The position numbers were made by a program, and so were the translations under genes. A DNA stretch of 64,000 bases from Acidobacteriota bacterium (GTDB taxonomy: Bacteria; Acidobacteriota; CAIWXX01): assembly GCA_040755995.1 (NCBI GenBank), contig JBFMAF010000035.1, forward strand, positions 128,001-192,000, in the 5' to 3' direction. Below, one piece after another: positions 1 to 64,000 of this stretch. Position 1 is the first letter of the stretch, and every line of letters starts with the position of its first letter. Under the pieces are notes generated by a model that saw only the letters and a list, made by a program, of their open reading frames with translations, searched no databases and was not told the DNA's origin.

Positions 1-156
1 ATCGGGAAGGGGCGTCCCATGCTTCTCGATCGCCGGAATCCCGAGGTGCGCCTCGACCCATACGATATCCACCCCCGCCGCCTTGATCACCTCGACACAC
101 GCGCCGCATACCTCGGGCCCGATACCATCCCCTTTGATCAGCACGATTTTCCGCAT
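1..156 (-). CDS. Isocitrate/isopropylmalate dehydrogenase family protein, N-terminal part (runs off window)
   Basis: Manual translation from ATG at 156: MRKIVLIKGDGIGPEVCGACVEVIKAAGVDIVWVEAHLGIPAIEKHGTPLPD. GDGIGPEV is the family N-terminal motif. Not in the ORF track. Confidence 0.85.
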   Translation of the reverse strand, partial: MRKIVLIKGDGIGPEVCGACVEVIKAAGVDIVWVEAHLGIPAIEKHGTPLPD

Positions 157-210
157 GCGTTCCTCACGATCGAGCGGTCCCCGACCCCTATCCTCGTCTG
201 TCAACCGCTA

Positions 211-1503
<1,293 letters not shown>

Positions 1504-1599
1504 CTAAACGTCGCTCATCACCATATCCATGCACCCCTGCACGAGGCTGTGGCTTCCTGGCGGAAGCAGTGCGATGCTACGGCGACGAGTACCCCTGTT

Positions 1600-2751
1600 C
1601 TACAGGCCGGCGTCCTTCCGGAGCGACTCGGCCTTATCGGTCCTTTCCCAGGTGAACTCAGGCTCCATGCGCCCGAAGTGTCCATATGCCGCGGTCTTCC
1701 TGAAGATCGGCCTGCGCAGCTCCAGGTGGTCGATGATTCCCTTCGGAGTCAGAGGGAAGTGCACGCGCACGAGCTCCTTTATGCGGTCCTCGTCTACCTT
1801 GCCGGTGCCCAGCGTGTCGACCATGATGGAGACGGGATCAGGGTAGCCGATGGCGTAGGCGAGCTGGAGCTCGAGCTGATCGGCCATTCCGGCGGCGACG
1901 ATGTTCTTCGCGATGTAGCGGGCCATGTAGGAAGCCGAGCGGTCGACCTTGGTCGGGTCCTTGCCCGAGAAGCAGCCGCCGCCATGGCTCCCTACGCCGC
2001 CGTAGGTGTCTACGATGATCTTCCGGCCGGTCACACCTGTGTCGCCGTGAGGTCCGCCGACAACGAAGCGGCCGGTCTGGTTCACGAAGTAGCGGGTCTG
2101 CTCGTCGCGGAGCTCCGAGGGTATGACATGGTTCACGACCATGTCGATCACGTCTTCGCGGAGCTCCTCGGTGGGCACCGTCGAGCTGTGCTGTATGGCG
2201 ATGACGACCGTGTCGACGCGCACGGGCTTTCCGCTGTGGTACTCCACCGTGACCTGGCTCTTGCCGTCGGGCCGGATGTACTCCAGCAGCCGCTCCTTGC
2301 GCACCTGCGTGAGGCGCATACAGAGCTTGTGGGCGAGCGTGATCGGCAGAGGCATCAGCTCCGGTGTCTCGCGGCACGCGTAGCCGAACATCAGTCCCTG
2401 ATCTCCGGCGCCGCCGATGTCGACCCCTTGAGCGATGTCCGGCGACTGCTCCTGAATCGCCGAGATCACGGCGCAGGTTTCATAGTCGAAACCGAACTTG
2501 GCGCGTGTGTAGCCGATGTCCTTGATTGTATCTCTTACGACCCTGGGGAAGTCGACATACGTGGTCGTCGATATCTCGCCGGCGATAAAGGCGAGCCCTG
2601 TGGTGACCAGCGTCTCGCACGCGACGCGGCCCTTCGGGTCGTCTTTCATCACCTCATCCAGTATCGCATCGCTGATCTGGTCCGCGATCTTGTCCGGGTG
2701 CCCTTCGGTCACCGACTCAGATGTGAATAGGTACTTTCCGTTCTTGGCCAT
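1600..2751 (-). CDS. metK: S-adenosylmethionine synthase
   Basis: Motifs [40 protein letters not shown]. Confidence 0.98.
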
Positions 2752-2802
2752 TCTTCCTCCTTAGACCTCCTCGTGCCTGGCGGCCGGGCAAGGCAACCAG
2801 CA

Positions 2803-2832
2803 AAACTAGCACATTGATTCGAATGCAGTCAA
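2803..2832 (-). promoter_or_regulatory. Putative sigma70 promoter of metK
   Basis: Minus strand TTGACT-N18-TAGTTT with an extended -10 TG, about 50 nt upstream of the ATG. Confidence 0.5.
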
Positions 2833-2835
2833 ACG

Positions 2836-2879
2836 CGATCGCGATTCCGATTCTGCGATTCTGATTCCGATCTCGATTG
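2836..2879. repeat. Degenerate GATTCY short tandem repeat
   Basis: cgatcgcgattccgattctgcgattctgattccgatctcgattg, directly after the extended methyltransferase stop. Confidence 0.6.
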
Positions 2880-2886
2880 CACGGTC

Positions 2887-3636
2887 TCACCGCACGGCGC
2901 GGACATCCACGGCGAGGACGGCCGGATGCTTCGTGCGGGCGTTCCTGCTGCATCGGATCATGAGCGCTTCACGGAAGCCTGCCGCCCTGAACTCCTCCAG
3001 GAAGGCTCCGCCTTCCATAGCGCCGGCGATTCAGGCAAACCAGGCGCGCTCGTCGACGGGTTCTGTCGCGGGCAGGGGCTCCTTCAGGATCAGCTCGGCC
3101 GCGTGCAGAACGCCGCCGGGGCGGACGACACGTGCGAGCTCTCGGAAGATCGCGTCTCGATCTGGGTTGAGGTTGAACAGCCCGTTCGTGACGGCGACGT
3201 CGATCGACGCGCCGGCGATGGGGAGGGCATCGGCGGCGGCGAGGCAGAAGAGCATCAGGGGATACGCATCGCGAAGGCTGGCGCGGGCGCGGGTCAGCAT
3301 GGCCTGGCTGAAGTCGACGCCGATCACACGTCCGAGCGGGCCGGCGGCCCTTGCGGCGATCCACGCGTCCATACCGGCTCCGCAGCCGGCGTCGAGGACT
3401 GTTGCGCCCGGAGGGATGTCGGCGATCATGGTGACGTTGGAGACGCCGGTGAACGCATCCACGCACGGGGGCGGGCAGTCGGAGAGCAGCTCGACAGGGT
3501 AGCCCAGGCTGCAGGCGAAGCCCCGCCCCAATGGGAAGGGATGCGTCGCGTCCGGCTGCGCTGCGGCCCTCGAATAGGCGCGTCGCACAGCGTCGTGCGC
3601 CAGTTCAGGCCGGCTCCACGGAATTCGCACACTCAC
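2887..3636 (-). CDS. ArsM-like SAM-dependent methyltransferase, probable selenoprotein (in-frame TGA at 3031-3033 read as Sec)
   Basis: SAM motif VLDAGCGAGMD, then GVDFS and VRPGG. Reading through the TGA gives AWFA-U-IAGAMEGGAFLEEFRAAGF...DVRAVR* (stop at 2887-2889), matching the ArsM W..CIAGA....L..AGF pattern. The start may be GTG at 3630. Confidence 0.85.
3000..3016 (-). promoter_or_regulatory. Candidate bacterial SECIS hairpin
   Basis: mRNA GGAAGGC-GGA-GCCUUCC: a 7-bp stem starting 14 nt after the UGA, with a loop beginning with G about 21 nt after the UGA. Confidence 0.7.
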
Positions 3637-3665
3637 TTGATAATCCCCGTGTACCTGCGTGTCAA
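3637..3665 (-). promoter_or_regulatory. Putative sigma70 promoter of the methyltransferase (possibly leaderless mRNA)
   Basis: TTGACA-N17-TATCAA; an in-frame GTG at 3630 lies 6 nt after the -10 box. Confidence 0.55.
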
Positions 3666-3781
3666 GCGGTGATTCTGGTGGGTGACCTCGCCGGAGCGGT
3701 GGCGGGAGTATCGGGTGCCACCCTCAAGGCAGGAGGAGGACGGCACCGGAATGCATGGCTGCTGTCGATGCCGCTCGTGGT

Positions 3782-5362
3782 TTAACGCACCAGCAGCCTG
3801 CTGGCATCCGAGTAGAGGCTGTTCCCATATTGGTCTTCGCCGTACACGCGCCAGTACAGCGTGCCTTTCCTGCCGGAGAGGCTCTGGATCTTCTTCCAGG
3901 CCTTCTTGCGAGGAGTGCATTGCGAACCCTGGATCCACGTATCCTTCCCCGAGAGCGGCAGCGTGAGAACGTCCTTCGAGAAAGTGGGACGGCTGCAGAA
4001 CTGGATGCGGAATCTGTCGTACGGCGTGCTGTCCCAGGAGAACGTCGCTGTCACCTTTGACGAGACGGTCGCTCCGTCTGACGGTGCCTTGTTGGCGATC
4101 GCACCCATGCAGGCCGCGATCGGCCCGTGGAACTTGCTTGTTCCCGCGGAATCCACCTCTTCGAGCTTGTAGAAGAAGGTCTGGCCGAGAGCCACGGCTG
4201 GATCGGGCCAGGAGTAGCTCGCGCCGGTCGAGGTCCCTCCCTCTGCCGGGATCATCGAGTCGGTGATCCTCAGGTACTCGCCGTCCCTGGCCGGGCTCTT
4301 CCAGAGGTAGAAGCCGGCACTGTCCTTCTCCGTGGCGGTCTTCCACTGCAGCAGCAGAGCGCCGGCCGACGGCTTGCCCTCGAACGAAACGAGGCCGACG
4401 GCCGTCGTGCCGTTGACCGTGAGAACGTCAAGGCCGTAATCACTATTATAGTGGTAGCTGCTTCCGGAGAAATCATAGATAAGGCCAGAAAGCGTCCCGG
4501 TACCGGCAGAGACCACCTTGAGACGATATGTCTGGGATATCGGATTTCCGCCGGCCTTGTCGCCGGTGTAATTCGCCGGCCCTATGCAGCTCCTGTAGTT
4601 CGGTGACGTCGGGACGGCATCCCACCCGCAGGCATCGGCGTAGACCTTGTCGTTTGTGGCAGGCGGTGGCGGCGGAGGCTCGGGGTAGGTGACCCACGTA
4701 GTGACCAGCTGGAACATGGATTCAGGGAAGACGAGAGTATTCACGAGCTGTTCGTATCCACCGGTGGCTGTCTTCGAGTTCATGACGTAGTCGTACATCG
4801 CGCCAACCTTGACCGACGTTGCGCCCGTGATGCTGTTGACCTCGTTTCGGTTCTGGCTGACGAGCTTTTCGACATAGAGCTCGCGTGGGGTCGGCGTGCT
4901 CACCATCGGGGCGTTGATGGCCTGCGCTTCGATGTGGTACTGCCTAGTGGTGTTCCAGGCGCCCGTGTTTCTCGTCACAGTCACCTCGTAGTACACGTCC
5001 CAGGTGGCGCCGACGGCGAGCACGGTATCGCGAAAGATCGTTTTCGGAGCCGGGCCGTTGGTCAGATCGATGTAAGTGTTGGCGGAGTCCCAGAAGAAGG
5101 TGGCACTCGCAGTGGCCGCAGGGGAGCTCCCTGTGTTCGTGACCCTGGCCGCCACGAGAAAGCGGTCCGGACCGTCTGACACCTTGTTGCTGTCGAGACC
5201 GATCACGTTCCATGTGATCGGCGTGATGCTGAGCGTCGTCATCTGCGCCGATCCCGGGCCGGCCCCGACTGTCCCCATGACCACCAGGACCGACACACAC
5301 CAGGGCAGAATTCCAAACGATCCGCGCTGGATAGAATACCTTGACAAGTGCACCGATTCCAT
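3782..5362 (-). CDS. Secreted/surface beta-rich protein with a C-terminal Ig/fibronectin-like segment
   Basis: ATG at 5362 follows GAGGAG. Hydrophobic signal-like stretch, Thr/Ser/Tyr-rich body, and TAVGLVSFEG..LQWKTATEKDSAGFYLW..FFYKLEEVD segment. Confidence 0.7.
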   Translation of the reverse strand: MESVHLSRYSIQRGSFGILPWCVSVLVVMGTVGAGPGSAQMTTLSITPITWNVIGLDSNKVSDGPDRFLVAARVTNTGSSPAATASATFFWDSANTYIDLTNGPAPKTIFRDTVLAVGATWDVYYEVTVTRNTGAWNTTRQYHIEAQAINAPMVSTPTPRELYVEKLVSQNRNEVNSITGATSVKVGAMYDYVMNSKTATGGYEQLVNTLVFPESMFQLVTTWVTYPEPPPPPPATNDKVYADACGWDAVPTSPNYRSCIGPANYTGDKAGGNPISQTYRLKVVSAGTGTLSGLIYDFSGSSYHYNSDYGLDVLTVNGTTAVGLVSFEGKPSAGALLLQWKTATEKDSAGFYLWKSPARDGEYLRITDSMIPAEGGTSTGASYSWPDPAVALGQTFFYKLEEVDSAGTSKFHGPIAACMGAIANKAPSDGATVSSKVTATFSWDSTPYDRFRIQFCSRPTFSKDVLTLPLSGKDTWIQGSQCTPRKKAWKKIQSLSGRKGTLYWRVYGEDQYGNSLYSDASRLLVR

Positions 5363-5529
5363 TTCAGTCTCCTCTTGACTCCCGCCGGGTGTGGCTACAA
5401 GGGTGCCCCAAATCTCCATAGCCCAGGCCTGGATGCTGAAGCTATCCCCTCCGTTCTTTCTATCTCGCTGACTTGAGCGCCCCGTCTGTCCTCCGGGCAA
5501 CTCACTGGGGCTAACCTCGAGTCGCACTG

Positions 5530-5558
5530 ATAATAAGGGACGGGCGTGAGGCTGTCAA
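5530..5558 (-). promoter_or_regulatory. Putative sigma70 promoter of the secreted protein gene
   Basis: TTGACA-N17-TATTAT on the minus strand. Confidence 0.65.
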
Positions 5559-5690
5559 TGGTCACCGGCAGCTTCTAATCAGGTGGGAGTCTGATATTCA
5601 CATAGGGCGAAACCCTACTCGAGCACCCTTCGCCCTGACGGTCACGAGGCGCGACACCTTGTCGGATTGGCAAATTCGCAACTCACCCTC

Positions 5691-5729
5691 TTGACAGCAT
5701 GCTATCGTTGTGATATCATCGTGATATGA
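5691..5729 (+). promoter_or_regulatory. Putative sigma70 promoter with overlapping GATATC-type operator repeats
   Basis: TTGACA-N17-TATCAT (5691-5719). Repeated GCTATC, TGATATCA and TGATATGA overlap the -10 box and start site. Confidence 0.6.
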
Positions 5730-5744
5730 GAAAGGAGTTGTACC

Positions 5745-6626
5745 ATGATTCGTGAAAGGCAAGGATCGAGCTTACCTGGGCTGCCGACGATGATCATCCT
5801 GCTCGCGCTCACGGGCTTGACGATCCGCCATCTGATCGGTCGCATCCAGGAGGCCGAGGCCGGTGGTCCGGCTTTGCCGGTGATACTGACGATCGTTGCG
5901 TTGGCGATCGAGATCATCCTGCTGCGGGGGCCGTTCATTGTCAACCCGAACGAGGCAGTCGTGCTGCAGCTCTTCGGCGCTTACGCGGGCACGGTGAAGA
6001 CGCCCGGACTGCGCTGGTCGAACCCGTTCTATTCGAAAAAGCGCGTTTCGCAGAGAGTCCGGAACTTCGAGAGCGGCCACCTGAAGGTCAATGACCGCGA
6101 GGGAAACCCGATCGAGATCGCGGCCGTCGTTGTATGGAGGGTCGTCGACACGGCCGAGGCCGTCTTCCAGGTCGACAACTACGAGAACTACGTTCATGTA
6201 CAGAGCGAGGCTGCGCTGCGCAACATGGCCACGGCCTATCCCTACGATGCACACGAAGAGGGGCAGGTATCGCTGCGCGGGAGCACGGCCGATATCGCAC
6301 AGCACCTGAAGACGGAGATCCAGGATCGCCTGGCGAAGGCCGGGGTGGAGGTGATGGAGGCCCGGATAAGCCACCTCGCCTATGCGCCCGAGATCGCTGC
6401 GGCGATGCTCCAGCGCCAGCAGGCTTCCGCCATCATAGCTGCTCGTCAGAAGATCGTCGACGGGGCCGTGGGCATGGTCGAGATGGCGCTGGACCGCCTG
6501 GCTCGCAACCAGGTCGTCGACCTCGACAACGAGCGCCGAGCCGCCATGGTCAGCAATCTGCTCGTGGTGCTCTGCAGCGAACGTTCGACCCAACCCGTAG
6601 TGAACGCAGGCACGATCTACCACTGA
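5745..6626 (+). CDS. SPFH (band 7) domain membrane protein
   Basis: Two TM segments, then [60 protein letters not shown]. Confidence 0.92.
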
Positions 6627-6636
6627 TGGAACGTGC

Positions 6637-6810
6637 ATGGCCGAGCGGAAGACGTATCTGCTCCGGATCGACCAGAAGGTGCTCACCGCCCTTCGTCAAT
6701 GGGCAGATGACGAGCTGCGGAGCCTGAACGGCCAGATCGAATATCTCTTGCGCGAGGCCCTCAGGGAAGCGGGCCGGCTGAAGGAACCGGAATCCAAGCG
6801 GGCGTCGTAG
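6637..6810 (+). CDS. Arc-like ribbon-helix-helix DNA-binding protein (57 aa)
   Basis: Manual translation MAERKTYLLRIDQKVLTALRQWADDELRSLNGQIEYLLREAL. The RSLNGQIE helix pattern is RHH-like. Shorter than any ORF in the track. Confidence 0.85.
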   Translation: MAERKTYLLRIDQKVLTALRQWADDELRSLNGQIEYLLREALREAGRLKEPESKRAS

Positions 6811-6826
6811 GGGCGTCGGGGGGTAG

Positions 6827-6862
6827 GTAGGGGCGAGGTCACCTCGCCCACCTCGCCCCTAC
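6827..6862. repeat. GTAG-family REP-like palindrome between convergent genes
   Basis: GTAGGGGCGAGG...CCTCGCCCCTAC: perfect 12-bp inverted arms. Confidence 0.7.
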
Positions 6863-7629
6863 GGCGCCGCCTTCACGTTCACCGCGATCTCGAAAACCTT
6901 CACCGGTTTCGCATCCTTCTCCCACGGGCGCCGGTAGCCGAGCTTCAATACGCTCGTGCCCATGCCGATCGAGTGGAATCTGATGATGCACCGACCAGGC
7001 GCTCCTACGAGATCCGACTCGCCCCTGGTAGCGGTCTCGCCCTGCTTCAGCACAGCCTCGTCCATCTGCAGGACCTCCCACGAGTAGCCGGTGCTGGGGT
7101 TGCAGTCCAGCGCGACCTCCAGCGCCGTGCCCAGAGGCATGTCCACGAGCGTCCCGTTGTCCTCGGCGCGGACTCTGACAACAGCCGGCAGCACTGCCAC
7201 CGTGAGCGCATACCTGGGTGCGGTATCGTCGTACGCAATGACGCTTATGGAGTAGTCTTGGGTAACGGGGGCCTCCCCGCGAAACTCCGCTACGGGCGGA
7301 TCATCTGCAAGAAGCACCGTCCCATCGGCTCCCGCGACGCCGAGCTTGATCTTCCCCCCGCTTCCACCTGTGGTCTTGACTTGCACGTCCAATCGCTGCA
7401 GCTTCCGCAGACTCACGACCCACATCTCAGCAGAATTGGGAGCGAGCTTGCCTTCGACCGTGACCGTATCCCTGCCCTGCTCGAAGGTGAGGGCCCGTTT
7501 GGATAGATCAGGCGTGACTGCGCGGGCCGCCGAGTCTCGGTCGGCCAGCGCCATGAGGGCGAACGCCGCAAGGGCGGCAGCCACGAGCAGTTGAGGAACC
7601 GTCGAACCGGAAATGAGCTGATAGTTCAC
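6859..7629 (-). CDS. Secreted protein with a C-terminal I42 (chagasin) cysteine-protease inhibitor domain
   Basis: NPSTGYSW, VGAPG and YRRPWE are chagasin motifs. Signal peptide present; GTG at 7629 follows GGAGG. Confidence 0.85.
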   Translation of the reverse strand: MNYQLISGSTVPQLLVAAALAAFALMALADRDSAARAVTPDLSKRALTFEQGRDTVTVEGKLAPNSAEMWVVSLRKLQRLDVQVKTTGGSGGKIKLGVAGADGTVLLADDPPVAEFRGEAPVTQDYSISVIAYDDTAPRYALTVAVLPAVVRVRAEDNGTLVDMPLGTALEVALDCNPSTGYSWEVLQMDEAVLKQGETATRGESDLVGAPGRCIIRFHSIGMGTSVLKLGYRRPWEKDAKPVKVFEIAVNVKAAP

Positions 7630-7698
7630 GCGCGCACCTCCTGGGATGCTAGGCACTCCCCATATTACCACATGAACCGGCGGCGGGGGCGATTGTGA

Positions 7699-7723
7699 CG
7701 GGACCGGGAACGGGTACGGGTAC
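7699..7723. repeat. CGGGWM hexamer tandem repeat
   Basis: cgggac cgggaa cgggta cgggta c; similar units recur at 52413-52470. Confidence 0.5.
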
Positions 7724-7840
7724 CTGCCAGAGGAGACCGTCACCGGATCGATCGGGCAGCCGCAACGCGCGACGGATTGACACCGGGTCTCACCGCGGCT
7801 ACAGTTCGATCGCTCGTGGATCGCGCAGAAAGGGCGGTAC

Positions 7841-9478
7841 TTGTCGGAACCACAACGCTCTGAGTCGCTCGTTGGCATGCTCATTCTCTGCGGAGGCCTT
7901 GCGGCTCTTCTGGCTGCCGGCTGTGGATCGGCTGGATCGGCGGCCCGCAACGCCATCCTCATCAGCGTCGATACTCTCAGACAGGACGCTCTCGGGTGCT
8001 ACGGCAACCCGGAGGTCAGGACGCCTTCGATCGATGCGCTGGCCAGGGACGGTGTTCTGTTCCGGCAGGCCTTCACGCATGCTCCGAGCACGCTGCCCTC
8101 TCACACATCAATGCTCTTCTCCAACTACCCGTGGAATCTGGGCGTTTTTCGCAATGGCGACAGCGTCCCGATGAGAGAGGATTCGATTCAGCAGATACTC
8201 AAGCAGCACGGCCTACGCACGGCCGCGTTCATCTCCCTGGCGGCCCTGAGCTCCTCGTACAAGCTCTCGCAAGGTTTCGATGAGTATTCGGACGTCTCGC
8301 AGCATGCGGCACGCCCGTACCTGTTCGCCGACGAGCTGAACGACAGGATACTCACGTGGCTGAGCGCGCACCATGAGGACCCGTTCTTCCTGTTCATCCA
8401 CTACTCCGATCCACACGAGCCATACATACCCAAAGATGCCCCGGCCGATGTCGAGGTGATACTCAACGAGCGTTCCCTGGGGACGTTCTGCTTCCCGAAG
8501 CGGGAGTATCACCACGTGGGCGTCGATCTCGACCCGGGAAGGAACTCGCTCGTCTTCAAGAAGATGGATCGCTCAGGCGCTCCCGTCGAGCGAGAGTACG
8601 AAATAGAGCAGCTGCGGGTCGGGCACGCCGCCATCCGCATGGCTGCGCAGGCAGGCGAGCTGGCTGCCGGCGACGAAATTCGATTCACGGATTCCGCCGA
8701 GCTGGTCCTGCATAACCCGACCAGCGCACCGATCGCGACCGAGATCGTCCTGCGCGGGAAGGCCTCACTCGGACAGCGCGAGACCAGGAGGAATTACCTC
8801 CGCGAGGTAGAGTGGGTCGACAGGGCAATCGGAGAACTGGTAGCCTGTCTCAGGGCCCACGACTGCTACGAGGACACCATCATGCTCCTGCTGGCGGATC
8901 ATGGCGAGGGGCTGGGCGAACACGCCAGCTTCGGCCATGAAAGCCAGCTTTACCTTTCACAGCTCAGGATTCCGTACGTCATGTTGGACCACAGGCACGT
9001 CGGCCTGGATGTGAGCTCGCCGGTCACACCTCTGGACCTGGCGCCCACCATTCTGTCACGCCTCGGCAAGACGCGGCCGCAGGCCTGGAAAGGTCGCGAC
9101 CTCAACGAGCTGCTCGATCACCCCGCCGAGTGGGACGGCAGGCAAACAGACATACTCTCGGCAACGTTCTACTCCGGTAGAGGCCAGCACGCGCTGACGA
9201 ACTGGAAATTCTCGGTTCTCCACCCGCCGCACCATCTCATAATCACGCTCCCCATGGAGCGCTACGAGTTCTATGACATCAACGCTGATCCCGGTGAGAA
9301 ACGGAACCTCATTCGCGATTCGGAGCACCCTGACGGTTATGACGAGCTGGTATCGTCGGCCCGCGAGCTTGCTCGACAGCTGGAGGAGCAGCTGCGACTG
9401 CGCAAGACACCTGATCTCTCTCCGGAGCAGATCGAACAGCTGAAGTCGCTGGGATACCTCGGGGAGACCGACCAGTGA
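7841..9478 (+). CDS. Sulfatase-like (alkaline phosphatase superfamily) lipoprotein
   Basis: ISVDTLRQD, TLPSH, DPHEPY, LADHGE, DPGEKRNL, LKSLGY; lipobox LAAGC. Start uncertain (ATG at 7877 possible). Confidence 0.88.
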   Translation: MSEPQRSESLVGMLILCGGLAALLAAGCGSAGSAARNAILISVDTLRQDALGCYGNPEVRTPSIDALARDGVLFRQAFTHAPSTLPSHTSMLFSNYPWNLGVFRNGDSVPMREDSIQQILKQHGLRTAAFISLAALSSSYKLSQGFDEYSDVSQHAARPYLFADELNDRILTWLSAHHEDPFFLFIHYSDPHEPYIPKDAPADVEVILNERSLGTFCFPKREYHHVGVDLDPGRNSLVFKKMDRSGAPVEREYEIEQLRVGHAAIRMAAQAGELAAGDEIRFTDSAELVLHNPTSAPIATEIVLRGKASLGQRETRRNYLREVEWVDRAIGELVACLRAHDCYEDTIMLLLADHGEGLGEHASFGHESQLYLSQLRIPYVMLDHRHVGLDVSSPVTPLDLAPTILSRLGKTRPQAWKGRDLNELLDHPAEWDGRQTDILSATFYSGRGQHALTNWKFSVLHPPHHLIITLPMERYEFYDINADPGEKRNLIRDSEHPDGYDELVSSARELARQLEEQLRLRKTPDLSPEQIEQLKSLGYLGETDQ

Positions 9479-10542
9479 TGCGGCAACAGCTGAGCGTCGC
9501 CGGATTCGAGCAGGTCGTCTCCTGCCGGGACGCGCAATCGGGGCTCCACGCTATCATCGCCATCCACGACACGACGCTGGGGCCGGCGGTGGGCGGTACG
9601 CGGATGATGCCGTACGAGACCGAACAGCTGGCGCTCGCAGACGTCTTGCGCCTGTCGCGGGCGATGACATACAAGGCGGCGGCGGCCGGGCTGGATTTCG
9701 GCGGCGGCAAGGCGGTAATTATCGGCGACCCTGAGCGTGACAAGACGCGAGAGCTGCTGCTTGCCTACGGCCGCTTCCTCGAGGCGCTCGGCGGCGCGTT
9801 CATCACCGGGGAAGACGTCGGAACGACTGCCGGCGACATGCGCTTGGCCGCGCATGAGACGCGGTATGCAATCTTTCCGCAGGCCGAGCTGGATCCGACA
9901 TGGGAGACGGCGTTCCTGACCGCGCGCGGTGTGATGCGCGGCATCGAGGCGTCCGCTCGTGAAGCGCTTGGCACGGGCAGCCTGTCGGGGTTGAGCGTCG
10001 CCGTCCAGGGCGTGGGCAAGGTGGGAGGGCACCTGGCTCGGATGCTCCACTCCGAGGCAGTGCGGCTGATGCTGTGCGATGTCGAGCGGGAGCGGGCGGC
10101 GAGCCTGGCGGCAGAGCTGGGTGCCGCTTGCCTCGAACCGGCGGAGATCTACGAGACTGCAGCGGATGTCTTCTGCCCCTGCGCGCTTGGAGGCGTGCTG
10201 AACGATGCGGTGATTCCGCGTCTCCGCTGCAGAATCGTCGCAGGTGCCGCCAACAATCAGCTTGCAGAGAATCGGCATGACCAGCAGCTCTGGGAGCGCG
10301 GCATTCTCTACGCGCCGGACTACGTCATCAACGCCGGCGGCCTGATATCGGCGCTGTACGAGATGGGCACCTGGGACCGGGCCGCGGTGATGGCGTGCAC
10401 GGACGCGGTCTACGATCGCCTGCTCGACGTCTTCGCCCTTGCGCGCAGGCTCGGTTTGCCCACGCAGGCCGCAGCGGATCGACTGGTCGAGGAGAGGCTT
10501 CAGCGGGCCCGCGCAGAGCCTCGGGCGACTGGACGGCCGTGA
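9475..10542 (+). CDS. Glu/Leu/Phe/Val dehydrogenase (leucine dehydrogenase-like)
   Basis: IAIHDTTLGPAVGGTR, MTYK, GGGKAVI, EDVG, QGVGKVG, GAANNQL, YAPDYVINAGG. Confidence 0.93.
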   Translation: MMRQQLSVAGFEQVVSCRDAQSGLHAIIAIHDTTLGPAVGGTRMMPYETEQLALADVLRLSRAMTYKAAAAGLDFGGGKAVIIGDPERDKTRELLLAYGRFLEALGGAFITGEDVGTTAGDMRLAAHETRYAIFPQAELDPTWETAFLTARGVMRGIEASAREALGTGSLSGLSVAVQGVGKVGGHLARMLHSEAVRLMLCDVERERAASLAAELGAACLEPAEIYETAADVFCPCALGGVLNDAVIPRLRCRIVAGAANNQLAENRHDQQLWERGILYAPDYVINAGGLISALYEMGTWDRAAVMACTDAVYDRLLDVFALARRLGLPTQAAADRLVEERLQRARAEPRATGRP

Positions 10543-11432
10543 CCGCTTCGGCGCGCGCGGAGCTCGCCCCTCATCGCGGTTACTTGTTGGCGGCCGTAGC
10601 CGCGCTCTTGTGGAGCACTATGGGTCTATTCGGCAAGGGGCTGTTCGAGTACGGCGCCGCGCCGTTGACGGTGGTCGCGCTGCGGGCGACCGTGGTCTTC
10701 CTCACGCTGGCCTTGTTTGCGGGGCTGCGGGGGTGGCCGCATTTGCCGCGGGGCGACTATTTCTTCTTCGCGATCTACGGGCTTGTCGGCGTGGCCGCTC
10801 CCTATTTCTTGTTCTTCACCGCGGTTCAGTTGGTAGGCGTTGCGCTCACGACGATACTGCTCTACACATACCCGGCTTTTGTTACGCTTCTGTCGAGGGT
10901 GCTGCTGCGCGAGCGCATCACGCGATGGAAGGCGATGGCCCTGCTTAGCAGCCTGATCGGGGTTGCGCTGGTCGCCGGCATCGGCACGACTGTAGGAGTG
11001 CGTGCGGATCCCCGCGGTGTTGCCGCGGCGTTGCTCGCGGGGCTCTCAGCGTCCGTCTACTCGATCTTCGGCAAGAAGGCTGTGGAGCGGCATTCGCCGC
11101 AGACGGTGATGCTCTACTCGTGCGGGTTCGGGTCTCTGTTCCTGCTCGCAGCCCAGTTCCTGACGCTGGGGTATCCGGAACTCGCGAGGCCGGCGGCATT
11201 CTGGTGCATGCTGATGGCTCTCGCCTGGGTCTCGACGCTCGCCGGGAGCCTTGCCTACATCGCCGCCCTGGCTCGGATCGAAGCGAGCCGAGCCAGCATC
11301 ATGGCCACAATCGAGCCGGTGGCCGCCTCCGCCCTGGCCTACGTCTTTTTCCACGAGGCGCTGTCGGCGCGACAGATACTCGGGATGGCTTTGGTTGTCG
11401 GCGGGGTGATCATCGTCCGGCGTGGCCAGTAG
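10539..11432 (+). CDS. EamA/DMT family transporter
   Basis: About 10 hydrophobic helices, LLYTYPAFV and TIEPV; GTG overlaps the upstream stop. Confidence 0.9.
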   Translation: MTASARAELAPHRGYLLAAVAALLWSTMGLFGKGLFEYGAAPLTVVALRATVVFLTLALFAGLRGWPHLPRGDYFFFAIYGLVGVAAPYFLFFTAVQLVGVALTTILLYTYPAFVTLLSRVLLRERITRWKAMALLSSLIGVALVAGIGTTVGVRADPRGVAAALLAGLSASVYSIFGKKAVERHSPQTVMLYSCGFGSLFLLAAQFLTLGYPELARPAAFWCMLMALAWVSTLAGSLAYIAALARIEASRASIMATIEPVAASALAYVFFHEALSARQILGMALVVGGVIIVRRGQ

Positions 11433-11454
11433 CCGTGGGCGGGGGTCGCGCGTG

Positions 11455-13029
11455 TCAATCCTCGTTCAGTGACATCTCGACCGCAAGCAGCTTGCCGTCG
11501 AGCCTCGGGGTCCAGCGTATCCTGTCGGAGACAGCGTACAGATTCAGACGGTCGTAGAGCGGGATCAGCGGCATCTGATCGAGGACATATTGCATGAGTC
11601 GCTCGAAGTATCTCAACCGTTCTGCCTCGTTGAAGATCCCGTCGATCTCACTGATGAGCCGGTCGACGCTCGGATCCGAGAACCCGGGATTGTAGGTCCC
11701 GTACCCCTGAGCGGCATCTCGGGTATAGAGGCAATCGCGGAGGAAGCTGGTGGCGTCGCCGTTCTCGAAACGCCAACCTGAGAGGAAGAAAGGCAGACTC
11801 GCTCCCCTCCACGCTGCAACCATGACGGGCCATTCCATCCTCTCGAGCTTGACGCGAATCCCCGCCTGGCCGAGCATCTCCCGGATGATCTCGGCCGCTC
11901 GGATGCCCCAGTCTGCCGTGCTGTGCGCCAGCGTCACGTCGAGGCCGGTGCCGTAGCCTGCCTCCTGGAGCAGGAGGCGGGCCTGTCGTAGGTCGTACGG
12001 AAGCACAGGGAGTCCGGAAACATGTCCGAAGACACCCTTCTGTACGAGCTGTGTCGCGGGCGATCCCACCGCCTTGAGCCTGGCGACCAGTGCGACTCGA
12101 TCGATGGAAAGCGAAACAGCTTGACGCACGCGCTTGTCGGCGAACGGGTTCTTGGGCTGGGCGGGCAGCTGCAGCGTGTTGAGCCAGATGTAGTTGGAAG
12201 CAAGGCCGGTTCGTGCGACCACACGGATTCCTGGAATGGCCGAGACCTCGTCTCTGAAGGCCTCCGGAAGATCCCGGAGAACGTCGAGCTTCCCCTGCCT
12301 CAGGGCATCGACGCACTTCGCATCCTGTTCCACGGGCACGAATAGAACTCTCTCTGTTGCCGGTTTACCGCCCCAGTAGTCAGGGTAGGCCTCCACTTCG
12401 AGAAACCTGCCGGGCTCCCAGCGGACAAATCTATACGGGCCGGTTCCAACGGGGCCGGCGTGGGGTTGAGCGTGCGATCGGCGAGGTTCTATCAGCACGT
12501 ACGTCAGTCGTTCGATCAGCAGCGGGTCGGGTTTCGCTGTTGCCAGCCTGAGGATCGTGTCATCGATGACATCGACCTCCTCGATGCTCCACAGTTGTCC
12601 CGACACCCTGGATGCCGGGTCGCTCTTGGCCCGATCGAGCGTGTACTTGACATCGGCCGACGTGAGCGGGCGGCCGTCGTGAAAACGCACCCCCGGCCGC
12701 ACATGTATCATCCATGTGTTGGAGCTCGGTGTGCTCCAACTGACCGCCAGCGCCGGTATCAGGCGCATGTCTTTGTCGAAAGTGGCCAGGGGCTCGAAGA
12801 TGTTGGACAGAATCGAGTTCGTCGCAGCTTCTTGAACGGCCACCGGATCCAGCGAGAGAACGTCGGACTCGTGACCGATCCGGATTGGGCTCGGCGAAGA
12901 TGCCCTGCGACAGCTGGTGAGGCCGAGGAGTACGATCACCAGCGTCAGGCACGACGTGCATCGCAGCCGTCTCCGTTCCAGACCTCGACCGCCGGTTGGT
13001 GTGACCAGGTACGTGCGCGAGCCGAGCAT
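11455..13029 (-). CDS. ABC transporter substrate-binding lipoprotein, family 5 (peptide/nickel)
   Basis: SLDP, IFEPL, PALA, GVRFHDG..LTSADVKYT, PVGTGPY, NPFADKRVRQA; lipobox LTSC. Confidence 0.9.
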   Translation of the reverse strand: MLGSRTYLVTPTGGRGLERRRLRCTSCLTLVIVLLGLTSCRRASSPSPIRIGHESDVLSLDPVAVQEAATNSILSNIFEPLATFDKDMRLIPALAVSWSTPSSNTWMIHVRPGVRFHDGRPLTSADVKYTLDRAKSDPASRVSGQLWSIEEVDVIDDTILRLATAKPDPLLIERLTYVLIEPRRSHAQPHAGPVGTGPYRFVRWEPGRFLEVEAYPDYWGGKPATERVLFVPVEQDAKCVDALRQGKLDVLRDLPEAFRDEVSAIPGIRVVARTGLASNYIWLNTLQLPAQPKNPFADKRVRQAVSLSIDRVALVARLKAVGSPATQLVQKGVFGHVSGLPVLPYDLRQARLLLQEAGYGTGLDVTLAHSTADWGIRAAEIIREMLGQAGIRVKLERMEWPVMVAAWRGASLPFFLSGWRFENGDATSFLRDCLYTRDAAQGYGTYNPGFSDPSVDRLISEIDGIFNEAERLRYFERLMQYVLDQMPLIPLYDRLNLYAVSDRIRWTPRLDGKLLAVEMSLNED

Positions 13030-13035
13030 GAGGTA

Positions 13036-13064
13036 CGTATAAGGCTCGGGACGCGGCGTGTCAA
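13036..13064 (-). promoter_or_regulatory. Putative promoter giving a leaderless transcript of the SBP gene
   Basis: TTGACA-N17-TATACG, with ATG 6 nt downstream and no Shine-Dalgarno. Confidence 0.5.
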
Positions 13065-13100
13065 ATCGGCGATCCAGCGGTCCCGCGGTGCCCCGCCACG

Positions 13101-13760
13101 CTACGGCGTTTCGACAAGCAGCTTGATCCCAGCTGCCACGTACTGTACTCCGATGCAGATCATCAACAGCCCCACGATCCTCGACATCGCCTCCATTCCC
13201 TGCGCCCCCAGCGATCGATTGATCCTCACCGAGGCCTTGAGGATCACCGCGGTCAACAGCGAGACGGTCGCAATCGCCGCCAGTGTGATCACGTAGCCGG
13301 CGATCTTCTCGTGGATCGACGTGCGCTCCGCGATGTGCGTCGAGACGCCGATGATCATGGCGATCGTGCCCGCGCCGCTGAGAGTCGGCAGCGCTAATGG
13401 GATGAACGCGTAGTCGCGCTTCCCGCTCGGCTGCGATGCCGGCGCCGACCCCTTGGGTGTCGGGAAAAGCATACCGAAGCCCAGGTAGGCGACAATGAGT
13501 CCGCCGGCTACGCGGAGCGCACCCACCGAGATCCCGAAAAACCACAGCAGGGCATCTCCCAGGAACAGGCAGAACGTCATGATGATCGCCGTGTACCACG
13601 ATGCGCGCACCGCCTGCTGTCTTCGTTCCGCGTCGCTCATATCGGAGGTCAGCGATAGCAGCAGCGGTATGGCGCCGAACGGATTGAGCATCGGGAAGAA
13701 CGAGGCAACGGCCAGGAAGTAGTACTTCACCGCCGTGAGCGCATAATCCTCAAACGTCAC
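13101..13760 (-). CDS. MarC family membrane protein
   Basis: NPFGAIP, RVAGG, AFIPLALP, SRIVGLLMICIGVQ. Confidence 0.92.
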   Translation of the reverse strand: MTFEDYALTAVKYYFLAVASFFPMLNPFGAIPLLLSLTSDMSDAERRQQAVRASWYTAIIMTFCLFLGDALLWFFGISVGALRVAGGLIVAYLGFGMLFPTPKGSAPASQPSGKRDYAFIPLALPTLSGAGTIAMIIGVSTHIAERTSIHEKIAGYVITLAAIATVSLLTAVILKASVRINRSLGAQGMEAMSRIVGLLMICIGVQYVAAGIKLLVETP

Positions 13761-13776
13761 GGCTCACCTACTTAGA

Positions 13777-13825
13777 GGTTCAAGGTTCCCGGTTCAAGGT
13801 TCCCGGTTCAAGGTTCCCGGTTCCC
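13777..13825. repeat. GGTTCMM heptamer tandem repeat (7 units)
   Basis: (GGTTCAA GGTTCCC)x3 + GGTTCCC; overlaps the last codons and stop of the efflux outer-membrane gene. Confidence 0.85.
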
Positions 13826-15242
13826 GCGTCGGTTCCGGCGTCACCGGCTGAGTCTGCGACTCGCGCGGCTGCCACCCGCCGCCGAGCGCCTTGTAGAGTT
13901 GAACGAAGTTGACCTGGCGTTCCCGTTGCGCCTGAGACAGCGAGATCTCGGCCGGGAAGAGCTCCAGCATTGCGTCGATCACTTCGAAGTAGCTTGAAAG
14001 CCCGGCCAGGTATCGCGCGTTCACCAGCCTCACGGCCTCCTGATAGGCGGCCACCTCCTCGGCTCTCCACCTCTCGGCCTCCGCGATCTTCTGGTTCGCC
14101 ACCAGATACGTCGCCACCTCGGCGAACGCGTTGTTGACCGCGCGCTCATGCGCGACCTTCGCCTCTTCCCACTGGGCCTTCGCGACTTCCTCCTGTCGCT
14201 TCAATGCCCCGCCCTGGAATATCGGCCCGAGCAACCCTGCCGAGACGGACCAGGTCTTGCCCTTGCCCAGGAGCTCCGAGAGCTCCGGGCTGACGCCTCC
14301 GAGCATGCCGGTCAGCGATACTTTCGGAAAGTAGCTCGCCACGGCGACGCCCACGTTGGCGTTGGCGGAGATCAGCGTCTGTTCGGCCTGTCGCACATCC
14401 GGCCGGCGCTCCAGCAGCGACGCCGGCAGTCCGGCCGGAATGGAGACAGGGATAGCTGCGCCGTCAGCGGGCCGGCGGGGGACCGGACCCGGCGGGCGCC
14501 CGAGCAGCAGCGAAAGCTGGTTTTCGAGCGCGGCGATCTGGCGTTCGATCTCAGGAATCTGGGCGGCGACGTCGTCGCGAGACGCTTTGGCGCGCGCTGT
14601 CTCCAGTCCCGACGCTACGCCCTGCTCCAGTCGACGCTGGAAAAGGTCGAGCGTCTCCTGGAACGCGATGTGAGTGCGACGGGCGATGTCGAGCTCGCGG
14701 TCCAGGTCGCAGAGCTGGAAGTACTCTGAGGCGACTTCCGCCACGAGCGACAGCATCACTCCGCGACGCGCCTCCTCCGTGGCCAGGTACTCCGCCCGCG
14801 CTGATTCATTGAGCCGGCGGATTCGTCCCCATACATCGATCTCCCAGGAGAGCCCGACGTCGGCCTGGTAGCTTGTTGCGGCCTCGCCTCTTGCCAAAGG
14901 CGCCACGTACTCTGACTGGCGCGACCGGGCCGCCGCTGCGGAGTAGTCGATCTGCGGAAAATACTGCGAGCGCGTGATCCCGGCGCGCGCACGCGCCTCT
15001 TCCACCCGCCACGCGGCGATCCTGGCGTCGTATCCGTTGCGGAGCGCTTCGTCGATCAGCTCGTTGAGCGTGTCGTCTCCGAAGATCTCCCACCAGGGCC
15101 TGTCGGCAAGCGACTCGGGAGAAGGGACGCCTTCGAGGCTGCGGAAGTTCGCGGGCGGCCGGACATCCGGGCGGTGGTAGTTCGGCCCCACTGCACAGCC
15201 GGCGGCGCACATGATCAGAATCACGAGTGCCAGGCGTCTCAT
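13794..15242 (-). CDS. RND efflux outer-membrane factor lipoprotein (NodT/OprM family)
   Basis: Lipobox AAGC-AVGPNYHRP, WWEIFGD, WEIDVWG, PASLLERRPDV, LYKALGGGW. Confidence 0.95.
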   Translation of the reverse strand: MRRLALVILIMCAAGCAVGPNYHRPDVRPPANFRSLEGVPSPESLADRPWWEIFGDDTLNELIDEALRNGYDARIAAWRVEEARARAGITRSQYFPQIDYSAAAARSRQSEYVAPLARGEAATSYQADVGLSWEIDVWGRIRRLNESARAEYLATEEARRGVMLSLVAEVASEYFQLCDLDRELDIARRTHIAFQETLDLFQRRLEQGVASGLETARAKASRDDVAAQIPEIERQIAALENQLSLLLGRPPGPVPRRPADGAAIPVSIPAGLPASLLERRPDVRQAEQTLISANANVGVAVASYFPKVSLTGMLGGVSPELSELLGKGKTWSVSAGLLGPIFQGGALKRQEEVAKAQWEEAKVAHERAVNNAFAEVATYLVANQKIAEAERWRAEEVAAYQEAVRLVNARYLAGLSSYFEVIDAMLELFPAEISLSQAQRERQVNFVQLYKALGGGWQPRESQTQPVTPEPTREPGTLNREP

Positions 15243-15243
15243 C

Positions 15244-18200
15244 TCAGTGCCCTCCTTCCGCCTGGGCCGCAGGCCCGGCGGGCGCCTCCGCGGCATGGTG
15301 TTTCTTCTCGGCGCCCGAGATCCTCTCGACCACGACGAAGAGGACCGGAATGATGAAGATCGCGATCATCGTGGCCACGAGCATTCCTGAAATGACCACC
15401 GTCCCCAGGATACGGCGCGCGTGCGCGCCGGCTCCGAATGCGATCCAGAGCGGCACGCAGCCGAGGATGAAGGCGAAGGAGGTCATGAGGATCGGCCGCA
15501 AGCGGAGCTTCGCGCCCTCCAGCGCGGCATCCACCAGGCTGCGTCCCTCTTCGAACCCTGCCTTGGCGAACTCAACGATCAGGATGGCGTTCTTGGCTGC
15601 CAGCCCGATGAGCATGATGAGGCCGATCTGGGCGAAGACGTTCAGATCGAAGTTTCTGAGCCACAGCCCGAGGAACGCGCCGAACACGGCTATAGGCACC
15701 GACAGCAGGACTGAGAAGGGCAGCGACCAGCTCTCGTACAGCGCCGCGAGAATGAGGAACACGAACACGAGCGAGAGCGCGAAGATGAGCCCCGCCGTGC
15801 CCGCGGCTTTCTTCTCCTGGTACGAGAGATCCGCCCAATCGTAGCCGATCTCTTGAGGCAGGACCTCTCTGGCGACTTCCTCGAGCGCGTTCATAGCCTG
15901 ACCTGAGCTATAGCCGGGCGAGGCGTTACCGGTGATCTGCGCGGCGCGGTAGAGGTTGAAGCGGTTGGTGTACTCAGGCCCTGCGATCCTGCTGGGGAAT
16001 ACCAGGGTCGAAAGCGGCACCATATCCCCGTCGTTGTTACGGACGTAGAACGTCCCGATGTCGCTGTCGGCCACGCGGTCCTCGGCTTCGGCCTGCAGAA
16101 AGACCTTCCATTGGCGGCCGAAACGATTGAACTGGTTTATGTATAGACTGCCGAGGAAGGCTTGCAGCGTCTGGTAGACGTCGCCCACGGCGATGCCCTG
16201 TTTGAGAACCTTATCGCGGTCCACCTCCGCGTAGACCTGCGGCACAGCCGGCCGGAAAAGGCAGATCACGCCGCTGAGCTCCGGGCGCTTCTGGCAGGCT
16301 TCCAGGAACTTCTGAACGTTCTGATCGAGGAAATTCACCGACCCGCCGCTTCGATCCTGCAGCCAGAAGGAGAACCCGCCGGACTGTCCGAGCCCGGGGA
16401 TGGCAGGTGGAGGGAATGGGAATGCGCGGGCCTCCACGATCTGCTCCGCGAACTCCTGGTTGAGGCGTTTCATGATGGATGAGATCAACAGCGCGCGGCT
16501 CTTCCGTTCGTCCCACGGCTTGAGGGCCACGAAGTAGAACGCGGTGTACGTGGCCGAAGTACTGGTGAGCATGCTGTAGCCGCCGATGGTGTTGTAGTAC
16601 TCGACCCCCTGGGTCTTTTCCATGATCGACTCGATCTTCCGGCAGACCGCATCGGTGCGCTGCAGCGAGGCTCCGTCTGGCAGCTGGACGTTCACGAAGA
16701 AGTACCCGTTGTCCTCCATTGGGATGAAGCTGCTGGGCAGGATCTCGCCGAGCCCACCGGCGGCCAACAGGAAGCCCAGCAGGATTGCCAGTCCGACCAG
16801 GCTCTTGCGAATGAGGCCATGGCTGATGTCTACGTAGCGGCGAGTCATCCGCTCGAACCAGCGGTTGAATCCGCCAAAGGCCCGCCCGAAGAATCCTCGC
16901 GCTTCTTTCCGCGGCCGGAGGAGCATGGCGGAGAGCGCCGGGGAAAGGGTGAGCGCGTTGAAAGCGGAGATCAGCACCGAAATCGCGATGGTCACTGCGA
17001 ACTGTTTGTTCAGCCGCCCCTGGATCCCGCTCATGAACGCGACCGGGATGAACACGGAGGACAGGATGAGGGCGATGCCGATCACGGGTCCCGAGACCTC
17101 TTCCATGGCCTTGAACGTAGCTTCGCGGGGCGACATGCCCTGTTCGATGTGATGTTCGACCGCTTCCACCACGACGATCGCGTCATCCACGACAAGGCCG
17201 ATGGCCAGCACAAGTCCAAACAGCGACAGGGTGTTGATGGAGAATCCCAGCAACGGGAACACAGCGAACGTGCCGACGAGCGATACCGGCACGGCGATCA
17301 TCGGAATCAGCGTGGCGCGCCAGTTTTGCAAGAAGAGGAACACGACCAGCAGGACCAGCACGAGAGCCTCGAACAGCGTCGTGACGATCTCGCGGATGCC
17401 CTCGGTGACCGGAAGGGTCGTGTCGAGCGAGATAGCATAGTCGAGATCGTCCGGGAAGCGATCCTTGAGCTCCGCGATTGTCTTCTTGATCTCATCGGCC
17501 ACGGCCAGTGCATTCGACCCCGGGGCCTGGTAGACTGCGATGATGCAGGCGGGCTTGCCGTTCATGCGGGCAATGTTCGTGTAGATGAGCGCCCCGAGCT
17601 CGATGCGTGCCACGTCCTTCAGGCGTACGATCGACCCATCCGGGTTCAAGCGCACGACGATCTCCCCGAACTCCTCGGCCTTGACCAGGCGTCCCTGCGC
17701 CCGCACTGTGTAAGTGAACTCCTGGCCCGGCGGCGCCGGTTCTGCACCCACCCTCCCCGCCGGGTTCACGTTGCTCTGCTCCTTGACGGCCTTGACGAGG
17801 TCCGGGACGGTGAAGCCGAGCTTGGCGAGGCGGTCGGGTTTGACCCAGATGCGCATCGCGTAGTCGGCTGCACCGTAGTTGGTGACCTGGCCTACGCCTC
17901 TCACGCGGTAGAGGGTGTCATTGATGTTGATCGTGGCGTAGTTACCCAGAAACAGCGCGTCATGCGAGCCCTTGGGTGAGTAGAGCGAAATCAGGAGCAG
18001 CGGCAGTCCCATGGACTTCTTGACGGTGACGCCGTACTGGTTGACGTCGCTCGGCAGATTAGGTGACGCCTGCGACACCCGGTTCTGCGTATTGACCTGG
18101 TCCATGTCGACGTCCGTCTCGAGATCGAAGGTGACTCGCAGGCTCAGGGTCCCGTCGTTGGCGTTGGTGGACTGCATGTAAAGCATGTTGTCGACACCGT

Positions 18201-18408
18201 TCATCTGCTGTTCGAGCGGCGCGGCGACTGACTGCTCGATGGTGACCGCGTCGGCTCCGGTGTAAGTGGTCGACACCAGGATCTGCGGCGGCACGATGTC
18301 GGGATACTGCGCGATGGGCAGCCCGGTCATCGAGACCAGCCCGGCGATGAGGAACACGATAGAGATGACGATGGCGACGATTGGCCGGTTGATGAAGAAC
18401 TTCGCCAC
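15244..18408 (-). CDS. HAE1 family RND multidrug efflux permease
   Basis: FFINRP, LPIAQYP, IGLVVDDAIVVVE, KNAILIVEFA, RLRPILMTS; start GTG at 18408. Confidence 0.96.
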   Translation of the reverse strand: MAKFFINRPIVAIVISIVFLIAGLVSMTGLPIAQYPDIVPPQILVSTTYTGADAVTIEQSVAAPLEQQMNGVDNMLYMQSTNANDGTLSLRVTFDLETDVDMDQVNTQNRVSQASPNLPSDVNQYGVTVKKSMGLPLLLISLYSPKGSHDALFLGNYATININDTLYRVRGVGQVTNYGAADYAMRIWVKPDRLAKLGFTVPDLVKAVKEQSNVNPAGRVGAEPAPPGQEFTYTVRAQGRLVKAEEFGEIVVRLNPDGSIVRLKDVARIELGALIYTNIARMNGKPACIIAVYQAPGSNALAVADEIKKTIAELKDRFPDDLDYAISLDTTLPVTEGIREIVTTLFEALVLVLLVVFLFLQNWRATLIPMIAVPVSLVGTFAVFPLLGFSINTLSLFGLVLAIGLVVDDAIVVVEAVEHHIEQGMSPREATFKAMEEVSGPVIGIALILSSVFIPVAFMSGIQGRLNKQFAVTIAISVLISAFNALTLSPALSAMLLRPRKEARGFFGRAFGGFNRWFERMTRRYVDISHGLIRKSLVGLAILLGFLLAAGGLGEILPSSFIPMEDNGYFFVNVQLPDGASLQRTDAVCRKIESIMEKTQGVEYYNTIGGYSMLTSTSATYTAFYFVALKPWDERKSRALLISSIMKRLNQEFAEQIVEARAFPFPPPAIPGLGQSGGFSFWLQDRSGGSVNFLDQNVQKFLEACQKRPELSGVICLFRPAVPQVYAEVDRDKVLKQGIAVGDVYQTLQAFLGSLYINQFNRFGRQWKVFLQAEAEDRVADSDIGTFYVRNNDGDMVPLSTLVFPSRIAGPEYTNRFNLYRAAQITGNASPGYSSGQAMNALEEVAREVLPQEIGYDWADLSYQEKKAAGTAGLIFALSLVFVFLILAALYESWSLPFSVLLSVPIAVFGAFLGLWLRNFDLNVFAQIGLIMLIGLAAKNAILIVEFAKAGFEEGRSLVDAALEGAKLRLRPILMTSFAFILGCVPLWIAFGAGAHARRILGTVVISGMLVATMIAIFIIPVLFVVVERISGAEKKHHAAEAPAGPAAQAEGGH

Positions 18409-18412
18409 TGTC

Positions 18413-19585
18413 CTATCTCCCGGCAGCGGCCTGTTGGTTGGGCTCCTGCGCATCCGGCTCGACGGGCGCGGGCTTGGGCGAGACCTTCATCCCGGTCTTC
18501 ACCCGCTGTATGCCCTCGACCACCACCTGGTCTCCGGCATTCAGGCCTTCGTCGATGACCCACAGGCGGCCCGCCTGCTCGGCCGGCTTCACCACAACGG
18601 TCGTGGCGGTGTCGTCAGGCCCGACCACCACGATCGTATAGGCCCCCTGCAACTCCGAGACCGCGCGCTGCGGTACGAGGAGCGCGCCTTTCTTGACGTT
18701 TGTCACCGCCCGCAGCTTCGCATACTGGCCGGGTCGGAGGATGTTATTCGGGTTGGGGAACTCGGCGGCGAGCGTGATCGTCCCGGTCTTCACGTTGACC
18801 TGCCGGTCGGTTAGGATCGGCCTTCCCTTGTGCGGATAGATGGTGCCGTCTTCAAACACGAGATCCATTGGGAGATCCCGAATTTGCTTCGAACCCGTGC
18901 TGATAAGCTCGGCAATCCTCATGTATCCCTGTTCGCTGATACTGAAGTACACCTTGATGGGATCGACAGTCGAGACCGTGGTCATCAAGACCGAGCCATC
19001 GACAAGGTCGCCCACCTGTGCCTTGGCGATCCCCGCGACACCGTCGATGGGCGAGGCGACCAAGGACCAGCCCAGGTTGAGCTGGGCTTGGTCGACAGCG
19101 GCCTGCGCCGAATCCACGTCTGCTTTGGCTGACCGCTGGCGGGTCAGGGCGTCATCCAGCTCCTGCTGACTAATGGCTTTCTCTGCCGCGAGCGGCGTGT
19201 ATCGGGCCACGTCGAGATTGGCTTTGTCCAGAGAAGCCTGGGCCCGAACCAGACTGCCCTGCGCCTGTTGCAGAGCCGCCTCGAACTGCCGCGGGTCGAT
19301 CTGAAACAGCGGCTGCCCCTTGGTGACACGTCCTCCCTCGTCGTATAGCTGCTTCAGCAGGTAGCCCGCGACCTTCGGCCGTATCTCCGCGTTCACGAAT
19401 CCATCGGTCGTACCGATCCACTCGTGGTAGACCGGGACATCCTGCTGGATCACACGAGTCACGAGGACTTCGGGCGGAGGCCCCTCGGCCGCGGGCGGCT
19501 TCTTCTCGCAGCCCACCACCGCCAGGCACGCCAGGCCGACGGCCGGCACCACCACCATTCCCAGGTTGCCCCTCTTTGTCGCCAT
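18413..19585 (-). CDS. RND efflux periplasmic adaptor (MFP)
   Basis: Lipobox VVGC, EIRPKVAG, LFQIDP, SPIDG, LRPGQY, LLVPQRAV. Confidence 0.95.
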   Translation of the reverse strand: MATKRGNLGMVVVPAVGLACLAVVGCEKKPPAAEGPPPEVLVTRVIQQDVPVYHEWIGTTDGFVNAEIRPKVAGYLLKQLYDEGGRVTKGQPLFQIDPRQFEAALQQAQGSLVRAQASLDKANLDVARYTPLAAEKAISQQELDDALTRQRSAKADVDSAQAAVDQAQLNLGWSLVASPIDGVAGIAKAQVGDLVDGSVLMTTVSTVDPIKVYFSISEQGYMRIAELISTGSKQIRDLPMDLVFEDGTIYPHKGRPILTDRQVNVKTGTITLAAEFPNPNNILRPGQYAKLRAVTNVKKGALLVPQRAVSELQGAYTIVVVGPDDTATTVVVKPAEQAGRLWVIDEGLNAGDQVVVEGIQRVKTGMKVSPKPAPVEPDAQEPNQQAAAGR

Positions 19586-19724
19586 GGTCACAATGATCCT
19601 CCTTACCCTCCGAGCGAGGACGCCGGACCCGCGCCCTCCTGCTGTCCCCGTCTCTAAGATCTGGTTGGGGGCGATCTGCCCCGAAGAAGCTGTCGACCAG
19701 AGTCGTACGATCACCGTGCTGCCG

Positions 19725-19754
19725 ACAATAATGCAGCGCTTACCACGCTGTCAA
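19725..19754 (-). promoter_or_regulatory. Putative promoter of the RND operon with a spacer palindrome
   Basis: TTGACA-N18-TATTGT; CAGCG-N7-CGCTG inverted repeat at 19734-19750. Confidence 0.45.
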
Positions 19755-19942
19755 GGATGCTGGCGAGGTCGCGAGGCCGAGGTCGCGAGACCGGACTCAC
19801 CCGGATGCCAGTTCTGGCGCACGGTCAGGTCGCGAAATGCCATCGGGGGTATCAAGTGCACCGTTCGCGCGCGCGCTCCGGGTTCAACAGCCTCCGCGCA
19901 AACTCGATGACGTCGCCATCCAGCGACCCAGCGAGGCGTGGC

Positions 19943-19971
19943 TTGATTTTCCGGCATCCGCCCGATATAGT
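19943..19971 (+). promoter_or_regulatory. Putative sigma70 promoter of rpmE-prfA-prmC
   Basis: TTGATT-N17-TATAGT. Confidence 0.6.
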
Positions 19972-19999
19972 TATGCTTCCTTTGAAAGGGGGGTTTCGG

Positions 20000-20215
20000 T
20001 TGAAGAAGGACATTCATCCGACGTATTACGAAAACGTCACGGCTCGTTGCGCGTGTGGTGAGACTTGGGTCACGCGGTCCACCAAGCAAGAGCTGAAGCT
20101 CGAGATCTGCTCGAAGTGCCACCCGTTCTTCACCGGCCGCCAGAAGTTGATCGATACGGCAGGCCGCGTCGAACGTTTCCAGCGCAAGTACGCTCGCTCG
20201 AAGAAACCCAGCTAA
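20000..20215 (+). CDS. rpmE: 50S ribosomal protein L31 (Zn-binding C+ type)
   Basis: TTG start; [30 protein letters not shown]. Confidence 0.96.
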
Positions 20216-20251
20216 CTGATCTCCCAGGGTCCTCACCTCTAAGGTATTCCC

Positions 20252-21346
20252 ATGTTCGACAAGCTGGCAGCGATCGAACAGAGCTACATTGAGCTGGAAC
20301 GGCAGCTGTCGGAACCTGAGGTCGTCTCCGATCAGTCGCGCTTCCAGAAGCTTGCGCGGCAGCACTCGAACATGCAGCCGGTCGTCGACAAATTCCGCGA
20401 GTACCAGCGGATCGAGCAGAAGCTCATGGAGGCGCGGGGACTGATGAGGGATAGCGACCCCGAGATGAAGGCGCTGGCGGAGGAAGAGGCGACGGAATTG
20501 GAGCGCACGCGCGATCGGTGCACGCTCGAGCTGAAGAGGCTCCTCATCCCGCGCGATCCCAACGATGAGAAGAACGTGCTGCTGGAGATTCGGGCCGGGA
20601 CCGGCGGGGACGAGGCCGCTCTGTTCGTGCAGGAGATATTCCGGATGTACTCGAAGTACGCCGAGGCCAGGCGCTGGAAGATCGAGGTGATCTCGTCGAA
20701 TCCGACCGGGATAGGCGGTTTCAAGGAGATCATCTCGATGGTCGAAGGGGCCGGCGTGTACAGCAGGCTCAAGTACGAGAGCGGCGTGCATCGCGTCCAG
20801 CGAGTGCCGGTGACGGAGGCGAGCGGGAGGATTCACACTTCCGCCGTGACCGTGGCGGTTCTGCCCGAGGCCGATGAGGTCGAGGTGCAGATCGATCCGA
20901 AGGACCTTCGGGTGGACACGTTCTGCTCGTCGGGTCCCGGCGGACAGTCCGTCAACACCACCTACTCCGCCGTTCGCATCACGCACATCCCTTCCAACAT
21001 GGTGGTTACCTGCCAGGACGAGCGGTCGTGGCAGAAGAACAAGGCGAAGGCGCTCCGGGTGCTCCGGAGCCGCCTGCATGAGCAGGCGGTGGCCGAGCAG
21101 CAGGCGTCGATCGCAGACAGCCGGCGGAAGCAGGTCGGAACGGGAGACCGGAGCGAGAAGATCAGAACCTACAACTTCCCTCAGGGCCGGGTCACCGATC
21201 ACCGGATCGGCCTCACATCCCATCGGATTCAGGAGGTCCTCGCCGGGAGCCTCGACGAGTTCGTCGACGCCCTCGCGACTCACTTCGAGGCGGAGAAACT
21301 CAAGAGCGGTGCAGCCTTCTCCGTGGACGCGATCGCCGGCAGGTAA
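20252..21346 (+). CDS. prfA: Peptide chain release factor 1
   Basis: PVT anticodon motif (RVPVTE), GGQ, RTYNFPQ. Confidence 0.97.
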
Positions 21347-21432
21347 GGTGCCACCCGTCGCGCGGTCACCGCTGGCGCCCGCGCTGCCCGGCGCTCGCAG
21401 CCGCCTGCCGCCGGGTTGTACCGCGTGAGCGA

Positions 21433-22272
21433 ATGCGCGTAGCCGAACTAATCCGCAAGGCCGCCAGCCGGCTTCTCATCGCCGGCTGTCCGAACCCGGA
21501 ACGTGACTCTGAGCTCCTGATGATGCACGCGACGGGTTGGAGTCGCGAGAGGCTGTTCTGTAGTCTTCACGACTCGCTCCCCGAACCGGTCGTGGACGAA
21601 TTCCTCGAGCTGATGATACGCCGCGAGAATCGTGAGCCGCTCTCTTACATTGTCGGGACCAAGGAGTTCTGGGGGCTCGATTTCCATGTGATGCCCGACG
21701 TCCTGATTCCCCGCCCCGAGACGGAAATCGTAGTCGAACGGGCGATCCAGCTCGCGCCGGCCGGCGCGAGAGTCGTGGACGTCGGCACCGGCTGCGGCAA
21801 CATCGTCGTGGCGATCGGGCACGCCAGGCCCGACCTCCACCTCTTCGCCACGGACATCTCTGGCACGGCGCTGAAGGTTGCTCGTCGCAACGCCGGCAGG
21901 CACGCCGTCGACCGGCGGATCCAGTTCGTGCGGGCATCGCTGCTCGATCCGTTCGCACCAAGTACTTTCGACATGGTGCTCGCGAATCTGCCCTATGTTC
22001 CCGAAACCGAGGCGCAGATCCTGATGCCCGAGGTGCGAGACCACGAGCCGTACGTGGCGCTCTTCTCGGGCCAGGACGGCTTGAGCCTCCTCCGCTCCAT
22101 CCTGCCTCAGGCAGCATCGGTGTTGAAGCCGGCCGGAGTCATTCTTCTGGAAGTCGGCCTGGGCCAGGCAGCCGCCGTTCGGACGCTCCTCGACCCGGGC
22201 TTGTGGGACGACATCAGCTTCAGCCTCGACATGCAGAGGATCGAGCGAACGCTTTGCGCCAGGCGGCGCTGA
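21433..22272 (+). CDS. prmC: Release factor glutamine methyltransferase
   Basis: LIPRPETE, DVGTGCG, NLPY, EP..ALF.G.DG; follows prfA. Confidence 0.95.
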   Translation: MRVAELIRKAASRLLIAGCPNPERDSELLMMHATGWSRERLFCSLHDSLPEPVVDEFLELMIRRENREPLSYIVGTKEFWGLDFHVMPDVLIPRPETEIVVERAIQLAPAGARVVDVGTGCGNIVVAIGHARPDLHLFATDISGTALKVARRNAGRHAVDRRIQFVRASLLDPFAPSTFDMVLANLPYVPETEAQILMPEVRDHEPYVALFSGQDGLSLLRSILPQAASVLKPAGVILLEVGLGQAAAVRTLLDPGLWDDISFSLDMQRIERTLCARRR

Positions 22273-22290
22273 CCGGCCCGATCCTTGGCA

Positions 22291-22548
22291 TCAGCTCGCC
22301 TTCTTCAGCTTGCGGGCGCTCACATTCAGATTGATGCCATCAACCTTCGGAAGTGACAATCCTTCCCGAACGCGGATCAATATCCAGTCTTCGAGCACGC
22401 TCTGCAGCCCCGCACTGCACTGGTCCAGCCTTCTGGCGTTCGCCCACACGCCCCTGCGGACAGGGATCTCACCATAGAAAGTCCCGTCATCTTCGAGGAT
22501 TTGGCAAGTCGCGTGCCTCATCGCGGCCCGGATGTAGTCGGAAGGCAT
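22291..22548 (-). CDS. HicB-family (UPF0150) antitoxin-like protein, orphan and possibly degenerate
   Basis: YIRAAM..A..ILEDDGTFYGEIP...GVWANA..L..C...LQSVLEDWI...LP.VDG pattern; no adjacent hicA. Confidence 0.75.
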   Translation of the reverse strand: MPSDYIRAAMRHATCQILEDDGTFYGEIPVRRGVWANARRLDQCSAGLQSVLEDWILIRVREGLSLPKVDGINLNVSARKLKKAS

Positions 22549-22601
22549 CTCCTCCCCCGTCCGCATCGTCGCAGGATGCGCCGACCTGCTCGACGTCGCC
22601 G

Positions 22602-23594
22602 TCAGTACTCCTTCTTCAGGCTGCGCTCCATCAGGTCTTTCAGCGCGGCAGCGGGCGGCTTGTCTTCGTACAGGATGGAGTGCATCTCGAAGGTGATCGG
22701 CATGACGACGCCGAGGCGGTGGGCCAGCTGGGTGGCGGAGCGGGTCGTGCGGACACCTTCGGCGACCTGCGTCATGGTGCTCAGGATCTCCGAGAGCTTC
22801 CGCCCCTGGCCGATCTGTTCGCCGACCCAGCGGTTGCGCGAGAGGCCCCCAGTGCAGGTCAGCACGAGGTCGCCGATCCCGGCGAGCCCCGCCATCGTTT
22901 CCGCGCGCGCGCCCATGGTCAGCGCAAGCCTCGTGATCTCATGCAGGCCCCGCGTAATCAGCGCCGCCTGCGTATTCAGCCCGAATCCCAACCCGGACAC
23001 GATACCCGATGCCAACGCGATCACGTTCTTCAGCGAGGCTGCCAGCTCGACGCCGAGGACGTCCGAGTGGACGTAGACGCGGAACAGGCTGGTGTTGAGC
23101 GCCTGCTGGAACTCCTGCGCCAGCGCCTGATCCTTCGACGCGATCACCACGGTCGTCGGGTGCGCCTTGCCCACCTCCAGAGCGAAGCTCGGACCCGCCA
23201 GCACGGCGTACGCCTTCATCTGAGGCACTGTCTCGGCCGCGACCTCCTCCATCCGCTTGCACGTGTCCTCCTCGATCCCCTTGGTGGCGCTCATGATGCG
23301 AGTGCCATCCGCCGCCAGCTCCGCGATCCGCGAGTACACTCCGCGGCAGAAGTGCGATGGGACCACGACGAAATACGAATTCGAGAAAGAAGCGCACTCG
23401 GCGAAATCCTCCGTCGCCCGCACGCCGGCCGGGATCGGGCACCCGGGCAGGTACGCTGTGTTCTCCCGCTCGCTGTTGATGACCCGGGCAAGTCCCTTGT
23501 CGTACACCCACAGCAACACATCGTTCCCGGCCCGCCCCGCCTGAATCGACAGGGCCGTGCCCCAAGTGCCTCCACCGAAAATCGATATCTTCAT
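22602..23594 (-). CDS. gpsA: NAD(P)H-dependent glycerol-3-phosphate dehydrogenase
   Basis: GGGTWGTAL, TKGIE, GPSFA, LKNVIA, GLAGIGDLVLTC, SRN, AEGV. Confidence 0.96.
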   Translation of the reverse strand: MKISIFGGGTWGTALSIQAGRAGNDVLLWVYDKGLARVINSERENTAYLPGCPIPAGVRATEDFAECASFSNSYFVVVPSHFCRGVYSRIAELAADGTRIMSATKGIEEDTCKRMEEVAAETVPQMKAYAVLAGPSFALEVGKAHPTTVVIASKDQALAQEFQQALNTSLFRVYVHSDVLGVELAASLKNVIALASGIVSGLGFGLNTQAALITRGLHEITRLALTMGARAETMAGLAGIGDLVLTCTGGLSRNRWVGEQIGQGRKLSEILSTMTQVAEGVRTTRSATQLAHRLGVVMPITFEMHSILYEDKPPAAALKDLMERSLKKEY

Positions 23595-24181
23595 CGGTCC
23601 TTCTTCAGACGGAACGTCGGTTCCTCTCCGCGGATCAGACGGCGGATGTTGGCGCCGTGGCGGATGAAGATCACGACGACAACAAGCACGCCCGCCCACA
23701 CGGCCGGGATCGGCGACCCGAGAAGCCAGGCAATAGGAGGAAACGCAGCCGAGGCCGTGAGCGACGCGGCCGAAACGATCCTTGTCGTCAGAGCCACAAG
23801 CGCGAAGATGAGGAGCACCGCGAGAACTGCCTTCGGCGAAATCGCCATGAACACTCCCGCACCCACGGCCACGCTCTTTCCACCTTTGAATTTCAGGAAG
23901 ATCGGGTAGCTGTGTCCAACGACCGCCGCGACCGCAGCGCAGACGGCCGCCGTGTCTCCCGCGAAGTGGTGGGCCAGCACGACAACCAGCGTCCCCTTGA
24001 GGAAATCAAGCAGAAACGTCATCAGTCCCGGCAGCTTGCCCACACTCCTCATTACGTTCGTCGCCCCGATGTTGCCGCTCCCCTGACCACGAATGTCACC
24101 TGCGCCCACTAACCAGGCGATGATGAACCCGAATGGGATGGACCCCACCAGGTACGCGAGAACAGTGATGAAATAGATCAC
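23591..24181 (-). CDS. plsY: Glycerol-3-phosphate acyltransferase
   Basis: YLVGSIPFG, GSGNIGATNV, DFLKG, GHSYPIF, FKGGK, RHGANI. Confidence 0.96.
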   Translation of the reverse strand: MIYFITVLAYLVGSIPFGFIIAWLVGAGDIRGQGSGNIGATNVMRSVGKLPGLMTFLLDFLKGTLVVVLAHHFAGDTAAVCAAVAAVVGHSYPIFLKFKGGKSVAVGAGVFMAISPKAVLAVLLIFALVALTTRIVSAASLTASAAFPPIAWLLGSPIPAVWAGVLVVVVIFIRHGANIRRLIRGEEPTFRLKKDR

Positions 24182-24195
24182 GGGAGTCGTCGACG

Positions 24196-24230
24196 AGTTG
24201 TCAGTTGTCGGTTGACAGTTGTCAGTTGGC
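24196..24230. repeat. AGTTGTC-type heptamer tandem repeat (5 units)
   Basis: AGTTGTC AGTTGTC GGTTGAC AGTTGTC AGTTGGC. Confidence 0.8.
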
Positions 24231-24389
24231 CGCAGCCATCGCAGAGTCCGGTGGAAAGAACATGCTCTCCGGCCGCACGGATCTTACGCAGTGATTCGAG
24301 AGGCCGGCTTGACAGAGGAGTTCTTTCGAATCCACGGATGAAGCCGTCGGATTGTGAAGTCCCCCTGCCCCTCGACCCCTTCATCTTCT

Positions 24390-24424
24390 CCCTTTTCCCT
24401 TTCCCCTTGACCCTTGTCCCTTTC
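24390..24424. repeat. CCCTTNN heptamer tandem repeat (5 units)
   Basis: CCCTTTT CCCTTTC CCCTTGA CCCTTGT CCCTTTC, right after the thpR stop. Confidence 0.75.
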
Positions 24425-24426
24425 GC

Positions 24427-24987
24427 CTAACTCCCCATCGAGTGGGCGGAAACTTCGCGGTGGACCGCGCCGGTCGGCAAGAGCGTGGACTGAAACAGAA
24501 CGATTCTGGAGAAGACGAACTCGATCGGCTCCACGATGATCCGGCCGAAACTCTCACGTCCGATGCCTCCGCTCTTCCTCCCGGGCTTGCGACGGCCCAG
24601 CGTCAGATGCGGGGTGAAAGCGCGGCTCTCGCGCTCGAACCCCAACGACTCCATCGCCTCTTCGACGCGCGAGCTCAGAACCTCCGATGTGCCGCCGTCT
24701 TCGAGCCCCACCCAGATCACTCGCGGAGATGACCCTCCGGGGAAACCGCCCACTCCCGTGAGCCTCGCCCTCCACGGCGCAAATTCCGGCGCAATCCGCT
24801 TGAGCTCCGCCGAGATCGCGGGGACCTTCCCGTCGTCGATCTCGCCGAGGAACTTGAGCGTCAGGTGGATCTGTTCTGACTTCACCCAGCGCATGCTTCC
24901 GGCAGCCGTCCGATCAAGCTTGTCGCTGATGATCGCCAGGTGGGCCTTCACCTCCGCCGGAAGCGGAAGAGCGATGAACGCCCTCAT
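24427..24987 (-). CDS. thpR: RNA 2',3'-cyclic phosphodiesterase
   Basis: MRAFIA, two HxT motifs (HLTLKFLG, PHLTLGR), PRVIWVG. Confidence 0.93.
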   Translation of the reverse strand: MRAFIALPLPAEVKAHLAIISDKLDRTAAGSMRWVKSEQIHLTLKFLGEIDDGKVPAISAELKRIAPEFAPWRARLTGVGGFPGGSSPRVIWVGLEDGGTSEVLSSRVEEAMESLGFERESRAFTPHLTLGRRKPGRKSGGIGRESFGRIIVEPIEFVFSRIVLFQSTLLPTGAVHREVSAHSMGS

Positions 24988-26273
24988 TCTCGGCCTCCCC
25001 GAGCGCCGGCCTGCCGCGCAGCGCGGATGTTGAGGAGCCTGAGGCGGAGCATGTCGAGGGCTCGCTGTGTGGCCTGGAAACGCACCAGCGCACGCTCGCC
25101 GAGGAACCGATTCTCCGTGGTCTCCGTCCTGCCCAGACCCGCCAGCGACACGTACACGAGCCCCACGGGCTTGGCCTCCGTGCCTCCCGAAGGTCCGGCG
25201 ACACCCGTAATCCCTATCCCATAATCGGCGCCGGCTGCGCGTCTCGCGCCGCTCGCCATCGCTTCCGCCACTTGCGGCGACACCGCTCCGTGCTCGGCGA
25301 TCAGATCCGCTCCCACGCCAAGCTCGTCGGTCTTGGATTGGTTGGAGTAGCAGACGAGGCCGCGGAGGAAGTAGGCGGAGCTCCCCGGGACTTCCGTGAG
25401 GCGGCTGGCGAGCAGTCCGCCGGTGCAGCTTTCCGCCGTCGCGATGCTCTGTCCAAGGCCAACCAGCAAACCGGCCACGACCGTCTCCAACGTCTCGCCG
25501 TCGGCACCGTAGACGCGATCACCCAGCCTGTCGCGGAACTCCCTCTCGATTTCCCGTATGAGAACCTCGGCCGGCCGATCCGGCCCGGCAGTCGCCCTAA
25601 TGTGCAGCTCGATCGAGCCCGGGCTGGCCAGGATGGTCACGGATGGGTTCAGCAGATCCCGGTAGATCGAGCCGATCAGCGAGTCCGTGTGGGACTCCGT
25701 GATACCCGTCACGCGCAGGACGCGCGTGAGAATCGGCGCGCCGCCGGCGAGGAGCGCGCTGATGCGAGGCCGCGCCGCCTTCTCGAACATCGGCACAACC
25801 TCGCGCGGCGGACCGGGCAGCATCAAGATGGCGCAAGCCCCGTCGATCCACTGGCCGGGCGCCGAGCCGACTGCGTTCTCCAGGAGCTCGGCTCCGTCCA
25901 ACAGGTCGGCCTGCTGTAGGTTGTTCGAGGTGAGCTTGCGCCCGGCTCGCTGAAACCGCATCGTGAGGTAGTCCACCCACTGTTGCGACCGCACAAGCGC
26001 TCGCCCCGTGGCCTTCGCCACGGCCTCGCGCGTCCGGTCGTCCTCGGTCGGCCCCAGGCCGCCCACCGTGATCAGCAGGTCCGCGCGCCGCATCCCCTCC
26101 TTGATCGCATCCACCAGGTCGTCGACCGAGTCGCCCACGACGGTCTTCCGGCGCAGCTCGATCCCGAGCTCGTTCAGCATGCGGGTCAGATAGAGCGAGT
26201 TGGTGTCGGTGCGGAGCGGCGTCAGCAGCTCGGACCCGACCGCTATGATCTCGGCGTTCCTGATCCCCTTCAT
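24984..26273 (-). CDS. cinA: Competence/damage-inducible protein CinA (MoCF-like domain plus NMN deamidase domain)
   Basis: AVGSELL, DTNS, GGLGPTEDD, LPGPPRE, AESCTGG, GITGVAGP. Confidence 0.95.
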   Translation of the reverse strand: MKGIRNAEIIAVGSELLTPLRTDTNSLYLTRMLNELGIELRRKTVVGDSVDDLVDAIKEGMRRADLLITVGGLGPTEDDRTREAVAKATGRALVRSQQWVDYLTMRFQRAGRKLTSNNLQQADLLDGAELLENAVGSAPGQWIDGACAILMLPGPPREVVPMFEKAARPRISALLAGGAPILTRVLRVTGITESHTDSLIGSIYRDLLNPSVTILASPGSIELHIRATAGPDRPAEVLIREIEREFRDRLGDRVYGADGETLETVVAGLLVGLGQSIATAESCTGGLLASRLTEVPGSSAYFLRGLVCYSNQSKTDELGVGADLIAEHGAVSPQVAEAMASGARRAAGADYGIGITGVAGPSGGTEAKPVGLVYVSLAGLGRTETTENRFLGERALVRFQATQRALDMLRLRLLNIRAARQAGARGGRE

Positions 26274-26755
26274 CCGACCAATCCGAAATGAATTAGCGCG
26301 CGCACGACGATATTAGCATAGATCGCCGCCATCAGATCGTCGGCGACGATGCCCCAGCCGCCCGGGAGCTTCTCCAGGCGGCGACCGGGGAAAGGCTTGA
26401 TGATGTCGAACACGCGGAACAGCACGAAACCTGCCAGCGGGACCTGCCAGGATGACAGCGGGATCGACAGCGGCGCCAGGAACAGTGTCAACATCATCCC
26501 GACCATCTCGTCCACGACGATGCAGGACGGGTCCTTGCGCTCGACCGTCCGCTCGACGACGCCGGACGCATACACGGCAAGCGCAATCGAAAGCCCGAGC
26601 GCTACGGCATAGAGCACGGGCCCGCCGAGCCGCAGGGCAAAGGCCATCGGCAGCGCCACCGCCGAGCCCACGGTGCCAGGCGCAAACGGAAAGTAGCCCG
26701 AATAGAAGCCTGTGGCGACGACGACGGGCCAGCGCGGTGCGGACTCAGATGCCAC
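26270..26755 (-). CDS. pgpA: Phosphatidylglycerophosphatase A
   Basis: APGTVGS, DPSCIVVDE, FRVFDIIKP, GIVADD. Confidence 0.95.
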   Translation of the reverse strand: MASESAPRWPVVVATGFYSGYFPFAPGTVGSAVALPMAFALRLGGPVLYAVALGLSIALAVYASGVVERTVERKDPSCIVVDEMVGMMLTLFLAPLSIPLSSWQVPLAGFVLFRVFDIIKPFPGRRLEKLPGGWGIVADDLMAAIYANIVVRALIHFGLVG

Positions 26756-28133
26756 TGACGATATCTCCGTCGAGATCGTAGGCGCCGGCGCGCGAAATCC
26801 TTACGACGGCGCGATCTCCCGGCTGCAGCTCCACCGGACCCCCGCGCCGCACACGCGTGACGCCGTCGATCTCGGGCGCCTGACCCATTACTCTACATAT
26901 GTAGTAATTCCCGCGGACGGCGTCGACGACGGCGTCGTGTATCTCGCCGATGCGCGCCGTGTTGGCCTGAAGACTGATCGTCCGCTGGAGCCTCATCGCC
27001 GCCGCCCGCCGCCTTCTCTTCTCGCGAGCCGGGACGGAATCGCCCAGCTTCCAGGCGGATGTGCCGTCCTCGCGGGAGTACGTGAAGATGCCCACGTGCT
27101 CCAGGCGCGCGTCACTCAGGAAGCCGAGCAGCGACTCGAATCGCGCCGGCGTCTCGGCCGGATAGCCGACGATGAATGCGCTGCGTATGAAGATCCCCGG
27201 CACCTCCCGCCTGAGCTGCTCGATCAGCCTCAGATGCGCCTTCCTGCTGCCACCCCGCAGCATGGATGAGAGTACGCTGCGATCCGAGTGCTGCAGAGGA
27301 ATGTCGGCGTATTTGCAGACCTTCGGCTCCCCGGCGATGGTCTCGATAAGATCGCGTGTCACGTGGCTGGGATAGAGGTAGTTGAGACGGATCCAGCGTA
27401 CGGCCCGGATCTCGGCGAGCCTTCCAGCCAGCCGGGCGAGGGTGGGTCCGCCAGGCAGGTCCCTGCCGTAGCCGCTCGTGTCCTGAGCGACCAGGATGAT
27501 CTCGGTGGCGCCAATCCCAGCCAGCTCCTCGGCCTCTTCGACAACCTCCTCAATCGCGCGCGATCGTTGAGGGCCGTGGATACCGGGGATGGCGCAGAAC
27601 GAGCACCTCAGATCGCACCCTTCGGCGATCTTCAGATATGCATAGTGCCCCGGACCGGTGACGGCGCGCGGCGACGGTGCGGCGGTTCGCGGCAGCCCTA
27701 GAATGTCAGTGATCGCATCCTGGTTCCGGACGCCCACGAACGCGTCCACTTCCGGAAGCGATCGAACGAGCTCGCCGGCGTAGCGTTCCACCAGGCAGCC
27801 GATCGCCACGAGCCTCTTGGTTGTGTTCTGCTTCAGCCGCGCCATCTCGAGTATCGTCGCGATGCTCTCGCGCTTCGCGTCGCCGATGAAGCCGCACGTG
27901 TTGATCAGAATCACGTCCGCCTGCTCCGGATCCGCGACCACGTCGCATCCGGCCGATCGAAGCCGGCCCAGGATCTTCTCGGAGTCGACGAGGTTCTTCG
28001 GACAGCCCAGGCTGATCATTCCGACGCGAAGCGGCGACGGCGAATCCCCGCCGTCGTGCCGGGACCGGCGGATGTTCGGTGCGTCAGAGGCCGCGGGCGC
28101 GCACGGCGAGTCCGCCTCTGCCGAATCGGCCAC
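26745..28133 (-). CDS. rimO: Ribosomal protein S12 methylthiotransferase
   Basis: SLGCPKNLVDSE, NTCGFI, radical SAM CDLRCSFC, DIPLQH, APEIDG. Start uncertain: the track's TTG at 28181 lies inside a repeat. Confidence 0.93.
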   Translation of the reverse strand: MADSAEADSPCAPAASDAPNIRRSRHDGGDSPSPLRVGMISLGCPKNLVDSEKILGRLRSAGCDVVADPEQADVILINTCGFIGDAKRESIATILEMARLKQNTTKRLVAIGCLVERYAGELVRSLPEVDAFVGVRNQDAITDILGLPRTAAPSPRAVTGPGHYAYLKIAEGCDLRCSFCAIPGIHGPQRSRAIEEVVEEAEELAGIGATEIILVAQDTSGYGRDLPGGPTLARLAGRLAEIRAVRWIRLNYLYPSHVTRDLIETIAGEPKVCKYADIPLQHSDRSVLSSMLRGGSRKAHLRLIEQLRREVPGIFIRSAFIVGYPAETPARFESLLGFLSDARLEHVGIFTYSREDGTSAWKLGDSVPAREKRRRRAAAMRLQRTISLQANTARIGEIHDAVVDAVRGNYYICRVMGQAPEIDGVTRVRRGGPVELQPGDRAVVRISRAGAYDLDGDIVSGI

Positions 28134-28162
28134 GCGGCCCGGTGCGCAGCGCCGGCCCGACT

Positions 28163-28190
28163 GACAACTGCCAACTGCCAACTGTCAACT
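28163..28190. repeat. GNCAACT heptamer tandem repeat (4 units), reverse complement of the 24196 family
   Basis: GACAACT GCCAACT GCCAACT GTCAACT, right after the asnS stop. Confidence 0.8.
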
Positions 28191-28193
28191 ACT

Positions 28194-29474
28194 CTACGGG
28201 TAGATGCGGTACAGCGTCCGCGGGAATGGGATGGTCTCGCGGATGTGTTCTATGCCGCAGAGCCATGCGGTGGCTCTCTCGACGCCCATCCCGAACCCGG
28301 AATGGGGCACCGAGCCGTACCGGCGGATGTCCAGGTACCACTGGAAGGCCTCCCTGGGGAGCCCGTGTTCGTCGATGCGCTTCAGCAGCAGATCGCCGTC
28401 GTCGAGCCTCTGGCCGCCGCCGATCACCTCGCCGTAGCCCTCCGGCGCGAGCACGTCGACGCAGAGTGCCAGTGCGGGGTCGTCAGGGTCGGGCTTCATG
28501 TAGAACGCCTTCACCGCGCTGGGATACCGGTGCACTATGAGGGGGCTGTCGAACTTGTTCGAGAGTATCGTCTCGTCGTTGCCGCCGAAGTCGCCGCCCC
28601 ACTCGATCTCCGAGCCCTCCTTCTTGAGTATCTCGACCGCCTCGGTGTACGTCATGCGCGGAAAGGGCCTCTTGACCCGGCGCAGCTTCTCCACGTCCCG
28701 CCCCAGGACGGCCAGTTCCTTCTGGCGGTTGTCGATCACACGCTGGACGATGAAGTACAGGAACTCCTCGGCCAGTTGGACGTTGTCTTCGAGGTCGGCA
28801 TAGGCCATCTCGGGCTCGACCATCCAGAACTCGGTCAGGTGGCGCCGCGTCTTGGACTTCTCGGCCCTGAAGGTCGGCCCGAAGCAGTAGACCTTCCCGA
28901 ACGCGGCGCAGGTGGCTTCGCTGTATAGCTGGCCGCTCTGCGTGAGGTATGCTTTGTCGTCGAAGTACTGGGTCTCGAAGAGAGTGGTGGTGCCCTCGCA
29001 CGCTGCGGGCGTGAAAATCGGGGTGTCGACCAGCAGGAATCCGTGGCTGTCGAGGTAGTCGCGGCAGGCCCGGATGATCTCGGCGCGCACGCGCAGAATC
29101 GCCCACTGCCTCTGGCTGCGCAGCCACAGATGCCGGTGCTCCATCAGAAACGCCGTCCCGTGCTCCTTCGGCGTTATCGGGAATTCTTCGGCGATCTGCA
29201 CCACCTGCATGGCCGACACGTCCATCTCATATCCGCCCGGCGCGCGGGCATCCGCGCGCACGGCGCCTTCCACGATGACTGACGATTCGTGCGTGAGGCG
29301 GTCGAAGAGCTCAAGAAGCTCCGGCCTGGTGATCACGGCCTGGAGTATCCCCGTTCCGTCCCGCACCATGACGAACCGGATCTTCCCGCTGCTCCGCTTA
29401 TTGTGCACCCAGCCGTAAATCCGCGCCTCGACACCGGCCGCGGACGAGATGGTTTCGATCGTGACTCGCTTCAT
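28194..29474 (-). CDS. asnS: Asparagine--tRNA ligase
   Basis: [56 protein letters not shown]. Confidence 0.96.
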
Positions 29475-29539
29475 GTTGCCCACCCGTGAATCGGCGAGGT
29501 ATTATAATGGACGGTGTCCCACGGAGCAAGGAGGAGCCG

Positions 29540-29719
29540 GTGAAAGACTTAAAGGCGTTGGTTTCCATCATTATCTGCGTGGCGCTCGCGTTCTGGCTGC
29601 TGCGATACCTGCTGCCCGTGGCATTCGCAGCAGTACACCTCGTCATCTCTCTTGCCGCACTGGTGCTTCTCGTGCTGCTGGTCTTCTACTTCTACAAGAA
29701 GGTGATGCGCAAGTTGTGA
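29540..29719 (+). CDS. Small two-helix membrane protein, unknown function (59 aa)
   Basis: GTG after AAGGAGGAG; two hydrophobic helices and a basic C-terminus. Confidence 0.65.
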   Translation: MKDLKALVSIIICVALAFWLLRYLLPVAFAAVHLVISLAALVLLVLLVFYFYKKVMRKL

Positions 29720-29817
29720 GAACGGTGCGCCGCGGAAGGACTGGACGCGAGCGGTGCGGCTCACGGGGATTGCTTCAACCTCACCGCGATCCGCGTCGTG
29801 GTCGAAATCGTGTTCGC

Positions 29818-29922
29818 ATGCGATTCAATGTCGTTGTCGAACCCGACGACGAAGACAGCCACGGCGGCGAGCGTCCATGCATCTTCCCTGCAGCCGGACT
29901 ACGGGGCCTGCGACTGGGGTAG
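29818..29922 (+). pseudogene. Possible HicB-like N-terminal remnant
   Basis: MRFNVVVEPDDEDSHGG..CIFPA.GLRG resembles a HicB N-terminus, then degenerates. Confidence 0.3.
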
Positions 29923-30043
29923 TGGACAGAGGTGCTTTGTGCTATTCTTCATTCCATAGAAGAGGGATGCGACCGGTGACTTGGAGTGATCCCCGGGACT
30001 TGCATGGTGGTCGAGGCGCAGAGGTCGAGGTCGGAGGGTTGAG

Positions 30044-30973
30044 GTGAGTCGAGGGCGCGTGGTGTGGGGGATCACGCTATCGGCCTTCGTGCTGATCATC
30101 CTGCTCCTCGCGGCGATCACCGTGTACGTGCTTGCCAAGGTTACGTTCCCCGAGCGCCGGACTTCGGTGCTGACGCCGCGCAGCCTGTTTCTGGACTGCC
30201 GCGATGTGAAGTTCCAGACCGCCGACGGAGTCGGGTTGGCGGGCTACTACGTCCCGGCCGATGGGTCGGTGCCGATCATACTCTGCCACGATTTCGGTTG
30301 GAAGAAGGAGGACATGCTGGCTCTGGCCGCGATGCTGCACGAGGCCGGCTATCCCGCGCTCCTTTTCGACTTCCGCCACCACGGCAAGAGTGGCGGGGGA
30401 ATGTCGACTCTCGGTGCGCGCGAAAAGCTGGACGTGCTCGCCGCAGTCGAGTTCCTCAAGTCCAGCGGCAAGGGCGGGAAGATCGGCCTGCTCGGTGTCT
30501 CCATGGGCGCCTACGCCGGTGCACTGGCGGCGACGGAGGTCGAGGAACTTGCGGCGCTCGTCCTGGTAGACCCCTACCCCAACCTCTCTCTGTACTTTCA
30601 CGATCGCGTCGAAGAGCTGTTCAATATCGATCGCGGTCCTCTGCCATGGATCTTGGAACATGTGTTCACGGCATACACACACACGACCGGCGACCAGTGG
30701 GCACTCGACCGGGCACTGCCAGGGCTGAGCAAGAAAGCTGTGCTCTTTGTGTCGAGTCACCAGGATCCGCGCAACGATCAGTACTGCCGCGATCTCTACG
30801 ATATTACACCCGAACCGAAAGAGCTGACGGCAATCGATGGCTTCCAGAAAGCCATGCGCCTGGGGACGGAGAAGGACCAAGTGCGCACCCGGGTGATTCG
30901 TTTCTTCAACGACTTCCTCCCAGGATCTGCCAGGCCACCCAAGGTGATCAAGGCCAGGCCGGGCGAGCGCTGA
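30044..30973 (+). CDS. Membrane-anchored alpha/beta-fold hydrolase
   Basis: N-terminal TM helix, FDFRHHGKS, nucleophile elbow GVSMG. Confidence 0.88.
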   Translation: MSRGRVVWGITLSAFVLIILLLAAITVYVLAKVTFPERRTSVLTPRSLFLDCRDVKFQTADGVGLAGYYVPADGSVPIILCHDFGWKKEDMLALAAMLHEAGYPALLFDFRHHGKSGGGMSTLGAREKLDVLAAVEFLKSSGKGGKIGLLGVSMGAYAGALAATEVEELAALVLVDPYPNLSLYFHDRVEELFNIDRGPLPWILEHVFTAYTHTTGDQWALDRALPGLSKKAVLFVSSHQDPRNDQYCRDLYDITPEPKELTAIDGFQKAMRLGTEKDQVRTRVIRFFNDFLPGSARPPKVIKARPGER

Positions 30974-31079
30974 ACCGTTCGAACGTCAAATTGCATATCG
31001 CAAGAGAAGGGCAGCGCGCGGCGTGCGTGCCCCGTGTCACGCATCGACCGCCATCACACCGCGCTTTGCGCGGGCCAGC

Positions 31080-31502
31080 TCATCGGTCGAGCTTGCGATC
31101 CAGCCTCACCTCAGTGCCGCCTCGGCGGCTGAAGCGGAACGCCACGTGCTCCATGAAGTTGCGCATCAGGAAGATCCCGCGACCGCAGGGCTTCAGGAGA
31201 TTCTCCGGCTTGGTTGGATCCGGGAGATTGCGCGGATTGAAGCCTGAGCCCTGGTCCTGCACCGACAGGAGTATCCGTCCGGGCTCACCGGACAGACGCA
31301 CCCGAACCTGCTTCTCGGGGCTTCTACGGTTGCCATGCAGGATCGCGTTGTTGAGCGCCTCCCGCAAGGCCAGGCAGATGTCAGAACAATGCGCCTCGTC
31401 GAATCCGCATCGGTGCGTGAAAGAACAACAAAGGTTGACCGCGATCTCGGCACACGCCAGGTCGCTCCTGAAGTTGAACTCAACGGTCCGCCGGTCAGCC
31501 AC
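31080..31502 (-). CDS. RsbW/SpoIIAB-like anti-sigma factor (HATPase_c)
   Basis: EALNNAILHGN, VQDQGSGF, PDPTKPENL, GRGIFLM. Confidence 0.9.
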   Translation of the reverse strand: MADRRTVEFNFRSDLACAEIAVNLCCSFTHRCGFDEAHCSDICLALREALNNAILHGNRRSPEKQVRVRLSGEPGRILLSVQDQGSGFNPRNLPDPTKPENLLKPCGRGIFLMRNFMEHVAFRFSRRGGTEVRLDRKLDR

Positions 31503-31672
31503 CGCGTCCCTTCCTCCGCTCTCCGGAGGTTATTCGATAGGCGGCCGGGCTGTCAAGGCATCATCGAGTACCACAATCCGGCAGCAGGTCCTCAATCGTG
31601 CTCGCGTGATCCATGCGATTCCGCTGAATCACGGGACTGTTGCCTTTCGCTCGCCGATACCTCGGGCACGCT

Positions 31673-32284
31673 GTGGATAAGCGTCATCGGATATTCATGG
31701 TCCCCAGCCAGAACTACGGGTTTGCACTGCTCTGCGGCGCAGAGGAAGCCGAAGCCCCACCTCGGCTCAGGCTCGCGATCTGGCGGAGACTCAGGTCGTG
31801 GTACTACCGGTGGACAGAGTCGGCCCTGGCACAGGAAAGAGCGCTGAAGAAAGCGCGGAAGGCAAGCTCGATCGAGGTCTGCTATCCCTCGCAACTCAGC
31901 CCGGAAGACGCGGCACAGCTCTTCGCCCGGCGTGTGCGCGAGGAGATGAAACACCACATCATATGGCTGCTCATCGATTTCCCTCTGCTGATCCCCGCAT
32001 CGCTGGCGATGTTCATCCCCGGCCCCAACGTGTTCTTCCTGTTCTGGGCGATCCGGATACTCGGGCACTATCACGCCTACGAGGGCGGCAAGCGCCTGCT
32101 GCGCCCTGACGCAGTGCGTTATCGCCCGTCGGCGGACCTCGGTGAATGGCACAAGGTGCTGAGGGACAGGATCAGCGAGCAGCTCGAACACGCGGTTGAA
32201 CGGCTGGAGCACCGTACGGGTCTGCGAAACCTCCGCTCCATCCTCCTCAAGAAGATCGAGGTCAAGCACAAGCGAAAAGCTTAG
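31673..32284 (+). CDS. Hypothetical membrane protein resembling the mitochondrial K+/H+-exchange-related family
   Basis: HIIWL..D....P.....IPGPNVF.....R..GHY.A..G pattern, judged by eye. Start uncertain. Confidence 0.6.
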   Translation: MDKRHRIFMVPSQNYGFALLCGAEEAEAPPRLRLAIWRRLRSWYYRWTESALAQERALKKARKASSIEVCYPSQLSPEDAAQLFARRVREEMKHHIIWLLIDFPLLIPASLAMFIPGPNVFFLFWAIRILGHYHAYEGGKRLLRPDAVRYRPSADLGEWHKVLRDRISEQLEHAVERLEHRTGLRNLRSILLKKIEVKHKRKA

Positions 32285-32391
32285 CGAGGCGGGGCCTCAG
32301 ACCTGCGGACGGAAGACGGGAGACGGTCCTCGGCCTAAGCACGCTTACCAGAGTCGCCAGCGGGTCTGGCGCGTGGCCCCTCCCGGTCCGC

Positions 32392-34335
32392 CTACTTCAG
32401 CCCATCCACCAGCCAGTCGCCCAGAACCTTTTTCCCGTCCTTCTCCACTTCGTAGCGAGTCAGAAGTACGCTTGATTTCTCAGTGTCGTCCTTCAGCCTG
32501 ACCGCAGCCTTTACTTCCACGCTCGATCGGCTCACGGCCCCTGTGGCCAGCAGAGCTCGTGCTCCGGGGGCGCGAGCCAGCGACTTCTGGGCCCGTGCCG
32601 CCTCCGCCTTCAGAGCCTGCAGTTCAGTGTCCAGAGCGGCGACGGCCTGGGTCAACGCCTTGACCTCGGCCTGCAGATCCAGCAGAGGCGTCGGGTTGTC
32701 GCTCTTGAGCGATTCCAAGAGAGAGAGCTCCTGCGTCCTCTCCTCGATCGACTTCTGGAGCGCATCAATCTGACCCGCGTACCGCGCCTCGATCTCAGCG
32801 ATCTGTGCATCGGCCGTGGCCTTGGTCTCGTTGTATTCTCGGGTCTTGTTGGCCAGGTCTTCGTTGTACATTTCGATGTTGCGGATGTTCGTGTCCTTCT
32901 GCGCCCGCTCCAGGTTCGTCTTCGGATTCGCATACTTGTCCACGATGTTCTGGGCCTTCGCGATCTTCTGTTTGAGCTGCTGGACGTCGTATCCAAGCCG
33001 GCCCAGATCCGCACCCGCCGCCTTGATTTCCGAATTCTTCTCGTCCAGTACCGTACTCAGCTCTCGCCTCTTCTGCGTCAGACCGATCATGATGTCGTCA
33101 GGGTCACCGGTCTTCTGCAGCGCCTCATACCTCGACAACTTCTCCTGTCTCGATGCAGCCTCCGCCTTCTTCTCCGCGAGCAGTTTCTCTTTGTCAGTCG
33201 CGACTTGACCGATCGGACCGAGTGCGAGCTGGTCGAACACCTCGCCAGCAGCCTCCACCTTCGCCTTCTCCACTGCCGGCGCGGGCCTGCCGTAGAAGAC
33301 ATTCGAGAGCGTCGCATCGTCGGGTTCCTCGCACGCACGCAGGAAGACCTTCGCGACAGTAAAGGGATCGATCGTCTCCTTCTTCAGCGCCTCCGCCCAC
33401 TGCTCGCTCGCCGTACCCTCGGAGAACAGGACGAAGATCAGCACCACCACGATGCCGATGATCACCAGTAGTCCTCCACCAGCGATGATCAGCAGCTTCG
33501 GTGAAAGCTGCGGCATCGCGAACCCCGGCTTCCTCTTGACTGGCTTCTTGCCAACCGCCGCCTTCTTCGGAACCGGCGGCGGAGCCGCCTCGGCCGGTGC
33601 CGCCTCTTCAGCCAACAGGTCCTCTATGTTCTCTGGCGGGAGCTTCTCCTCTTCCTGGGGCTTCTTCTTCCCAGGCTCGCTCTTTGGTGGCGGCGCGGCT
33701 TCGGGTTCCGGCTTCGGAGGTGGCACCGGCTTCTGTGGCTGGGCGCTCGGAGCAGGCGCTGGAGCGGCAGGCGGTGCCGCTGGGGGCGGCGCAATGGCCG
33801 GCGCAGGTTGGGCCGCGGGCCGTGGCTCGGGACGTGGTGCAGGGGCTTCCACCTTGCGCGCCGCGGGCGCCTCGCCGCGGACTTCAGACACCCCTGGCGC
33901 AACCGCTGGTGCCGCCACGGCAGGCGCTGCGGAGCCCGCGCCGGATTCCCGCGCCGCACCGCTTCCGGCGGGCTCAGCCGGGGCCGGCCCTGCTACCTGC
34001 GCGCCAGCCCCGGGGCGCTCTGCTTCGACCTCCTCCGGCTCCACTGTCACACCCTCCAGATCGACCTTTCCCTCGGGCTCCGGGACCATCTCCTCGATCG
34101 CCTTGTCAAGGTCCTCCGAGACAACCCGCGGAGGAGTATCAAGCGTGAACTCCTTCATGGCGTCGTCGAGCCCCTCGAGGAGGTCGTCCCTCCGCGCGGG
34201 CTCCTGCGGCGGCGGCGCAGCTCCCACCTCGAACGTCTGATCACACGTCTCGCACTTGACGCGCACCGGATGATCCAGTGCCTCGAGACCCGGGAAGTCG
34301 TACTCGGCCTGGCAATGTGTGCATTTTGCTTTCAT
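32392..34335 (-). CDS. Zinc-ribbon / Pro-Ala-rich linker / TM / coiled-coil protein
   Basis: N-terminal CTHC..VKCETC (MJ0042-like finger), long Pro/Ala/Glu-rich linker, one TM helix, long heptad-rich C-terminal region. Confidence 0.82.
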   Translation of the reverse strand: MKAKCTHCQAEYDFPGLEALDHPVRVKCETCDQTFEVGAAPPPQEPARRDDLLEGLDDAMKEFTLDTPPRVVSEDLDKAIEEMVPEPEGKVDLEGVTVEPEEVEAERPGAGAQVAGPAPAEPAGSGAARESGAGSAAPAVAAPAVAPGVSEVRGEAPAARKVEAPAPRPEPRPAAQPAPAIAPPPAAPPAAPAPAPSAQPQKPVPPPKPEPEAAPPPKSEPGKKKPQEEEKLPPENIEDLLAEEAAPAEAAPPPVPKKAAVGKKPVKRKPGFAMPQLSPKLLIIAGGGLLVIIGIVVVLIFVLFSEGTASEQWAEALKKETIDPFTVAKVFLRACEEPDDATLSNVFYGRPAPAVEKAKVEAAGEVFDQLALGPIGQVATDKEKLLAEKKAEAASRQEKLSRYEALQKTGDPDDIMIGLTQKRRELSTVLDEKNSEIKAAGADLGRLGYDVQQLKQKIAKAQNIVDKYANPKTNLERAQKDTNIRNIEMYNEDLANKTREYNETKATADAQIAEIEARYAGQIDALQKSIEERTQELSLLESLKSDNPTPLLDLQAEVKALTQAVAALDTELQALKAEAARAQKSLARAPGARALLATGAVSRSSVEVKAAVRLKDDTEKSSVLLTRYEVEKDGKKVLGDWLVDGLK

Positions 34336-34463
34336 AGATGCCTTCTGAACGACGCCATTCTAAACCAAACCGAGCGGAGATGAAATAGGAAGTTTAGTCG
34401 GCGGCCCGTGGGCGTACGTGTATGGCAATCTCGCGGTACGACTTGCGATGCGCAAGAAGCCTG

Positions 34464-34506
34464 GTAGGGGCGCGCGGCGTGCGCCCGCACGTGTGTGTGC
34501 GTGGGC
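34464..34506. repeat. GTAG-family REP-like sequence
   Basis: GTAGGGGCGCGCGGCGTGCGCCC followed by a GCCCGCAC..GTGCGTGGGC hairpin; same GTAGGGGCG start as 6827. Confidence 0.5.
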
Positions 34507-34524
34507 GGCGGTTGACTCCGGCGC

Positions 34525-34968
34525 CTAGCTCGCCTTGGCCAGTGCCGCGGGGCTCCTGCGAACGAAGTATCCCGGGATCTCTCTGAGTCTCCTGCTGATC
34601 ACCTCTACGCCGTTGATGAACTTGTGCGCCGGGTAGTGCTTCACGAAGCTGTCGCGGCGGAGCTCATAGTCCGAATCCGGGAAGTATCGTTCTTCCGTGA
34701 TTATTGAGTTATCGCTGTCAATCCATTCCACAGTCACTCTGAACACGCGTTCGACTCTGTCGGGGGTCAGGCTCGCCGACTCCCGAACGTACGTCTCATC
34801 GTCCATCCAGTAGGAGATCTGCTCCTTCTCGACCTGCCAGCCGTACTTGTGGAGCATGAGGTAGGACCAGAGGTTGTATTCATTTAGAGGCACGAAGCGC
34901 ACGTTTCTCAGCGAGGGCAGCCCGCCGTTTTGCGCCAACGTGCATTTAACCATCTTGATCTTGCCCAT
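34525..34968 (-). CDS. Hypothetical protein (147 aa)
   Basis: GGAGG RBS, natural globular composition, sigma54-type promoter upstream. Confidence 0.8.
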   Translation of the reverse strand: MGKIKMVKCTLAQNGGLPSLRNVRFVPLNEYNLWSYLMLHKYGWQVEKEQISYWMDDETYVRESASLTPDRVERVFRVTVEWIDSDNSIITEERYFPDSDYELRRDSFVKHYPAHKFINGVEVISRRLREIPGYFVRRSPAALAKAS

Positions 34969-34992
34969 CTACATTCCTCCGTCTATGATCCC

Positions 34993-35008
34993 TGCAAACT
35001 CGGTGCCA
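34993..35008 (-). promoter_or_regulatory. Sigma54 (-24/-12) promoter
   Basis: TGGCAC-CGAGT-TTGCA matches TGGCAC-N5-TTGCW with correct spacing, about 25 nt upstream of the ATG. Confidence 0.8.
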
Positions 35009-35322
35009 CGATATCTTTCGCTCTCATCGTCCGCATCCTACTGATTAGACGCAGCAACCAGGCGTCTGGTTTTGGCCTAGAGGCGGCCAGCGTGACTATT
35101 TTTTACACAGTACTGACAAAGACGGGCGAGGCGCGGCCTCCGCCGATCGGCTCCCCTCCTACCCGCACCCGCGCCCCAGGCCGGAACCCGGACGCGACCG
35201 GGGCCCCAACCGCCAGTGGCGTTGCCCTCGCGGGCGGCATTCGCTCCCGCACAGCGGAGCCCCGGGGATACTGGGTCGACGTGGTTGCTCCTCCGTGGGA
35301 CATCTGCTAGTATCGCCGCCTC

Positions 35323-38300
35323 ATGGAGGAGCGTTCCGGCCCGAGAGGGCTTCACTTGCACCGCCTCGAGCTTCTCGGGTTCAAGTCGTTCCCCGACAAG
35401 ACTGAGTTCGTGTTCCCTGGCGGCATAACCGCTATCATCGGGCCGAACGGATGCGGCAAGAGCAACATTCCCGATGCGATCGCATGGGTCCTGGGCGAGC
35501 AGTCAGCGAAGAGCCTCAGGGCCGAGAGGATGGAAGACGTCATCTTCAAGGGGTCGCAGAGCCGCGAGCCTGTGAACATGGCCGAAGTATCGCTGACGAT
35601 GCGCATCCCGGCGGCCGAGCAGAAGGAGCTCATCATCGCGCGCAGGCTGTACCGCGACGGCCAGAGCCAGTACGTGATGAACGGCGAGGTCTGCCGCCTG
35701 CGAGATATCCACGATACGATCTTCGACACCGGGATGGGTACGCGGTCGTACTTTCTGATGGAGCAGGGGCAGATCAGTCGCATCATCGACTCGAAGCCCA
35801 CCGACCGCCGTCTGCTGATCGAAGAAGCGGCGGGTGTCAGCAAGTACCGCGCCAAGAAACACGTCACCGAGCTCAAGCTCGACGACTCCAGGCACAACCT
35901 CGAGCGCGTTCGCGACGTCATCGCCGAGGTGCGCAAGACCATGAACTCGCTCAAGCGCCAGGCCGCGACGGCCCGCAGATACCGGCGCCTCGCGCTCGAG
36001 CGCACGCGACTCCAGAAAGTCCTGCTCTCATCGCGCTACGCCGCGCTCGCGGCCGAGCTGGATGCGATCGAGCAACGCTTCACGCGGATGAGGGAGCACG
36101 AGGCGGCCCTGGCCGCGCGGCTGTCGGCTTCCGAGCTGGACCTGGAGCGTGGTGACATCGAGGCCGTGGATGCCGAGCGCAGGGCGGAGTCGATCCGCGC
36201 CGCCGTTTACGAGGCGAAGCTGGCGATCGAGAAGGCCGAGTCCGAGATAGCACAGGCGAAGGCGCAGAAGACCAATCTTGCCACGCAGATCGACCAGCGC
36301 CGCAGGCGCCTTGAGATGCTCGGAGAGAAGGATCGTCAAATAGCCGAAGCGCTCCACCGGCGCACAAGCGAAGTGGAGTCGCTGGAGACCGAGCTGCACG
36401 AGGCCGACGGCGCTTTGCGGCAGGCGCTGGGTCGTCTCGAGACGGCACAGTTCGGGTCTCAGCGCCTCGGGGAGAGGAGCCGGGAGATCCGCGCAAATCA
36501 GCGCGAGGCGGGCCTGCGCGCCGCCACGATCAAGAACGAGCTGCTGGCGGTGATGAGCGAGCGGTCGAGGCTCGAGGGGCTGGAGAACAGGCTGCAGCAG
36601 GAGCAGCAGCGGGCGCAACAGAGAATCGGCGAGCTCGACCGGATGCTGGTCGAGACCGGCTCGCGACGTCAGGCGCTCGAAGACGACCTCTCGGCAATCG
36701 CCGCCCGGTGTCGAGAAGTCTCGGCGGCCGAGAGCAGCGAAGAGTCGTTGCTCGGCGAGCTCGATGCGCGTCTGGCGGACCTTGATCGGAAGATGGGGGA
36801 GACATCCAACCGGCTGGCGGCGCTGAACGCGATCGAGCGCGGGCGAAGCCTCGTGCCGCCGGGTGTGCGGACGATTCTGGGGCGCCTCGGTGAGGAGGTC
36901 GGTGCGAGGGGAATACTCTCGGATTTCATCGAGGTCGTCGACCCAGGCCTGATCTGGCCCGTGGAGAACTACCTGCAATCCATGTTGTCGGGGATCGTCC
37001 TGGATTCTTCGTCGACCCTGGCGGCGGCTCTTGCCGCCATGCCCGCCTCAGGGCAGGTCACGTTCCTGCCGGTCGACTCCATCGGGGCCGCCGGGCCGGG
37101 CGAGCCGGCTCCACCGTGCACTCCGCTGGCCAGCCTCGTAAGAGTACACCCGCAGCTCAGCGCGATCGAGAATCTTTTTCGCGAAATCTACATCGCCGAG
37201 AATTTGGACGAAGCCCTGCGGTTGCGCGCCGCGTTTCCTTCCACGTCGTTCATAGCGCGGAAGGAGGGTGTCAGTCTGCTCCGCTCTGGGGCGGTCTTGG
37301 CGGGTGCCCCTGGGCAGATCGAGGAGAGCATCCTGTGGATCAAGGCCGAGATCAGGCGGCTGGAGGCCGAGCAGGACGCGCTCCGCGCCGAGCAGGAGCC
37401 GCTCGTGGAAGAGGAGCGCCGTCAGAGGGCGCGCGTCGAGGAGATCCGGGGCGAGCTGGCCGGGCTGACGGCGGAACAGGCCGAGACCGAACGATCGTTG
37501 TTGCTCGAGCGCCAGCAGCAGGCACAGGGGCAGCGAGAGAAGAGCGACGCCGACGAGCACATGGCGACAATCGCGCTGGAGCTCCAGCAGGCGGCCTCCG
37601 AGCGCGCGGATGCGTTGCGGCGCCAGGAGGGGCTCCAGGCATCGCTGGGTTCGGTGGAGAGCGAGCTGGGGGCGATTGAGGAGGAGCTGGAGAGGATCGA
37701 GCGGGCCGTGGCCGACGACGTCGAATCGCGGACGGCGCTGGAACGCGTCGCCGGAGATCTGCGGACTGCGCACGGACGCCTGGTAGAGCGGCATCTGGCG
37801 CTACAGACCGAGAGGACGCGCGTCGAGAGGGAAGTTGCCGAGGTGCGGTCGGAGATGGAGACATGCGCCGAGGAGATGCGTGCGTTTGCGATGCAGGCCG
37901 AGCTCAATGAGGAGACGCGCGTGCGATTGGAAGAGCAGGTGGTGACGCGCATCCGGGAGCTTCAGGGTAGAGAAGGCGAGCTGCGATCGGCCGAAGAGGC
38001 CGCCACGAGGCTCCGGGAGGACGGCGCGCAGCGCCACGAGGCGGTGAAGACGCTGCGTGCGGAGCATCAGCAGGCGGCCGAGGAGCGGTCGCGCGTAGAG
38101 CTCGCGCGCGCGGAGAAACAGCGCGACATGGCCCATCTGCGGAATGCCTTCAGGGAGGAGTTTCAGGCGCAGCCCGAGCAGGTGCTGGAGGAGATCGGGG
38201 CCGAGTCGGCGACGGCTGATGCGGAGGCGGTGGCGGCGGAGCTGGAGGAGAAGAAGGCCGAGCTGGATCGGATGGGCGCGATCAACCTGCGCGCAATGGA

Positions 38301-38880
38301 GGACTACGAGCAGGCCAAGGAGCGGTACGAGCTGCTGACGGCGCAGGAGCAGGATCTCATCACCTCGATCGACTCGATGGTCAACGCGATACAGCAGCTG
38401 GATATCGAAAGCCGCGGAAGGTTCAAGGAGGCGTTCGAGGCGATCAATGGGAATTTCCTGGAGATGTTCAAGCGGCTGTTCGGCGGCGGGAACGCCGAGA
38501 TGAGGGTGATGGAGGCGGATGACATCCTGGAGAGCGGGATCGAGATCTCGGCGCAGGTGCCCGGCAAGAAGCAGCTGCCGCTCCTGTCGCTCTCCGGTGG
38601 CGAGAAGTCGCTAACGGCCATCGCGCTTCTTTTCGCCATTTTCCATTACAAGCCGTCGCCATTCTGCATCCTGGACGAAGCCGATGCGCCGCTGGACGAG
38701 CCGAACACGGATCGATTCCTGAGACTGATCCAGGCGTTCACGGCCAGAACGCAGTTCATCCTGATCACTCACAACGTCCGGACCATGCAGGCCGCGTCCA
38801 CTCTGTACGGAATCACAATGGAAGAGAAGGGCGTCTCCCGGCAGGTTTCTGCGCGCCTGAAGGAAGCGGTCGCGGTCTGA
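35323..38880 (+). CDS. smc: Chromosome segregation protein SMC
   Basis: GFKSF, Walker A GPNGCGKSN, coiled coils with hinge, LSGGEK, ILDEADAPLD, ITH. Confidence 0.97.
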   Translation: MEERSGPRGLHLHRLELLGFKSFPDKTEFVFPGGITAIIGPNGCGKSNIPDAIAWVLGEQSAKSLRAERMEDVIFKGSQSREPVNMAEVSLTMRIPAAEQKELIIARRLYRDGQSQYVMNGEVCRLRDIHDTIFDTGMGTRSYFLMEQGQISRIIDSKPTDRRLLIEEAAGVSKYRAKKHVTELKLDDSRHNLERVRDVIAEVRKTMNSLKRQAATARRYRRLALERTRLQKVLLSSRYAALAAELDAIEQRFTRMREHEAALAARLSASELDLERGDIEAVDAERRAESIRAAVYEAKLAIEKAESEIAQAKAQKTNLATQIDQRRRRLEMLGEKDRQIAEALHRRTSEVESLETELHEADGALRQALGRLETAQFGSQRLGERSREIRANQREAGLRAATIKNELLAVMSERSRLEGLENRLQQEQQRAQQRIGELDRMLVETGSRRQALEDDLSAIAARCREVSAAESSEESLLGELDARLADLDRKMGETSNRLAALNAIERGRSLVPPGVRTILGRLGEEVGARGILSDFIEVVDPGLIWPVENYLQSMLSGIVLDSSSTLAAALAAMPASGQVTFLPVDSIGAAGPGEPAPPCTPLASLVRVHPQLSAIENLFREIYIAENLDEALRLRAAFPSTSFIARKEGVSLLRSGAVLAGAPGQIEESILWIKAEIRRLEAEQDALRAEQEPLVEEERRQRARVEEIRGELAGLTAEQAETERSLLLERQQQAQGQREKSDADEHMATIALELQQAASERADALRRQEGLQASLGSVESELGAIEEELERIERAVADDVESRTALERVAGDLRTAHGRLVERHLALQTERTRVEREVAEVRSEMETCAEEMRAFAMQAELNEETRVRLEEQVVTRIRELQGREGELRSAEEAATRLREDGAQRHEAVKTLRAEHQQAAEERSRVELARAEKQRDMAHLRNAFREEFQAQPEQVLEEIGAESATADAEAVAAELEEKKAELDRMGAINLRAMEDYEQAKERYELLTAQEQDLITSIDSMVNAIQQLDIESRGRFKEAFEAINGNFLEMFKRLFGGGNAEMRVMEADDILESGIEISAQVPGKKQLPLLSLSGGEKSLTAIALLFAIFHYKPSPFCILDEADAPLDEPNTDRFLRLIQAFTARTQFILITHNVRTMQAASTLYGITMEEKGVSRQVSARLKEAVAV

Positions 38881-38895
38881 CGCTTTTCCAGAGTC

Positions 38896-39798
38896 TTGAT
38901 CGAGGATCGCATTCGGGACACCGCTTTCGGCCTGGGATTCGACGCGGCCGGCATCGCTGCTCCGGAGCCGCTCCCCTACCCCGGTATGCTGCGTCGATGG
39001 CTCGCAGCCGGCTGTCATGCAACGATGGGCTGGATGGAGAGGCGGGTGGAGCAGCGCGAGGACGTACGCAGGCTCATACCGGGCGTGAAGTCAGTCGTAT
39101 GCGTCGCACTGAACAGCTATAACAGCGTGCCCGGAGGCTCCGGGGTCGCGACCTACGCGAGGAATGTGGATTACCACCTGATCTTCGCAGAGAAGCTGCG
39201 GCGACTCGCTGAGCAGATTCGCACGATCATCCCGCTATGCAGCGTGCGGGCGTTCTGCGACACCAGCGCAGTGCTCGAACGTGCGTGGGCCGAGCGCGCC
39301 GGAATCGGCTGGATCGGCAAGAACGCCCACCTCATGAGTCGCCGCTTCGGCGCATGGCTTCTGCTGGGCGGGCTGCTCGTCGATCGCGAGCTCCGGCCGG
39401 ACCAGTCCCACCCCAACATGTGCGGGCGCTGCGATCGCTGTCTGCGCGCCTGCCCGACCGGCGCCATCCGCGCTGACTATACGGTCGACAGCCGGCGGTG
39501 CATCTCGTACTTGACCATCGAGCACCGCGGCGAGATCCCTGCCGATCTCGCACCTGCTCTCGGTGGGCACCTGTTCGGATGCGACCTGTGCCTGGCGGCG
39601 TGCCCGTTCAACCGCTTCCAGCGGGAGACGTCGGAACCACGGCTGCTTCCCGGGCCGCATCTGAAGCTGCTTGACGAGATACCGCGAATGGATGAGGCTG
39701 AGTTCAAGGCGCACTTCGGCGAGACACCCCTCGCACGACCCAAGCTTGCGGGAATGCAGCGGAACTACGCTCTCTCCATGATGGGGGTCGCTGGATGA
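38896..39798 (+). CDS. queG: Epoxyqueuosine reductase
   Basis: YA...DYH, ERAWA..AGIGWIGKN, CGRCDRCLRACPTGA, CISYLTIE, FGCDLC..CPFN. Confidence 0.94.
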   Translation: MIEDRIRDTAFGLGFDAAGIAAPEPLPYPGMLRRWLAAGCHATMGWMERRVEQREDVRRLIPGVKSVVCVALNSYNSVPGGSGVATYARNVDYHLIFAEKLRRLAEQIRTIIPLCSVRAFCDTSAVLERAWAERAGIGWIGKNAHLMSRRFGAWLLLGGLLVDRELRPDQSHPNMCGRCDRCLRACPTGAIRADYTVDSRRCISYLTIEHRGEIPADLAPALGGHLFGCDLCLAACPFNRFQRETSEPRLLPGPHLKLLDEIPRMDEAEFKAHFGETPLARPKLAGMQRNYALSMMGVAG

Positions 39799-41960
39799 GA
39801 AGTACATGGGCCGGGCTCGCGCTCTGCGCCGTCGTCGCATCGCCCCTCTGCCAGTGCACCCGGTCGCAGCCGGTCCTCGTGCGCGATCTCCTATCCGGCC
39901 AACCCGACAGAGTCCGCCCGACGACCCTGATTCGCGCCGGCGACGAGACCGTCCGCCAATTGATCTATCGCGGACTCGCCGCCACGCCGGATCAGAAGCT
40001 TGCAGCCGCTCCAGGTACGCCCGCCTCGTTCGGATTCTACGCAACGTCCCGGCGGCCCTCGTCATTGGTGCTCTCGGGCTCGGCTGATCCCCCCTGCGAA
40101 GTGGCGCTGAGGGTCAACGGCAAGGACGCAGGCCGCCGGACTGTGCCGGCGGTGCGCGGGCAGTACCGCTTCCCGCTGGCAGCCGGGCTGATCCAGGACG
40201 GCCTCAATGAAGGTGCGCTTCAATTGGCCGCAGCCCCGGCTGCGGCCGGCACCGGCGCGCAGAACGTCGCTCGGGGCCTGATCCTGGACTCCATCTGCCT
40301 TGGTGATTCTACTACACCTGTAGTACCTCCGGGTGCGATCCGATCGCAGCTCGTACAGAGTGCCGGCTCGGAGGTCGAGTGGTTCATGGTGCCGGCGCAG
40401 GATCGGCTGGAGCTCTCGGGCGTGGTGTCGGCGCCGGAGGCATCGTCATGCGAAGCCGCGATCACGATCGAGACGGACTCGAGCGGGCTGCGCACGCTCT
40501 GGAGGTCGCCGGTGGAGGTGCGAGGGGAGCGCAGCCTTTCGGGTGAGATCGATCTGGCACCGTTCGCCGGCAGCGGCGCGCGCATCTGCGCAAAGTTCTC
40601 GGCGAGTCGCGGTGAGGCGACACTGACCTGGAATCGGTTTCGACTGATACGAGACACGACCGGCAATAGCGCGCCCGCGCCGGTGCAACCGGCCGTTTCG
40701 CGGCCGAACGTGATCATCTTCCTCGTCGACACGCTCCGCCGCGATCATCTGCCGGTCTACGGCTATCGTCAGCAGATCGCGCCGTCCCTGTCGAAATTCG
40801 CGCGCGAGTCGATCGTTTTCGAGAATGCCTGGTCGCAGAGCTCCTGGACGAATCCGGCTGTGGCGTCGTTGTTCACGGGCGAGGTCCCGGCGACGCACGG
40901 GATTCGCGCCCACACGGACTCGCTGCACCCGAGCTTCGAGACCATCGCCGAGTTCCACAAGAGGCACGGCTACTCGACGATGGCCTGCGTCTCCAATGCG
41001 GGCATCAAGTCCGAGATGGGCTACGGGCAGGGGTTCGATGACTACCAGTTCCACTGGCGCAAGGACGCCGGCGTTCTGGTCGACATCGCGCTCGATCGGA
41101 TCCGTACGGAGCCGTTCTTCATCTACATCCACGCCAACGACCCGCATTACCCATACACTCCAGCACCTGCGCCGTTCGACTCCTTCATTCCCCCGCGACC
41201 CCCCGCGATCCTGAGCGAAGAGATGCTCACGATGAGCTCGCTCAAGAACCGCCGGTACGTCCCTGACGCGGCCGGCATGGCGTACCTGCTCTCGATCTAC
41301 GATTCCGAGATCCGCCTCGTGGACCATCACTTCGGACGCATGATCGAGGCTCTGAAGTCGAGGGGAGTCTACGACAGGACGCTCGTCGTCTTCATAGCGG
41401 ATCACGGCGAAGAGTTCAACGACCACGGGGGCTACTACCACGGCCACTCGCTCTACGACGAGCTCACGAGGATCCCGATGATCGCGAAGCCGCCGGTGCC
41501 GTATACGCCGGAGCGGCGGGCGAGACCGGTGCGCACGATCGACGTCTACCCCACCGTCGCCGCGCTGCTCGGCGAGGCCCCGGCCCTGCCCGGTCGCGAT
41601 TGGGATGCGGGAGCCGTCGGCTGTCCGGATGACATCGCCGTATACAGCGAGACGGAGTTGCAGGCTGACTACCAGTCCGTGGTGCTCGGTCGATACAAGC
41701 TGATCCTGCTCGACCACAGCAAGAAGGGTGTCGCCGACGGTTTTCGGCTTTTCGACTTGCAGGCAGATCCCGGCGAAAAACGAAACCTGGTGCGCGAGCA
41801 GCCGATCCGCGCCGAATACATGGCCGCGCTGGTCCGGCGCCTTCACCGGGACGCCGCGGCCCGAATGAAGTTCTCCGCCGACGCGATCCACCGGCAGTTG
41901 GACGAAGACACGCGCCGGCAGCTCGAGACCCTGGGATACCTGGATCCTGCGAAAGAGTAA
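39795..41960 (+). CDS. Sulfatase-like (alkaline phosphatase superfamily) exported protein with N-terminal beta domains
   Basis: PNVIIFLVDTLRRD, SSWTNPAVASLFTG, DPHYPY, ADHGEEF, LETLGY. Confidence 0.88.
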   Translation: MRSTWAGLALCAVVASPLCQCTRSQPVLVRDLLSGQPDRVRPTTLIRAGDETVRQLIYRGLAATPDQKLAAAPGTPASFGFYATSRRPSSLVLSGSADPPCEVALRVNGKDAGRRTVPAVRGQYRFPLAAGLIQDGLNEGALQLAAAPAAAGTGAQNVARGLILDSICLGDSTTPVVPPGAIRSQLVQSAGSEVEWFMVPAQDRLELSGVVSAPEASSCEAAITIETDSSGLRTLWRSPVEVRGERSLSGEIDLAPFAGSGARICAKFSASRGEATLTWNRFRLIRDTTGNSAPAPVQPAVSRPNVIIFLVDTLRRDHLPVYGYRQQIAPSLSKFARESIVFENAWSQSSWTNPAVASLFTGEVPATHGIRAHTDSLHPSFETIAEFHKRHGYSTMACVSNAGIKSEMGYGQGFDDYQFHWRKDAGVLVDIALDRIRTEPFFIYIHANDPHYPYTPAPAPFDSFIPPRPPAILSEEMLTMSSLKNRRYVPDAAGMAYLLSIYDSEIRLVDHHFGRMIEALKSRGVYDRTLVVFIADHGEEFNDHGGYYHGHSLYDELTRIPMIAKPPVPYTPERRARPVRTIDVYPTVAALLGEAPALPGRDWDAGAVGCPDDIAVYSETELQADYQSVVLGRYKLILLDHSKKGVADGFRLFDLQADPGEKRNLVREQPIRAEYMAALVRRLHRDAAARMKFSADAIHRQLDEDTRRQLETLGYLDPAKE

Positions 41961-41966
41961 GCCGGC

Positions 41967-42191
41967 GTGGTGAAGGTGCGATGGGTGAGCGCACGTGCAC
42001 ATCAAAGCGACGTGCGAATGCTCCTGCGGGAGAACCGGAGGGATCTGAGCCTGGTGGACTGCGTGAGCTTTGGCGTGATGAACGACCTGGGGCTGAGGCA
42101 CGCCTTCGCGTTCGGCCCGCACTTCGAGCGAGCCGGGTTCTTGTGCTCAACTCTACAGCGGCTGCCTGAGCTGCTTCGAGCGTGCGAATAG
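41967..42191 (+). pseudogene. VapC/PIN-domain toxin C-terminal fragment
   Basis: RDLSLVDCVSF.VM...G...AFAFGPHFERAGF. The N-terminal half is absent and the usual FDxHF Asp is Gly. Confidence 0.7.
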
Positions 42192-42201
42192 CGACACCCA
42201 G

Positions 42202-45200
42202 CTACTTCGAGGCGTCTGCGAGCATCCGCTGTGCCTCATCGAGAAGCGTACCGTACTCGCGCTTGAGGAGTGTGCTGTTCTCGAGCGCACGCTGGAGCTT
42301 GTCCTGCGCGCGTTTCGCGCAGTCGAGCCTAGCGGGCGGGCCTCGCTCCGCGCGAGCTCGCAGCAGTTCCAGAGCTCCGCCGAGCGCCAGGGCCCGCCAC
42401 GGCCATCGATTCTCCCTGGTCAACCGCTCCGTGGCTGCCAGGCCCTCGACGATGTCGCGTTCGATCGATACGCCTTTCGCCAGGGCCCACTCCGCCTTCC
42501 AGCGGCAGACTTCGGCCATCCGGACCAGTGCCTCGGGATCGTCTTCCACAAAGACGAGCTCTTCGCGTGAGCTCTTGAGCGCAGAGGCGAAGAATCGATC
42601 TGCGCGCGCATTCGCGTTGATGGCGGCCCATCGCGCGGCCATCAGATCGAGCGCCGCCCGATACGAGCATCTCGAGTAGTCCGATCTGGAGTCCGCAGAC
42701 CGGCTGTCTCCGAGCGCCGCCCACCCGGCGTTCAGAAACGGTTGTGGATCGCGATGGTGCTCCAGCTCGTTCCGCGCCTGGACCACGTGCACGTCCACCA
42801 AAAGCTCCTCCAGACCCCTGAGACTGTGGTCCAGCTCGGCGGCCCGTTTCAGCTCCGAGGTGGCAAATGCCAGTGTCTCCGACGGGTCACCTCCCGTCGC
42901 GATCTCCACCCGCGCGAGGTCAATGGCAGCCCCCCCGGCGAGCACGTGTGGAGCGGTTGCGTTCGGGGCCAGGCGGGATGCTTCCTGCGCCGTTGCGAGG
43001 GCCTCCGTGAGCTCCGCTCTGGTGTCCCGCCCGTACTCCAGATCCAGGCGGGCGAGGTGCCAGAGCGATGCGGCCAGTCCCTCGAGCCAGCTCCGCACGC
43101 TGCGTTCCGCCGCAATGGCGCGCCGGTAGACATCGATCGAACGCCTCAAGACCGCCCTGGTGTCCGCGGTGCTCACGCGACCGAGGGATGCCTTGATACG
43201 CAGTGCCGTGGCGAGCATCCCGAGATACTGGGGGTCGCCGGGCGAACTGCCGAGTGCCCGCTCCAAACACGACGTCGACTCTTGTAGCAGCCTCAGAATC
43301 TCGCCTCTCTCCGAGCGGCCATAGACGGCCCGGCTCATGAGTGTGAAACCCAGCGTATAGAGCCCTTCTGCGTTCTCTCTGTCCAGCTCTACGGCCACGC
43401 GGGCCTCATCGACGGACTCGGCAAGGAATGGGTCTGGGTCCATTCCTGCCGTCGCGCAGCCCCTCCCCCGTTTCTGCAGGAGCGCCGATTTCCTGATGTG
43501 TGGAACGGGACTCTCCGGATCTGCCACGACGGACTTCTCGCATGCTTCCAAACCGCGACGGAAGTCCTCTGTCTCTTCGCATGTCTTCTGTGACTCCTCC
43601 CAGAGGATCCTATCCCGCACCAGGGCCTCGGCGTCATAGAGCTCCGGGTCGCTCCGGAGCGTCTCACTGCACCGGAGATAGGATGCAGTGGCAGCGCGAT
43701 AGTCTGCGACCGCCCCCGCCCGATCTCCTCGGTTGGCCTTCTCCTGTCCGCGGGAGAAGTACACGTCGCCGGTCAGTTTCTCCGCTTCGACAAGCCATGG
43801 ATGTGTGCGAAAGGCGCGGCCGGCTGCTGCAAGTGCGTCATCATAGCGAGCTTCGTAGTACCCGATCAGACCTTCTACGTAGTCTGCGGCTACTCCCGGG
43901 ACCTGTGCGCTCGACTTCGCGAACTGCTTCGCCGGATCGCGATACTGTGACTGCGCTTCCCGCAGGAGTCTCTGTTTGAGTTCCGGGGTCTGAGACTGGT
44001 TCGCCCGCTCGACCGCCTTCTGGTACAAGGTCATGAGGGAGATGGCCATGTGGTAGCCGAGTTCCGGTTCGCGCAGTCCGGCATCCCATGCCTGCCGTAG
44101 ATGATCGTGAGCGCTCAGGTAGTCGTGGAGTGCAGAGGATGCTCTCCCGAGGGCGTAGTGGCCGGGACCAGTGGCAAGCTGTCCGTCGATCTGCATCTGC
44201 GCCTTGATCTGCTTCATGAGATCGCGCACGCGAGCGCGTTCGGGGCGGAGGTCGTGGAGCGGCTGCGTGTAGGCAGTGCGCATCGTGAGCTCCGCTTCCT
44301 TGGCGCGCTGGGCATAGGCCTGAGAGAGCTCACCCAGTCGCCTGGCCTTCCATATGGCGTAGAGACCGATGGAGGCGAGCGACAGGAGGAGGACCATGGC
44401 GGCGAGGGACACGCCCACGACCGCTCTGTTCCGCTTCGCCTTCTTGGCCAGGCGGTGCCAGATTGCCGTGCGGCGTGCGCGGATCGGCTCGCCATCCAGG
44501 TAGCGGCCCACGTCGTCCGCCAGGGCCTTCGCGGTCTGGTATCTCTGTGAAGGATCCTTCTCGACGCACTTCATCACGATCGTATCGAGATCAATCGGGA
44601 TCCGGCGGTCGATGCTGCGCGGAGCGAGCGGATCAGTCGCCGGAATCTCGCTGAGGATTTCGGGGACGCTCCCGGTGAACAATGTCCGTCCGGTGAGAAG
44701 CACGTAGAAAGTGGCGCCGAGGCTGTAGACATCGGAGCGTAGATCGACCCCCACGCCCATCCCGAACGCCTGTTCCGGTGACATATACGCCGGCGTACCC
44801 ATCACTACTCCGGTCGTGGTAAGACCGGGAGACTCGAGGTCCCTCACCAGCCCGAAGTCCATCACGTACGCTCTACACGAGCCTCCCTCCACCCGCTCGA
44901 CCATGATGTTGCTGGGCTTTATGTCGCGGTGGACAAGCCCGAGTTGGTGCGCGGCGTGAAGCGCCTCGGCGACCTGCTTCACCACAGTGGCCTTCTCGGG
45001 CCAGGACATCTCCTGGGCGGCTTCTCCAAGCGTCTGCCCGCGAACGTACTGCATGGCGATGAACCGGCGGCCGTCCGCCTCGCCCACTTCGTGCACCTGG
45101 CAGACGTTGGCATGTTCGATGCGCGCCTGAGCCCGTGCTTCGTTCATCAGGCGCGATTCCATTCGTCGATCATCGACGCGCAGAAGCTTGAGCGCCACGA

Positions 45201-45429
45201 CGCGGCCGAGGTCAGGGTCCCGGACCTTGTAGACCATGGCCATCCCGCCGCTGCCGAGGAAGCCCAGGATCTCAAACCGTCCGATCCTGCTGCCCGCCGG
45301 CAGCACCTTCTCCGCGTCGGGGAGGACTCCGTCGCCGCCATCCGGAGGGCCCGCGCTCGCGGCACTCCCTGACATCTCGGGCGGGATCCCGTGGGTGATC
45401 TCGTCCGGTGAGCTCTTCTCTTGTGCCAT
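42202..45429 (-). CDS. Membrane-anchored Hanks-type Ser/Thr protein kinase with a TPR-like C-terminal region
   Basis: GSGGMAMVY, VALK, HRDIKPSN, DFG, GTPAYMSPEQ, DVYSLG; TM helix followed by helical repeats. Confidence 0.95.
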   Translation of the reverse strand: MAQEKSSPDEITHGIPPEMSGSAASAGPPDGGDGVLPDAEKVLPAGSRIGRFEILGFLGSGGMAMVYKVRDPDLGRVVALKLLRVDDRRMESRLMNEARAQARIEHANVCQVHEVGEADGRRFIAMQYVRGQTLGEAAQEMSWPEKATVVKQVAEALHAAHQLGLVHRDIKPSNIMVERVEGGSCRAYVMDFGLVRDLESPGLTTTGVVMGTPAYMSPEQAFGMGVGVDLRSDVYSLGATFYVLLTGRTLFTGSVPEILSEIPATDPLAPRSIDRRIPIDLDTIVMKCVEKDPSQRYQTAKALADDVGRYLDGEPIRARRTAIWHRLAKKAKRNRAVVGVSLAAMVLLLSLASIGLYAIWKARRLGELSQAYAQRAKEAELTMRTAYTQPLHDLRPERARVRDLMKQIKAQMQIDGQLATGPGHYALGRASSALHDYLSAHDHLRQAWDAGLREPELGYHMAISLMTLYQKAVERANQSQTPELKQRLLREAQSQYRDPAKQFAKSSAQVPGVAADYVEGLIGYYEARYDDALAAAGRAFRTHPWLVEAEKLTGDVYFSRGQEKANRGDRAGAVADYRAATASYLRCSETLRSDPELYDAEALVRDRILWEESQKTCEETEDFRRGLEACEKSVVADPESPVPHIRKSALLQKRGRGCATAGMDPDPFLAESVDEARVAVELDRENAEGLYTLGFTLMSRAVYGRSERGEILRLLQESTSCLERALGSSPGDPQYLGMLATALRIKASLGRVSTADTRAVLRRSIDVYRRAIAAERSVRSWLEGLAASLWHLARLDLEYGRDTRAELTEALATAQEASRLAPNATAPHVLAGGAAIDLARVEIATGGDPSETLAFATSELKRAAELDHSLRGLEELLVDVHVVQARNELEHHRDPQPFLNAGWAALGDSRSADSRSDYSRCSYRAALDLMAARWAAINANARADRFFASALKSSREELVFVEDDPEALVRMAEVCRWKAEWALAKGVSIERDIVEGLAATERLTRENRWPWRALALGGALELLRARAERGPPARLDCAKRAQDKLQRALENSTLLKREYGTLLDEAQRMLADASK

Positions 45430-45544
45430 GGGCCGACCTCCACCCGGCTGCTACGTCAACTATGTCACATGCACGGGGGCGCAACAAGACCAGCGGCGCC
45501 AGTGGACGCCTCTCGCTGATGAGGGGCTGGAGGACCAGGATCCT

Positions 45545-45745
45545 ATGATCGGACAAACCGTTTCTCGCTACGAGATTCTGGAGTAGCTGGGGGGCGGCGG
45601 GTGGGGGTGGACGAGATCCTGACGGTGGCGCTAGGGGTGGCCGAGGGTATCGAGGCCGGGCACGCCAAGGGGATCTTTCATCGGGACGTCAAGCCGGCCG
45701 ACCTGTTCATCACTGCGTCTGGCCACGCCAGGATCCTCGACTACT
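45545..45745 (+). pseudogene. Ser/Thr kinase remnant (nonsense codon, internal deletion, truncated)
   Basis: MIGQTVSRYEILE*LGGGG, then after a frame change VAEGIEAGHAKGIFHRDVKPADLFITASGHARILD. Confidence 0.85.
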
Positions 45746-46241
45746 TCATTCGCCCGTGACAGTTCTTGTACTTGCGCCCGCTGCCGCACGGACAGCGCTG
45801 ATTCGGATCGGTCTCGGGAACTTCTTCCTCTGCTCTGGGAACGGGCGGTTCCCACGCGTACATATCGCCGACGTGTCTCGCACGCCGCGGCGGTTCCCGT
45901 TCGTCGCCAACGATGTCTGCTTCCGACTCGTCTTCCTCGTGCTCGTCAGGCTCGTCCGCTTCTTCTTCTCGTTCTTCCTCCAGCGCTCTTTCCAGCTCCC
46001 GCCATCGACGTGTGGCTGGTAGCTCGAACGCCAGCCGCATTGCGATCCACGCGACCAGGCACATCGCGACCAATGCGAGGACAGTACCTTGGAGCATTGA
46101 GAACGGCAGATGCAGAGGGTTGACCAGCACCCAGCCCACTCCGACAGCCAGCAGCACAATAATGCCGGTCAACAGCGCTATGGCAAACAGCGCCGCGACG
46201 GCCAGCAGGATGATGACGAAGATCGTTCGAATGGTCTTCAT
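45741..46241 (-). CDS. Membrane protein with an acidic linker and a C-terminal SEC-C motif
   Basis: Hydrophobic N-terminal helices; PNQRCPCGSGRKYKNCHG. Confidence 0.85.
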   Translation of the reverse strand: MKTIRTIFVIILLAVAALFAIALLTGIIVLLAVGVGWVLVNPLHLPFSMLQGTVLALVAMCLVAWIAMRLAFELPATRRWRELERALEEEREEEADEPDEHEEDESEADIVGDEREPPRRARHVGDMYAWEPPVPRAEEEVPETDPNQRCPCGSGRKYKNCHGRMK

Positions 46242-46260
46242 TGGTACTCTCCTTCCTCAG

Positions 46261-48402
46261 CTATCGGCCGCCGAGGCCCTCCGGGGTCTTCAGCGGCTCG
46301 AAGGAGGTCGCCTCCGCCGCCCGGCTCCTCTCCAGCGCCCTCTCCGCCTCGCGCTGCAGGTGGACCTGCGACCGGAACGGCTCTTCGCCCTTCGCCGGGC
46401 GCCGCCTCTTGTATGAGCCGTCGGGCTGGAGCCTTCGACCTTTCACGTTGTCCTGGAAGGCGGCCTCCAGCGCGGCCACTACCTTCTGGCGACACTCAGG
46501 CGCTTCCACCGGGAACAGCAGCTCGATTCTGCGGTCCAGGTTGCGCGGCATCCAATCGGCGCTCGACAGATACACCTCCTCGTCCCCGCCGTTGCGGAAG
46601 TAAGCGACACGGGAGTGCTCCAGGAAGCGGTCCAGAATCGAGACAACTTCGATGCTATCGCTTACCCCCTTCAGGCCGGGTCGCAGGCAGCAGATGCCGC
46701 GCACGTTGAGCCTGATCCGCACACCCGCGCGCGAGGCGTCGTAGAGCGCGCGAATGATGTCCTCATCGAGCAGCGAATTCATCTTCGCTCGGATCTCCGC
46801 CGCCTGTCCGGCCTCGGCCCTCCTCCGCTCACGCTCGATCAGCTCGATGACACGCTCGCGAAGCATCGTCGGAGCCATCGCCAGCTTCCTGGTGCGCGGC
46901 GGATCCGAATAGCCGGTGACCGCGTTGAAGACGGCCGAGGCGTCCTCGCCGATCTGCGCATCGGCCGTCATGAGGCCGAAATCCGTGTACAGCCGCGCGG
47001 TTCGCTCGTTGTAGTTCCCGGTCCCCAGATGTACATAGCGCCTGATGCCGCGAGAGCCACGCCTCACCACCAGGCAGATTTTCGCGTGCGTCTTGTACCC
47101 GCGGACGCCGTAGATGACGTGCGCCCCCGCCTCCTCCAGGCTCCTCGCCCAGCGGATGTTGCTGCGCTCGTCAAAGCGCGCCAGCAGCTCCACCAGCACC
47201 GTCACCTGCTTGCCCTTCTCCGCAGCCCGTGCCAACGCATTCACGATCGGCGAATCCCCACTGGTCCGGTAGAGTGTCTGCTTGATCGCCAGCACGTCCG
47301 GATCGTCGGCCGCACGCTCTACCAGCGCGGCTACTGGGTCGAAAGAGTCGTACGGGTGGTGCAGGAGCACGTCCTGCTCGTCCAGAGTGTCGAAGATGTT
47401 CTCCATCTGCCGGGGCGCAAGCACCGTCACAGGCCGGAACGGCCGATCCTTCAGGTCATCAAGCGACGGCAAACCCAGGAAACCGTAAAGCGGGCGAAGA
47501 TCCAGGGGGCCCTTGATGCGATAGATGTCCTCGGGCCGGACACCCAGCCTTGCCACCAGGGTGTCCAGGAGCATGCCGCTCGCCGCCTCCTCCACCTCCA
47601 GTCGCACGACCTGGCTCTTGCGTCTCTTCTTGAGCTCTTCTTCGACCACCTGCAGGTGATCGCGCCCTCCCTCGTCGTCCAGATCCAGCTCGGAGTCCCG
47701 GGCGATTCTGAACGCAGCCGATTCGAGGATTGGCTGCCCGGGGAAGAGCTCCCGCAGCTCCTGCTTGACAAGGTCCTCCATCAAGACGAACGTCGCGCCG
47801 TCGCCGGCGGGGAGCCGCACGAGCCGGGGGAATCTGCCGGGCACCTGCACGACCGCGAGCCTCGCCTGGTCCTCGCCTTCCGCCGGCGCCAGAAGCAGAG
47901 CGACGTTGAGGCTGAGGCCTGTGAGCATCGGGAAGGGCCGCGACGAGTCGATCGCAAGCGGCGTCAGAGCCGGGAACAGGTCTGCACGGAACTGCCGCGA
48001 CAGGACCTCACGCGAGCTCGCGTCCAGCTCGCCGACCCGCACGATCCTCACACCGCGCTCGGCGATGGCCGGGAGTATGTCCTCGACGGCGACGTGGTAG
48101 AGCTGGCCGTACATCTCGTGGACACGCTTTGAGATCAGGCTGAGCTGCTGCGCCGGAGTCAGACCGGCCTGGTCCGGACGCTCGTCGCCATCCTGCAGAC
48201 GCTGCCTCAGGGCGGCAACCCTTACCATGAAGAACTCGTCGAGATTCGACGCGACGATCGTGGCAAACTTGAGCCGCTCCATCAGCGGGTTCGTCCCATC
48301 CAGCGCCTCTTCCAGCACGCGCGAGTTGAACTCCAGCCACGAGAGCTCCCGGTTCAGGAACAGCTCGGGCTCCCTCTTCCGCGAACCGCCGGAGGGCTTC
48401 AC
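46261..48402 (-). CDS. ppk1: Polyphosphate kinase 1
   Basis: NRELSWLEFN, NLDEFFMVRVA, LLHHPYDSF, IKQTLYRT, KTHAK, GTGNYN, FLEHSR. Confidence 0.97.
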   Translation of the reverse strand: MKPSGGSRKREPELFLNRELSWLEFNSRVLEEALDGTNPLMERLKFATIVASNLDEFFMVRVAALRQRLQDGDERPDQAGLTPAQQLSLISKRVHEMYGQLYHVAVEDILPAIAERGVRIVRVGELDASSREVLSRQFRADLFPALTPLAIDSSRPFPMLTGLSLNVALLLAPAEGEDQARLAVVQVPGRFPRLVRLPAGDGATFVLMEDLVKQELRELFPGQPILESAAFRIARDSELDLDDEGGRDHLQVVEEELKKRRKSQVVRLEVEEAASGMLLDTLVARLGVRPEDIYRIKGPLDLRPLYGFLGLPSLDDLKDRPFRPVTVLAPRQMENIFDTLDEQDVLLHHPYDSFDPVAALVERAADDPDVLAIKQTLYRTSGDSPIVNALARAAEKGKQVTVLVELLARFDERSNIRWARSLEEAGAHVIYGVRGYKTHAKICLVVRRGSRGIRRYVHLGTGNYNERTARLYTDFGLMTADAQIGEDASAVFNAVTGYSDPPRTRKLAMAPTMLRERVIELIERERRRAEAGQAAEIRAKMNSLLDEDIIRALYDASRAGVRIRLNVRGICCLRPGLKGVSDSIEVVSILDRFLEHSRVAYFRNGGDEEVYLSSADWMPRNLDRRIELLFPVEAPECRQKVVAALEAAFQDNVKGRRLQPDGSYKRRRPAKGEEPFRSQVHLQREAERALERSRAAEATSFEPLKTPEGLGGR

Positions 48403-50003
48403 GGCCGCATCCCCGCTTCGCGGAAGCTCACCTTCCTGCCAAAGACCTCGGTGAACAGATCCGCGCGGGCCAGGGCCGCCTGGCGCTCCATCGTCAGCTC
48501 CCCCGCCGCCTCCACCTCGATCACCCAGCTATCCTCCTCCGCCACCATCTTCACATCCTTGATCTTCTGCACGTGATCCACGTCCAGCGCATTGGCGATC
48601 CGGAGAAGGGCCGCCATCTTGTTCACTGCGACGCGCGTGTCCCGATCCAGCGCCATGTACGGAAGATGCGACTTCTGCGGGGTTCCGCGGCGGTGGTAGC
48701 GAGCGACGTTGGAGACAACGGCCATGTCCTCAGCCGACAGCCCGAACACATTCGACACCGAGATGAGATACTGCGAGTGCTTGTGGTGAGCCCTGACGTT
48801 GGCGAAATTGCCGATGTCGTGAAGAATGGCGGCCACCTCGAGCAGCAGCCGCTGCCGCCGATCCAGCCCGTGCTCGGCGCGGAGATCGTCGAACATCCGC
48901 GTCGCCAGGTGGGCGACGATGCGCGCGTGCGCAGCATCGTAGTGGTACTTCTCACCGAGCGCCGCGGCGCTGGCGAGAACCTGCCGGCCGTAATCCTCGA
49001 TGCCGTGCCCCTCGCGGTCAGGCGCGAACTCGAGCAGCAGACCGGCTCGCAGAGTCACGTCCGGCACCAGTATGCAGCCTGCGGTGGTCAGACGGAGAAG
49101 CTCCTGGTAGGCGAGCAGAGCCGGCACGAGCGTCTCCGCGTCGGCGACCGGAAGGCGATAGCGTTCTATGAGCTGGTCCATCTCCTGCATCGATATGCGA
49201 TCGACGAACTCGATGAAGGCGTCTCGCGAGATCGCCGGCACGGACCCCTCGGGCCTCGCATCCCCACCGATCTGCGCTGCGGCGAATCGCACGTCGCCAC
49301 CCAGCGCAATGAAGTCGCGCGCCTCGCTCACCGGCATCTCTCTCTGAATATCCTCGACGATGTTGTGAATGTGCCTGCGGAGCAACTGTATACGCTTGTC
49401 GTTCCCGCCCCGCCACGATGCCAGGCTCTGCCGCATCCGGATCGACCCGAGGGCGTAGTTGCCCGAGTGGATGGGCTCGCCGTTGCGCAGAAACGAAATG
49501 TCCGCGCCCCCGCCGCCGACCTCCACCAGCAGCGCACCCTCGGAGGCAAGCACCTCGTGCCCCTCGAGCTTCTCCTTCACCGCCTGGTACGTCAGCCGAT
49601 TCTCCTCCGAGCCGTCGATGACCTCGATCTCGATCCCCGTGCGCAGGCGGATCCGGTCGAGGAAACCGTCGCGGTTGGCGGCTTCCCGCACGGCGCTCGT
49701 GGCCACCGCGCGATAGCGCGTCACCCCATAGCTTTCCATTATCTGGCGGAATCCTTCGAGGGCGCGGAGTGCCGCCTCGACGGTTGCGGCTCCAATACGG
49801 CCACTCGTGAAAGTGTCCTTTCCGAGCAGAACTCCGCGCGAGACCTCTTCGAGAATCCGTGGCGCCCCGCCCGGCGCCACCTCGGCTATCACGGCGCGTA
49901 TCGCACTGGCCCCCATGTCCACTGCCGCAACGGTCTGTGGAGGTGGAGGTGGAGCGGGAGGCTCGGGCTGCTGTCGAGTGGAGAGCTTCTTCGAACGGGC
50001 CAT
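48399..50003 (-). CDS. ppx: Exopolyphosphatase (Ppx/GppA) with HD domain
   Basis: VDMGASAIR, ATSAVREAAN, IDGSEE, EVGGG, LHDIG, HHKHS; overlaps the ppk1 start. Confidence 0.92.
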   Translation of the reverse strand: MARSKKLSTRQQPEPPAPPPPPQTVAAVDMGASAIRAVIAEVAPGGAPRILEEVSRGVLLGKDTFTSGRIGAATVEAALRALEGFRQIMESYGVTRYRAVATSAVREAANRDGFLDRIRLRTGIEIEVIDGSEENRLTYQAVKEKLEGHEVLASEGALLVEVGGGGADISFLRNGEPIHSGNYALGSIRMRQSLASWRGGNDKRIQLLRRHIHNIVEDIQREMPVSEARDFIALGGDVRFAAAQIGGDARPEGSVPAISRDAFIEFVDRISMQEMDQLIERYRLPVADAETLVPALLAYQELLRLTTAGCILVPDVTLRAGLLLEFAPDREGHGIEDYGRQVLASAAALGEKYHYDAAHARIVAHLATRMFDDLRAEHGLDRRQRLLLEVAAILHDIGNFANVRAHHKHSQYLISVSNVFGLSAEDMAVVSNVARYHRRGTPQKSHLPYMALDRDTRVAVNKMAALLRIANALDVDHVQKIKDVKMVAEEDSWVIEVEAAGELTMERQAALARADLFTEVFGRKVSFREAGMRP

Positions 50004-50035
50004 CGATTCTCCTTGTTATACGGCGCGACATAAGT

Positions 50036-50227
50036 CGCGCTGTATGCGCGTGGGGGTTCCGGGGGAGGCCTCGCGCGGAGGCCTCCCCCGGTGGGGCACG
50101 TGGGGAGGGCTCAGGCCTTGCGCGGCCGAACGGCCGCAGATGCAAGGCCTGAGGCCATCCCCACGAATACAGCGCGTCATAGCCTGCCTCCACTCGTCGA
50201 ACCTGTCGTGGACTCATGACGCGCTGT
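50036..50227. mobile_element. Non-coding multi-hairpin element with inverted ends (MITE-like or structured RNA)
   Basis: CGCGCTGTAT (50036) and ATACAGCGCG (50167) are inverted ends. Internal hairpins CCGGGGGAGGCCTC/GAGGCCTCCCCCGG and TCAGGCCTTGC/GCAAGGCCTGA; an extra inverted copy ATGACGCGCTGT at 50216. Confidence 0.5.
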
Positions 50228-50298
50228 GTAGCGACACCAGCGCGGAGGTGCTGCGGGGAGACCAAACGTGACCGCGCTGTCTCCGGCCATGACGTCGC

Positions 50299-50847
50299 TC
50301 ATCGCCCGCGATTATCTCGGCCCTGCCCGATCGTGTCAATCGCCGCCCTGCAGCGCTCGATGAAGCTCCGGCGCAGCTCCGGCTCGCGCAGTCGTTCTTC
50401 GTCCTCCACCGGGAGCCGCGGAAACCGTCTCATGAATTCACTCGCGAACAGTCCTGGGCCGCTCCCAATCACATCGCCGCCTTCGTTGCATACTCTCACC
50501 CGCTCCATGCCGCAGCTTGGCGACCTGCTCTTGAAGATGAACCCGTGCAGCCCTTCGCCGGCGAGCTCGTTCAGGCGCGGCCGGGCCCATCGCGTCATCC
50601 GGCGCGTCATATCGATCCGCGACTGCCGGGTCATCAGGCGCGGCGAGCCCCCGGTGCCGACCAGATCCATGGGCTCCCGCGGCACCGTCATGCCGCACTC
50701 GACCTCGGGGCACACCGGCACATACTCGACGTGCTTGCCCAGCCTCTCCGTCAGAAGGCGGTCCAGCTTGTGCCCGCCGTCATAGCGCACCTTCTCGCCG
50801 AGCAGACAGCTGCTTATCCCAAGCCTGATCTTCGAGCCGGCGCTCAC
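50299..50847 (-). CDS. DUF523 (2-thiouracil desulfurase-like) protein
   Basis: ISSCLLGEKVRYDGGH, VCPEVECG..VPRE, FKSRSPSCG, GLFA. Confidence 0.9.
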   Translation of the reverse strand: MSAGSKIRLGISSCLLGEKVRYDGGHKLDRLLTERLGKHVEYVPVCPEVECGMTVPREPMDLVGTGGSPRLMTRQSRIDMTRRMTRWARPRLNELAGEGLHGFIFKSRSPSCGMERVRVCNEGGDVIGSGPGLFASEFMRRFPRLPVEDEERLREPELRRSFIERCRAAIDTIGQGRDNRGR

Positions 50848-50906
50848 GGGTTGCTCACCTCTTGTATCGGTGCCAAGTGCTGTCAACAAGGTCTATAATA
50901 TGCTAT

Positions 50907-51113
50907 ATGAAGACGCGTCCGCTCGCTTCTCTGCGCGGAGGATGGGATGAGTTGGCTGCGGAAGGAGCGAGAACTGACCGTGTCCTGACCATTGAGGAAA
51001 GTGTGGGGATCTTCCTATCTCTCATCCGCGCCTATTCTCCATTCATTCGAGAAGCCCGGGATTTGTTTTTGCCGGAAAGAGAGGCGTATCCGGGCGAGCT
51101 TCAACAGCGGTGA
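50907..51113 (+). CDS. Small hypothetical protein, possibly leaderless or degenerate
   Basis: TATAAT (50894-50899) lies 7 nt before the ATG; helical 68-aa product. Confidence 0.45.
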   Translation: MKTRPLASLRGGWDELAAEGARTDRVLTIEESVGIFLSLIRAYSPFIREARDLFLPEREAYPGELQQR

Positions 51114-51203
51114 AGCGACTGCGAGCTTGATTCAAGAGACTGGAAACGTCATGAGGAGGAAAACAGCCGCAGGACAGGTCGCTCGCGCCGGGGGCACGGC
51201 GCG

Positions 51204-52397
51204 GTGAGCAGCCTTCCTCCGTTGATCCCTCCGCGGCCCGCCGCGCGGGCGCGTGGCATCGGCTGCGTTCTCGTATTCGTCGCCGTAGTCGTCGGCATGC
51301 TGGCCGGGTTTGCCTTGTACCGCCTGGCCGGTCTTCGGCCATGGCGGCAGGCGGCACAGCCGCGACCTGTGGCAGCGCGCGGCGACCTGGCCAGCGACGA
51401 GAAGAGCACAATCGAATTGTTCCATGAGGCCAGCCCGTCGGTCGTCTTCATCACCACGCTGACCCAGCGGCTGAGCTTCTGGACCCGGAACGTCGTGGAG
51501 ATCCCGCAGGGTACCGGATCGGGGTTCTTCTGGGACGATGATGGCCACATCGTCACCAATTTCCACGTGGTGCAGGGCGCAACGGCGGCAGAGGTCACGC
51601 TGGCATCGTCGCACGAATCATACCCGGCGTCGCTTGTCGGCGTTGCCCCCGAGTATGACCTCGCCGTGTTGCGTGTGCGCGTCCCCAGGGACAAGACCAA
51701 GTCTCTGCCGGTCGGCACGAGCGCGGACCTGCAGGTCGGTCAGAAGGTGTTTGCCATCGGCAATCCGTTCGGTCTCGATCAGACGTTGACGACCGGCATC
51801 GTGTCGGCGCTCGGACGCACGATCGAGAGCGCGACCGGCCGGCCGATCGAGGACGTGATACAGACCGATGCAGCGATCAACCCGGGCAATTCGGGCGGAC
51901 CGCTGCTGGACAGCGCCGGCCGTCTGATAGGCGTGAACACGGCAATCTACAGCCCTTCCGGGGCGAGCGCCGGGATAGGGTTCGCCGTTCCCGTCGACAC
52001 AGTGAATCGAGTCGTGCCGCAGCTTATCGCCCACGGGCGCGTCGCGCGCCCGCAGCTCGGCATTTCCCTCGACGACCGGTACAGTCGCGGCATCCTGCGC
52101 CAGCTGGGAGTAGAAGGCGTACTGGTGCTCGGAGTCACGGACGGATCCGCTGCCGCGAAGGCAGGGCTGCGGCCGACGGAGAGGGAGCTGGACGGGAGCA
52201 TCGTTCCGGGAGACGTGATCCAGATGGTTGACCGGGAGCCTGTGAAATCGAGCAACGAGCTGCTTGCGGCGCTTGAAAAGCACAGCCCGGGTGACCAGGT
52301 AACGCTGACCTGCTGGCGTCATGGTGAGGTGATCACGGTGTCGGTCACGCTGCAGCCGTCGAGCTTCGGCCAGCAGCGAGGCGGGGACTCAGACTGA
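51204..52397 (+). CDS. HtrA/DegP-family serine protease with one PDZ domain
   Basis: GTGSGF, VTNFHVV, DLAVL, IGNPFG, QTDAAINPGNSGGP; N-terminal TM helix. Confidence 0.95.
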   Translation: MSSLPPLIPPRPAARARGIGCVLVFVAVVVGMLAGFALYRLAGLRPWRQAAQPRPVAARGDLASDEKSTIELFHEASPSVVFITTLTQRLSFWTRNVVEIPQGTGSGFFWDDDGHIVTNFHVVQGATAAEVTLASSHESYPASLVGVAPEYDLAVLRVRVPRDKTKSLPVGTSADLQVGQKVFAIGNPFGLDQTLTTGIVSALGRTIESATGRPIEDVIQTDAAINPGNSGGPLLDSAGRLIGVNTAIYSPSGASAGIGFAVPVDTVNRVVPQLIAHGRVARPQLGISLDDRYSRGILRQLGVEGVLVLGVTDGSAAAKAGLRPTERELDGSIVPGDVIQMVDREPVKSSNELLAALEKHSPGDQVTLTCWRHGEVITVSVTLQPSSFGQQRGGDSD

Positions 52398-52412
52398 TGA
52401 ATCAGGGGTGTT

Positions 52413-52470
52413 CCGGCTCCGGTACCCGTACCCGTTCGCGTACCCGATCCGGAGCTGGGACGGGTACGGG
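52413..52470. repeat. Inverted arrays of CCCGTA/TACGGG-type hexamers
   Basis: ggtacccgtacccgttcgcgtacccg...cgggtacggg after the protease stop. Confidence 0.55.
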
Positions 52471-52531
52471 GTTCAGGCAGATGGATTGTGGCCGGAGGCC
52501 GGCCTGAGCGGAAACGGCAAGGGAGACTGAC

Positions 52532-53671
52532 ATGAAGTGGTCGTTTACGGTTGCACGGGTTGCGGGGATTGATATCAAGATTCATGCGACGTTCGTCATC
52601 ATAATAGCGCTCGGCGCATTCCAGTGGGGGGACCAGCACGGGGTTCGTGGAGCCGTGTTCGGGGCGGTGCTCATGGCGCTACTATTCATCTGCGTCATCC
52701 TGCACGAACTCGGTCACAGCATCGTGGCGCAGTATTTCGGCCTTCCCGTGCGCGAGATCGTGCTGCTGCCGATCGGTGGTGTTGCCAGGATGGAGAAGAA
52801 CCCTACGAAGCCGCTGCACGAGCTTCTGATTGCGATCGCCGGGCCGATGGTCAATGTCGTCATCGCCGGAGTGCTGTTGGTCGTCACGGGCGCCACGGGT
52901 GCCGTGGGAAGCCTTGACGCGCGCGGGCTGGTCGCGGGCCAGCCGATGGCCCCGTCGCTCCCGCTGCTTCTCCTCTGGCTGCTCGCGGCGAACGTGAGCC
53001 TTGCCGTGTTCAACATGATTCCGGCGTTCCCGATGGACGGCGGACGCGTGTTGCGGGCCGCCCTCGCGATGGCGGTGGGCTTTTCTCGTGGGACTCGGAT
53101 TGCGTCGACAGTCGGCCAGGTCCTCGCGGTCGGCCTGGGGCTCTTTGCGATCCTGACCGGTCACCTGCTGCTCACGTTCATCGCCATTTTCGTGTTCCTG
53201 GGAGCGGGGCAGGAGCGGGCCGAGGAGCAGGCGCGGACGGTGCTCACGACGCTCCAGGTGGGGGACGCCTACAACAAGTACGCGCTCACGCTGTCGCCGG
53301 GCGATCACGTGAGCAAAGTCGTGGACTACCTCCTCACGAGCTATCAGCCCGACTTCGCCGTTTTGCAGGGGTCCGCCCTGCTCGGAGTCGTCTCAAGGGA
53401 GGATGTGCTGCGGGCGCTGGCCACCGAGACGGCCGACGTGTACGTGGCGGGCATCATGGATCGCGAGGTGTTGTCGGTGCCGCCGGAAACCCCGCTTGAC
53501 GACCTGCGCCGGGCCATGCAGGAAAAAGGGGTACGCATAGCCGCAGTCCATAGCGAAGACCGGTATCTCGGGCTTGTGAGCGCCGAGGACATCGCCGAGG
53601 CCATTCTCGTCTCGGCATTCGCGAAGAACCAAACGATGCGCCGGGAAGCCATGGACCAGCGAGGCGCCTAG
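52532..53671 (+). CDS. Site-2 protease (M50) with tandem CBS domains
   Basis: HELGH, LLPIGGVA, AGPMVN, FNMIPAFPMDGGR; C-terminal CBS pair. Confidence 0.94.
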   Translation: MKWSFTVARVAGIDIKIHATFVIIIALGAFQWGDQHGVRGAVFGAVLMALLFICVILHELGHSIVAQYFGLPVREIVLLPIGGVARMEKNPTKPLHELLIAIAGPMVNVVIAGVLLVVTGATGAVGSLDARGLVAGQPMAPSLPLLLLWLLAANVSLAVFNMIPAFPMDGGRVLRAALAMAVGFSRGTRIASTVGQVLAVGLGLFAILTGHLLLTFIAIFVFLGAGQERAEEQARTVLTTLQVGDAYNKYALTLSPGDHVSKVVDYLLTSYQPDFAVLQGSALLGVVSREDVLRALATETADVYVAGIMDREVLSVPPETPLDDLRRAMQEKGVRIAAVHSEDRYLGLVSAEDIAEAILVSAFAKNQTMRREAMDQRGA

Positions 53672-53685
53672 CGCCAGCGCCAACG

Positions 53686-53738
53686 AGATTTCAGATTCTG
53701 GATTGATTTCGGATTTCAGCGTCCAGATTTCAGATTTG
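53686..53738. repeat. AGATTTC-type heptamer repeats
   Basis: AGATTTC AGATTCT GGATT..GATTTC GGATTTC..AGATTTC AGATTTG. Confidence 0.7.
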
Positions 53739-53854
53739 GTGCCCCGTCGTGGTACGCCCCGTATTGAACTTCGTGACGATCAGCTTCGTAACTCAATGCG
53801 ATGCCGCTGGACGTCCTGGCTCCATGAGGAGCGAGAGGGGCGGCTGAGTCAGAC

Positions 53855-54496
53855 ATGCTTCAAGGGTTCATTCTCGGGCTGAGCGGCGGCGCGGCGTGCG
53901 CCGTATACTGCGCTCCGGTTCTGGTGCCATACCTGCTGGGTGAGGCGGGAGGGGTGCGACGGAGCGGTTCGGCCGTGGCCCTGTTCCTCGCCGGGAGGCT
54001 CGCCGGATATTTGCTTTTTGCGACGGCGGCGTGGGCGGCAGGTGCAATCCTTCTCGGCTCCGGGAAGCTGCCCCTCATCGCCGGTCCTGCCTACGTGGTG
54101 CTGGCGGTGCTCCTGGCTATTTACGGAGCCGGCAAGCCTCGATCGCGATGTGCGGCGGGATCGTCAAGCAGCATTGGCCGCAGGCTCGGCGGCGTGCCAT
54201 GGCTGCTCCCGTTGGTCCTCGGTTTCCTGACGGGGCTGAACCTCTGCCCTCCGTTTCTCACGGCGCTCGTCGCGGCAGGCGAAGCGCCGACGCTTGGAGG
54301 GAGCCTTCTTTTCTTCCTCATGTTCTTCGTCGGAACATCGCTGTATGTGCTGCCTGCGGCTCTGCTGGGAGCCGCCGGCCGGTTTCCGAAGCTGCAGCTC
54401 ATCGGGAGACTCGCAGCCTGCGTCATGGCCCTTTACTACTTCTACGCCGGTATCTTGAGGTGCGCGGCGGGAATCGAGCAGGTGATATCAACATGA
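53855..54496 (+). CDS. TauE/DsbD_2-like membrane protein with intramembrane cysteines
   Basis: CAVYCAP, GRLAGY, GFLTGLNLCPP, FFVGT. Confidence 0.75.
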   Translation: MLQGFILGLSGGAACAVYCAPVLVPYLLGEAGGVRRSGSAVALFLAGRLAGYLLFATAAWAAGAILLGSGKLPLIAGPAYVVLAVLLAIYGAGKPRSRCAAGSSSSIGRRLGGVPWLLPLVLGFLTGLNLCPPFLTALVAAGEAPTLGGSLLFFLMFFVGTSLYVLPAALLGAAGRFPKLQLIGRLAACVMALYYFYAGILRCAAGIEQVIST

Positions 54497-55668
54497 GCAC
54501 AAACTCAACGGCGCCTTCGCGCGCGCGGAAGATCGTCAAGGCTGCGCTGATCTCGCTGCCAATGCTGCTCCTCTCGGCTCTGATGCTGAGCGGGGGTACA
54601 TCGGGTGAGCGGGAGATGATGCAGATCATCCCGGTGGCGGTCACGTTCCTGTTCGCCAACGCGCTGTTTTTCCTGATGATCTACACAGGGAAGACAGACA
54701 AGTACCGATCGCTGTTCTTCATCGTCATGGCTTTCTGTTTCATTCTCACGTTCACGACGAATCTTCTCGAAAGGCGCGGCAGCCTCGCGCTCACGCCCGA
54801 AGACATGGCGACCGGCAAGACTCCGTTCTGTCATATCGTGATACCCATGACCGTGATCCCCGCGGCGCTCACTCAGACGATCATCTTCCCGGGTTCGATT
54901 CTCGGGGGCTTCGCGAACATCTCGTCGATGTTCGTGCTGTGGATCGGAGCCACCCTCGCGCTCGGTCGCGGTTTCTGCAGCTGGGGGTGCTTCTTCGGCG
55001 GTCTCGACGAGTTCTTCTCGCGCCTCCGGAAGAGACGCATCATCAAGGACGTCGACCCGCGGTGGACCTATCTCCCGTACGCGGTTCTGCTCGGCGTCGT
55101 GCTGACCGCCGCTGCGTCGCTCACGCCTACCTACTGCGAATGGCTGTGCCCGTACAAGGCCGTGACCGAGTTCGCCGCCGTCACCTCGGTGAAGACGCTG
55201 ATTCAGACGGTCATCTTCATTTCGCTCTTCATCGCACTCGTCATCGTTTTGCCGCTGCTGATGAAGCGGCGCGCTCAGTGTGGGCTGTTCTGCCCGTTCG
55301 GTGCGTTCCAGGCATTTCTCAACAAGGTGTGCGCGTTCGAAGTGAAGGTGAACGGTGAGGTGTGCAAGGAGAAGTGCCGGTTGTGCACGCAGGAATGCCC
55401 AAGCTTCTCGTTGAGCCGCGAGAGCATTTCGAACGGCGGAACACGGCTATCCTGCATGCTCTGCGGCAAGTGCGTCGACATCTGCCCGCACAAGGCGGCG
55501 GGCTACCACGTCAAAGGCACGCCCGTTGCGGCCCGCGCCGGGGCCGCGCGAATGCTCTTCATCTACCCCGCATACCTGTTCCTGGTGACGTTCGGCGGCG
55601 GCATGATCTCCGGGGCGATCTACCGCGTGCTGTTGCTCGCGACCACCGGCAGCATCTTCCGGGCATAG
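54493..55668 (+). CDS. Membrane 4Fe-4S binding protein (NapH/MauN-like polyferredoxin)
   Basis: GRGFCSWGC, YCEWLCP, CGLFCPFG, CRLCTQECP, CMLCGKCVDICP; several TM helices; ATG overlaps the upstream stop. Confidence 0.88.
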   Translation: MSTNSTAPSRARKIVKAALISLPMLLLSALMLSGGTSGEREMMQIIPVAVTFLFANALFFLMIYTGKTDKYRSLFFIVMAFCFILTFTTNLLERRGSLALTPEDMATGKTPFCHIVIPMTVIPAALTQTIIFPGSILGGFANISSMFVLWIGATLALGRGFCSWGCFFGGLDEFFSRLRKRRIIKDVDPRWTYLPYAVLLGVVLTAAASLTPTYCEWLCPYKAVTEFAAVTSVKTLIQTVIFISLFIALVIVLPLLMKRRAQCGLFCPFGAFQAFLNKVCAFEVKVNGEVCKEKCRLCTQECPSFSLSRESISNGGTRLSCMLCGKCVDICPHKAAGYHVKGTPVAARAGAARMLFIYPAYLFLVTFGGGMISGAIYRVLLLATTGSIFRA

Positions 55669-55677
55669 GAGGCATCA

Positions 55678-56142
55678 ATGAGACGCATCAAGTCTGTTTT
55701 GGGCTACGCGTGGGCGGCGTTGGCGCTTCCAATGGTGCTCGCGACCTTCATCGGGATGGACTCCTGGGCGCGAGGTTTCGCGTCGATCACAGGCCTGCAG
55801 GTGTCACCGTGGTTCACCGGAGCCGAGGTGGTGCGCACACTAGACCATGGGGAATATGAGACGCGGATTCACCGGCCGGTGTTCGACGGGCTTATCTCGG
55901 AGCGCGGCCGCGGGTTCGTCCAGGTCGTCTGGGTGCCCAAGGGCGACACTCTGCCGGCGATGATCGATGAGGATCTCGATATCATCGGTGACGACAGAGC
56001 CGACTGTCGTATCAGCCTGGATACGCGGACGAACCAGATCTCGCTTACGCCGCTCTGCGAGAACGTGCTGGGCGTCAAGGAGAAGCTGGTGTTCGAGAAG
56101 GACCGAGGCCTGCGCATCCTCGTGTCGAACCCACGCCGGTGA
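55678..56142 (+). CDS. Hypothetical membrane-anchored or exported protein
   Basis: AGGAGG RBS 9 nt after the Fe-S gene; N-terminal hydrophobic helix and beta-rich domain. Confidence 0.75.
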   Translation: MRRIKSVLGYAWAALALPMVLATFIGMDSWARGFASITGLQVSPWFTGAEVVRTLDHGEYETRIHRPVFDGLISERGRGFVQVVWVPKGDTLPAMIDEDLDIIGDDRADCRISLDTRTNQISLTPLCENVLGVKEKLVFEKDRGLRILVSNPRR

Positions 56143-56281
56143 CCCGGCGCGCTCCACGCGCCGATCCCGGACGGGACCGGGGGAATGAACAGGGGTTCCA
56201 GTCGTGGTGGACCACGGCAAGCCGCACAGATCGCGATACGTGCGTTGCGCCGCCAATCCTATCGTCCGGTCAGAGATGTTC

Positions 56282-56552
56282 ACTGGCGGCAACCATTGTC
56301 GGCTACTTGTGGCTCAAGTCGAGCTACATCCCCAGAGCATTGGCGGTGTTTGGTGTGATATCGAGTGCATGGTGTGCCGTATGCATTTTCGTTCTTTACC
56401 TTTTCCCTGACTTCACGAAAGTGGTCAATCTGTGGTGGTTCGATTCGCCGATGGCGACCTTTGAGATGGCGACGAGCTTTTGGCTCCCGTTTAAGGGACT
56501 CAGGCCATCTGGCATAGCCGAGCCCGATCGGGCAGTAGCTGGTGCCGCCTAG
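56282..56552 (+). pseudogene. DUF4386-like membrane protein, C-terminal fragment
   Basis: YLWLKSSYIPRALAVFG..PMATFEMATSFWL.FKG pattern; no plausible N-terminus; visibly lower GC. Confidence 0.55.
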
Positions 56553-56940
56553 GCAATCGCTCAAGCTGATGTCGATGGGGCAGGCGGGCCGTGAACGGAT
56601 GCTCCGGCTTTTTCAGCGGATTGCGAGCGAGCCGCATGGGAGAGGATACACGTAGAGGTGATAGGTGGCTGAGTCCCCTCGCCTCCACACCGAAGGCGCT
56701 ACGAGCCGGATCACTGCAGCAGCGACTCCGAAGCTGTTATGGCTGCCTGCGAGGAACAGCAGTCGAAGGCATATAGCAAGATCAAGAATGCCTTCCTGCA
56801 GCTACTCCTCGGCCCGCTCCACGGCGCTTGGCCGGAAGGGCGTCAGGACGACCGCCTTGTCGGCTGACCGGACCGCTCACGCGACGCCGTCGAAAGGCGC
56901 TCGCAGCCAACCCCGACGTGCGTCAACGCCCTAACACCTA

Positions 56941-56968
56941 TTGACTATCGGTTTTTCTCGCCTATAAT
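56941..56968 (+). promoter_or_regulatory. Putative sigma70 promoter of the BlaI-M56-czc operon
   Basis: TTGACT-N16-TATAAT, followed by a GGAGG RBS. Confidence 0.7.
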
Positions 56969-56992
56969 CCTCAGGATCTTGGAGGTGAAACG

Positions 56993-57400
56993 ATGACGGC
57001 GCCGGTGGGTCCCCCGTTCCTGGGCGAGCTCGAGATCGCCATGATGGAACACCTCTGGGCAACGCGTTCTTCCGACGTCGAGACGGCACACAGGTCGGTG
57101 GGCCGGAGCAGAGGGATCACCCTCAACACGATTCAATCGACACTGCAGCGCCTTTACAGGAAAGGATTGCTGACGCGCCGGAAGGTGAGCCATGCGTACG
57201 TCTATTCACCTCACGTGTCCCGTGAAGAGGTGATGGCGCAGCTCGTGAGCGAGGTCGTCACGACCTTCTCGGGAGGGCGCCCCGAGCCGATGCTCGCCAC
57301 CTTCGTCGACCTCGCGTCACGCGCCGGACGGGGCACCTTGGAGAGACTCGAACAAATGATCGAACGGAAGCGGGACGAACGCGCGCGAGGCGACCGGTGA
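56993..57400 (+). CDS. BlaI/MecI/CopY-family transcriptional repressor
   Basis: LGELEIAMMEHLW, NTIQSTLQRLYRKGLL.R.K.SHAYVY. Confidence 0.93.
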   Translation: MTAPVGPPFLGELEIAMMEHLWATRSSDVETAHRSVGRSRGITLNTIQSTLQRLYRKGLLTRRKVSHAYVYSPHVSREEVMAQLVSEVVTTFSGGRPEPMLATFVDLASRAGRGTLERLEQMIERKRDERARGDR

Positions 57401-58389
57401 CGTATCTCGGCGGAGTCCTCGATCTCACCGCCGTGGCGTGGCTCGGATTCACCTTGGCGTGCGCGTCAGTCTCCGTCCTTGCCTACCCATCCATGCGACC
57501 CAGACTGGTGGAGCTGAGGCCACAACAGCGGGCGATCGCGATTGCGGTGTGGGCGGCGCTGCCGCCTGCCGGCGGACTGCTTCTGACCGCTGTCTGCTTC
57601 TTGCCGTCAATACTGAGTCTCGCCGGCGTGACCGCCGACCACTGCCTCGATCACGACGACGGCCATCCGCACATGTGCCTGATCCACCCGCCGGAGACGA
57701 GCGGCCTCACCTTCGCCGGAATCGTAGCTGCCACGCTGGTCTTCGCCCTGGCGCAGCTTCATCGCGAAGTTCGCGAACACGGCCGCCTTCGCCGCGTGCT
57801 GAGGACGCTCGACCGCGCGAGCGAAACTGACGACGCTCACAACGTTCGCATCTTCGACTCACCCATTCCGCTCGCGTTCGCAGCCTTCCTGCTGCGGCCT
57901 CGCGTGTTCATCTCCTCGAGACTCGCCCTCTCGCTCCCGCGCCAGCTTCTCGACGTGGTCATCGAGCACGAGCGCGCCCATGTTCGACGCCGCGATCGCC
58001 TCATATGCGCCGCCGTCTCCGTCCTATCGAGGTTGCACGTTCCCTGGATCCGCGCGCGTCTCCTCCAGGATCTCTCGCTCGCCTGCGAGCAGGCATGCGA
58101 CGAGGAAGCGGCCGTCCGCGTCGGAGACCGCCTGCGCGTCGCGAGCGCGATCCTGGCGGTCGAGAGGATGTGCTCCGGACTGCCTGCGCTCCCTCATCAG
58201 GCCGTCTCCTCGTTTGGAGGAACGAACATCGTCCCACGCATTCTTTCGCTCCTTCACGACGCCGCAGGTTCGGGCTCATCCGGCCGCCGCTGGACCTGGG
58301 TCGGAATGATCATGGTCGCGCTGACGATCCTGGCAAGTGACTCCATTCACCACCTCACCGAAACGATTCTCACACCCTTCACGAGGTAG
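57397..58389 (+). CDS. M56 (BlaR1-like) membrane metallopeptidase without a penicillin-binding sensor domain
   Basis: TM helices, PRVFIS, HERAHVRRRD, EQACD; His/Cys-rich loop DHCLDHDDGHPHMCLIH. Confidence 0.88.
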   Translation: MTYLGGVLDLTAVAWLGFTLACASVSVLAYPSMRPRLVELRPQQRAIAIAVWAALPPAGGLLLTAVCFLPSILSLAGVTADHCLDHDDGHPHMCLIHPPETSGLTFAGIVAATLVFALAQLHREVREHGRLRRVLRTLDRASETDDAHNVRIFDSPIPLAFAAFLLRPRVFISSRLALSLPRQLLDVVIEHERAHVRRRDRLICAAVSVLSRLHVPWIRARLLQDLSLACEQACDEEAAVRVGDRLRVASAILAVERMCSGLPALPHQAVSSFGGTNIVPRILSLLHDAAGSGSSGRRWTWVGMIMVALTILASDSIHHLTETILTPFTR

Positions 58390-58395
58390 CCTCGC

Positions 58396-59688
58396 ATGCA
58401 GTCAATGTCCCCTCCTCGTTTCGTCAAAAGACCGATCGTCAATCGGAGATTCATTCCGCTACTTGCTTTCGGCCTGGCAGTTTTGAACGTGGCGCCCTCG
58501 GTCAGGGCCGGCGGGACATCGCCCGCTCCACGGAGGCTGACGGAGGCTGAGGCGGTCGGACTGGGATTGTCCCGCGCTGTGCTCGGGAGGTACGAGATGG
58601 GACTGGTCGGCATCGCGAAGGGCGAGGCCGCAGCAGCGGGCCGCTGGGCGAATCCGTCGTTCGCCTACGCGCGCGAGCAGACCGGAGGCCCTCCGGACGG
58701 GTCGACGGAGGGCTACTTCCTGTTCTCGCAGAGCCTCGACCTGTCCGGGAGCCTGAGGCTACGCCGCGAGGCAGCCGAGCGCCGCGTCGGTTCGGCCACA
58801 CTCGATGTGGCCCATCGCCGCCTGGCGATCGCCGCCGAGATCCAGCGCGGCTTCTACGAGGTCCTGTCTCTGCAGCAGCGCGTGGAGTGCGGGGAGAGGT
58901 GGCTCGGCAAAGTGCAGGAAGTCCTGAAGATGGTCGCGAAGCGAGAGGAGGCCGGAGACATCTCCGGCTATGACCGGCGCCGCCTGGAGAGGGAGCGCGC
59001 GTCGATAGAGGTTGCCATCGAGGCAGATCGCGGTCTGCTGGAGCGAGCCGGCCAGAACCTGGCCGCGATGCTCGGCATCGAAGACCCGCCCGAAGCCTCC
59101 GGCGACTTGCTTCCGTCCGCGCCACCGCTGCCGATCGATCAGCTGCTCGGCCGTGTCCCGGGTCGTGCGGACTTGAGGTCCCTGGCCGAATCGGCCGAGG
59201 CTGCTGAAATGGACGGCCGGGCTGCCGGGCGATGGTGGATGCCGTCGCTCGACATCGGGGCGGGGCTGAAAAGAGTGGACATCGGAGACCGCCGCGTCAC
59301 CGGCCCGCTGTTTCAGGCGACAGTGTCGTTGCCGATCTTCAATCGCAACCAGGGTGAAAAGCTGGTTGCCGAATCCCTCGCGAAGCGTGCGAGGGCGGAG
59401 CAGGCCCTGGGGGCCACACGGGCCGCCGGCGAAATTCGAGGCATCTACATGCAGGCGGTAAGACTCGGCGAAGCCGCGAAACGATTCGGCGAGGAGGCAG
59501 GCGGGTACTCCGCCGACCTGGTTCGCATCGCCGAGGCTGCCTACAAAGCTGATGAGACAGGCGTCTTGGAGCTCGTCGACGCCTATCACGGTGCACTGGA
59601 AGCCGAAACGAAATCAATCCAGATCGCGCTCGAAGCGCGCAACGCCCGCATCGACCTGGAGCTCGCGGCGGGAGCAGGAGGGGAGTAG
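58396..59688 (+). CDS. TolC-family outer-membrane protein (CzcC-like)
   Basis: Signal peptide, NPS, SLPIFNRNQG, AYKADE.GVLELVDA; operon position. Confidence 0.88.
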   Translation: MQSMSPPRFVKRPIVNRRFIPLLAFGLAVLNVAPSVRAGGTSPAPRRLTEAEAVGLGLSRAVLGRYEMGLVGIAKGEAAAAGRWANPSFAYAREQTGGPPDGSTEGYFLFSQSLDLSGSLRLRREAAERRVGSATLDVAHRRLAIAAEIQRGFYEVLSLQQRVECGERWLGKVQEVLKMVAKREEAGDISGYDRRRLERERASIEVAIEADRGLLERAGQNLAAMLGIEDPPEASGDLLPSAPPLPIDQLLGRVPGRADLRSLAESAEAAEMDGRAAGRWWMPSLDIGAGLKRVDIGDRRVTGPLFQATVSLPIFNRNQGEKLVAESLAKRARAEQALGATRAAGEIRGIYMQAVRLGEAAKRFGEEAGGYSADLVRIAEAAYKADETGVLELVDAYHGALEAETKSIQIALEARNARIDLELAAGAGGE

Positions 59689-59690
59689 AC

Positions 59691-61250
59691 ATGAAACCCA
59701 TCGCCAAGCTGGCGATTCTCGCGCTCGCCACCATCACGGTCGCGTGCCGCGGCAACGACAACGGAGATCGGTCACAGGCGGGCGAGAGGCCCGTCGAGTC
59801 GATCACGCACTACACGGAGGCCACGGAGCTGTTCGTGGAGTTCCCGCGGCTGGCACGCGGAACAGAGTCGGCCTTCGCGGTCCATCTTACTACGCTTGTA
59901 GACTTCAAGCCCGTGGCCTCGGGCACGGTCACGATCGTCCTGAGCGGTGGTCCCTCGCCTGAAGAGCGCTTCACGGCGGAGCAGCCCTCTTCTCCCGGGA
60001 TCTTCCGCCCGGTGGTCCGCCCGCTCCATGCGTCCACCCGCCGCCTGACCGTCCTGGTTGAGGCCGGGGGCGCCACCGATCGTCACGATCTGGGCGAGGT
60101 GACCGTCAGTGATTCAGCGGGGGAATCGGCCGGGAGTGCAGAGAAGGAGCACGTTGAGGCGGCGGCGATCACCTTTCTCAAGGAACAGCAGTGGCGCGTC
60201 GAGTTCGCCACCGCTCCTGCCGGGCCTCGCCGTCTTCGCGAATCGGTCACGGCCAACGGGGTGATTCGAGCGAGGCCGGAGGGGGAGGCCGTGATCGGCG
60301 CCCCGGCGGCGGGCCGGGTACTCCGGTCCGGTCCGGCCTTCCCGCGCATCGGCGCCGCGGTCCATGCCGATGAGGTCCTTGTCGTCATGGCTCCCCGGGT
60401 CGAAGGGGAGGCGGACGCAGCGACGCTTGATCAGGCCGTCGCGAGGGCGCAACTGGAGGTAGACCGATGGCGGCGAGAACGCGAGCGGCTGGAGGCTCTT
60501 TACGCCCAGGAGGCGGTGCCGCAGCGGCGCGTCGCCGAGGCTCGTCACGAAGAGGCCGCGGCCGAGGCCGATCTCGATGCGGCCAGGCGGCGGCTGGCGC
60601 AGTTTCATGGCACGCAGCGGGCCGGTGGAGATGGCGCGTCGGGTCGCATCGATGTGAGCTCGCCCATTGCCGGCTCGATCGAGGAGGTGCGTGTCGCGCC
60701 GGGCGCATACGTTGAAGCGGGAACGGAGATGTTCCACGTCGTCGATATGGAGCGGTTGTGGCTGGAGGTGCGGATCCCAGAATTGGACATCGGCCGAGTT
60801 CGAGGTGCCTCTGAGGCATGGTTCGAGGTGCAGGGATTCGAGCGTCCGTTCGAGGTGAAACCGGAGACCGGCGGGCGTGTTATTGCGTTCGGCGGAATGG
60901 TCGAGGAAGCCAGCCGCACGGCTCCGCTGGTTTTCGAGATCCGGAATAGCGATAGGAGCCTCCGCGTGGGCATGTTCGCCCAAGTGCATGTCGTCACGGG
61001 GAAGTCAATTGACGCACTCGCGATACCGGTCAGCGCCCTTCAAGAGGAAGGCGGACAATCTATCGCCTACGTGCAGGCAGGAGGCGAGACCTTTGAGCGG
61101 CGCGCGCTGAGGTTGGGAGTCCGCGAGGGCGATTTCGTGCAGGTGCTGGACGGCCTACGTCCCGGCGATCGCGTCGTGACGCGCGGGGCCTACTACGTGC
61201 GGTTGGCGGCGTCCTCGACGTCACTGCCGGCCCACGGCCACGCTCACTGA
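59691..61250 (+). CDS. Heavy-metal RND periplasmic adaptor (CzcB-like)
   Basis: Lipobox TVAC, TELFVEFP.L, FLKEQQW, SPIAG, LRVGM, C-terminal HGHAH. Confidence 0.92.
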   Translation: MKPIAKLAILALATITVACRGNDNGDRSQAGERPVESITHYTEATELFVEFPRLARGTESAFAVHLTTLVDFKPVASGTVTIVLSGGPSPEERFTAEQPSSPGIFRPVVRPLHASTRRLTVLVEAGGATDRHDLGEVTVSDSAGESAGSAEKEHVEAAAITFLKEQQWRVEFATAPAGPRRLRESVTANGVIRARPEGEAVIGAPAAGRVLRSGPAFPRIGAAVHADEVLVVMAPRVEGEADAATLDQAVARAQLEVDRWRRERERLEALYAQEAVPQRRVAEARHEEAAAEADLDAARRRLAQFHGTQRAGGDGASGRIDVSSPIAGSIEEVRVAPGAYVEAGTEMFHVVDMERLWLEVRIPELDIGRVRGASEAWFEVQGFERPFEVKPETGGRVIAFGGMVEEASRTAPLVFEIRNSDRSLRVGMFAQVHVVTGKSIDALAIPVSALQEEGGQSIAYVQAGGETFERRALRLGVREGDFVQVLDGLRPGDRVVTRGAYYVRLAASSTSLPAHGHAH

Positions 61251-61259
61251 GGCCTCCCC

Positions 61260-64000
61260 ATGATCGACGGCATCATCCACTGGTCACTGCGCAACCGCCT
61301 GCTCGTCCTGCTCACGGCGGGGCTCCTTCTGGCTTGGGGTTGCTTCGAAGCCGTGAGAATTCCCGTCGACGTCTTCCCGGATCTGACTGCCCCAACCGCT
61401 ACCGTGATTGCCGAGGCGCACGGGATGGCGCCGGAAGAGGTTGAGAGCCAGATCACGTTTCCGATCGAGACGGCGCTCAACGGCGCCCCCGGCGTCCGCC
61501 GCGTGAGGTCATCGACGGGCATCGGCGTGGCGGTCATCTGGGTCGAGTTTACCTGGGGGACCGATATCTACCAGGCGCGACAGATCGTCGCCGAGAAGCT
61601 CCAGCTATCTCAAGGATCACTTCCCCCCGAGGTGGACCGACCCGTGCTGGCACCTGTCTCATCGATCATGGGAGAGATCATGTTCGTCGCGCTGACCTCG
61701 GACCGCCATTCCCCTCTTGATCTCAAGACGACCGCCGACTGGGTTCTCCGCAGGCGGCTGCTGGCGGTGCCGGGGGTTTCTCAGGTTGTCCCGACGGGTG
61801 GAGACACGAAACAGTACCAGGTGGTGTTGAAGCCGGAGCAACTTGCGGCTTACCGCCTCAGCGTCGAGGAGGTGGTGGAGGCCCTGCGTGAGACCAGCGA
61901 GAACACATCGGCGGGCTTCTATGTGGAGGGAGGGCAGCAGTACCTGATCCATGGCCTGGGGCGGGTGCAGCGAGCCGAGGACATCGGCGAGACCGTCGTT
62001 GCCGTGCGGGAGGGTGAGCCGATTCTCGTGCGCAATCTGGCCGACGTGAGAATCGGCGCGGCACTGAAGCTGGGCGAAGGATCGCACAATGCCCGCCCCG
62101 CGGTGGTGCTCGGCATCCAGAAACAGCCTGGCGCGAACACCCTCGAGCTGACCAGGCGCCTTGACTCGGCCCTCGACAGTATCGAGGAGTCCCTCCCCGA
62201 GGGCATGCAGATCAGCCGGCACATCTTCCGCCAGGCCGACTTCATCGATGTGGCCATTCACAACGTGCTGGCGGCATTGCGCGACGGCTCCGTGCTCGTC
62301 GTCGCGATCGTGCTGGCGTTTCTGGCGAGTCTGCGCGCGACCGGCATCACCGTGGTGGCCATCCCCCTGTCGCTCGTGGTCTCCGTTCTCGCGATGAAGA
62401 TGGCCGGCATTTCAATCAACACGATGACGCTCGGCGGCATGACGATCGCCCTCGGCGCCCTCGTCGACGACGCCATCATCGGGGTCGAGAACGTGGCCAG
62501 ACGCCTGCGAGAGAACGGTCGATTGCCGGCTGAGGGGCGTCACCCGGCGCTATCGGTCGTCTTCAAGGCCAGCAAGGAGATTCGAGGCTCAATCGTCTTT
62601 GCGACCCTCATCATCATCCTGGTGTTCCTGCCGCTCTTCTTCCTGTCGGGGGTTGAAGGCAGGCTGATGCGGCCGCTGGGGTTCGCCTATATCGTCTCGC
62701 TGGCCGCCTCGCTGGCGGTGGCGCTCACCGTGACTCCCGCGCTCTGTTTCCTGGCCCTCCCCCACGACCGCGCGATCCTGGAGGACCGGGAGGCGGGCCT
62801 GGTGCGCTTCCTGAAGCGGCGCTATGAGCCGATGCTGGCGGCGCTGCTGCCGCGATGGAAGATGGTCGGATCGCTGGCGCTTCTGCTGCTTGCCGGCACC
62901 GGGATAGCCCTGGCCCTGGCCGGTCGCTCGTTTCTGCCGGATTTCAACGAGGGGACACTGACGGTCAGCGCCGTCACGCTCCCAGGCACCTCGCTCGATC
63001 AATCCGACAAGCTGGGCCGCATGGTCGAAGAGATCATGCTGAAACAGCCGGAGGTCGCCGCGACCGCGCGGAGAACCGGGCGCGCCGAGCTGGATGAGCA
63101 CGCGCAGGATGTGAACGCCGCCGAGATCGATGTCGGGTTGAAGATGAAGGACCGCAGCAAGGAGCAGTTCCTCGCGGCGCTCAGGCGCGATCTCTCGGTC
63201 GTGCCGGGCATGAACATCGTCATCGGTCAGCCGATCTCCCATCGTATCGACCACATGCTCTCGGGGACGCGCGCCAATATCGCGGTGAAGATCTTCGGAG
63301 ATGATCTCTATGAGCTGCGCCGGCTGGCCGAGCGTGTGCGGATGTCAATGCAGGGAGTCGATGGTGTCGTGGATCTCGCGGTCGAACAACAGATGGACAT
63401 TCCGTTCGTGGCGATCCGGTTCAACCGCGCGGCCATCGCGCGCAACGGGCTGCGGATGCGGGAAGTCGCCGAGGCGATCGAGACGGCCTTTTACGGGCAG
63501 GTGACGGGACGGGTCATCGAAGGCCAGGCCGCATTCGACCTGCTGGTCAGATACGACGAGTCTGTCCTGGGTGACGTGGAGAAGATGGGCTCGACTCTCA
63601 TCACGGCCCCATCGGGTGCGCAGATTCCGCTGCGTGCGCTGGCCGAGATCCGCAAGGACCGCGGCCCGAACAGCGTCAGTCGCGAGGACGTGCAGCGCAA
63701 CATCGTCGTTATGTGCAATGTGGCCGGGCGCGACCTTGGTAGTGTGGTCGATGAAATCCGCGATCGGGTCACATCGTCCGTACCGCTGCCGAGGGGCTAT
63801 CGCGTGGAGTATGGAGGCCAGTTCGAGGCCGCCGAGGCGGCGGCGCGGACGCTCTTCGTGCTGGGCGTCGTGGTCGTAGCCGGGATCTTCCTCATCTTGT
63901 TTCTCGAATTCCGTTCGGCACGCGATGCTGCGCTCGTGATGGCGAACCTGCCGCTGGCCCTCATCGGCGGGATGGCCGGCGTCTATCTCAGCGGCGGCAT
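61260..64000 (+). CDS. CusA/CzcA-family heavy-metal RND permease (partial, runs off window)
   Basis: Manual translation MIDGIIHWSLRNRLLV..PVDVFPDL..APEEVE..INTMTLGG..VDDAIIGVEN..FLPDFNEG..RTGRAELDEH. Absent from the track because no stop is reached in the window. Confidence 0.93.
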   Translation, partial: MIDGIIHWSLRNRLLVLLTAGLLLAWGCFEAVRIPVDVFPDLTAPTATVIAEAHGMAPEEVESQITFPIETALNGAPGVRRVRSSTGIGVAVIWVEFTWGTDIYQARQIVAEKLQLSQGSLPPEVDRPVLAPVSSIMGEIMFVALTSDRHSPLDLKTTADWVLRRRLLAVPGVSQVVPTGGDTKQYQVVLKPEQLAAYRLSVEEVVEALRETSENTSAGFYVEGGQQYLIHGLGRVQRAEDIGETVVAVREGEPILVRNLADVRIGAALKLGEGSHNARPAVVLGIQKQPGANTLELTRRLDSALDSIEESLPEGMQISRHIFRQADFIDVAIHNVLAALRDGSVLVVAIVLAFLASLRATGITVVAIPLSLVVSVLAMKMAGISINTMTLGGMTIALGALVDDAIIGVENVARRLRENGRLPAEGRHPALSVVFKASKEIRGSIVFATLIIILVFLPLFFLSGVEGRLMRPLGFAYIVSLAASLAVALTVTPALCFLALPHDRAILEDREAGLVRFLKRRYEPMLAALLPRWKMVGSLALLLLAGTGIALALAGRSFLPDFNEGTLTVSAVTLPGTSLDQSDKLGRMVEEIMLKQPEVAATARRTGRAELDEHAQDVNAAEIDVGLKMKDRSKEQFLAALRRDLSVVPGMNIVIGQPISHRIDHMLSGTRANIAVKIFGDDLYELRRLAERVRMSMQGVDGVVDLAVEQQMDIPFVAIRFNRAAIARNGLRMREVAEAIETAFYGQVTGRVIEGQAAFDLLVRYDESVLGDVEKMGSTLITAPSGAQIPLRALAEIRKDRGPNSVSREDVQRNIVVMCNVAGRDLGSVVDEIRDRVTSSVPLPRGYRVEYGGQFEAAEAAARTLFVLGVVVVAGIFLILFLEFRSARDAALVMANLPLALIGGMAGVYLSGG

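Follow-up and report, generated by a model that had tools for sequence, protein, structure and literature searches.

Canonical arsenite methyltransferases of the ArsM/AS3MT type depend on cysteines, and a protein is counted as a canonical ArsM when at least three of four such residues are present (PMC5552862). All four cysteines of CmArsM are needed for activity on As(III); in the scheme set out for this enzyme, MAs(III) is held by the Cys174-Cys224 pair, and DMAs(III) ends bound to Cys224 alone (PMC6138428). For TtArsM from Thermus thermophilus, arsenite methylation is described that uses a single Cys together with two His residues predicted as ligands (bioRxiv 10.1101/2021.07.12.452139).

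Selenocysteine (Sec)-containing members of this family have been predicted before, as the original prediction for the locus described here had said, and since at least 2008: a Sec-containing arsenite methyltransferase is included in the GOS selenoprotein list of that year (PMC2398784), and again in two reviews (PMC9312934, PMC13188914). Its catalogue entry, NF008823/PRK11873, has the motif UxxG with one Sec, and WP_011987699.1 as example (PMC13188914). The same 2026 review describes three fusion families with a UxxG Sec, which it credits to Haft and Tolstoy 2025, namely NF041537 (ArsM/AhpD), NF047649 (MTase/UXPK-star) and NF041536 (ArsM/DUF2284), and its table contains the methyltransferase selenoprotein MduS, with a CxxU motif and two Sec (PMC13188914). 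Neither a coupling of Sec to the loss of the other cysteines nor a substrate is stated in the portions of this literature that were searched; Haft and Tolstoy 2025 and Fomenko 2007 may cover both points.

The gene considered here lies on the reverse strand at positions 2887..3636 of a 64,000-nucleotide window (the whole stretch analysed) from the genome of an Acidobacteriota bacterium, which is 7.7 Mb in size and 99.8% complete. Translated with TGA as U from a GTG at 3636, the inferred start (an alternative GTG lies at 3630), it comprises 249 codons. As originally proposed, an in-frame UGA at 3031..3033 is followed by 47 sense codons (IAGAMEGGAFLEEFRAAGF..., 2890..3030), and the resulting protein has one Sec, Sec202, in the sequence WFAUIAG. 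The true stop is a TGA at 2887..2889, and 20 of 22 complete homologous tails have a stop (TAA, TAG or TGA) at this codon; a further Sec at this second TGA was rejected, as homologs stop there with any stop codon. The product is a stand-alone class I SAM-dependent methyltransferase of ArsM fold, as judged from its translation, Pfam and NCBIfam matches, an AlphaFold model and fold matches. SAM-binding motif I, DAGCGAG, is encoded at 3373..3393, and residues D82, G84, C85, G86, G88 and D90 are invariant (alignment A1). The model of the 249-residue protein, with U modelled as C, has a pLDDT of 90.9 and finds its best fold matches in ArsM/AS3MT; its read-through tail forms a helix (211-218) and the last two beta strands (223-231 and 240-248). 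The truncation by gene callers that had been anticipated is borne out by the gene's own database entry (P0002), a call of 201 amino acids.

Several lines of evidence bear on the reading of the UGA. The host genome contains selA, selB and selD, each above curated cut-offs, as well as tRNA-Sec (selC), completing the set that the original prediction had proposed to look for. A protein database search with this gene returned 643 matches at E <= 1e-20, the best 120 of which, including P0002, were listed. Among the other 119 matches listed, 113 end right before the UGA codon, at WFA, WFS, WFG or WST, two are full length with Cys (P0005, P0006), two are likewise full length but with Trp (P0003, P0004) and two end elsewhere. 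At the nucleotide level, TGA occupies codon 202 in all 25 close-subfamily loci examined, which come from both metagenomes and genomes and are ~50-64% identical, and in the 22 with complete tails 27-33 of 47 tail residues are identical to ours, versus 0-6 of 47 past the true stop. Across 102 aligned methyltransferase domains, column 202 is invariably Cys or TGA. The alignment of homologs thus shows both the Cys/Sec column and the conserved tail that had been put forward as a check.

Read-through is near certain given the 25 TGA loci, the conserved tail, the truncated homologs, the sel genes and the completion of the fold by the tail, and SelB-tRNA(Sec), guided by the hairpin described below, almost certainly inserts Sec at codon 202. 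That the TGA is instead a true stop, arising by nonsense mutation or ending a short protein, or is read as Trp, is highly improbable. In its favour are the Trp residues at the UGA column of P0003 and P0004 and a hairpin that is by itself not significant against shuffled sequences. The Trp residues are probably the product of a metagenome pipeline that translated TGA with code 4, and a Trp code was rejected for this genome, in which TGA ends 3131 of 5474 long ORFs; a nonsense mutation or pseudogene was rejected in view of the homologs that end at the UGA codon, the 25 loci with TGA at this divergence and the conserved tail that completes the fold. The presence of selA in carriers of the gene was also recorded: it was found in six of eight carrier genomes and not found in two (72% and 91% complete). 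Sec use is nearly universal in the class of genome G352, where selA was matched in 125 of 137 genomes, and this co-occurrence is therefore uninformative. The host SelD (G000:C42:88264-89187, reverse strand; L014) is a selenoprotein too (CAGUASK), its TGA being followed by a short hairpin.

The SECIS-type hairpin GGAAGGC-GGA-GCCUUCC was found where it had been reported, at 3000..3016 on the reverse strand, with seven Watson-Crick pairs closing a GGA loop. It starts after a 14-nt spacer from the UGA, its loop begins ~21-22 nt past the UGA, and it fits the bacterial SECIS consensus as published (PMC13188914). Its energy is -12.7 kcal/mol. Compared with shuffled sequences, its folding is unremarkable (z of -1.06 for a 36-mer; longer pieces, for which the minimum-energy fold contains another hairpin, gave -0.46, 0.01 and -0.65). 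Of the 3131 TGA-ended long ORFs of the genome, 26 (0.8%) are followed at this distance by a G-loop hairpin of at least seven Watson-Crick pairs. Hairpins of at least six pairs with an early-loop G are present in 23 of 25 close-subfamily loci, compared with 211 of 3131 ordinary TGA stops (6.7%); of the two loci without one, one reaches a contig end and one has a mismatch. An alignment of 17 sequences has 98% of its cells paired (48-80% in slid controls) and shows three two-sided changes. Codons that favour pairing were used for Phe (TTC, 16/16, 9.7 expected), Ala (GCY, 15/15, 7.9 expected), Lys (AAG, 14/14, 8.2 expected) and Leu (CTN, 16/16, 12.2 expected), and more weakly for Glu (GAA, 11/16, 7.8 expected), where expectations follow each gene's own usage and both the pairing and the codon figures are inflated by relatedness.

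Alignment to 4KW7/5EG5 places Sec202 at the position of CmArsM Cys224, Val65 (3442..3444) at that of Cys72 and Gly152 (3181..3183) at that of Cys174. The motifs FTGVSNV (residues 62-68), TNGLFNL (150-156) and CPPPC (54-58; 3463..3477) are all present, and the claim that Sec is the sole residue at a canonical arsenic-binding position holds. Since Cys72 and Cys174 are absent, the two-thiol arsenic clamp and the disulfide cascade of canonical ArsM are very probably unusable. Among the 116 close homologs that could be parsed out of the 119 matches listed, the Val65 column is Val in 114 and Cys in none, the Gly152 column is Gly in 113 (three not parsed), and His32 is kept in 112. The CPPPC, which had been singled out as notable, is probably incidental, with Cys54 in none and Cys58 in 23 of the 116; on these counts it was rejected as a substitute redox motif.

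We aligned the 102 methyltransferase domains (loci L001-L124), keeping only matches that covered query residues 80-204 and excluding one duplicate copy of this gene; this set is a sample rather than a census, as it was collected with this gene as query. The 42 with Cys at position 174 all have Cys72, and one has Sec at the Cys224 column. Cys72 is absent from all 60 Gly174 domains, which carry Sec (55) or Cys (5) at that column. Sec at the Cys224 position is thus nearly fully coupled to the loss of Cys72 and Cys174. In a quick tree, 54 of the 60 Gly174 domains form one branch (support 97) and the other six sit in an unresolved fork; this gene belongs to an 18-row subfamily (support 100) marked by GVSNV, NG(I/L)FNLNP and an RNAR(T/S)K tail. 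The site had been thought unusual for this gene, but by this alignment it is found in 60 of 60 Gly174-clade domains examined, and it is a trait of the clade rather than a peculiarity of one protein.

Some variants were recorded in their own right. A second Gly174-clade paralog in the host (G000:C4:94845-95477, reverse strand; L002) has an in-frame TGA (LWASUIGG) and a GGA-loop hairpin. The sole canonical ArsM among the 42 with TGA at the Cys224 column retains GCGNP and SNCVINL (L104:2853-3455). Extra in-frame TGA codons occur in N-terminal extensions of L079 (near 900) and L080 (near 960), possible two-Sec forms, and P0122 is a 528-residue protein of two tandem Gly174-clade methyltransferase domains with Cys in both. 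Genome G459 has a degraded, frameshifted second subfamily copy (L150:7097-7580) ~20 kb from an intact one. In a 401-genome sample of the phylum, the subfamily was found in just two genomes at E <= 1e-55. A search for longer fused forms gave five matches, one probably a frameshifted read, and a single-protein scan of genome contigs gave one irrelevant 36-residue match.

Gene neighbourhoods were compared between canonical and Gly174-clade genes. Genes were counted within 1.5 kb at loci whose flank measured at least 2 kb: 12 of 38 canonical ArsM loci had arsC, acr3 or arsN2 nearby, as did 1 of 40 Gly174-clade loci. Conversely, selD, tauE, nifS, dsrE or rhodanese genes were near 7 of 40 Gly174-clade loci (6 if the hit at L084 is a ThiL-like cross-hit) and 0 of 38 canonical loci, a contrast that is overstated because these very loci supplied the queries and because related genomes do not count as independent. 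The host also has a canonical three-Cys ArsM (G000:C9:49244-49795, forward strand; L003/L127), which scores 302 bits on NF008823 and is followed by arsN2. Within the close subfamily, 13 well-flanked loci include one with a sulfur or selenium (S/Se) gene nearby (L055) and one with acr3 (L132, G459). In G448, arsR and a canonical arsM come after a close-subfamily Sec gene (L154:924-3177), and other close members (G440, G441, L052) lie near copper or heavy-metal efflux genes. No neighbour is conserved across the subfamily; with 30 loci compared, each neighbour recurs in 4 at most.

In the window, metK-ahcY follows the Sec gene on the same strand after a 135-bp gap in which no terminator-like site was found. 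A functional tie to these genes is treated as incidental, because the ORFs of 29 related loci, of which many are short, included no metK or ahcY homolog. At 2838-2880, the same gap has imperfect, GATTC-like repeats of 5-6 nt in a short run. Directly upstream of the Sec gene, a 581-residue ORF (3782-5527, reverse strand) has a stretch of hydrophobic residues at its N terminus and is matched by no Pfam or NCBIfam model.

A sister-branch locus (L059:4786-6729, forward strand) encodes a Cys-form Gly174-clade methyltransferase fused to a NifS-type cysteine desulfurase. The fused gene is preceded by an ArsR-type regulator and followed by DsbB-like and DsrE-like ORFs. Another Cys form is fused to MerT and HMA domains (L017:778-2403, reverse strand; G001); an ECF sigma/anti-sigma pair lies close to it, as does a Sec paralog. 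In G487, a Gly174-clade Sec gene lies beside selA, selB and a selD fused to a CMD domain (L157:600-7092). Cys-form clade genes on two haloarchaeal plasmids (L147, L148) and a Chelatococcus plasmid (L146) adjoin OsmC, carboxymuconolactone decarboxylase or ECF sigma/zf-HC2 genes.

With only Sec at the Cys224 position, the substrate would be held at one point. The explanation that we consider best overall, although we hold it at slightly less than even confidence, is that Sec202 serves a selenoenzyme that methylates a Sec-held sulfur or selenium atom. Sec202 would occupy the place at which the substrate of ArsM is kept beside SAM, as the single anchor for a soft substrate. It could take up an S or Se atom, for which a cysteine desulfurase or Sec lyase, a rhodanese or a DsrE protein are candidate donors, to give Sec-Se-S(-) or Sec-Se-Se(-); the terminal atom would then attack the SAM methyl, and a cellular thiol or an AhpD/OsmC-type partner would free methanethiol or methylselenol and restore the selenolate. 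Every chemical step of this cycle is conjectural. A role in the detoxification or volatilisation of reactive S/Se species, and S/Se as the substrate class, are likewise tentative proposals that we would place somewhat below an even chance. The suggestion in the original prediction that the substrate may differ from arsenite is supported as a possibility.

The same selenoprotein could instead act on an organoarsenical held by one protein ligand, complementing the cell's canonical ArsM, with DMAs(III) going to trimethylarsenic, or an MAs(III)-thiol adduct, as candidate substrates. We regard this as unlikely, though it has several points in its favour: the closest solved sequences and folds are all ArsM/AS3MT, DMAs(III) is finally bound to Cys224 alone in the CmArsM scheme, and arsenic genes adjoin the close-subfamily members in G459 and G448. 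Against it, ars genes are near just 1 of 40 clade loci, and CmArsM is reported to need the Cys174-Cys224 pair for MAs(III) (PMC6138428). A canonical ArsM is also found in six of eight carrier genomes, but it is present anyway in 81 of 137 genomes of the class, which makes this co-occurrence uninformative. An S/Se acceptor appears slightly favoured over an organoarsenical because the host already has a canonical ArsM, because of the S/Se versus ars genes that neighbour the clade, and because of the desulfurase fusion in L059. Counted against S/Se are the flat signal within the close subfamily (1 of 13 for S/Se and 1 of 13 for acr3), the arsR-arsM pair in G448, the efflux islands and the one-Cys arsenite methylation of TtArsM.

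That the substrate of the same selenoprotein is some other soft metal or metalloid (complexes of Hg, Sb, Te, Bi or Cu), or else an organic thiol or selenol, seems rather improbable. This reading would accord with the MerT-HMA fusion, with the several close members that lie within Cu/Cd efflux islands, and with conserved aromatic residues near the site (F34, Y46, F62, W199) that could make an organic pocket; however, many unrelated resistance genes gather in metal islands, and no partner is consistent. Inorganic arsenite, methylated by a non-canonical route in which Sec202 with His32 or small thiols replaces the missing cysteines, is more improbable again. The arsenite methylation described for TtArsM, with its one Cys and two predicted His ligands, and the retention of His32 in close homologs speak for such a route, but the Cys that TtArsM keeps (C77) lies in its N-terminal part and does not correspond to Cys224, many outer clade members have another residue in place of His32, and the gene is rarely near ars genes. 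Returning to the S/Se cycle, a broader form of it would make the Gly174 branch a large, mostly mis-annotated selenoenzyme family that left arsenic chemistry and methylates Sec-bound S/Se, its size suggested by the 643 database proteins matched by this single query; we consider this extension doubtful. If true, a three-Cys clamp would have been traded for a single Sec, giving a methyltransferase with catalytic selenium and possibly, in soils and sediments, a so far unrecognised way in which methanethiol/DMS or volatile methyl-selenium is formed.

From its sequence, the protein is a real selenoprotein that has been mis-annotated and that belongs to an already catalogued kind. This gene and most of its close relatives are stored truncated, at ~196 amino acids (113 of the 119 matches listed), and are often labelled 'arsenite methyltransferase'. 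Such entries are without two core strands and the sole catalytic-site residue, and may inflate arsM counts in environmental surveys. The coupling between Sec and cysteine loss poses a clear, testable question on the function of a one-selenium methyltransferase.

Compared with canonical ArsM/AS3MT, the protein shares the class I SAM fold and keeps the third arsenic-site position, as Sec. CmArsM (PDB 4FR0/4KW7) is its best PDB sequence match (E 3e-18) and its best fold match (E 3e-17, TM 0.64). It differs in having Val for Cys72 and Gly for Cys174, in its lack of a conserved N-terminal Cys and in being rarely near ars genes, and with V65, G152 and U202 it falls outside the three-of-four cysteine definition of a canonical ArsM. 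TtArsM, likened here by its description only, keeps C77 in its N-terminal part and has no Sec. MduS differs in its CxxU motif and two Sec, as this protein has one Sec only and no CxxU, and no MduS model was among the 25 of 30 NCBIfam matches listed. With the catalogued Sec-containing arsenite methyltransferase it has in common the ArsM fold, one Sec in UxxG (here UIAG) and a SECIS past the UGA; it scores 138.2 bits on NF008823, where the cut-off is 263, and the example WP_011987699.1 was compared by description only. Its best NCBIfam matches, over residues 14-228, are to the fusion families (NF041537, 170 bits; NF047649, 169; NF041536, 131), below all of their cut-offs of 460-575 bits, and it ends at residue 249 without their second domain or a second Sec. 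Two clade loci, when read with TGA as U, do pass: L073 on NF041537 (523.8 against 510) and L077 on NF047649 (505.4 against 460). Both share the site residues of this protein (Val for Cys72, Gly for Cys174, Sec for Cys224), and both lie in the 54-row branch that contains this gene. Since these two pass the cut-offs and are without both cysteines, the one-Sec site is already within curated families, and the stand-alone subfamily described here is the uncurated part.
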